In this document: positions 1-24,000 of the stretch, in pieces
Layout of the letters: each line of letters starts with the position of its first letter
How positions within the stretch are numbered: position 1 is the stretch's first letter
Assembly (NCBI RefSeq): GCF_900113675.1
Contig: NZ_FOQE01000011.1
Coordinates: 1-24,000, forward strand
Source of the DNA: Pisciglobus halotolerans
GTDB taxonomy: Bacteria; Bacillota; Bacilli; Lactobacillales; Carnobacteriaceae
Direction of reading: 5' to 3'
DNA length: 24,000 bases
The notes under the pieces: generated by a model
What the model was told of the DNA's origin: nothing
Database searches by the model: none
What the model saw: the letters and a program-made list of their open reading frames with translations, nothing else
Position numbers and translations under genes: made by a program

Positions 1-2
1 AT

Positions 3-116
3 CGCAGATATAACTCAAGATACAACAATATAGCGAAACAAAAGCATAACTTTAAACCGCCCAACCAAGTTGTAGAGGATTATTTTAGAATATTAGATAG
101 CGATTCGGCTGCATAA
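3..116 (+). CDS. 3' end of an unidentified CDS entering from upstream of the window (partial)
   Basis: Frame 3 is open from the window edge to TAA at 114-116 (37 codons, ...NQVVEDYFRILDSDSAA*). No family recognised. Too short to verify. Confidence 0.25.
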   Translation, partial: RRYNSRYNNIAKQKHNFKPPNQVVEDYFRILDSDSAA

Positions 117-137
117 AGGACTATATAAAAGGAAAAA

Positions 138-238
138 GATTTGACAACGAGCCTCCGTAAGGAGCGCACCTTGAATCACCTGCCAGGAGTAATGGCGGTG
201 CTGGACTATCTTAAGCTCCTTACGCTCATTGTCAAATC
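138..238. repeat. 101-nt imperfect palindrome (rod-like hairpin)
   Basis: GATTTGACAACGAGC (138-152) pairs with GCTCATTGTCAAATC (224-238), 14/15. GTAAGGAGC (157-165) pairs with GCTCCTTAC (215-223), 9/9. Apical stem CACC(T)GCCA (177-185) pairs with TGGCGGTG (193-200). Confidence 0.7.
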
Positions 239-282
239 GTAGCACGTTTTAACCATACGTTAGCTGGAACAAAATTAAACAG

Positions 283-350
283 GGTTCTATTCGTGTAACA
301 AATGTTTGTGGTTTCTAGAGTTTAATGCTGCTAGTTCTAACAACTATATT
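283..350. mobile_element. Truncated, diverged copy (C) of the GGTTCTAC MITE-like element
   Basis: Starts GGTTCTA like copies A and B. It shares the internal block TTTAATGCT...AACTAT(A/T)TT with copy B. No right terminal repeat and no flanking duplication found. Alignment by eye only. Confidence 0.4.
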
Positions 351-377
351 GAGTGGTTATCATCTTTATGTTAGAAT
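349..377 (+). promoter_or_regulatory. Sigma-A type promoter for the DUF1836-degV operon
   Basis: -35 TTGAGT (349-354), 17-nt spacer, extended -10 TGtTAGAAT (369-377). It lies 33 nt upstream of ATG 410. Confidence 0.55.
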
Positions 378-409
378 GAGAATAAAGTTTAGGAAAGCGT
401 AGACAATAT

Positions 410-979
410 ATGAATAATCATAAAAGTGAATCATTAGAACGCTGGACAGAAGAAATCATGCAATATCATTTTCCGCGATGGGAAGATCTACCCGATATAG
501 ACTTATATATGGATCAAGTTTTAACATTGATCGATAAATATCTACATATTTTTCAAACGAATGAAGAAAAGAATATTCTTACTTCTTCTATGATCAATAA
601 TTACGTTAAACTCAAGATGATCCCAAAGCCCATTAAAAAACGCTATACAAAAAAGCATCTTGCTTATTTGATTGCCATTACTGTTTTAAAACAGGTTTTA
701 ACCATACCTGAAATAAAAAAAGGCATTCTTTTGCAAGCAAATGTCAATGGTATGCGAGAAGCCTACAATTTGTTTTGTACAGAACAAGAGTATGCATTAA
801 AAGCTATTGCCAGCACCATCTCAGAAGAAAAAAAATGGCCTTTGATCCAAGAGGATACAAACAAAGATAATCGGATTGTACGTAATGCCGCTTTAGCGGT
901 GGCAGCGAAAATCGTGACCGAAAAAATACTTTCCGTTATGCCTGTAGAAGAAAATGGAAAAGAAGAAAATCGGATTTAA
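410..979 (+). CDS. DUF1836 family protein
   Basis: 189-aa ORF. The N-terminal ...FPRWEDLPDIDLYMDQV... and central SSMINNYVK...PKP..KRYTKKHLAYL pattern are typical of the DUF1836 proteins found upstream of degV in Lactobacillales. Confidence 0.75.
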   Translation: MNNHKSESLERWTEEIMQYHFPRWEDLPDIDLYMDQVLTLIDKYLHIFQTNEEKNILTSSMINNYVKLKMIPKPIKKRYTKKHLAYLIAITVLKQVLTIPEIKKGILLQANVNGMREAYNLFCTEQEYALKAIASTISEEKKWPLIQEDTNKDNRIVRNAALAVAAKIVTEKILSVMPVEENGKEENRI

Positions 980-993
980 CGGAGGAGAGAAAG

Positions 994-1881
994 TTGAACA
1001 AACAAAAAATTGCTTTTTTAGTTGATTCAGGTTCAGATGTACCAGAAGAAGTAATCAAAAAATATAATATGCATGTGATCCCCTTGAAAATTATTTTTAA
1101 AGATCAAGAATATATAGATAAAGTCGATATATCTGCTCAAGGAGTTTATGATCGGTTAGATGAAGAAATCCCAAAGACTTCTCTTCCTGATGGTGAAACT
1201 ATAAAAAATATGCTGTTGAAAATAAAGGAAGAAGGCTATGATAAAGTCATCGCTGTGACGATCTCCAGTGGGCTGAGCGGAACCAATAATATGGTACGCT
1301 TAATGTCAGAAGAGGTAGAAGATTTAGATGTCTTTGTCCTAGATACAAAAAATATCGGAATTGGAAGTGGCTTTTTGGCTATTCGTGCTGCTTCTTACAT
1401 TGAAAAAGGTTTTAACTGGGAAGAAATTCAAGAAAAATTGAAAAAAAGTGTCGAAAAGACGAAGGTTTTTTTCCATGTTCCTACGCTTGAATACCTGCAT
1501 AAAGGTGGGAGAATTGGTTTAGTGTCTTCTGTAGTCGGAAACATGTTGAACCTGAAACCTGTTATTTCATGTAATGAAGATGGGATCTATCATACGGTAG
1601 CTAAAGTACGTGGAAATAAAAAGAGTATACAAAAAACGATTGATCTTGCTGTAGCATTTGCAGGCGAAGCAAAAAAATATGATATTGCGTTAGCTTATGG
1701 AGGCAATGAAGCGGAAAAATCAATGAAATCAATACGAGAAGCTATCCAAGATAGATTACCAAAAATCCAACATATCTATGAAGGACCAATTAGTCCTGCT
1801 TTGGGTGTTCACACCGGTCCTGGCTTAATTGGGATTGGCGTTAGCATTCTTGATGACGAAGATGAAAAGAAAAGCGTTTAA
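994..1881 (+). CDS. degV: DegV family fatty-acid-binding protein
   Basis: 295-aa ORF with TTG start and GGAGGAG RBS at 981-987. N-terminal IAFLVDSGSD and overall DegV-like layout (SSGLSGT, LHKGGRIG). Confidence 0.85.
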   Translation: MNKQKIAFLVDSGSDVPEEVIKKYNMHVIPLKIIFKDQEYIDKVDISAQGVYDRLDEEIPKTSLPDGETIKNMLLKIKEEGYDKVIAVTISSGLSGTNNMVRLMSEEVEDLDVFVLDTKNIGIGSGFLAIRAASYIEKGFNWEEIQEKLKKSVEKTKVFFHVPTLEYLHKGGRIGLVSSVVGNMLNLKPVISCNEDGIYHTVAKVRGNKKSIQKTIDLAVAFAGEAKKYDIALAYGGNEAEKSMKSIREAIQDRLPKIQHIYEGPISPALGVHTGPGLIGIGVSILDDEDEKKSV

Positions 1882-1889
1882 TACATTTC

Positions 1890-1990
1890 AATTGTACAAT
1901 GATTAACGCTGATTAGTAAAAAGTCGCTTCTTTTTTATGCAAAAACGGATAGAAATACATTTATTTATCAATGTCAAAAGATGAAGAACC
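1890..1990. mobile_element. MITE-like element, copy D (diverged)
   Basis: 101 bp, non-coding. Left end AATTGTACAATGATTAACG aligns with GGTTCTACAATATTTAACG. Right end CAAAAGATGAAGAACC matches 15/17 to copy A. Flanked by a perfect 8-bp direct duplication TACATTTC (1882-1889 and 1991-1998). Confidence 0.7.
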
Positions 1991-2000
1991 TACATTTCTT

Positions 2001-2032
2001 ATGAGTCGAATTGATTTTCGGCTCATTTTTTT
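2001..2032 (+). terminator. Rho-independent terminator of degV
   Basis: ATGAGTCGAA (2001-2010) pairs with TTCGGCTCAT (2017-2026), 10 bp including one G-U. Followed by a T7 run. Confidence 0.75.
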
Positions 2033-2034
2033 GT

Positions 2035-2171
2035 GGCTCTACAATATTTAACGTTAGTCAGTAAAATATCCATTTTGTTAATGCTAAACCCGTTAGAATC
2101 CTATTTATAGAAATTTCAGTAGCCCATCGATCAGAGGGAATTTCTTTATAAACATTAAAAGAGGAAGAACC
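2035..2171. mobile_element. MITE-like element, copy A (with extra 37-nt internal segment)
   Basis: 137 bp. Left 72 nt are about 86% identical to copy B, and the right 28 nt match 24/28. An extra segment at 2107-2143 is bounded by ATTT. Flanked by a perfect 8-bp direct duplication TTTTTTGT (2027-2034 and 2172-2179). Confidence 0.8.
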
Positions 2172-2267
2172 TTTTTTGTGCGAATAAAGGGATATCTTGA
2201 TCAAACCAAAAAAACAGAATCATTCGGTTCGCAAGAGAGACATGAACTATCTCATGAAGAGAAAATT

Positions 2268-2276
2268 TGCTATAAT
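2268..2276 (+). promoter_or_regulatory. Extended -10 promoter element upstream of recJ
   Basis: TGcTATAAT at 2268-2276. No good -35. It lies 23 nt upstream of the proposed TTG start and before the GGGAG RBS (2286-2290). Confidence 0.4.
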
Positions 2277-2298
2277 AACAGAGTTGGGAGTGAAAAAG

Positions 2299-2581
2299 TT
2301 GATTAAATCTCATAAAGAATGGCATTCGGCCATGGAACAATATGACGAAGAAAAAATAACTCAATTGAGTCAGCAATTACAGTATTCTCCACTTTTTATT
2401 TCTCTTTGTCTGCAAAGAGGACTAGATTCGGAAGAGAAAATTAAGCAATTTGTTTGTCCTGATGATACAAAAACAATAAATGATCCTTTTTTGATGCATG
2501 ATATGCAGAATGCAGTAGAACGAATTCACCAAGCAATCGAAATGGGAGAAAGAGTGACAGTTTACGGAGATTATGACGCGG
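2299..2581 (+). CDS. recJ: Single-stranded-DNA-specific exonuclease RecJ, exon 1 (joined to 3360..5419 after intron removal)
   Basis: In frame with ORF 2197..2625. The proposed start is TTG 2299, 8 nt after GGGAG, because the upstream part of the ORF overlaps the promoter and MITE flank. The N-terminus LIKSHKEW...SPLFISLCLQRGL...NDPFLMHDM...VTVYGDYDA matches RecJ. The reading frame degenerates right after 2581 (GATRSQV...stop). Confidence 0.85.
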
Positions 2582-3276
2582 GTGCGACACGTTCGCAAGT
2601 GAAAAGCTTGCGCACCTCTTTTTAAAAAAATAGGGAGAACTGATCAAGTAAAAGCTGGAATGATGGCGTAACGTCCTGAAACAGCTTCCCTGATCCTCCG
2701 ATATGCGATTGAAAGGTAAAATTCAAACGTATAAAGCTCGGTAAAGTCAGCTGAGAGAAGCCGTAAATAAAGAATACTTCTTTATACGAAAAAGATCTAG
2801 GTCTCGCTTCCTATAGGCTGGGGGTCTCATAAATTATCTAAGGCTAGTATGTTTCTTTGTAGAAACTGACGAATCTTTGAATGTACAGGTCGATAAGTAA
2901 AAGATGCAGAAATGCATGGTTGGGATCGATGAAAAAAGATCCTTTTGCACGTGGCGGAGTAAAATTGCGCGTTATGAAATGCCATATCGTTTCATGGGAG
3001 CGATCAAGTGCAACGGTCTATAGAAGAAGCCTAAGGATATATAGCAGTAGATAACTTGATTGGAACGTGGAAAGCTTGGAATGCAGATATCATTACCGAT
3101 AAATGAAGCAGTTTAGACGAAAAAACCAGTAGGGTACAATAAGCTAATTGATCCAAGTGAAAGTAGAGCCACAGTACCGTTGAAGCTGTGATAATAAACA
3201 GTGGAGGGATAGGCTCGAGTCGAACCTTGATTTTATTCGAGAAATAGCTCATTTAAAAGCAAATAGATTCGATAGA

Positions 3277-3310
3277 ACGCCGTGTGAGATGAAAGTCTCC
3301 TGCACGGTGT
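3277..3310 (+). ncRNA. Group II intron domain V (catalytic hairpin)
   Basis: ACGCCGUGU-GAGAU-GAAA-GUCUC-CU-GCACGGUGU. It has a 9-bp lower helix, a 2-nt 3'-side bulge, a 5-bp upper helix and a GNRA loop. The triad position reads CGC. Confidence 0.9.
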
Positions 3311-3312
3311 GG

Positions 3313-3357
3313 AGCGGGGGAAAATCTGGAGATTATTTCAAAAGATTACCTATCGCT
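3313..3357 (+). ncRNA. Group II intron domain VI with branch-point adenosine
   Basis: AGCGGGGG (3313-3320) pairs with CCU-A-UCGCU (3349-3357), leaving A3352 unpaired 8 nt from the 3' splice site. Inner stem AAUCU (3323-3327) pairs with AGAUU (3343-3347). Confidence 0.8.
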
Positions 3358-3359
3358 AT

Positions 3360-5419
3360 ACGGTGTAACAAGTACAGCTGTCTTAGTGGAGACACTAGAA
3401 ATGATGGGTGCAGACGTCCATTTTTACATTCCTAATCGTTTTACAGACGGTTATGGACCAAATATTGAAGCCTTCAAAAAAATCATTGAAGAAGGAACGA
3501 ATTTAATCGTGACTTGTGATAACGGGGTTTCTGGGCATGACGCCATTCAAGAGGCGACAAAAATGGGTGTAGAAGTTATTGTGACAGATCACCACGAAAT
3601 GCCCGAAGTTTTACCTGAAGCTTATGCTATTGTACATCCTCGTCATCCTGAAGGACAATATCCTTTTGGAGACCTAGCGGGAGTGGGGGTTGCTTTTAAA
3701 CTAGCAACAGCTTTGTTGGGAGAAGCCCCAATCGAATGTATGGATCTCGTTGCAATTGGTACGATTGCTGACCTCGTATCACTAAGAGAAGAAAACCGTG
3801 CTTTAGTGATTCACGGATTAGAAGTGTTAAGGAATACGGAACGTGTTGGTTTGGATGCTTTATATAAATCAGCAGGAGTCAAAAAGAACGAAATAGATGA
3901 AGGGTCTATTGGTTTTGCAGTTGCTCCTAGATTAAATGCTGTAGGTAGGCTGGGAGACGCTTCCCCAGCTGTTCAATTGTTAACCACTTTTGATCAGGCG
4001 AAAGCAGAACAAACAGCTCATCTCATCGAACAAAAAAATCACGACCGAAAAAAATATGTGAAAGAAATAACAGCTGAAGTTTTGGAAATGATCGAAAAAG
4101 GACCAGAAGAACAAGCAGTATATGTTTTAGCTAAGGAAAATTGGCATGAGGGCGTTTTAGGGATCGTAGCTAGTAAAGTAGTAGAAAAAACTGGAAAGCC
4201 GGCAATCATTTTAAACATCGATAAAGAAAAAGGAGTAGCTAAAGGGTCTGGAAGAAGTGTATCATCGCTTCATCTTTATCAAGCTTTAGACTCGATCCGT
4301 TCATTAATGGAAGCTTTTGGCGGACATCACATGGCGGCAGGGCTATCTATTCAACCTGAAAATATTGATCTCTTGCGACAACAGTTAAATGAATATGCTG
4401 CTTCCAATGGAATGGCAGATCAAAGGAAAGAAGAAGTAGAAATAACGGCTTTATTAAAACCAGAAGAATGTACGATTCAAACTGTTGAAGAAATCAAAAA
4501 ACTGGCTCCATTTGGAACGGATAATCCTTTTCCAAACTTTCTAATACAAGATGCAACAGTAAATGAAATAAGACAAATAGGTGCAGACCGAACGCATCTT
4601 AAGATGACACTGCAATATGGCGATAAGACATTAGACACCATTGGTTTTGGTTTTGGAAATTATGGAGAATGGATCAACCAAAATACAACCTTGTCTCTTA
4701 TAGGACAATTGACGATCAACGAGTGGAGAGGCGTTAAAAAGGTTCAAATAAGGTTGGAAGATCTGAAAGTTGAAGAGTTGCAGTATTTTGATTTCAGGGG
4801 AGGACACGTTCCAGACAACATTTGGAAACTATCGCACACTGGATATTTATTTTTTGATCCAACTATTGCTCAACAATTGGCTTTTAAAATTTCTTCAGAA
4901 AACAATATGTATCTTGTTGAGAAAAATAGTGATGTCGAAACCTTGCCAATAAATGAATTTGAACGTTTCGTATTGGTCGATTGTCCGCCAACGTTGGACC
5001 TTCTTCAACAAACATTGCAGAAAATCAATGCAAATAATATTCTCTATATTTTTCATTCGCAAAAAAATGCCTATTTAGAAGGAATACCCAGCAGAGAACA
5101 ATTTGCAACAGTCTATAAATTCTTGGCTTCTCATCGTAATATCGATGTACGTAATCAGCTGAAGTTACTGGCAAAAACATTAAAAGTGAAAGAAAAGCGT
5201 TTAATTTTTATTATTTCGGTGTTTTTTGAAGTGGGATTTGTTAAAATAGAAGACGGCATCTTAAACTATCGAAAGGATGCACCAAAAACAGATTTAACAA
5301 CATCACATACTTATCAAAAAAGACAGCTGCAGATCGAAACAGAAGAAGCACTGCTATTTAGTCATTCCTCTGATGTAGAAGGCTGGTTAGATCATCAGAT
5401 GAATGGTATGGAAAATTGA
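3360..5419 (+). CDS. recJ: Single-stranded-DNA-specific exonuclease RecJ, exon 2
   Basis: AC (3360-3361) completes the split Asp codon G|AC. GGT GTA ACA... then continues in the frame of ORF 3386..5419. DHH/DHHA1 motifs are present (YIPNRFTDGYGPN, VTCDNG, VTDHH, GGHHMAAG). Combined length is 780 aa. Confidence 0.9.
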
Positions 5420-5437
5420 ACGGAGGAAAAAAACCAA

Positions 5438-5950
5438 ATGAATTTAAAAGATTATATCGCTGATGTGCCAGATTTTCCTGAGAAAGGGATCATTTTTCGT
5501 GATATTTCACCTTTGATGGCAGATGGCGAAGCCTATCAGCATGCGACGAATGAAATCGTTGCTTATGCTAAGGAAAAAGGGGCAGAAATGATCGTTGGCC
5601 CAGAAGCACGCGGTTTTATCGTTGGCTGTCCAGTGGCATATGAGATGGGGATCGGATTTGCTCCCGCACGAAAAAAAGGAAAACTTCCTCGTGAAACAGT
5701 TGAAGTAAACTATGGGTTAGAATATGGTAGTGACACTCTTCAGTTGCACAAAGATGCTATCAAAAAAGGGCAAAAAGTACTTGTCTGTGATGACCTATTA
5801 GCAACAGGCGGAACCATTGCTTCTACGATCAAACTTATTGAATCGTTAGGTGGAGAAGTAGTGGGGACAGCTTTTATTGTAGAATTAAAAGACTTGCATG
5901 GAAGAGATAAAATAGAAGGCTATGATATTTTAACTTTAGTTGAATATTAA
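5438..5950 (+). CDS. apt: Adenine phosphoribosyltransferase
   Basis: 170 aa. [14 protein letters not shown] and the PRPP-binding [13 protein letters not shown] motif are present. GGAGG RBS. The recJ-apt order is conserved in Firmicutes. Confidence 0.95.
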
Positions 5951-6047
5951 TTGAGTCATGCTTTAAAAGTGAAAATTTAATGCTTTAGGTTTTAAATGGT
6001 GGTTTGGTTAGGAGATAAGTTGGATCGAATCGCAAACAGATAAAAAA

Positions 6048-6146
6048 GGTTCTACAATATTTAACGTTGGTCTGTAAAAAATCATTTTTTTAATGCTAAG
6101 CTCGTTAGAAAACTATTTCTTTACCAACGTTAAAATAGGAAGAACC
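6048..6146. mobile_element. MITE-like element, copy B (compact form)
   Basis: 99 bp. Terminal inverted repeats are GGTTCTACAATATTTAACGTTGG and CCAACGTTAAAATAGGAAGAACC (18/23 complementary, outer 6 and inner 11 perfect). Flanked by TAAAAAA (6041-6047 and 6147-6153). Confidence 0.8.
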
Positions 6147-6153
6147 TAAAAAA

Positions 6154-6203
6154 ACATACAAAAAGGAACTGGTTTTGAATATAACCAGTTCCTTTTTGTA
6201 TGT
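6154..6203. terminator. Bidirectional rho-independent terminator (apt / lexA convergent)
   Basis: Perfect 21-bp arms ACATACAAAAAGGAACTGGTT and AACCAGTTCCTTTTTGTATGT with an 8-nt loop. A/T runs sit inside both arm ends. Confidence 0.8.
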
Positions 6204-6214
6204 AACTGAAAAGA

Positions 6215-6838
6215 TCAAAAAATATGACTGCGATATAAACCGACAACTTTTCCTAAAATGGAAACTGTATCTAGGAGAATAGGTTCTAGAGCATCGTTTT
6301 CAGGCTGCAGACGAAAATAATTTTTTTCTTTATAGAATCGTTTACAGGTTGCTTCATTTTCAGCAGTCATGGCGATAACGATATCCCCGTTATTCGCACT
6401 TGATTGTTTTCGAACGATCACTTCATCGCCATCAAGAATGCCAGCATTGATCATACTTTCCCCACGAATCGTCAGCATAAAAAGACTTTCATTCTCATAC
6501 TCAAAATTTGGCGGAAGTGGAAAAAAGTCCGTTGCTTCTTCAACTGCCAAAATGGGTTCTCCAGCTGTTACCGTACCTAATAAAGGAATTTTGTCTAAGC
6601 CGATTCCTAACTTTTGCAATCCTGCTGTTGTAAGTTCAATTGTTCTCGGCTTGCTTGGGTCTCGACGAATAAAACCATTCTTCTCCAGTCTTGATAAGTG
6701 ACCATGTACAGTGGAAGTAGATGAAAGAGAAACTGCTTCACCGATCTCACGTACAGTTGGAGGGAAGCCATTTTCTTTGACACGGTCATAAATACACTGC
6801 AAAACTTGAATTTGTCTTGATTCATGAACCTTTTTCAT
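6215..6838 (-). CDS. lexA: LexA SOS repressor
   Basis: Contains the winged-helix [10 protein letters not shown]...[16 protein letters not shown], an Ala-Gly cleavage region (VTAGEP), and the S24 peptidase Ser (GESM) and Lys. The start is moved to ATG 6838 (MKKVHES), 6 nt after GAGGTG. The track's GTG at 6847 lies inside the RBS. Confidence 0.93.
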
Positions 6839-6937
6839 AAAGGACACCTCTTAAATTATTGTTTTTTAACTCATTAAAAACAAATGCTTAGTAAATACTT
6901 TCTACACCTAAAGAATAGCATAAAAATAAAATGAATT

Positions 6938-6951
6938 CAAACAAACGTTCG
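6938..6951. promoter_or_regulatory. Cheo (SOS / LexA) box
   Basis: The minus strand reads CGAACGTTTGTTTG against the Firmicute consensus CGAAC-N4-GTTYG. It abuts or overlaps a candidate lexA -35 (TTGAAT, 17 nt, TATTCT on the minus strand). Confidence 0.65.
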
Positions 6952-7070
6952 CATTTTTTAGAAGTTTAGACTTAGAAAAATGGCTCAAAGATGTGCAAGA
7001 GAATAGCTTATCTATTTTTTTTCTTTCATTTTTGGTATATTAAGAGTGCAATCAAGAAAGGGTGAGATAC

Positions 7071-7310
7071 ATGCTATCAAAAGATAAAATTGAACGCATC
7101 AATGCTTTGGCTAAAAAATCAAAAGCTGAAGGATTGACGATGAGCGAACAAAAAGAACAAAAAGAATTAAGAGAAGCTTATTTAGCCGCTTTTCGAGGTG
7201 GAATGCGCAATCATATTGAGGGAATGAAAGTTGTAGATGAAGAAGGTAATGATGTAACACCAGAAAAATTGAAAAATATCCAAAAAGAAAAAGGACTTCA
7301 TGGTCGCTAA
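7071..7310 (+). CDS. DUF896 / UPF0291 family protein (YnzC-like)
   Basis: The [30 protein letters not shown] pattern matches the YnzC family. ATG 7071 is preferred over the track's GTG 7062, which lies inside the AAAGGGTGAG RBS. It is divergent from lexA and upstream of tkt, as in Bacillus. Confidence 0.8.
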
Positions 7311-7407
7311 GTTATGAATAAATAAGGGATACTTTTTGTGAAAAAAATGATATGATAGAGTGGTAATGAAAGCAGTTTATACGCTGATAAATGAAAGGAT
7401 GATTTAT

Positions 7408-9405
7408 TTGTTTGACAAGACAGATCAACTTGCAGTAGATACGATTCGTATGCTGAGTATCGAGGGCGTACAAAAAGCCAATTCTGGACATCCTGGTTTA
7501 CCGATGGGCGCAGCCCCTATGGCTTATGCTTTATGGAGCAGGCAATTGAAAGCTAATCCAAAGCATTCTCATTGGTTCGATCGTGACCGTTTTGTGTTGT
7601 CTGCTGGCCACGGCTCGATGTTATTATACAGTTTACTGCATTTATCGGGTTATGACGTTTCAATCGAAGATTTAAAACATTTTCGTCAATGGGAAAGCAA
7701 AACACCTGGACACCCTGAAGTCCATTATACAGACGGTGTGGAAGCGACCACCGGACCTCTAGGACAAGGGATCGCCAACAGTGTCGGCATGGCGATGGCA
7801 GAAGCTCACTTGGCGGCTACTTACAACCGTCCAGGTCATCAAATCGTTGACCACTACACCTATGCGCTATGCGGCGACGGAGACTTGATGGAAGGGATCT
7901 CCGCTGAAGCAGCCAGCTTGGCTGGACATTTGAAGTTAGGCAAGCTGATCCTATTATATGATTCGAACGACATTTCTCTCGATGGTCCGACGTCTAAAGC
8001 CTTTACTGAAAATGTCGGCAAACGGTTCGAAGCTTATGGCTGGGAACACATCTTAGTCAAAGACGGCAACGACCTCGAAACGATCAATGAAGCGATCGAA
8101 AAAGCAAAAGCGAACACAGAACAACCGACCTTGATCGAAGTCAAAACGGTGATCGGTTTTGGTGCGCCGAATGCCGGAACGCATAAAGTCCATGGGGCTC
8201 CATTGGGCGAAGAAGGGATCACTGCGGCGAAAAAAGCTTATGGTTGGGAAAATGAAGCCTTCTTCGTACCAGAAGAAGTAGCCGAACGTTTCCGCGAAAC
8301 GATGGTGGAAGCTGGCGAAAAAGCAGAAGCTGAGTGGAAAGAAGCAATGGCCGCTTACCGGGAAGCATACCCAGAATTAGCTGTTCAATTCGAATCAGCT
8401 TTAGCTGGCAAACTGCCGGTTGATTGGGACAGTGCCTTACCGACTTTTGATGTTGCAGATAAAGCAGCGGCTTCTCGTAAGACGAGCAGCCAAGTGTTGA
8501 ACGCGATCGCAGCAAAAGTACCTTACTTGTGGGGCGGTTCAGCTGATTTGTCTTCTTCTAACAATACGATGATCGACGACGTCAAAGATTTTCAGCCTGG
8601 TCAATACGAAGGCCGTAATATTTGGTATGGCGTACGAGAATTCGCGATGACAGCTGCGGCCAACGGGATCGCTTTACACGGCGGTTCGAAAACGTATGTC
8701 GGTACGTTCTTTGTGTTCACGGATTACTTGCGGGCAGCTATTCGGCTAGCTGCGATCTCTCACTTGCCAGTGACGTATGTCTTTACACATGATTCCGTTG
8801 CGGTCGGAGAAGACGGTCCAACGCATGAACCAGTCGAACATTTATCCAGCTTGCGTGGGATGCCGAATCTATCGGTGATCCGTCCAGCAGATGGTAATGA
8901 AGTAGCCGCGGCTTGGGAATTGGCGTTGAATTCCGCAGATCATCCAACGATCTTAGTGTTGAGCCGTCAAGACTTGCCTGTATTACCAGGGACGAAAGAA
9001 AAAGCCAGAAGCGAAGTGCAAAAAGGGGCTTATGTTCTTTCTCCGCAAGAAGGCGAACAACCAGAAGGCATCTTGATCGCAACTGGTTCAGAAGTTCAAT
9101 TAGCGATCGAAGCACAAAAAGAACTCAGGGCACAAGGCAAAGACGTTTCCGTCGTCTCTATGCCAAGTTTTGATTTGTTCGAACAGCAAGATGTGACGTA
9201 CCAAGAAAGCGTATTGCCAAAAGCAGTGCGTAAACGCGTCTCGATTGAGATGGGTGCCACATTCGGTTGGGAACGCTATGTCGGTTTAGATGGTGCTATG
9301 ATCGGGATCGACAAATTCGGTGCCAGCGCTCCAGGAACAGAAGTCATTGAAAACTATGGATTTACAACTGAAAAAGTGGTAGAAACGTACAATACTTTAG
9401 CTTAG
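7408..9405 (+). CDS. tkt: Transketolase
   Basis: The TTG 7408 start gives (M)[13 protein letters not shown]..., the usual Tkt N-terminus, with a GAAAGGA RBS. The SGHPG and TPP-binding GDGDLMEG motifs are present. 665 aa. Confidence 0.95.
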
Positions 9406-9424
9406 TCCATTGAATCTAAATGAT

Positions 9425-9467
9425 CCAGGCATTGAGAATACTTCTCTTGCTTGGGTCAATTTTTTTG
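9425..9467 (+). terminator. Rho-independent terminator of tkt
   Basis: CCAGGCAuuGAGA pairs with UCUCuUGCUUGG (about 11 bp with a bulge and one G-U). A T7 run follows 5 nt downstream. Confidence 0.55.
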
Positions 9468-9635
9468 TTGTCTTATCGAAAGGGAAAATGATAGAGGTTA
9501 AATGAAGACTGGAAACATAAAAAAGATCAGCCTTTCCTTTTCAATGATGTGAAACTAAAAGATCTTGCTGTTTATTTTTGTAAAAAACTTTAGTACAATA
9601 TTGTTATGTAAGGTTTTGAAAGGAGTGAAGATAGA

Positions 9636-9875
9636 ATGATGAGCACAGGTTTAGCTGTATTTTTAATTATTTTAGCATTATTAGCCGGTTTAGCAGGCGG
9701 TTTCTTTATTGCCAGAAAATATATGATGGACTATTTCAAAAAAAATCCACCAGTCAATGAAGACATGTTAAGAATGATGATGATGCAAATGGGACAAAAA
9801 CCATCTGAAAAGAAAATCAAACAGATGATGACTTCTATGAAAGTTCAGTCTGAAAAACAAACCAAAAAGAAATAA
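9636..9875 (+). CDS. UPF0154 family small membrane protein (YneF-like)
   Basis: 79 aa. It has an N-terminal transmembrane helix, then [32 protein letters not shown], characteristic of YneF. AAAGGAG RBS. Confidence 0.85.
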
Positions 9876-9920
9876 TTGTTTTTTCTAGAAAAACAGTTTT
9901 TAAAGATTTTTTTCAAAAGG

Positions 9921-9950
9921 CGAGCAGAAGATGTTTCTGTTCGTCTTTTT
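9921..9950 (+). terminator. Rho-independent terminator after the yneF-like gene
   Basis: CGAGCAGAA (9921-9929) pairs with TTCTGTTCG (9935-9943), then TCTTTTT. Confidence 0.6.
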
Positions 9951-10020
9951 GTATAAACGCTGAATCAGGTATTTTCTTTTGTTGAAAGAAAGATCTAAAG
10001 AAGAGATCCTGAGTCAAAGA

Positions 10021-10058
10021 AAAACAGTTTCTATGCAGTTAGCAATAGAAACTGTTTT
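10021..10058 (-). terminator. Terminator of the acyltransferase gene (possibly bidirectional)
   Basis: AAAACAGTTTCTAT pairs with ATAGAAACTGTTTT (14-bp perfect arms, 10-nt loop), with A/T runs on both sides. It lies 18 nt beyond the stop of the minus-strand gene. Confidence 0.75.
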
Positions 10059-10075
10059 TCTTTGAGTTCTTTTCT

Positions 10076-10693
10076 TTATTTGTAATCATAATGAAAGTTA
10101 GGATCGATTTCTTGATCAAGCTGGTCGAAAGCTGATTGAATCTGATGATCGATCTTTGTTAGATTTTCTTTATTTAATTTTGTTTTGCGTTCTACATATA
10201 AAGGATCACCAAAACGAACCGATACACGTTTACGCTTTAACAAGTCTTTAACAGTGAGAGGGCCTTGGTAAACAGCTGGAATAATGGGAACGCCGCTTAA
10301 TTTAGCGATCGTTGCTGCACCGCCTTTTAATTCTGAAGAATGTCTTGTTCCAGTAGGAAAAATGATCAAACTTAATTTCCCGTCTTTTAAAATTTTTACT
10401 GGTTTTTTTATTGCACTCGGTCCTGGGTTTTCCCGATCAACAGGAAAGGCATTCAAGTGTCGAATCAGCCAACTGAGAAAAGGATTTTCGAAGAGTTCTT
10501 TTTTTGCCATAAAAGAAAATTGCCTTGGCTGTGCTGCTAAAGCCAAGTAAACAGGATCGATCCAAGTTCTGTGAGGCGCTACAATAATATAATTTTGATC
10601 TTTTGGCAACTTTTCCCTATTTTGATAGTGATGATTCCCATTTAATAAAAAAAGTAAAAAGCGTACAATGGCTAATACAATGCGATAAAACAA
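10076..10693 (-). CDS. 1-acyl-sn-glycerol-3-phosphate acyltransferase family protein (PlsC-like)
   Basis: 205 aa. HX4D motif (PHRTWID) and FPTGTR motif are present, plus an N-terminal hydrophobic segment. TTG start with a weak RBS, so the start is uncertain. Confidence 0.8.
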   Translation of the reverse strand: MFYRIVLAIVRFLLFLLNGNHHYQNREKLPKDQNYIIVAPHRTWIDPVYLALAAQPRQFSFMAKKELFENPFLSWLIRHLNAFPVDRENPGPSAIKKPVKILKDGKLSLIIFPTGTRHSSELKGGAATIAKLSGVPIIPAVYQGPLTVKDLLKRKRVSVRFGDPLYVERKTKLNKENLTKIDHQIQSAFDQLDQEIDPNFHYDYK

Positions 10694-10871
10694 GCCTACT
10701 CAACCTTTCTTTGCTTTTTGTTCATACTGCTCAATGTTACAAGCTCTAGTATGAGTGATTCTGTGCTATTTCGCAACCATTTTTTGACGCAAAGGACAGA
10801 CATCTTCGTTTTGTTAGGAAGATTTGTTATAATTGAAAGGATGAAGAGGTTAGTGAAGGTGAGATGGTAAG

Positions 10872-12014
10872 ATGAAATTTTTACATACTGCTGATTGGCA
10901 TATTGGAAAAAAATTACATGGATTTTCTTTACTGAATGAACAAAAAGAAGTTTTTGAACAGTTGTTGACGGTTGCTCAAAAGGAAAAGGTTGACGCGATC
11001 GTCATTGCTGGTGATTTATATGATCGATCCGTTCCGCCAGCTGAAGCGGTGCGTTTATTGAATGAAATGTTCTATCAATTAAATATTCAGCACAAATTTC
11101 CTATTTTAAGTATTTCTGGTAACCACGACTCTGCTACAAGACTGGAGACTGGAACCCCATGGTATCAAGAAATGAATTTTCACTTGCAAACCACGTTAAA
11201 TAAAGCTCTTTTCGAAGGCATCAAGTTAAAGGATGTTCAGTTTTTCCTGCTTCCTTATTTTGAGCCGGTCGATGCACGAATTTTCTTTGAAGACGAAACC
11301 CTTAAAACGCATGATGAAGCTGTCCAAAGAACGATTGAAGAAATGAAAAAAAACTTTGACCCTTCTTTTAAGCAAGTACTGGTTTCACATTTTTTCGTTG
11401 CCGGCAGTCAGAGAACAGACTCTGAAACAGAGGTGACAGTAGGGGGATTAGATAATGTTTCTTCCCACCATTTTAAGGACTTTCATTATGTTGCATTAGG
11501 ACATCTGCATCATCCTAATGCTTCAAAGCATCTCTTAATTCAGTATTCAGGAAGTCTTTTAAAATACTCAACTTCTGAGGCAAAGCAAGATAAAGGATTT
11601 CGTTTGATCGACATTGCAAAAGATGGAGCTGTACAAAATCAATTTGTTTCTGTGCACCCTTCAAAAGATCTGCTTGTCCTCGAAAATGACTTCTCGACAC
11701 TGCTTGACCCTCAATATTATCAGACGATCAAAAAAGATCAATATATTTTTGCTCGCTTGACAGATACGAGAATGATCCCGAACGCAATGGATCGACTCAG
11801 AGAAGTATACCCAAATATCATTGGAATGGAACGACTCAATCGTGCAGGATTAATGAATCATATTCAGCAACTTAAACATAAGGATCAACAGTTGTTAGCG
11901 CCAGATAAGTTGTTTGCAGTCTTTTATGAAGGCGTGACTGGCAAGACGTTGTCGCAAAAACAAGAAGAAATCGTAACGGAAACGATGGAATCCATTCAAA
12001 AGGAGGAAGAGTAA
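10872..12014 (+). CDS. sbcD: Exonuclease SbcD (Mre11-type nuclease)
   Basis: Calcineurin-like phosphoesterase motifs are present: HTADWHIG, AGDLYD, GNHD, GHLH. 380 aa. It is directly coupled to sbcC. Confidence 0.93.
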   Translation: MKFLHTADWHIGKKLHGFSLLNEQKEVFEQLLTVAQKEKVDAIVIAGDLYDRSVPPAEAVRLLNEMFYQLNIQHKFPILSISGNHDSATRLETGTPWYQEMNFHLQTTLNKALFEGIKLKDVQFFLLPYFEPVDARIFFEDETLKTHDEAVQRTIEEMKKNFDPSFKQVLVSHFFVAGSQRTDSETEVTVGGLDNVSSHHFKDFHYVALGHLHHPNASKHLLIQYSGSLLKYSTSEAKQDKGFRLIDIAKDGAVQNQFVSVHPSKDLLVLENDFSTLLDPQYYQTIKKDQYIFARLTDTRMIPNAMDRLREVYPNIIGMERLNRAGLMNHIQQLKHKDQQLLAPDKLFAVFYEGVTGKTLSQKQEEIVTETMESIQKEEE

Positions 12015-12015
12015 C

Positions 12016-15000
12016 ATGCGTCCCTTATCATTAGCTTTAACAGCCTTTGGTCCCTATATGGATGCAACGGTTGATTTTTCTTCATTTTATGACAACCACA
12101 TTTTCTTGATCGCAGGAAAAACAGGAGCAGGAAAAACAACGCTATTTGATGCGATCAGTTTTGCTTTATTTGGCAAAAGCAATGGTTCAAATCGTGAACC
12201 TAGAGAAATGCGTTCAACTTTTGCGGACGGTTCCATTCAAACGAGTGTCACGTTTACTTTTATGGCGCATCAGAAAAAATACGAAATCGTCCGCAGTCCT
12301 GCACAAGTACTTCCTAAAGTGAAGGGAGAAGGAGTAAGAAACGTTCCCGCTAGAGCTTCTATTCGTATTATGGATGAATTAGGCAATGAACTGGAACATT
12401 ATTCCAAAATAACTGAAGTTGATTCTTGTATCGAAGAGTTGATTCAATTAAATCATGATCAATTCAGACAAATTGTGATGATTCCTCAAGGAGAATTCAG
12501 AGATTTTTTGAATGCAAGCAGTGTAGACAAAGAAAACATTTTGCGACGTTTATTTAACACTGATCTTTATCAAGTGTTCAGTGAACGATTAAAAGAAAAA
12601 AACAAAAAAGCTTTTTCTCAAATTCAAGAAAAGGAAAAAATGCTGGAAACGCTCATGAGTCGTGCAAGATGGGTCGAAGCATTGGAAATAGAAGAAAGTG
12701 GTCATACTAAGAATATACTTGCTTTTCAACAATTGGGTAAACAGCAAAAACAATTAAAAGAAAAGAGCAGTGAAGCTAAAAAAGAATTAACCATTCTTGA
12801 AGCGCAGATCAAAGAAGCTGAACAACAGTTGGAAAGTGAGAAAGCACTGGATCAGTTGCATGAGCAAAAACAAGACCTAAATGAACAGCGAAAAATGCTG
12901 GCGCAGCAAAAAGAGACTATTGCAGAGAAAAAAAGAACGGTGCAGTGGATCAAAGAAGCGATAAATAATAGACCATTGTATGAACAGGTACAACAAAAAG
13001 AACAAGAAAAAGAAGTACTCAGCAAAAAAGTCATCAGCATTCAAAAAAATAGAGAATTGAGAGCCGTAGAAGAGCAGGAAGCATTAGCAGCATTGCAAAA
13101 AATGAAAGAAGCGATACCGGAGCAAGAACAGAGGAAAGCAGAAAAAATCAAATTAGAGCATTTAAAAGGAAACATAGAGGATTATCAAGCCTTGTTAAAT
13201 GATACTGAAAAAAAGAAAAGCTACTTTCACACAAAAGAAAAAGAGCTTCAAGAATATTCGGATAAACAACTTGAAAAGCAAAAAGAAATCAAAAAAATTG
13301 AAGCGTATTTGACTGCATATGAAAATGAAGAAAAAAATTATCATTATTTGAAGGAACAGTCTTCTGTTCATGCTTTGCACTTACACCAATTAGAAGAATT
13401 GATGACGTTAGAGGAACAGATCAAAAAAGCCGAGCAAGAGTGCAAAGATCTGGATAATAAAACAACAACTGAAAAGCTTATTCTAGAGGAGATCAGTCAA
13501 CAACATCAAAAAGCAAAAAGCGATTGGGCCAGAGTGCAAATTCAACGGTTATCAGAAGACCTGATTGATGGAGAACCTTGTCCAGTATGCGGTGCTACAG
13601 ATCATCCCTATCAACATCAACAACAAGATGAAACAGAGAAACAGTCAGCAATTGAAGTAGAAAAAAGGTTAGAAGAAGCTGAACAATCACAATCTAAGCA
13701 ATTTGGACGTTTGGAGCAGATAAAGGCCAAAAGAAACGAACGAAATGAGCAGTATCTATCCTTAAAAGAAACTTTTCAACATAAAAAGGCTGCTACGTCT
13801 TTCATTCAACAAGATGGAGATCTTGCTTTTCAATACAAAGAACTGAAGAAAGAAGAGCAAAAAAATAGTCAGCAAATCGCTGCTTTTGAAGAAAAACAGA
13901 AAGAAAAAGAAGCAAATGAAAAGCAACTCTTGCAACATCAAAAAAACATGCAAGAATGGTCGAATCAGATTGAAAGTCTAAAGACTCAAATGCAAAAAGA
14001 AAAAGATGCATTGAGTGAGCTAAAAGGTGAAAGTGTGCAATTAGAAAAATTGATTCCTGCTGTTTACTTAGATATAGCGGTCTATCAAGAAAAACTAGCA
14101 AATTTGACAGAAGAAGTCCAAAGATGGCAAGAAGCGTATGCTGTGTGTGAGCAGCAGCATAGCCTTAAAGAAAAACATGTTGAGAAGTTGTTGGGAGAGG
14201 AAAGCTATACACAAGATTCACTCGAACAAATAAAACAACAATTGAATGAGTTGCAAGCTCGATTTGATTTGGTTATTCAATCTTCTAGTTTTGAAAATCT
14301 GTCGTCTTTCTTTGTTTATATAGAAAAAGCGGACCAGCTTGGAACGCTAGAAACGGAAATACAGCAATATGAACAAAACTATTTTAGTGTGGAGCAGCAG
14401 CTTTTAAATATTGAAATCAAACTAAAAGGGACCGAACAGCCAAAAACTGCAGAAGTACAAGACAAAGTTGTTAAACTGGATGCAAAGCGATTCGAACTGG
14501 TCGAAAAAAAAGTGCGTCTTCAAAACGATATTGATCAAAACAGCCATATTATTAAGGAAGCTGAACAGCTATTGGATCAGCATCAGAAAGAGATGGATAC
14601 TTTCTTAGAGCTCAATGCATTGTCTTCTGTTGCAAATGGTGACAGCGAACAGAGCAAATTAGGATTTGAACGTTATGTATTATCTTATTTCTTAGAAGAA
14701 GTACTCACAATTGCCAATGAACGTCTTCAACAATTGTCTCATCACCGTTACTTATTTGATTTAAGACGCGAAGAAGGCACTTATAAGAAAAGTACCGGCC
14801 TAGAGATCAATATTTATGATGATCATGCAGGAGGAATTAGAAATGTCGGAACTCTTTCAGGAGGAGAAAGCTTTATCGCTGCTCTGTCTTTGGCTCTTTC
14901 TTTATCTGAAGTCGTGCAACAGTATGCTGGCGGAAATCAAATCGAAGCAGTTTTCATTGACGAAGGATTTGGTTCTCTAGATGAAGATGCACTGGAACAA

Positions 15001-15150
15001 GCGATAGAGGCGCTCATGCAGATCGACGGGAATGGAAGACTAGTGGGGATTATTAGTCACGTTAAAGAATTAAAAGAACAAATTCCCGATAAAATAGTGG
15101 TGCATTCTAAGGGAACTGGAAAAAGTTCTCTTTCTGTTCAACATGCCTAA
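12016..15150 (+). CDS. sbcC: Exonuclease SbcC (Rad50-type SMC-like ATPase)
   Basis: Walker A GKTGAGKTT, a long K/E/Q-rich coiled coil, zinc hook CPVCG, signature LSGGESF, Walker B VFIDEGFGSLD and ISHV are all present. The AAGGAGG RBS overlaps the sbcD stop. Confidence 0.93.
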   Translation: MRPLSLALTAFGPYMDATVDFSSFYDNHIFLIAGKTGAGKTTLFDAISFALFGKSNGSNREPREMRSTFADGSIQTSVTFTFMAHQKKYEIVRSPAQVLPKVKGEGVRNVPARASIRIMDELGNELEHYSKITEVDSCIEELIQLNHDQFRQIVMIPQGEFRDFLNASSVDKENILRRLFNTDLYQVFSERLKEKNKKAFSQIQEKEKMLETLMSRARWVEALEIEESGHTKNILAFQQLGKQQKQLKEKSSEAKKELTILEAQIKEAEQQLESEKALDQLHEQKQDLNEQRKMLAQQKETIAEKKRTVQWIKEAINNRPLYEQVQQKEQEKEVLSKKVISIQKNRELRAVEEQEALAALQKMKEAIPEQEQRKAEKIKLEHLKGNIEDYQALLNDTEKKKSYFHTKEKELQEYSDKQLEKQKEIKKIEAYLTAYENEEKNYHYLKEQSSVHALHLHQLEELMTLEEQIKKAEQECKDLDNKTTTEKLILEEISQQHQKAKSDWARVQIQRLSEDLIDGEPCPVCGATDHPYQHQQQDETEKQSAIEVEKRLEEAEQSQSKQFGRLEQIKAKRNERNEQYLSLKETFQHKKAATSFIQQDGDLAFQYKELKKEEQKNSQQIAAFEEKQKEKEANEKQLLQHQKNMQEWSNQIESLKTQMQKEKDALSELKGESVQLEKLIPAVYLDIAVYQEKLANLTEEVQRWQEAYAVCEQQHSLKEKHVEKLLGEESYTQDSLEQIKQQLNELQARFDLVIQSSSFENLSSFFVYIEKADQLGTLETEIQQYEQNYFSVEQQLLNIEIKLKGTEQPKTAEVQDKVVKLDAKRFELVEKKVRLQNDIDQNSHIIKEAEQLLDQHQKEMDTFLELNALSSVANGDSEQSKLGFERYVLSYFLEEVLTIANERLQQLSHHRYLFDLRREEGTYKKSTGLEINIYDDHAGGIRNVGTLSGGESFIAALSLALSLSEVVQQYAGGNQIEAVFIDEGFGSLDEDALEQAIEALMQIDGNGRLVGIISHVKELKEQIPDKIVVHSKGTGKSSLSVQHA

Positions 15151-15160
15151 ACGAACGATA

Positions 15161-15185
15161 AGCAAAAAAGGCAGATTTGCTTTTA
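15161..15185 (+). terminator. Weak candidate terminator after sbcC
   Basis: AGCAAA (15161-15166) pairs with TTTGCT (15176-15181), only 6 bp, with a 9-nt loop and a short T run. Confidence 0.3.
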
Positions 15186-15204
15186 TCAAGAAATATCGTA
15201 AAAT
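15177..15204 (+). promoter_or_regulatory. Candidate promoter of the SNF2 helicase gene
   Basis: -35 TTGCTT (15177-15182), 16-nt spacer, -10 TAAAAT (15199-15204). Confidence 0.35.
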
Positions 15205-15270
15205 GAAAGGATAGACATTTTTAAGTTTGCGAAACAGCAAAATGAGAAGTTCAGGAAAGTAGGTTGGGGT

Positions 15271-18200
15271 ATGAAGTGGAGTATACCGGAACGAATCATT
15301 GAGCAAGGCCGAAAATTAGTAGACGATAAGCGGGTCTTGTCCATTCATTCTATTTTGGAAAAGAGGATTTGGACAGCAGAAGTTTTAGAAGATGATGTGT
15401 ATCAAGTGGAATTAGATGGCACGACGAAAGAAGAAGATTTTTGCAGCTGTGACTACTGGAAAAACCATGGACATTGTAAACATACAGTTGCAGTTGAATT
15501 AGCTTTAAGAGATCGAGGCATCAGCCGAGTAATGACGCCTGATAATGCCGAAGAAGTTGAAATCGAAATGCCGGATCCTGGAAAAGAACTGACTAAGACA
15601 TTCTCAAGAGTCTTTTTTAATGAGCAATTAATAAATGATACAGCGCCAAGCCAACAGCAAACAAACCTTCAAATTGAATATAAATTGGAACATAAACCAG
15701 ATAATGCTGCTTTATTACGAAATCCTAATGAAGTGCTGGTGATTAGTTTACGAGCTGGAACGGATAAATTATATGTCGTCAAAGATTTAATGGCTTTTCT
15801 TGAATCTTTTATCAGACATGAAACGTTCGAACTCAATGCGCATGAAGAAATCGACTTTAAGACGGTTTCTATTACAGAAGAAGATCACCAAAGTTTAGTG
15901 TTCATGTATCAAGAAGCAGCATCTAATCAGTTTATTCGAGGTCAATATAACGAACCAAAATCAATTTTTAATAATAAGCGTTTTTTAGTGTTGAGTCCTT
16001 CTCATGCGGAAAATCTCATTAATTGTATACAAAAAACGGAACACATGATTTTTCAATCTGAAACAGGAAAGTATCCACATGTTCGCTTTATTCAAGATGA
16101 AGTTCCGATGCTTTTTGAAATGGATTATCAGGATAACGCTGTTGTTTTCTCTATCCAAGATCTCAAAGAAGCAGACTTAAAGCATTATCATTGGTTTATA
16201 AAGGACAACCTTTTTTATATTCCTTCATGGAAACAACTAGAAACGATAAAGCCTCTGCGCACTTTTTTAGCAAAGTATAAAGGAGATCAAATCCTGATCC
16301 ATCCAGAAGAAATGCCAGATTTTACGGCTTATGTTTTACCGCTTGTTTCAACATTAGGAGAAGTAAGAATGTCTGAACAAATGAAGCAATCTTTTGTTCA
16401 GGAACCATTAAAAAGTTGTATTTATTTTTCTTATCGTCACGAGAAATTAGAGGCGGTAGTCGAATTCAACTATCGTCATATGGTTTTGTCAACAGATCCT
16501 AAGGAAACTCAGCTTCCGGATGAAAATATTCAGGTCATTCGTGAAAGTCAAAAAGAGATCCACTTGCTGAACTTATTGAAACAGCTGGGATATGAAAGAG
16601 AAGAAACCAGTTATACAAAAAGAGTGGTACGTGATGAAGGCTTTTATACCTTCTTTACTAAAGAAATCTCTCTGCTTGAAGAAGAGGCTGAGGTTTATGT
16701 AGATGATGTTTTAGACCAATTGTTTTTAAATGAATTAGATACAGTTACAAAAGTTGATGTAGCTGAAAGCGGAAGTTTCCTTGATGTTCATTTTGATATC
16801 AAAGGTATTACCGACAATGAGGTTGATGCCGTACTCAGCAGTTTAATGGCTAGAAAAAAATTCCATACATTAAACAACGGTAAAATCCTTTCTTTAGAAA
16901 CAGATGACTTTCATGAAATCAGCACAGTATTAAGAGAATTGCGCGCTTCGAAAGATTTTCAAAATGGCAGTGTACAGGTGCCAAGTTATCGTGGATTAGA
17001 ATTAGAATCTGTTTTAGATAAAGAAAAAGGGAGCAAGCGAGATCTGTCGAAGAGCTTTCAGGATATGGTTTTTTACTTGAATGATCCTGAAACATTTGCA
17101 GTGGATGTACCAAAACAACTTCAAGGCACGTTAAGACCTTATCAAATGACTGGCTTCAAGTGGCTGAGTATGCTTTCAACATATGGCTTCGGCGGTATTT
17201 TAGCTGATGATATGGGATTAGGAAAAACGATCCAAATGATCACCTATATCTTGTCCGAAGTTGAAAAAAATGAAAAAGCACCTTTCCTTATTATCGCGCC
17301 CGCATCCTTGACTTATAATTGGTTCCACGAGATGAAAAAATTTGCACCTTCTATTGAATGCCAAGTTGTATCTGGCAGCATTGAAGAAAGAAAAACAAAA
17401 ATCCAAGAGGTCAAACCGAATACGGTATTAATTACTTCGTATCAAAGTTTTAGACAAGATGCTGAGGTCTATAAGACGCAACAATTTAGCACACTCATAT
17501 TGGACGAATCACAAATGGTCAAGAATTATCATACGAAAACATCAAAGGCATTACGAGATCTTCCTGTACCTCAAAAATTTGCTTTAAGCGGAACACCAAT
17601 TGAAAATAAAATTGATGAGTTATGGTCGATCTTTCAATTGATCATGCCGGGATTTTTTCCTAGTATCAAAAAGTTTCGCTCTCTACCAAATGAAAGGATC
17701 GCAAAAATGATCCAGCCATTCGTATTGAGACGAGTGAAAAAAGATGTACTCAAAGAATTGCCAAAAAAAATCGAGACCAATTTGTACAGTTCATTGTCAA
17801 AAGAGCAAAAGACAATTTATCTTGCTTATCTGCAGCAGATCCAAGAAAGTGTTCTTAATATGAGCGGCGATGAATTTAAACGTCATCGCATTGAAATTTT
17901 GTCAGGACTGACACGTTTACGGCAGATTTGTTGCGACCCGCGTTTATTTATGGATGACTATGAAGGCGAATCAGGAAAACTTGAGCAGTTGAAAGAAATG
18001 GTAGCAAACGGGCTGGAAAATGGTAAAAGGATGCTGATTTTTTCTCAATTCACCTCCATGCTCGATATCATTCAAAAAGAATTGGCCGCTCAAGAGATTG
18101 AAAGCTTCTATTTAAGCGGAAAAACAAAGCCAGTGGAGCGAATTGAAATGGTCAATCAGTTTAATCAAGGAGAAAAATCTATTTTCCTTATTTCTTTAAA

Positions 18201-18507
18201 AGCTGGCGGAACAGGGTTAAACCTTACAGGTGCGGATACTGTTATCCTGTATGATCTATGGTGGAATCCAGCTGTTGAAGAACAAGCAGCGGGACGTGCA
18301 CATCGTATCGGACAGAAAAACGTCGTTGAAGTTTGGCGGATGATAGCAGAAGGTACGATAGAAGAAAAAATCAATGCACTTCAAAAAGAAAAAAAATCTT
18401 TATTCGATCAGATCATTACAGAAGAACATGCCGATACGAAGCTGCAAAAGCAACTGACAGAAGAAGATATCCGAGAAATTTTAAGTATCGGTGGAGTGAC
18501 CGAATAA
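15271..18507 (+). CDS. SNF2-family helicase with N-terminal SWIM zinc finger (YwqA/RapA-like)
   Basis: SWIM CxC...CxH (CSCDYWKNHGHCKH) lies near the N-terminus. SNF2 motifs are LADDMGLGKT, DESQMVKN, LSGTPIEN and QAAGRAHRIGQ. 1078 aa. Confidence 0.88.
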   Translation: MKWSIPERIIEQGRKLVDDKRVLSIHSILEKRIWTAEVLEDDVYQVELDGTTKEEDFCSCDYWKNHGHCKHTVAVELALRDRGISRVMTPDNAEEVEIEMPDPGKELTKTFSRVFFNEQLINDTAPSQQQTNLQIEYKLEHKPDNAALLRNPNEVLVISLRAGTDKLYVVKDLMAFLESFIRHETFELNAHEEIDFKTVSITEEDHQSLVFMYQEAASNQFIRGQYNEPKSIFNNKRFLVLSPSHAENLINCIQKTEHMIFQSETGKYPHVRFIQDEVPMLFEMDYQDNAVVFSIQDLKEADLKHYHWFIKDNLFYIPSWKQLETIKPLRTFLAKYKGDQILIHPEEMPDFTAYVLPLVSTLGEVRMSEQMKQSFVQEPLKSCIYFSYRHEKLEAVVEFNYRHMVLSTDPKETQLPDENIQVIRESQKEIHLLNLLKQLGYEREETSYTKRVVRDEGFYTFFTKEISLLEEEAEVYVDDVLDQLFLNELDTVTKVDVAESGSFLDVHFDIKGITDNEVDAVLSSLMARKKFHTLNNGKILSLETDDFHEISTVLRELRASKDFQNGSVQVPSYRGLELESVLDKEKGSKRDLSKSFQDMVFYLNDPETFAVDVPKQLQGTLRPYQMTGFKWLSMLSTYGFGGILADDMGLGKTIQMITYILSEVEKNEKAPFLIIAPASLTYNWFHEMKKFAPSIECQVVSGSIEERKTKIQEVKPNTVLITSYQSFRQDAEVYKTQQFSTLILDESQMVKNYHTKTSKALRDLPVPQKFALSGTPIENKIDELWSIFQLIMPGFFPSIKKFRSLPNERIAKMIQPFVLRRVKKDVLKELPKKIETNLYSSLSKEQKTIYLAYLQQIQESVLNMSGDEFKRHRIEILSGLTRLRQICCDPRLFMDDYEGESGKLEQLKEMVANGLENGKRMLIFSQFTSMLDIIQKELAAQEIESFYLSGKTKPVERIEMVNQFNQGEKSIFLISLKAGGTGLNLTGADTVILYDLWWNPAVEEQAAGRAHRIGQKNVVEVWRMIAEGTIEEKINALQKEKKSLFDQIITEEHADTKLQKQLTEEDIREILSIGGVTE

Positions 18508-18532
18508 AAATAAAAACAAAGGCAGTGATAAA

Positions 18533-18859
18533 ATGAATAAAGTAGTGGTTCATGTTGATCAACTGGCTAACTGGTCATTAGCTTTAGGAAATGTGCGTAA
18601 TTTAGTAAAAGGCATGGAACAACTGAAAGTAGAAGTTGTAGCAAATGCAGAAGCTGTTAAAGGATTTTTAGATGATACATCATTAGAAGATATGCGGCCA
18701 TTAGCTGAACAAGGCGTTCAGTTTGTTGCTTGTTCAACAGCAATGAAATCATACGACTTATCAGAAGAACAACTAGAGGACTTTATCAACACTGTACCCT
18801 CGGGCGTCGTAGAACTCGTTGAAAAACAAGCTGAAGACTATGCTTACCTCAAACCATAA
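18533..18859 (+). CDS. DsrE/DsrF-like (COG1416-type) small protein
   Basis: 108 aa. The N-terminal KVVVHVDQ...W..ALGNVRNL and later VVANAEAV...GV.FVAC..A resemble the DsrE/DsrF-like family as I remember it. No motif-level proof. Confidence 0.5.
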   Translation: MNKVVVHVDQLANWSLALGNVRNLVKGMEQLKVEVVANAEAVKGFLDDTSLEDMRPLAEQGVQFVACSTAMKSYDLSEEQLEDFINTVPSGVVELVEKQAEDYAYLKP

Positions 18860-18864
18860 CAAAC

Positions 18865-19019
18865 AAAGGATGCGGAGCTAGGCCGATAGAGTCGACAGGA
18901 AAATGAAAAAGCGCGACACAGAGCATCCCGCGCATGTGAGCGACTTTTGAATTTTACCCGAGACTCTGCCTCGCGCAGCTCAACTAAAAGGATGCGGAGC
19001 TAGGCCGATAGAGTCAACA
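18865..19019. repeat. Structured intergenic repeat, 122-bp unit present about 1.27 times
   Basis: AAAGGATGCGGAGCTAGGCCGATAGAGTC at 18865-18893 recurs exactly at 18987-19015. Within the unit, GAGCT..AGGC..AGAGTC pairs imperfectly with GACTCT..GCCT..AGCTC (18875-18896 against about 18960-18981). Confidence 0.75.
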
Positions 19020-19027
19020 AAAACAAC

Positions 19028-19064
19028 AAGCAAGAGTTGGTTTCAAAAAACTCTTGCTTTTTAA
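19028..19064 (+). terminator. Rho-independent terminator of the DsrE-like gene
   Basis: AAGCAAGAGTT pairs with AACTCTTGCTT (11 bp, 10-nt loop), followed by a T run. Confidence 0.75.
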
Positions 19065-19082
19065 CTGAACAACAAGTATAAT
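19054..19082 (+). promoter_or_regulatory. rpsB promoter
   Basis: -35 TTGCTT (19054-19059), exact 17-nt spacer, consensus -10 TATAAT (19077-19082). This leaves a leader of about 130 nt before ATG 19218. Confidence 0.6.
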
Positions 19083-19217
19083 ATTAAACGGTGCTAAAAC
19101 ACCGAATATTTCACACCTCAAAGGATGTAAAGGTTGGTGCTTAGGCAAGTGCTTAAGTCTCCTTGCAGATGAATTTGGGGGAGGGATAAAATACAAACCA
19201 AATGGAGGAAACAAATT

Positions 19218-20000
19218 ATGGCAGTCATTTCAATGAAACAATTGCTAGAAGCAGGAGTTCATTTTGGTCACCAGACTCGTCGCTGGAATCCAAAAATGAA
19301 ACGTTATATTTTTCAAGAAAGAAACGGTATCTACATCATTGATTTACAAAAAACCGTTAAGTTAGCAGATGCAGCTTACAACTACATGAGAGAAGTTGCT
19401 GAAGACGGTGGCGTTGTTTTATTCGTAGGAACGAAGAAACAAGCACAAGAAACAATCAAAGAAGAAGCAATCCGTTCAGGTCAATACTATGTTAACCATC
19501 GTTGGTTAGGTGGAACATTGACAAACTGGGATACTATTCAAAAACGTATCAAACGCTTGAAAGATATTGAAAAAATGGAAGAAGATGGAACATTTGATGT
19601 TCTACCTAAAAAAGAAGTAGGTCTATTGATCAAAGAACGTGACCGCTTAGAAAAATTCTTGGGCGGTATCAAAGATATGCCAAGAATCCCTGATGTGATG
19701 TTTGTTGTAGACCCTCGTAAAGAGCGTATTGCAATCCAAGAAGCTCACAAATTGAACATTCCAATCGTTGCAATGGTTGATACAAACTGTGACCCAGATG
19801 AAATCGATGTAATCATTCCATCAAATGATGATGCTATCCGTGCTGTTAAATTGATCACTTCAAAAATGGCTGATGCAATCATCGAAGGTAACCAAGGCGA
19901 AGATGAAGAAGTTTCTGAAGAGTCTTTTGAACAAAATGCAGAAACAGCTTCAGACTCAATGGAAGATATCGTTGAAGTAGTCGAAGGCGACAACGAGTAA
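19218..20000 (+). CDS. rpsB: 30S ribosomal protein S2
   Basis: [27 protein letters not shown]... is near-identical in pattern to enterococcal S2. It has an acidic C-terminal tail and a GGAGG RBS. Confidence 0.97.
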
Positions 20001-20063
20001 AAAGTGAGCAGCTGATTTTAATAAAAGATCAGTTTGTCCTATAAAATTGAAAATTGATCAAAG

Positions 20064-20142
20064 GCTGTCTCGAGTAAACGGAGAAGTGAGAAGCGACTTT
20101 TTTACAAAGCGGCATCATTTCATATTTGAGACAGCTTTTTTT
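20064..20142 (+). terminator. Candidate terminator or attenuator between rpsB and tsf
   Basis: GCTGTCTC (20064-20071) pairs with GAGACAGC (20128-20135), followed by T7. The 56-nt enclosed segment makes this atypical. Confidence 0.4.
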
Positions 20143-20193
20143 AAAAGATAAATTTTTAACGAAACAATCATGAAATTAGGAGGAAGTATTAAG

Positions 20194-21075
20194 ATGGCAA
20201 AAGTAACAGCTGCATTAGTAAAAGAATTACGTGATATGACAGGCGTCGGCATGATGGATGCTAAAAAAGCATTGGTTGCTACAGATGGCGACATGGAAGC
20301 TGCCGTTGATCATTTAAGAGAAAAAGGAATGGCAAAAGCTGCTAAAAAAGCTGACCGTGTAGCGGCTGAAGGTTTAGCAGGTGTTGTAACTGAAGGAAAC
20401 GTTGCTGCTATCTCAGAAATCAACTCTGAAACAGACTTTGTTTCTAAAAATGCCCAATTCCAAAACTTAGTAAAAGATATTACAAAAACAATTGCTGAAA
20501 ATGATGTATCTTCTTTAGAAGAAGCTCAAAAATTAGGCCTGGGCGAAGGTACGATCGAATCTGAAATCATTTCAGCAACAACAACGATTGGAGAAAAAAT
20601 CAGCCTACGTCGTTTCGAACGCTTTGAAAAAACAGATAACGATGTATTTGGCACTTACATCCATATGGGTGGACGTATCGCTGTATTAGTCCAATTAGAA
20701 GGAACAGACAATGAAGAAGTAGCTCGTGATATCGCGATGCACGTTGCTGCAATCAATCCATTGTATGTCAGCCGTGATGAAGTACCTTCAGAAAAATTTG
20801 AACATGAAAAGAAAATTTTAACTGAACAATCATTAAACGAAGGCAAACCAGAGAAAATCGTTGAAAAAATGGTTATCGGTCGTTTAAACAAATGGTTAGG
20901 TGAAATCAGCTTAGTTGACCAACCATTTGTAAAAGATCCAGATCAAAAAGTTAGCGATTATCTAAAAGCCAATGGCGCTTCTGTTAAGAGATTTGTTCGT
21001 TATGAAGTCGGCGAAGGAATTGAAAAACGTGAAGAAAACTTTGCAGACGAAGTAATGAACCAAGTCAAAAAATAA
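20194..21075 (+). CDS. tsf: Elongation factor Ts
   Basis: ATG 20194 ([27 protein letters not shown]) follows AGGAGG at 20178-20183. The track's upstream ATG 20170 has no RBS. 293 aa. Confidence 0.96.
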
Positions 21076-21092
21076 AGTTTAATGAAATCTGA

Positions 21093-21120
21093 AAGGGAGG
21101 CATCTTTGCTTCCCTTTTTT
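21093..21120 (+). terminator. Rho-independent terminator of tsf
   Basis: AAGGGAGGCA pairs with TGCTTCCCTT (10 bp including one G-U, loop TCTT), then T6. Confidence 0.8.
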
Positions 21121-21201
21121 GCTGTTTAGCTACATAAAAAAGAAACCTTTGTTCATTTCGATGATTTTCAATGAAGTTTAAGGAAGAGTATGATAAAATA
21201 G

Positions 21202-22514
<1,313 letters not shown>

Positions 22515-22642
22515 TCCCATTATCCAAACAGATGAAGGTCTTTTTCAATAAGGAAAGATAGAGATAACAATATTTTAAGCAAACCCAAAAATATACATCC
22601 TTTACCGAAACGGCAGAAGTGTCTATGCTATAAAAAGAGTTG

Positions 22643-22677
22643 GAGCTGGGATCAACATTCCCAGCTCTTTCTTTTTG
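22643..22677 (+). terminator. Rho-independent terminator of frr
   Basis: GAGCTGGGA (22643-22651) pairs with TCCCAGCTC (22659-22667), followed by TTTCTTTTT. Confidence 0.8.
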
Positions 22678-22944
22678 ATGTCACTGATTCAGCTATTTCA
22701 AAAGAAGGGGCTGTGGTCATTTAATGTCTATCCTCAAAAACTGTTTAGGATAAAAAAGATTCAGCTGAACGAGCAAAGCTACATATTTTCGAAAAAATAT
22801 AAGCAGCATTCTAGGATAGATCTAAAAAATGAAGCTTCCTTTACTTTACCTAAAATAAAATTTTCCTTAAATAAATAGGTTTTTAGTCAGCGATTTGCTA
22901 CAATAGTTTCAGTAAGTTCGAATGGAAGGACGGTATGTATTAAA

Positions 22945-23715
22945 GTGAAGGAGATCAATAACATAGAAAGCCGAACAGAGGATGCAAAAGAATATTTTGA
23001 TGCAACTGGGCTGATTCCTGAACACGTTGCTATCATCATGGATGGCAACGGACGTTGGGCTAAGAAAAGACAATTAAAGCGGTCAGCGGGCCATAAAGCG
23101 GGAATGGATCAGGTGAAAACAATCGCTAAACATGCCTCAAAGAGAGGCGTAAAAGTGCTGACGCTATATGCTTTCTCAACTGAAAATTGGAAAAGACCTT
23201 TAAATGAAGTCAATTATTTAATGCAATTACCTGTTGATTTCTTTAGCTCTTTCATGCCAGAGATCATGGAAGCTGACATTAAAGTGATGATGATCGGTCA
23301 TCCGTCTGATTTGCCTAAAAAAACGCGAAAAGTGATGGAAAAGGCAATAGAAGAAACAAAAGACAACAATGGAATGGTTTTAAACTTTGCAGTCAACTAT
23401 GGGGGACGCAAAGAGATTTTAGATGCTGTCAAAGAAATTGCGATCATGGTAGAAAAAGGCGCATTAAAAGCCGATAAAATCAATGAAAAAGTTTTTGAAG
23501 AACATTTGATGACTTCTTCGCTCAGTGAGCAGCAAAATGTTGATTTGATGATCCGGACAAGCGGAGAAGAAAGATTAAGCAACTTTTTGTTATGGCAAAA
23601 TGCTTATAGTGAATTTCATTTCTCTTCTCTTCTATGGCCAGATTTTGGTGAAGTTGACTTTGATGAAGCTTTAAGGATTTATCAAAAGCGAAACAGAAGA
23701 TTTGGCGGTTTGTAA
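22945..23715 (+). CDS. uppS: Undecaprenyl (isoprenyl) diphosphate synthase
   Basis: IIMDGNGRWA, YAFSTENWKRP and IRTSGEERLSNFLLWQ motifs are present. The start codon is uncertain: GTG 22945 has no well-spaced RBS. Confidence 0.9.
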   Translation: MKEINNIESRTEDAKEYFDATGLIPEHVAIIMDGNGRWAKKRQLKRSAGHKAGMDQVKTIAKHASKRGVKVLTLYAFSTENWKRPLNEVNYLMQLPVDFFSSFMPEIMEADIKVMMIGHPSDLPKKTRKVMEKAIEETKDNNGMVLNFAVNYGGRKEILDAVKEIAIMVEKGALKADKINEKVFEEHLMTSSLSEQQNVDLMIRTSGEERLSNFLLWQNAYSEFHFSSLLWPDFGEVDFDEALRIYQKRNRRFGGL

Positions 23716-23740
23716 GATAGGAAATGAGGAGGATATGTAA

Positions 23741-24000
23741 TTGAAACAAAGAGTGATCACAGCTCTTGTTATGGCTGCAATTTTTATACCGGTAGTCTAT
23801 GCAGGTTCATGGCTGTTAGAGATCGTCATGGTTCTATTAGCTATTGTCGGCTTATTTGAACTATATAGAATGAAAGAACAAAAATTATTTTCAGTAGAAG
23901 GGGTATTATCGATAGCAGCATTATTAGTGATGTTGCTGCCTGAATTTTTTGATCGTTTTTTACCTAAACAATTTACAACTGTTATGGTGGTCTATTTATT
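23741..24000 (+). CDS. cdsA: Phosphatidate cytidylyltransferase, 5' part (runs off the window)
   Basis: TTG 23741 lies 8 nt after GAGGAGG. The translation (M)KQRVITALVMAAIFIPVVYAGSWLLEIVMVLLAIVGLFELYRM... is the typical hydrophobic CdsA N-terminus. The uppS-cdsA order is conserved. Not in the ORF track because no stop lies in the window. Confidence 0.85.
   Translation, partial: MKQRVITALVMAAIFIPVVYAGSWLLEIVMVLLAIVGLFELYRMKEQKLFSVEGVLSIAALLVMLLPEFFDRFLPKQFTTVMVVYL

What the first reader, a model, noticed from the sequence alone, without database searches (positions are those of the whole stretch)
2582..3359. ORF-less group II intron splits recJ inside the catalytic DHH motif
The ORF track breaks RecJ into 2197..2625 and 3386..5419. 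In the DNA, exon 1 runs ...GTT TAC GGA GAT TAT GAC GCG G, with its last nucleotide at 2581. The next bases are GTGCG (2582-2586), matching the group II 5' consensus GUGYG. The insert ends ...ATCGCTAT at 3359 (consensus AY). It is followed by AC GGT GTA ACA AGT ACA GCT GTC TTA GTG GAG ACA CTA GAA ATG ATG. Removing exactly 2582-3359 (778 nt) restores the frame. The joined product reads VTVYGDYDADGVTSTAVLVETLEMMGADVHFYIPNRFTDGYGPN, the uninterrupted RecJ/DHH motif region. The split codon is an Asp of the DxD motif (G|AC). The bases flanking the two junctions differ, so the boundaries cannot slide. Domain V (3277-3310) is textbook and ends 49 nt before the 3' splice site. Domain VI (3313-3357) leaves A3352 unpaired at the canonical branch position, 8 nt from the 3' end. 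Bacterial group II introns usually sit in mobile DNA or intergenic sites. One embedded in the catalytic motif of a conserved repair exonuclease makes RecJ production splicing-dependent.
Basis: partly seen in the sequence, partly recalled or inferred. Interest (0 to 1): 0.9.

Follow-up and report, generated by a model that had tools for sequence, protein, structure and literature searches.

The report
ORF-less group II intron in recJ
The DNA-repair gene recJ of Pisciglobus halotolerans is split inside its catalytic motif by a 778-base self-splicing-type (group II) intron that has lost its own protein gene, one of several independent such losses in an intron lineage that targets this exact recJ site in many Bacillota.

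Summary
Window 2582-3359 matches two Rfam group II intron models: D1-D4 at 146 bits (E 9e-33) and D5/D6 at 60 bits (E 1e-9). Removing exactly these 778 nt restores a 780-aa RecJ that aligns without a gap to solved RecJ across VYGDYDADGVT.

The host is Pisciglobus halotolerans (Carnobacteriaceae). The locus is core chromosome, and three assemblies of the species all carry the intron.

The intron is a IIB-type ribozyme with no intron-encoded protein (IEP). It is not an isolated oddity. At least 20 recJ genes carry a homologous intron at the identical site and codon phase. They come from Carnobacterium, Sporosarcina, Lysinibacillus and metagenomes. Their introns form a series:
- intact 630-aa reverse transcriptase/maturase, about 2.77 kb;
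- decayed ORF;
- ORF-less (778-937 nt), lost independently several times.

The ribozyme and both exons remain under purifying selection. The window keeps 159 of 178 consensus pairs, with 23 double compensatory changes, and exon 1 dN/dS is about 0.12. RecJ therefore almost certainly depends on splicing.

Whether splicing is autonomous or needs a trans-acting maturase is unresolved. This is a new member of a known kind, of moderate to high interest as a natural series of intron domestication in bacteria.

The parts
2299..2581 (+). recJ exon 1 (94 codons plus the first base of the Asp codon). The start at TTG 2299 is inferred.
   Evidence: GGGAG lies 11 nt upstream. The N-terminus LIKSHKEW resembles the MLKSR.. 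starts of relatives.
2571..2574 (+). IBS2 (UUAU, exon positions -11 to -8)
   Evidence: Complementary to GUAA at 2897-2900. The register was fixed by family covariation.
2575..2581 (+). IBS1 (GACGCGG, exon positions -7 to -1)
   Evidence: Complementary to the EBS1 loop at 2966-2973.
2582..3359 (+). ORF-less group II (IIB-type) intron, 778 nt
   Evidence: Rfam RF02004 and RF00029. Exact excision restores RecJ. Homologous introns sit at the same site in at least 20 recJ genes.
2582..2586 (+). 5' splice-site consensus GUGCG
   Evidence: Conserved in all recJ introns.
2588..3069 (+). Domain I
   Evidence: Consensus fold of the ORF-containing relatives projected on the window. The RF02004 match covers 2635-2832.
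2896..2900 (+). EBS2 (AGUAA; GUAA pairs with exon -8 to -11)
   Evidence: This position after the CUARA motif covaries with exon -7 to -12 in 15 introns at different sites. Table.
2966..2973 (+). EBS1 in the terminal loop (U-GCGCGUU)
   Evidence: Strongest exon-complementarity diagonal in the family. There are 6 contiguous bp with exon -2 to -7. Exon -1 pairs only if U2966 is used and G2967 bulges, as in L133 and L128.
3074..3158 (+). Domain II
3166..3216 (+). Domain III
3217..3272 (+). Domain IV remnant (about 55 nt). The roughly 1.9-kb IEP gene is absent.
   Evidence: Alignment A1 against the 2775-nt intron of Carnobacterium sp. TMP28. No tblastn trace of the IEP.
3277..3310 (+). Domain V (34 nt, CGC triad, GAAA loop)
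   Evidence: RF00029 alignment. 28 of 29 consensus D5/D6 pairs are kept.
3314..3356 (+). Domain VI with bulged branch-point A3352
   Evidence: RF00029 alignment.
3360..5419 (+). recJ exon 2 (stop codon included)

Best explanation
Window 2582-3359 is a 778-nt group II intron of IIB type that has lost its intron-encoded reverse transcriptase/maturase. It sits in the chromosomal recJ gene of Pisciglobus halotolerans, between the first and second base of the second Asp codon of the DHH motif (GDYDA|DG).

It descends from a mobile intron lineage whose homing site is this conserved recJ sequence.

Proposed mechanism:
- The recJ pre-mRNA folds into the ribozyme.
- EBS1 (2966-2973) and EBS2 (2896-2900) hold the 5' exon (IBS1 2575-2581, IBS2 2571-2574).
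- The 2'-OH of A3352 attacks the 5' splice site.
- The exons are ligated at 2581/3360 and the lariat is released, giving mRNA for a 780-aa RecJ.

Without an IEP the intron cannot move on its own, so it is now a splicing-only passenger that must work for RecJ to be made.

Shown: ribozyme identity, exact boundaries, homology to ORF-containing introns at the same site, and purifying selection on the ribozyme and on both exons. Inferred: splicing in vivo, the branch point, and whether splicing is autonomous or helped by a protein encoded elsewhere.
For: - Rfam hits and restored RecJ.
- The organism and its truncated RecJ annotations were found by exact protein look-up. The context is core chromosome with no RT gene in the 24 kb.
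- The same site and phase are occupied in Carnobacterium (L001-L004), in Sporosarcina and Lysinibacillus (L024, L073, L027) and in 15 metagenome loci. The hosts were confirmed as RecJ.
- The lineage shows a graded series: intact IEP (630 aa with RVT_1), IEP broken by stops (L004, L130), and ORF-less (window 778 nt, L001 872, L132 897, L128 937). The D4 remnants are unrelated to each other.
- The window keeps 159 of 178 consensus D1-D3 pairs, against 161 for ORF-containing L003, and 28 of 29 in D5/D6. Relative to L003 it has 23 double compensatory changes, 13 single-side conservative changes and 9 disruptions.
- The ribozyme is 78-79% identical to the Carnobacterium introns, while synonymous sites of the exons are saturated (pS 0.70).
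- Exon 1 dN/dS is 0.12 between two hosts of ORF-less introns.
- EBS2 and its exon partner covary: L003 has CGUAG with UUACG, while L001 and L004 have CAUAG with UUAUG. In the window, the EBS1 base that faces the Ala wobble position is C, matching GCG.
- The intron is present with 1-2 nt differences in three P. halotolerans assemblies.
Against: - There is no RNA evidence of splicing.
- In the family register the last exon base (G2581) faces G2967, so the -1 pair needs a one-base bulge. EBS2 pairing is only 4 bp. Exon recognition may therefore be weaker than in the mobile relatives.
- D4, including most of the usual IEP-binding region, is gone. I could not search the rest of the genome for a maturase.
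- The consensus structure used for pair counting was predicted, not determined.
Confidence: 0.88

Rival explanations
1. The intron still splices, but only with a maturase supplied in trans by a related IEP-encoding group II intron elsewhere in the P. halotolerans genome. This is the usual situation for bacterial ORF-less introns.
For: A review of the field states that bacterial ORF-less introns nearly always co-occur with related IEP-encoding introns (PMC4424553). Trans action has been shown in a cyanobacterium (same source). The intron's close relatives encode a maturase.
Against: No RT gene lies in the 24-kb window. No Pisciglobus protein is among the 120 best relatives of the lineage's IEP, all at least 52% identical; many hits are unnamed, so this is weak evidence. 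The D4 region that normally binds the IEP is reduced to about 55 nt. The IEP was lost independently several times in Carnobacteriaceae, which suggests it is dispensable there.
Confidence: 0.4
2. The intron splices autonomously in vivo, or with general host RNA chaperones, as proposed for C.te.I1 of Clostridium tetani. It is then a fully host-dependent, splicing-only intron.
For: The ribozyme core is fully retained under selection although the IEP is gone. IEP loss recurs at this locus. C.te.I1 is a precedent (PMC4424553).
Against: Most group II introns need protein help at physiological Mg2+ (established knowledge). This was not tested here.
Confidence: 0.45
3. recJ is a pseudogene. The insert is a dead intron remnant that no longer splices, and only N-terminally truncated or no RecJ is made, as the database annotations of 672-699 aa proteins imply.
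For: Public annotation calls only the exon-2 ORF. The predicted EBS1/IBS1 pairing is imperfect at position -1.
Against: Exon 1 is intact and under purifying selection (dN/dS 0.12-0.26). A truncated product would lack the DxD metal ligands of the DHH motif. Ribozyme pairs are maintained by compensatory changes. The same arrangement is conserved in three assemblies and in several genera.
Confidence: 0.05

Closest known systems
B.th.I2 (pAW63, Bacillus thuringiensis) and its relative B.c.I10 of the B. cereus group (B-class introns)
   Same: B.th.I2 is an ORF-less group II intron interrupting a protein-coding gene in frame. Intron positions 575-778 of the window match it at about 80% nt identity in two aligned pieces covering about 20% of the query. 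B.c.I10 uses EBS1, EBS2 and EBS3 (PMC2504315).
   Different: B.th.I2 lies in a virD4-like gene on a conjugative plasmid that also carries an IEP-encoding intron (PMC1196294). The recJ intron is in a core chromosomal repair gene, is fixed in the species, and has no IEP nearby.
C.te.I1 of Clostridium tetani
   Same: An ORF-less bacterial group II intron in a coding gene. Its genome has no IEP and it self-splices in vitro (PMC4424553). It is a possible mechanistic analogue.
   Different: C.te.I1 sits in a surface-layer protein gene, splices alternatively and uses a shifted 5' splice site. There is no sign of alternative products here. The IEP status of the P. halotolerans genome is unknown.
Group II intron in recA of Geobacillus kaustophilus (Chee and Takami 2005, cited in PMC2504315)
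   Same: A group II intron in a housekeeping recombination/repair gene of a Bacillota chromosome.
   Different: The recA intron keeps its RT ORF. The gene and site are different.
The ORF-containing recJ introns found here (Carnobacterium sp. TMP28 CP180212.1, Sporosarcina ureae DSM 2281, Lysinibacillus sp. 38-6)
   Same: Identical insertion site and phase, the same ribozyme family (67-79% nt identity), and the same RF02004 model where it was run, on the Carnobacterium loci; site, phase and identity.
   Different: They are about 2.77 kb and encode a 630-640-aa RT/maturase with an HNH-like C-terminus (PF01844 in some relatives). They are presumably still mobile. I found no paper that describes them.
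ORF-less group II introns of plant and algal organelles
   Same: Splicing-only introns in housekeeping genes, descended from mobile introns by IEP loss, and retained because the host gene needs them removed (PMC4424553).
   Different: Organellar introns depend on many nuclear-encoded factors and often have degenerate ribozymes. The ribozyme here looks complete.

Membership tests
Group II intron | 5' end GUGYG and 3' end AY | tested here: met
   GUGCG at 2582-2586 and AU at 3358-3359. Conserved across 20 homologues.
Group II intron | Domain V: 34-nt hairpin with catalytic triad, 3'-strand bulge and GNRA loop | tested here: met
   RF00029 alignment at 3277-3310. The triad is CGC with a G.U second pair, and the loop is GAAA. 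CGC is listed as a usual variant in PMC12350094.
Group II intron | Domain VI with a bulged adenosine 7-8 nt from the 3' splice site | tested here: met
   A3352 lies in the UA bulge of D6.
Group II intron | Domains I-IV matching a curated covariance model | tested here: met
   RF02004, 146.3 bits against a gathering score of 34.5, full model length. D1, D2 and D3 helices are retained.
Group II intron | EBS1/IBS1 and EBS2/IBS2 complementarity with the 5' exon | tested here: met
   The positions were fixed by covariation across introns at unrelated sites. In the window, EBS1 forms 6 bp (7 with a one-base bulge) and EBS2 forms 4 bp. Caveat: the -1 pair is not standard in the family register.
Group II intron | Precise removal restores a colinear host gene | tested here: met
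Group II intron | Splicing through a 2'-5' lariat | not testable with these tools
   Needs RNA work.
Mobile (retroelement) group II intron | RT/maturase ORF in domain IV | tested here: not met
   The longest open segment in the intron is 58 codons. No IEP remnant by tblastn. D4 is about 55 nt. It is therefore filed as an ORF-less derivative, not as a mobile intron.
Subgroup IIB | 4-nt bulge at the epsilon'/lambda region of D1c (criterion quoted in PMC12350094), and use of both EBS1 and EBS2 | tested here: inconclusive
   The Rfam alignment shows a 4-nt bulge (UGAA, followed by AC) at 2677-2680. EBS1 and EBS2 are both present. The nearest named relatives are B-class. EBS3 and delta-delta' were not mapped, and the IEP comparison with solved structures did not discriminate classes.

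The most novel reading that the evidence does not exclude
P. halotolerans, and separately C. inhibens-type carnobacteria, have no group II maturase at all. On that reading, a free-living bacterium carries a fixed, inherited, splicing-only group II intron in a core repair gene that splices autonomously or with recruited host factors. This would be a bacterial counterpart of the organellar route from retroelement to 'plain' intron. All intermediate stages (intact, decaying and lost IEP) would be preserved at one locus in culturable relatives, possibly with RecJ output tuned by splicing efficiency (salt, temperature or Mg2+).
Probability: 0.3. Interest if true: 0.75.

Novelty: new member of a known kind. 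Interest (0 to 1): 0.6.

Why it matters
Bacterial group II introns are mostly selfish retroelements outside housekeeping genes. ORF-less derivatives are described as rare and short-lived (PMC4424553).

Here an ORF-less intron is fixed in the catalytic motif of a core repair gene, so RecJ synthesis depends on RNA splicing. The same site in related bacteria holds the intron with an intact, a decaying or a lost maturase gene. That gives a natural, culturable series for a long-standing question about the origin of organellar and spliceosomal introns: how a mobile ribozyme becomes a host-dependent, splicing-only intron.

There is also a practical point. Annotation pipelines call N-terminally truncated RecJ proteins (672-699 aa) in Pisciglobus and several Carnobacterium genomes. 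These products lack the DxD metal ligands and are wrong.

Tried and rejected
- My single genome-contig scan used a D5 pattern that was too loose (ACGCCGTGTG..GAAA..ACGGTGT). It therefore could not show whether other intron copies or IEPs exist in this genome. The loci did prove useful for mapping EBS sites and revealed the Sporosarcina and Lysinibacillus recJ introns.
- I first considered UUGCAY at 2945-2950 (UUGCAC in the window) as EBS1. The homologous UUGCAU gives 6 bp in Carnobacterium. The family alignment shows that this segment is not conserved and that exon complementarity lies in the downstream loop, so I rejected it.
- Comparing the lineage's IEP with solved RT/maturase structures did not assign a class: class C, CL and others all scored E of about 1e-45 to 1e-47.
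- tblastn of the IEP against the ORF-less introns found no remnants.
- Literature searches for a recJ group II intron, for Carnobacterium, and for the Rfam model name found nothing relevant.
- The 73-aa minus-strand ORF at 3031-3252 inside the intron was not followed up. The homologous ORF-less introns have no open segment longer than 58 codons on the intron strand, but their minus strands were not checked.
- Exact-protein look-ups failed for C. pleistocenium RecJ and Desemzia RecJ.

Full report
**1. What is in the sequence**

The ORF list breaks a RecJ-like frame into 2197..2625 and 3386..5419. The DNA reads GAT TAT GAC GCG G|GTGCGACACG at 2581/2582 and CCTATCGCTAT|ACGGTGTAACA at 3359/3360.

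A scan of the whole window against Rfam at curated thresholds gives only two hits, both on the + strand inside the interval:
- RF02004 (group II D1-D4-5) at 2635-2832: 146.3 bits, E 8.6e-33.
- RF00029 (D5/D6) at 3275-3359: 59.6 bits, E 1.3e-9.

Both cover their full models. The RF00029 alignment gives these features:
- D5 at 3277-3310: 8 bp + 5 bp, GAAA loop, 3'-strand bulge, triad CGC.
- D6 at about 3314-3356.
- A3352 in the bulge, 7 nt before the last intron base.

Removing 2582-3359 keeps the frame. From the probable start TTG 2299 this gives a 780-aa protein with DHH, DHHA1, RecJ_OB and ssDNA-exonuclease C-terminal domains. It aligns without a gap to RecJ structure 8y30 through VYGDYDADGVT.

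An intron-less allele, Carnobacterium maltaromaticum recJ, is colinear with the predicted ligated exons at the DNA level.

**2. Host and context**

Exact protein look-ups identify the organism as Pisciglobus halotolerans (Carnobacteriaceae). Its RecJ is deposited as truncated proteins of 672 and 694 aa.

The window is core chromosome: DUF1836, DegV, recJ, apt, lexA, DUF896, tkt, sbcDC, an SNF2 helicase, rpsB, tsf, pyrH, frr, uppS. It holds no reverse transcriptase gene.

Two further assemblies of the species carry the same intron with one or two base differences. It is therefore neither an assembly artefact nor a strain-specific insertion.

**3. The intron belongs to a recJ-homing lineage**

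In the protein search, RecJ of the C. inhibens, C. pleistocenium and TMP28 group is annotated as 695-699 aa proteins. These begin ..KGYLSLY|GVTSTAV, which is read-through of an intron 3' end.

Fetching those loci shows the same site and phase (GAT GCA G|GTGCG ... CACTAT|AT GG) with three forms of the intron:
- an 872-nt ORF-less intron (L001);
- a 2775-nt intron with an intact 630-aa RVT_1 protein in Carnobacterium sp. TMP28 (L003);
- the same intron with the ORF broken by stops (L004).

Loci collected with a D5 pattern, together with a junction pattern run on metagenomes, add more cases:
- Sporosarcina ureae and a Sporosarcina MAG;
- Lysinibacillus sp. 38-6;
- 15 metagenome contigs, including two short clostridial-type RecJ genes.

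All splice to GDYDADG, and Pfam confirms the sampled hosts as RecJ.

Intron sizes fall into two classes:
- 2771-2798 nt, with an open segment of 637-673 codons, or 518 and 148 codons where the ORF is decayed;
- 778-937 nt for the ORF-less forms: window, L001/L002, L132 and L128.

The ORF-less introns show no tblastn trace of the IEP. Their D4 remnants differ in length and sequence, about 55 nt in the window against about 140 and 155 nt in L001 and L132. This points to independent deletions.

I found no description of a recJ group II intron in the paper library.

**4. Is the ribozyme still functional?**

I predicted a consensus structure from the nine ORF-containing recJ introns. Against it:
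- The window keeps 159 of 178 D1-D3 pairs. The ORF-containing Carnobacterium intron L003 keeps 161.
- The window keeps 28 of 29 D5/D6 pairs.
- Of 45 pairs that differ from L003, 23 changed on both sides and still pair, 13 changed on one side and still pair, and 9 are broken.

The ribozyme is 78-79% identical to the Carnobacterium introns, whereas RecJ is 52-54% identical and synonymous sites are saturated.

Exon 1 would be useless without splicing. Its dN/dS is 0.12 between two hosts of ORF-less introns (L001 and L132, pS 0.58), and it is 0.19 between the window and L001.

These are signatures of selection on both the ribozyme and the split gene. Splicing itself remains an inference.

**5. Exon recognition**

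I aligned 25 family members, inserted at about 17 different sites, and scored exon complementarity column by column. Two diagonals stand out:
- a terminal loop (window 2966-2973) pairing with exon positions -1 to -7, which is EBS1;
- the bases after a CUARA motif (window 2896-2900) pairing with exon positions -7 to -12, which is EBS2.

Members at unrelated sites give 5-6 bp perfect matches at both elements.

Within the recJ lineage, most introns have the loop AAUCUGGCGUU. It is fully complementary only to the Ala codon GCC. It tolerates GCA and GCG either through a mismatch at -2 or through a shifted CUG register.

The window has AAUUGCGCGUU. It forms six contiguous pairs with -2 to -7, including C-G opposite its own GCG wobble base. 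G2581 (-1) pairs only with U2966 if G2967 bulges. The ORF-containing L133 and the ORF-less L128 show the same architecture, which argues that it works.

EBS2 covaries with the Tyr codon wobble base: CGUAG with UUACG in L003, CAUAG with UUAUG in L001 and L004. In the window it is reduced to four pairs (GUAA with UUAU).

EBS3 and delta-delta' were not mapped.

**6. Class**

The ribozyme looks IIB-like on three grounds:
- a 4-nt bulge at the epsilon' region in the Rfam alignment (criterion from PMC12350094);
- use of both EBS1 and EBS2;
- about 80% identity over parts of intron positions 575-778 (about 20% of the query) to B.th.I2, the ORF-less intron in the virD4-like gene of pAW63, a relative of the B-class B.c.I10.

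The IEP family (about 630 aa, RT plus an HNH-like C-terminus) is common in Sporosarcina, Niallia, Lysinibacillus, Bacillus and clostridia. The class assignment is provisional.

**7. Evolutionary pattern**

Among the Sporosarcina and Lysinibacillus type hosts, ribozymes are 89-97% identical while RecJ is only 48-88% identical. This is the pattern expected for recent horizontal homing of a mobile intron into a conserved target.

In Carnobacteriaceae, intron divergence tracks host divergence more closely:
- L001 and L132: 86% nt against 84% aa;
- window and Carnobacterium: 78% nt against 53% aa.

The branching order matches the hosts.

Desemzia, C. maltaromaticum and C. divergens lack the intron. 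Either it was lost several times or it spread early within the family. I cannot decide between these.

**8. Mechanism and open point**

The best-supported account is a splicing-only IIB ribozyme whose removal is required to make RecJ.

Whether it splices alone, like C.te.I1, or uses a maturase encoded elsewhere, the usual bacterial situation (PMC4424553), could not be tested. Recurrent IEP loss at this locus and the near-complete loss of D4 lean slightly towards IEP independence.

**9. Assessment**

The thing itself belongs to a known kind. ORF-less bacterial group II introns exist, and so do group II introns in repair genes: the Geobacillus recA intron, B.th.I2 and C.te.I1.

The combination found here appears undescribed and offers a tractable model for intron domestication:
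- a core repair gene, split inside its catalytic motif;
- fixation in the species;
- a wide recJ-specific lineage;
- repeated maturase loss.

Noticed in passing
L024 126-2897; L027 4648-1878 (minus strand); L073 3727-945 (minus strand); L125-L139: About 2.77-kb group II introns with intact 637-673-aa IEPs occupy the identical recJ site in Sporosarcina ureae DSM 2281, a Sporosarcina MAG, Lysinibacillus sp. 38-6 and many metagenome contigs. Their ribozymes are 89-97% identical although RecJ is only 48-88% identical. This suggests active horizontal homing into the DHH motif.
   Followed up: partly
L044 5139-4282 (minus strand), Niallia hominis NZ_JBBMFN010000008.1: A related 858-nt ORF-less intron interrupts a Gfo/Idh/MocA-family oxidoreductase at ..GTTTATGACCCAG|ACCCAGAA. 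This site resembles the recJ target (TATGAYGCNG|AY), so it is probably an ectopic retrotransposition followed by IEP loss.
   Followed up: partly
L020 5923-7214 and L050 2376-3993 (Brevibacillus spp.): Three domain-V-like matches lie on one strand, spaced 620-800 nt apart, in a stretch without long ORFs. Only one per locus reaches the RF00029 threshold. There is no D1-D4 hit and no tandem repeat by TRF. They could be tandem degenerate or ORF-less introns, or a D5-containing repeat element.
   Followed up: partly
Public records SFH67293.1 and WP_281246059.1 (P. halotolerans); C. inhibens, C. pleistocenium and Carnobacterium sp. RecJ entries of 695-699 aa (P0031-P0042): RecJ is annotated as an N-terminally truncated protein that starts inside the intron 3' end (..KGYLSLY|GVTS..) or at an internal Met. 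Exon 1 is called as a separate protein of 107-127 aa with no family hit, or 142 aa in the window's ORF list. This is a systematic misannotation caused by the intron.
   Followed up: yes
L143 2501-3358 (Clostridium baratii plasmid NZ_CP124308.1, 11289-12146): An 858-nt ORF-less relative (66% identity over 94% of the query) lies in a 2.3-kb stretch with no annotated CDS. It begins GGGA|GTGCGACACG, so it probably splits an unannotated gene.
   Followed up: no
L129 (metagenome Ga0163217_1008080): The recJ intron here has a strongly decayed IEP (longest open segment 148 codons). Exon 2 begins ATGGGGATTACC, one G more than its near-identical relative L130, which puts a stop 10 codons downstream. This is either a sequencing error or a genuinely dead recJ.
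   Followed up: no
L128 7700-7933 (minus strand): A HEARO RNA (RF02033, 130 bits) lies about 1.6 kb from the ORF-less recJ intron on this metagenome contig.
   Followed up: no
Phage hits H32-H37: The D5/D6 end of the intron (last 80-110 nt) matches at 80-84% identity in an Enterococcus phage, Listeria jumbophage LPJP1, Staphylococcus phage MarsHill (under an RNA polymerase beta-prime subunit / homing endonuclease annotation) and three human faecal phage contigs. This fits the recent report of group II introns in phages (PMC12350094).
   Followed up: no

What the first reader, a model, noticed from the sequence alone, without database searches (positions are those of the whole stretch)
3200..3276. 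The intron has no intron-encoded protein and only a stub where domain IV should be
Only about 70 nt separate the D3-like GGGUAC...GUACC region from domain V. These contain short hairpins (CTCGA...TCGAG around 3214-3241) rather than an ORF. The six-frame track shows no plus-strand ORF of 60 aa or more anywhere in 2626-3385. The only ORFs are on the wrong strand (2441..2647 and 3031..3252) and show no reverse-transcriptase or maturase character. Splicing of an essential-pathway gene must therefore be autonomous or depend on a maturase supplied in trans from another locus. That implies a cross-locus dependency and predicts full-length relatives of this ribozyme elsewhere in the genome.
Basis: inference. 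Interest (0 to 1): 0.6.

Follow-up and report, generated by a model that had tools for sequence, protein, structure and literature searches.

The report
Protein-less self-splicing intron in recJ
The recJ DNA-repair gene of this lactic-acid bacterium is split by a group II intron that has lost its helper-protein gene, and no such helper gene was found anywhere in the genome assembly, so the intron most likely splices without its usual protein partner, which is rare in bacteria.

Summary
The 778-nt group II intron (2582-3359) that splits recJ has a domain IV of only 55 nt (3219-3273). It carries no reverse-transcriptase/maturase ORF and no detectable remnant of one.

The same intron sits at the identical recJ codon in two other genera of the family (Carnobacteriaceae-like). 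Two genomes keep a 2775-nt version whose domain IV holds a 636-aa RT/endonuclease gene; in one of them the gene is already broken. All eight genomes of a sister genus have ORF-less versions with domain IV of 30-155 nt.

The ribozyme is 78-80% conserved while neighbouring synonymous sites are saturated. Its helices covary, and recJ exon 1 is under purifying selection. The intron is therefore functional and inherited vertically.

The window's genome (99.99% complete, 88 contigs) has no RT of any kind. Seven of the eight sister genomes have no group II RT either.

The only relative in this genome is a second ORF-less intron, inside the single tRNA-Arg(CCU) gene.

The best reading is maturase-independent splicing, like C.te.I1 of Clostridium tetani. 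It is a new member of a rare known kind. The scan has not reported this element on other DNA.

The parts
2197..2581 (+). recJ exon 1. The ORF is open from 2197 and the true start codon was not determined. It ends with the first base of the Asp codon of the DHH motif ...VYGDYDA|D.
   Evidence: ORF list. tblastn shows exon 1 conserved in 10 related genomes. dN/dS is 0.08-0.33.
2573..2580 (+). IBS1 (AUGACGCG), the last exon-1 bases that pair with EBS1.
   Evidence: Eight contiguous pairs with 2968-2975. The pairing covaries with the exon sequence in introns sitting in other host genes.
2582..3359 (+). ORF-less group II intron, 778 nt, running from GUGCG to ...CUAU.
   Evidence: Rfam RF02004 and RF00029. 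Identical insertion site in 10 orthologues. 125 consensus base pairs, 74 with compensatory changes.
2635..2832 (+). Domain I core (match to Rfam group-II-D1D4-5).
   Evidence: 146.3 bits, E=8.6e-33.
2968..2975 (+). EBS1 (CGCGUUAU), lying in the loop closed by helix 2951-2956 / 2980-2985.
   Evidence: The closing helix covaries, and the loop sequence changes with the 5' exon across recJ, the L055 host gene and tRNA-Arg.
3166..3216 (+). Distal part of domain III, closed by helix GAGCC / GGCUC.
   Evidence: Covarying pairs at alignment columns 671-675 / 717-721. Also present in the minimum-energy fold.
3219..3273 (+). Domain IV stub, 55 nt: basal stem GUCGAA (3219-3224) / UUCGAU (3268-3273) around a 43-nt A/U-rich interior.
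   Evidence: The basal stem covaries (GUCGUUUU/AAAACGAU in the sister genus). Domain IV is 2036 nt in the protein-coding orthologues.
3277..3310 (+). Domain V, the catalytic hairpin, with CGC triad at 3278-3280 and a GAAA tetraloop.
   Evidence: RF00029. Compensatory pairs. Single-sequence fold.
3313..3357 (+). Domain VI, with bulged branch-point A3352 seven nucleotides before the 3' splice site.
   Evidence: RF00029 alignment. Consensus structure leaves alignment column 983 unpaired in all 15 introns.
3360..5419 (+). recJ exon 2 (AC GGT GTA ... to the stop codon).
   Evidence: ORF 3386-5419 is in the same frame. About 71% amino-acid identity to orthologues over the first 200 residues. Homologues are RecJ proteins.

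Best explanation
The recJ intron is an immobilised, vertically inherited group II intron. An ancestral version carried a roughly 630-aa RT/maturase/HNH-endonuclease gene in domain IV. In this lineage a deletion of about 2 kb removed the whole ORF and left a 55-nt stem-loop (3219-3273) that only closes the domain.

The ribozyme is intact. It has:
- GUGCG at the 5' end;
- EBS1 at 2968-2975, pairing with the last exon-1 bases at 2573-2580;
- domain V with a CGC triad;
- domain VI with branch-point A3352.

No reverse transcriptase or maturase gene was found in the genome assembly. Splicing of recJ pre-mRNA is therefore most likely maturase-independent. It would be ribozyme self-splicing by the branching (lariat) pathway, perhaps helped by general host RNA chaperones or helicases.

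Shown here: the anatomy, the orthology, the loss of the ORF, purifying selection on the ribozyme and on both exons, and the absence of RT genes. Inferred: that splicing happens in vivo, that it needs no dedicated protein, and that it uses the lariat pathway.
For: Anatomy: Rfam hits and intron boundaries. Consensus structure with 74 of 125 pairs showing compensatory changes, including the domain IV basal stem, domain V and domain VI. The single-sequence fold recovers the same domains, z = -3.9.

ORF loss: orthologous introns at the identical recJ codon are 2775 nt with a 636-aa RVT_1 protein in two genomes. One of those proteins is broken by a TAA stop. The introns are 767-896 nt and ORF-less in all eight genomes of a sister genus.

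Function retained: the ribozyme is 78-80% identical across genera where exon third-codon positions are about 40% identical. Pairwise intron and exon identities correlate at r=0.97. Exon 1 has dN/dS of 0.08-0.33.

No maturase:
- The window's genome has no match to RVT_1, GIIM, Intron_maturas2 or TIGR04416, and no tblastn match to cognate proteins.
- Six sister genomes with the ORF-less intron, in 2-30 contigs, have no RT at all. A seventh has only a DRT2 defence RT.

EBS1-IBS1 pairing changes with the host gene.

Precedent: C.te.I1 of C. tetani is ORF-less, sits in a genome with no intron-protein gene, and self-splices robustly in vitro (PMC4424553).
Against: No transcript or biochemical data exist, so splicing in vivo is inferred from sequence conservation only.

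The window's genome is a draft of 88 contigs. A plasmid or a collapsed repeat carrying an RT could be missing.

Most bacterial group II introns studied need their maturase at physiological Mg2+ (general knowledge). A dedicated but unrecognised host factor therefore cannot be excluded.

One sister genome (G002) does carry group II RTs of another type.

Position -1 of the exon (G2581) faces G2967 in the proposed EBS1 pairing.
Confidence: 0.68

Rival explanations
1. Trans-acting maturase. A related, protein-coding group II intron elsewhere in the cell supplies the maturase but is missing from the draft assembly. This is how the Trichodesmium RIR-intron protein serves the ORF-less dnaN introns.
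For: The assembly has 88 contigs, and multi-copy mobile introns often break assemblies. Trans-maturase systems are the usual situation for bacterial ORF-less introns (PMC4424553; PMC12584367).
Against: No RT fragment was found on any contig, even the small ones. Marker-gene completeness is 99.99%. The same ORF-less intron lives in six sister genomes with no RT at all. Three of these are assembled into 2, 4 and 6 contigs. G004 has only its own broken intron protein.
Confidence: 0.1
2. Dedicated host splicing factor. A chromosomal protein unrelated to RTs has taken over the maturase role for both the recJ and the tRNA-Arg introns, as nuclear-encoded factors do for organellar introns.
For: Two ORF-less introns of one structural family coexist in an RT-free genome. 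The ORF was lost at least twice independently without loss of the intron. Organellar precedent is described in PMC4424553.
Against: No candidate gene was identified, and nothing was tested here that points to one. C.te.I1 shows that a bacterial ORF-less intron can self-splice robustly without protein.
Confidence: 0.17
3. The intron is not spliced. recJ is then a pseudogene, or only a truncated exon-2 protein is made.
For: Public annotations call only the exon-2 ORF, giving 693-699-aa 'RecJ' proteins in several Carnobacterium species.
Against: Exon 1 stays open, in frame up to the splice site, and under purifying selection in all 11 genomes. The DHH motif is completed only by exon joining. The ribozyme is more conserved than the coding exons, while the interior of domain IV is free to vary.
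Confidence: 0.03

Closest known systems
[quoted passage not shown]
   Same: It is a bacterial (Firmicutes) group II intron without an ORF, lying inside a protein-coding gene, in a genome with no intron-protein-related gene. It is presumed to be maturase-independent. The 2015 review called it the only such case among more than 1,500 bacterial copies.
   Different: C.te.I1 has a shifted 5' splice site, four alternative 3' splice sites and an altered IBS1-EBS1. It lies in a surface-layer protein gene. The recJ intron has canonical GUGCG and AU ends and a single domain V/VI. It sits in a conserved DNA-repair gene and has orthologues across genera, some of which still carry the protein gene. Self-splicing has not been tested for it.
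ORF-less dnaN introns of Trichodesmium erythraeum and the ORF-less TeI3-type introns of Thermosynechococcus elongatus
   Same: [quoted passage not shown] In Trichodesmium the host gene is a DNA-metabolism housekeeping gene (PMC12584367; PMC2882425).
   Different: Those introns are spliced with a maturase from a related full-length intron in the same genome. Here that defining companion was searched for and not found.
ORF-less group II introns of plant and algal organelles
   Same: They are splicing-only elements fixed in core genes, including tRNA genes. They are inherited vertically after loss of the intron protein (PMC4424553).
   Different: Organellar introns often have degenerate ribozymes and depend on many nuclear-encoded factors. 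Here the ribozyme is intact, the host is a free-living bacterium, and no helper is known.
Full-length orthologues in recJ of related species (G009, probably Carnobacterium sp. TMP28, and G004)
   Same: They share the insertion site and a ribozyme about 79% identical to this one, with the same domain IV basal stem GUCGAA.../...UUCGAU.
   Different: Their domain IV is 2036 nt and encodes a 636-aa RT/maturase, intact in G009 and interrupted by a TAA stop in G004.

Membership tests
Group II intron (ribozyme) | 5' GUGYG and 3' AY boundaries that restore the host reading frame when the intron is removed | tested here: met
   GUGCG at 2582-2586 and ...CUAU ending at 3359. Exon joining gives GDYDADGVTS.
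Group II intron (ribozyme) | Domain V catalytic hairpin and domain VI with a bulged branch-point A | tested here: met
   RF00029 at 59.6 bits against a gathering score of 40. Covarying domain V and VI pairs, with bulged A3352 seven nucleotides from the 3' end.
Group II intron (ribozyme) | Domain I with exon-binding site complementary to the 5' exon | tested here: met
   RF02004 at 146 bits. EBS1 2968-2975 pairs with IBS1 2573-2580 over 8 bp. The loop changes with the exon in introns from other host genes.
Group II intron (ribozyme) | Self-splicing or lariat-forming activity | not testable with these tools
   This needs RT-PCR and in vitro splicing assays.
Mobile group II intron retroelement | RT/maturase ORF in domain IV | tested here: not met
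   Domain IV is 55 nt. There is no ORF of 60 aa or more, no Pfam hit and no tblastn remnant.
ORF-less intron served by a trans maturase (Trichodesmium / T. elongatus type) | A related protein-coding intron, or a free-standing maturase, in the same genome | tested here: not met
   No RVT_1, GIIM, Intron_maturas2, TIGR04416 or cognate-protein match in the 2.44-Mb assembly. The draft status of the assembly is a caveat.
Independent ORF-less bacterial intron (C.te.I1 type) | No intron-protein-related gene in the host genome | tested here: met
   Same searches as in the previous row. The result is reproduced in 7 of 8 sister genomes that carry the orthologous ORF-less intron.
Independent ORF-less bacterial intron (C.te.I1 type) | Robust protein-free self-splicing | not testable with these tools
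   Only indirect evidence is available: ribozyme and exons are under purifying selection.
Group IIC introns | Small ribozyme of about 400 nt, inserted after a terminator hairpin, with a short EBS1 | tested here: not met
   The CGC triad is shared with IIC, but the ribozyme is about 720 nt, lies inside a codon of a conserved motif, and has an 8-9 bp EBS1. The cognate protein carries an HNH domain in one relative. The structural class was not otherwise assigned.

The most novel reading that the evidence does not exclude
This family of lactic-acid bacteria carries an organelle-like set of domesticated group II introns.
- They are fixed in core genes: recJ and the only tRNA-Arg(CCU) gene here, with relatives in polC and dnaE of other Lactobacillales.
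- They have been inherited vertically through genus-level divergence.
- They have lost the intron protein at least twice independently.
- They are spliced in cells that contain no group II maturase at all.

If so, they are either unusually robust in vivo self-splicers or clients of an undiscovered bacterial splicing factor. The tRNA-Arg(CCU) intron would also be the first group II intron described in a bacterial tRNA gene.
Probability: 0.45. Interest if true: 0.75.

Novelty: new member of a known kind. Interest (0 to 1): 0.6.

Why it matters
[quoted passage not shown] This case has the following features:
- two ORF-less introns in functional genes of a genome with no detectable RT;
- evidence that the recJ intron has co-diverged with its host across genera;
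- the protein gene caught at three stages in orthologues: intact, broken and deleted.

That gives a natural bacterial series for the retroelement-to-splicing-only transition, which is otherwise studied in organelles. It also yields candidate ribozymes that may splice efficiently without protein.

On the practical side, public annotations of RecJ in several Carnobacterium species are N-terminally truncated because the intron goes unrecognised.

Tried and rejected
- Exact-sequence look-up of the exon-2 protein to name the organism found nothing on record.
- Simon et al. 2008 (PMC2525955), the survey of bacterial ORF-less introns, is not held.
- tblastn of three cognate intron proteins against all ORF-less recJ introns, looking for ORF remnants, gave only noise with E>0.7.
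- The weak TIGR04416 hit in the window's genome (C30, E=0.011) was considered as a possible free-standing maturase. It is an RpiR/SIS regulator.
- The weak GIIM and Intron_maturas2 hits (E=0.63 and 0.12) are far below the cut-offs.
- A group IIC assignment, suggested by the CGC triad, was rejected on size, insertion site and EBS1 length.
- ARAGORN in intron mode also reported 'introns' in tRNA-Gly, tRNA-Cys and tRNA-SeC. These are chimeras across tRNA clusters and were ignored.
- The terminator-like hit at 2594-2612 is a conserved, covarying domain I hairpin, not a terminator.
- Literature searches found nothing on group II introns in Carnobacterium, in recJ, or in bacterial tRNA genes. The held supplements of the 2022 census also have no entry.
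- The structural or protein-based class (for example bacterial class B) could not be assigned with the tools at hand.

Full report
**Observation**

The window holds a bona fide group II intron at 2582-3359. Rfam finds domain I (RF02004, 2635-2832, 146 bits) and domains V/VI (RF00029, 3275-3359, 59.6 bits). The intron starts GTGCG and ends CTAT. Removing it joins ...VYGDYDA to DGVTSTAVL..., which is the DHH motif of RecJ.

An alignment of 15 related ORF-less introns gives a consensus structure of 125 pairs, 74 of them with compensatory changes. A single-sequence fold of 3160-3359 recovers the same elements, with z = -3.9 and none of 200 shuffles folding as well:
- domain III closing helix, 3166-3170 / 3212-3216;
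- domain IV, 3219-3273;
- domain V, 3277-3310, with CGC triad at 3278-3280;
- domain VI, 3313-3357, with bulged A3352.

Domain IV is therefore 55 nt. It consists of a 6-bp basal stem, GUCGAA/UUCGAU, around 43 A/U-rich nucleotides.

No plus-strand ORF of 60 aa or more overlaps the intron. The small ORFs on either strand hit no Pfam family at E<=10. Cognate intron proteins find no remnant by tblastn.

It uses the 3' strand of the covarying domain III helix and the base of domain IV, and it has no counterpart in the relatives.

**What was lost**

RecJ homologues place the organism in a Carnobacteriaceae-like family. The closest are Desemzia at 59% and Carnobacterium at 53-54%.

RF02004 searches of related genomes found the same intron at the identical recJ codon in three places:
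- all eight genomes of one sister genus (g3), at 767-896 nt and ORF-less;
- two of nine genomes of another genus (g5), at 2775 nt;
- the window's own genome.

In the 2775-nt version, domain IV is 2036 nt and encodes a 636-aa protein with an RVT_1 domain. Its PDB relatives are group II intron RTs. A relative of the protein in dnaE of another genus also carries an HNH domain.

In G004 this ORF is already interrupted by a TAA stop after 91 codons.

The alignment runs cleanly through domains I-III up to window position about 3224 and resumes at about 3268. The window's intron keeps roughly 20 nt of the 5' flank of domain IV and 30 nt of its 3' flank. It has lost everything between them, including the start and stop codons of the ORF. 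The domain IV basal stem covaries: GUCGAA/UUCGAU here and in g5, GUCGUUUU/AAAACGAU in g3.

**Is the intron still functional?**

The ribozyme part is 78-80% identical between this genome and the g3 and g5 orthologues. Third-codon positions in the adjacent, best-conserved part of recJ are only about 40% identical, which is saturation. The interior of domain IV cannot be aligned at all.

Pairwise intron identity tracks pairwise exon identity with r=0.97. This fits vertical co-inheritance rather than recent transfer. Both matrices place this genome outside the g3 and g5 genera. The protein gene was therefore lost at least twice independently, once here and once in g3, with a third loss under way in G004.

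Exon 1 is open and in frame to the splice site in all 11 genomes, with dN/dS of 0.08-0.33. The metal-binding DHH motif exists only after exon joining. This argues that splicing occurs.

An exon-binding site can be named. CGCGUUAU (2968-2975) lies in the loop closed by the covarying helix 2951-2956 / 2980-2985, and it pairs with AUGACGCG (2573-2580). The homologous loop in relatives matches their own 5' exons:
- CAUCUGUAU for an exon ending GUACAGAUG (L055);
- CUG(A)CGUUAU for AUGAUGCAG (g3 recJ);
- GGGAAA for UUUCCU (tRNA-Arg).

**Test of the trans-maturase prediction**

The window's genome is 2.44 Mb in 88 contigs, with 99.99% marker completeness.
- It gave no candidate at all for RVT_1.
- It gave nothing significant for GIIM, Intron_maturas2 or TIGR04416.
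- tblastn with three cognate proteins gave no hit better than E=0.88.
- The one weak TIGR04416 hit is an RpiR/SIS regulator.

The result is reproduced in the sister genus. Six of the eight g3 genomes with the ORF-less recJ intron have no RT of any kind, including assemblies of 2, 4 and 6 contigs. A seventh has only a DRT2 defence RT. One (G002) has group II RTs of another type.

**The relative that does exist in this genome**

A second match to both Rfam models lies on contig 61. It is an 806-nt ORF-less intron (GUACG...CAGUAU) inside a tRNA-Arg(CCU) gene, directly 3' of the anticodon (ARAGORN in intron mode).

It is only 53% identical to the recJ intron, so it is an old paralogue and not a recent copy. 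It is the only tRNA-Arg(CCU) gene in the genome.

The same interrupted tRNA gene occurs in all three genomes of another genus of the family, with introns of 812-820 nt that are about 78% identical to this one.

**Wider context**

In a sample of 151 genomes of the order, 23 carry an RF02004-type intron. Each has exactly one copy, except this genome, which has two.

Other members sit in catalytic motifs of polC (ORF-less, in an assembly with no RT hit that is only 85% complete) and of dnaE (full length).

**Mechanism proposed**

The recJ transcript folds into a complete ribozyme. EBS1 holds the 5' exon. The 2'-OH of A3352 attacks the 5' splice site, and the freed exon attacks the 3' splice site after U3359. 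The 55-nt domain IV serves only as a connector.

Because no maturase gene was found, folding must be intrinsic or assisted by general host factors. This step is inferred.

**Comparison and novelty**

Zimmerly and Semper (PMC4424553) make three statements:
- bacterial ORF-less introns nearly always coexist with related intron proteins;
- C.te.I1 of C. tetani is the sole exception among more than 1,500 copies;

A 2025 paper still cites only a few housekeeping-gene cases, with Trichodesmium dnaN as the trans-maturase model (PMC12584367). A 2022 census counted 888 ORF-less introns among 13,041 (PMC8919778). ORF-lessness alone is therefore not new.

I found no paper on group II introns in Carnobacterium, in recJ, or in a bacterial tRNA gene.

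I file the recJ intron as a new member of the C.te.I1-like kind. It is notable for its canonical structure, its housekeeping host gene, its long vertical persistence, and the preserved series of ORF decay.

**Caveats**

- There are no expression data.
- The assembly is a draft.
- The intron class is unassigned.

Noticed in passing
G000 contig 61: tRNA gene 37973-38854, intron 38011-38816 (L005:1439-2244): The genome's only tRNA-Arg(CCU) gene is split directly after the anticodon by an 806-nt ORF-less group II intron of the same Rfam type. The same interrupted gene occurs in all three genomes of another genus of the family (L057-L059). I found no published group II intron in a bacterial tRNA gene. 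By its name (Arg.5Ug, bioRxiv 10.1101/2020.01.27.920355), the classical group I intron of tRNA-Arg(CCU) appears to sit at the same loop position; I did not check this.
   Followed up: partly
L054:1582-2325 (G037, polC) and L056, about 1780-4486 (G033, dnaE): Relatives of this intron interrupt catalytic motifs of the replicative polymerases in other Lactobacillales. One is an ORF-less copy of about 744 nt in polC (PDIDL|NFSGEYQ), in an assembly with no RT hit that is only 85% complete. The other is a full-length copy with a 632-aa RT/HNH protein in dnaE (MDFLG|LRNLS).
   Followed up: partly
Proteins P0011-P0018, P0022, P0032 and P0040: Public RecJ entries for several Carnobacterium species (C. 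inhibens, C. pleistocenium, sp. TMP28 and MAGs) are 693-699 aa rather than about 775 aa. The likely reason is that annotation pipelines call only exon 2 and miss the intron.
   Followed up: partly
L052:3059-5833 (G004 recJ intron): This is a full-length orthologue whose intron protein is interrupted by a TAA stop after 91 codons and ends 25 codons early. It is the only RT-like sequence in that genome, so it represents an intermediate stage of ORF decay.
   Followed up: partly
Order-level survey: RF02004-type introns occur in 23 of 151 sampled Lactobacillales genomes. Each has a single copy, except this genome with two. That is unlike proliferating retroelements.
   Followed up: no
window 2594-2612: The consensus scan flags this as a terminator-like hairpin. 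It is a conserved, covarying hairpin near the 5' end of domain I (CGCAAG/CUUGCG here, CAUAAG/CUUGUG and UGUAAG/CUUACA in relatives), not a terminator.
   Followed up: yes
L053 (G014 contig 1, 64 kb): This is the best-scoring RF02004 intron (184 bits), full length with a 630-aa protein. It sits next to a resolvase-like gene on a 64-kb contig, possibly a plasmid, so a still-mobile member of the family may exist.
   Followed up: no
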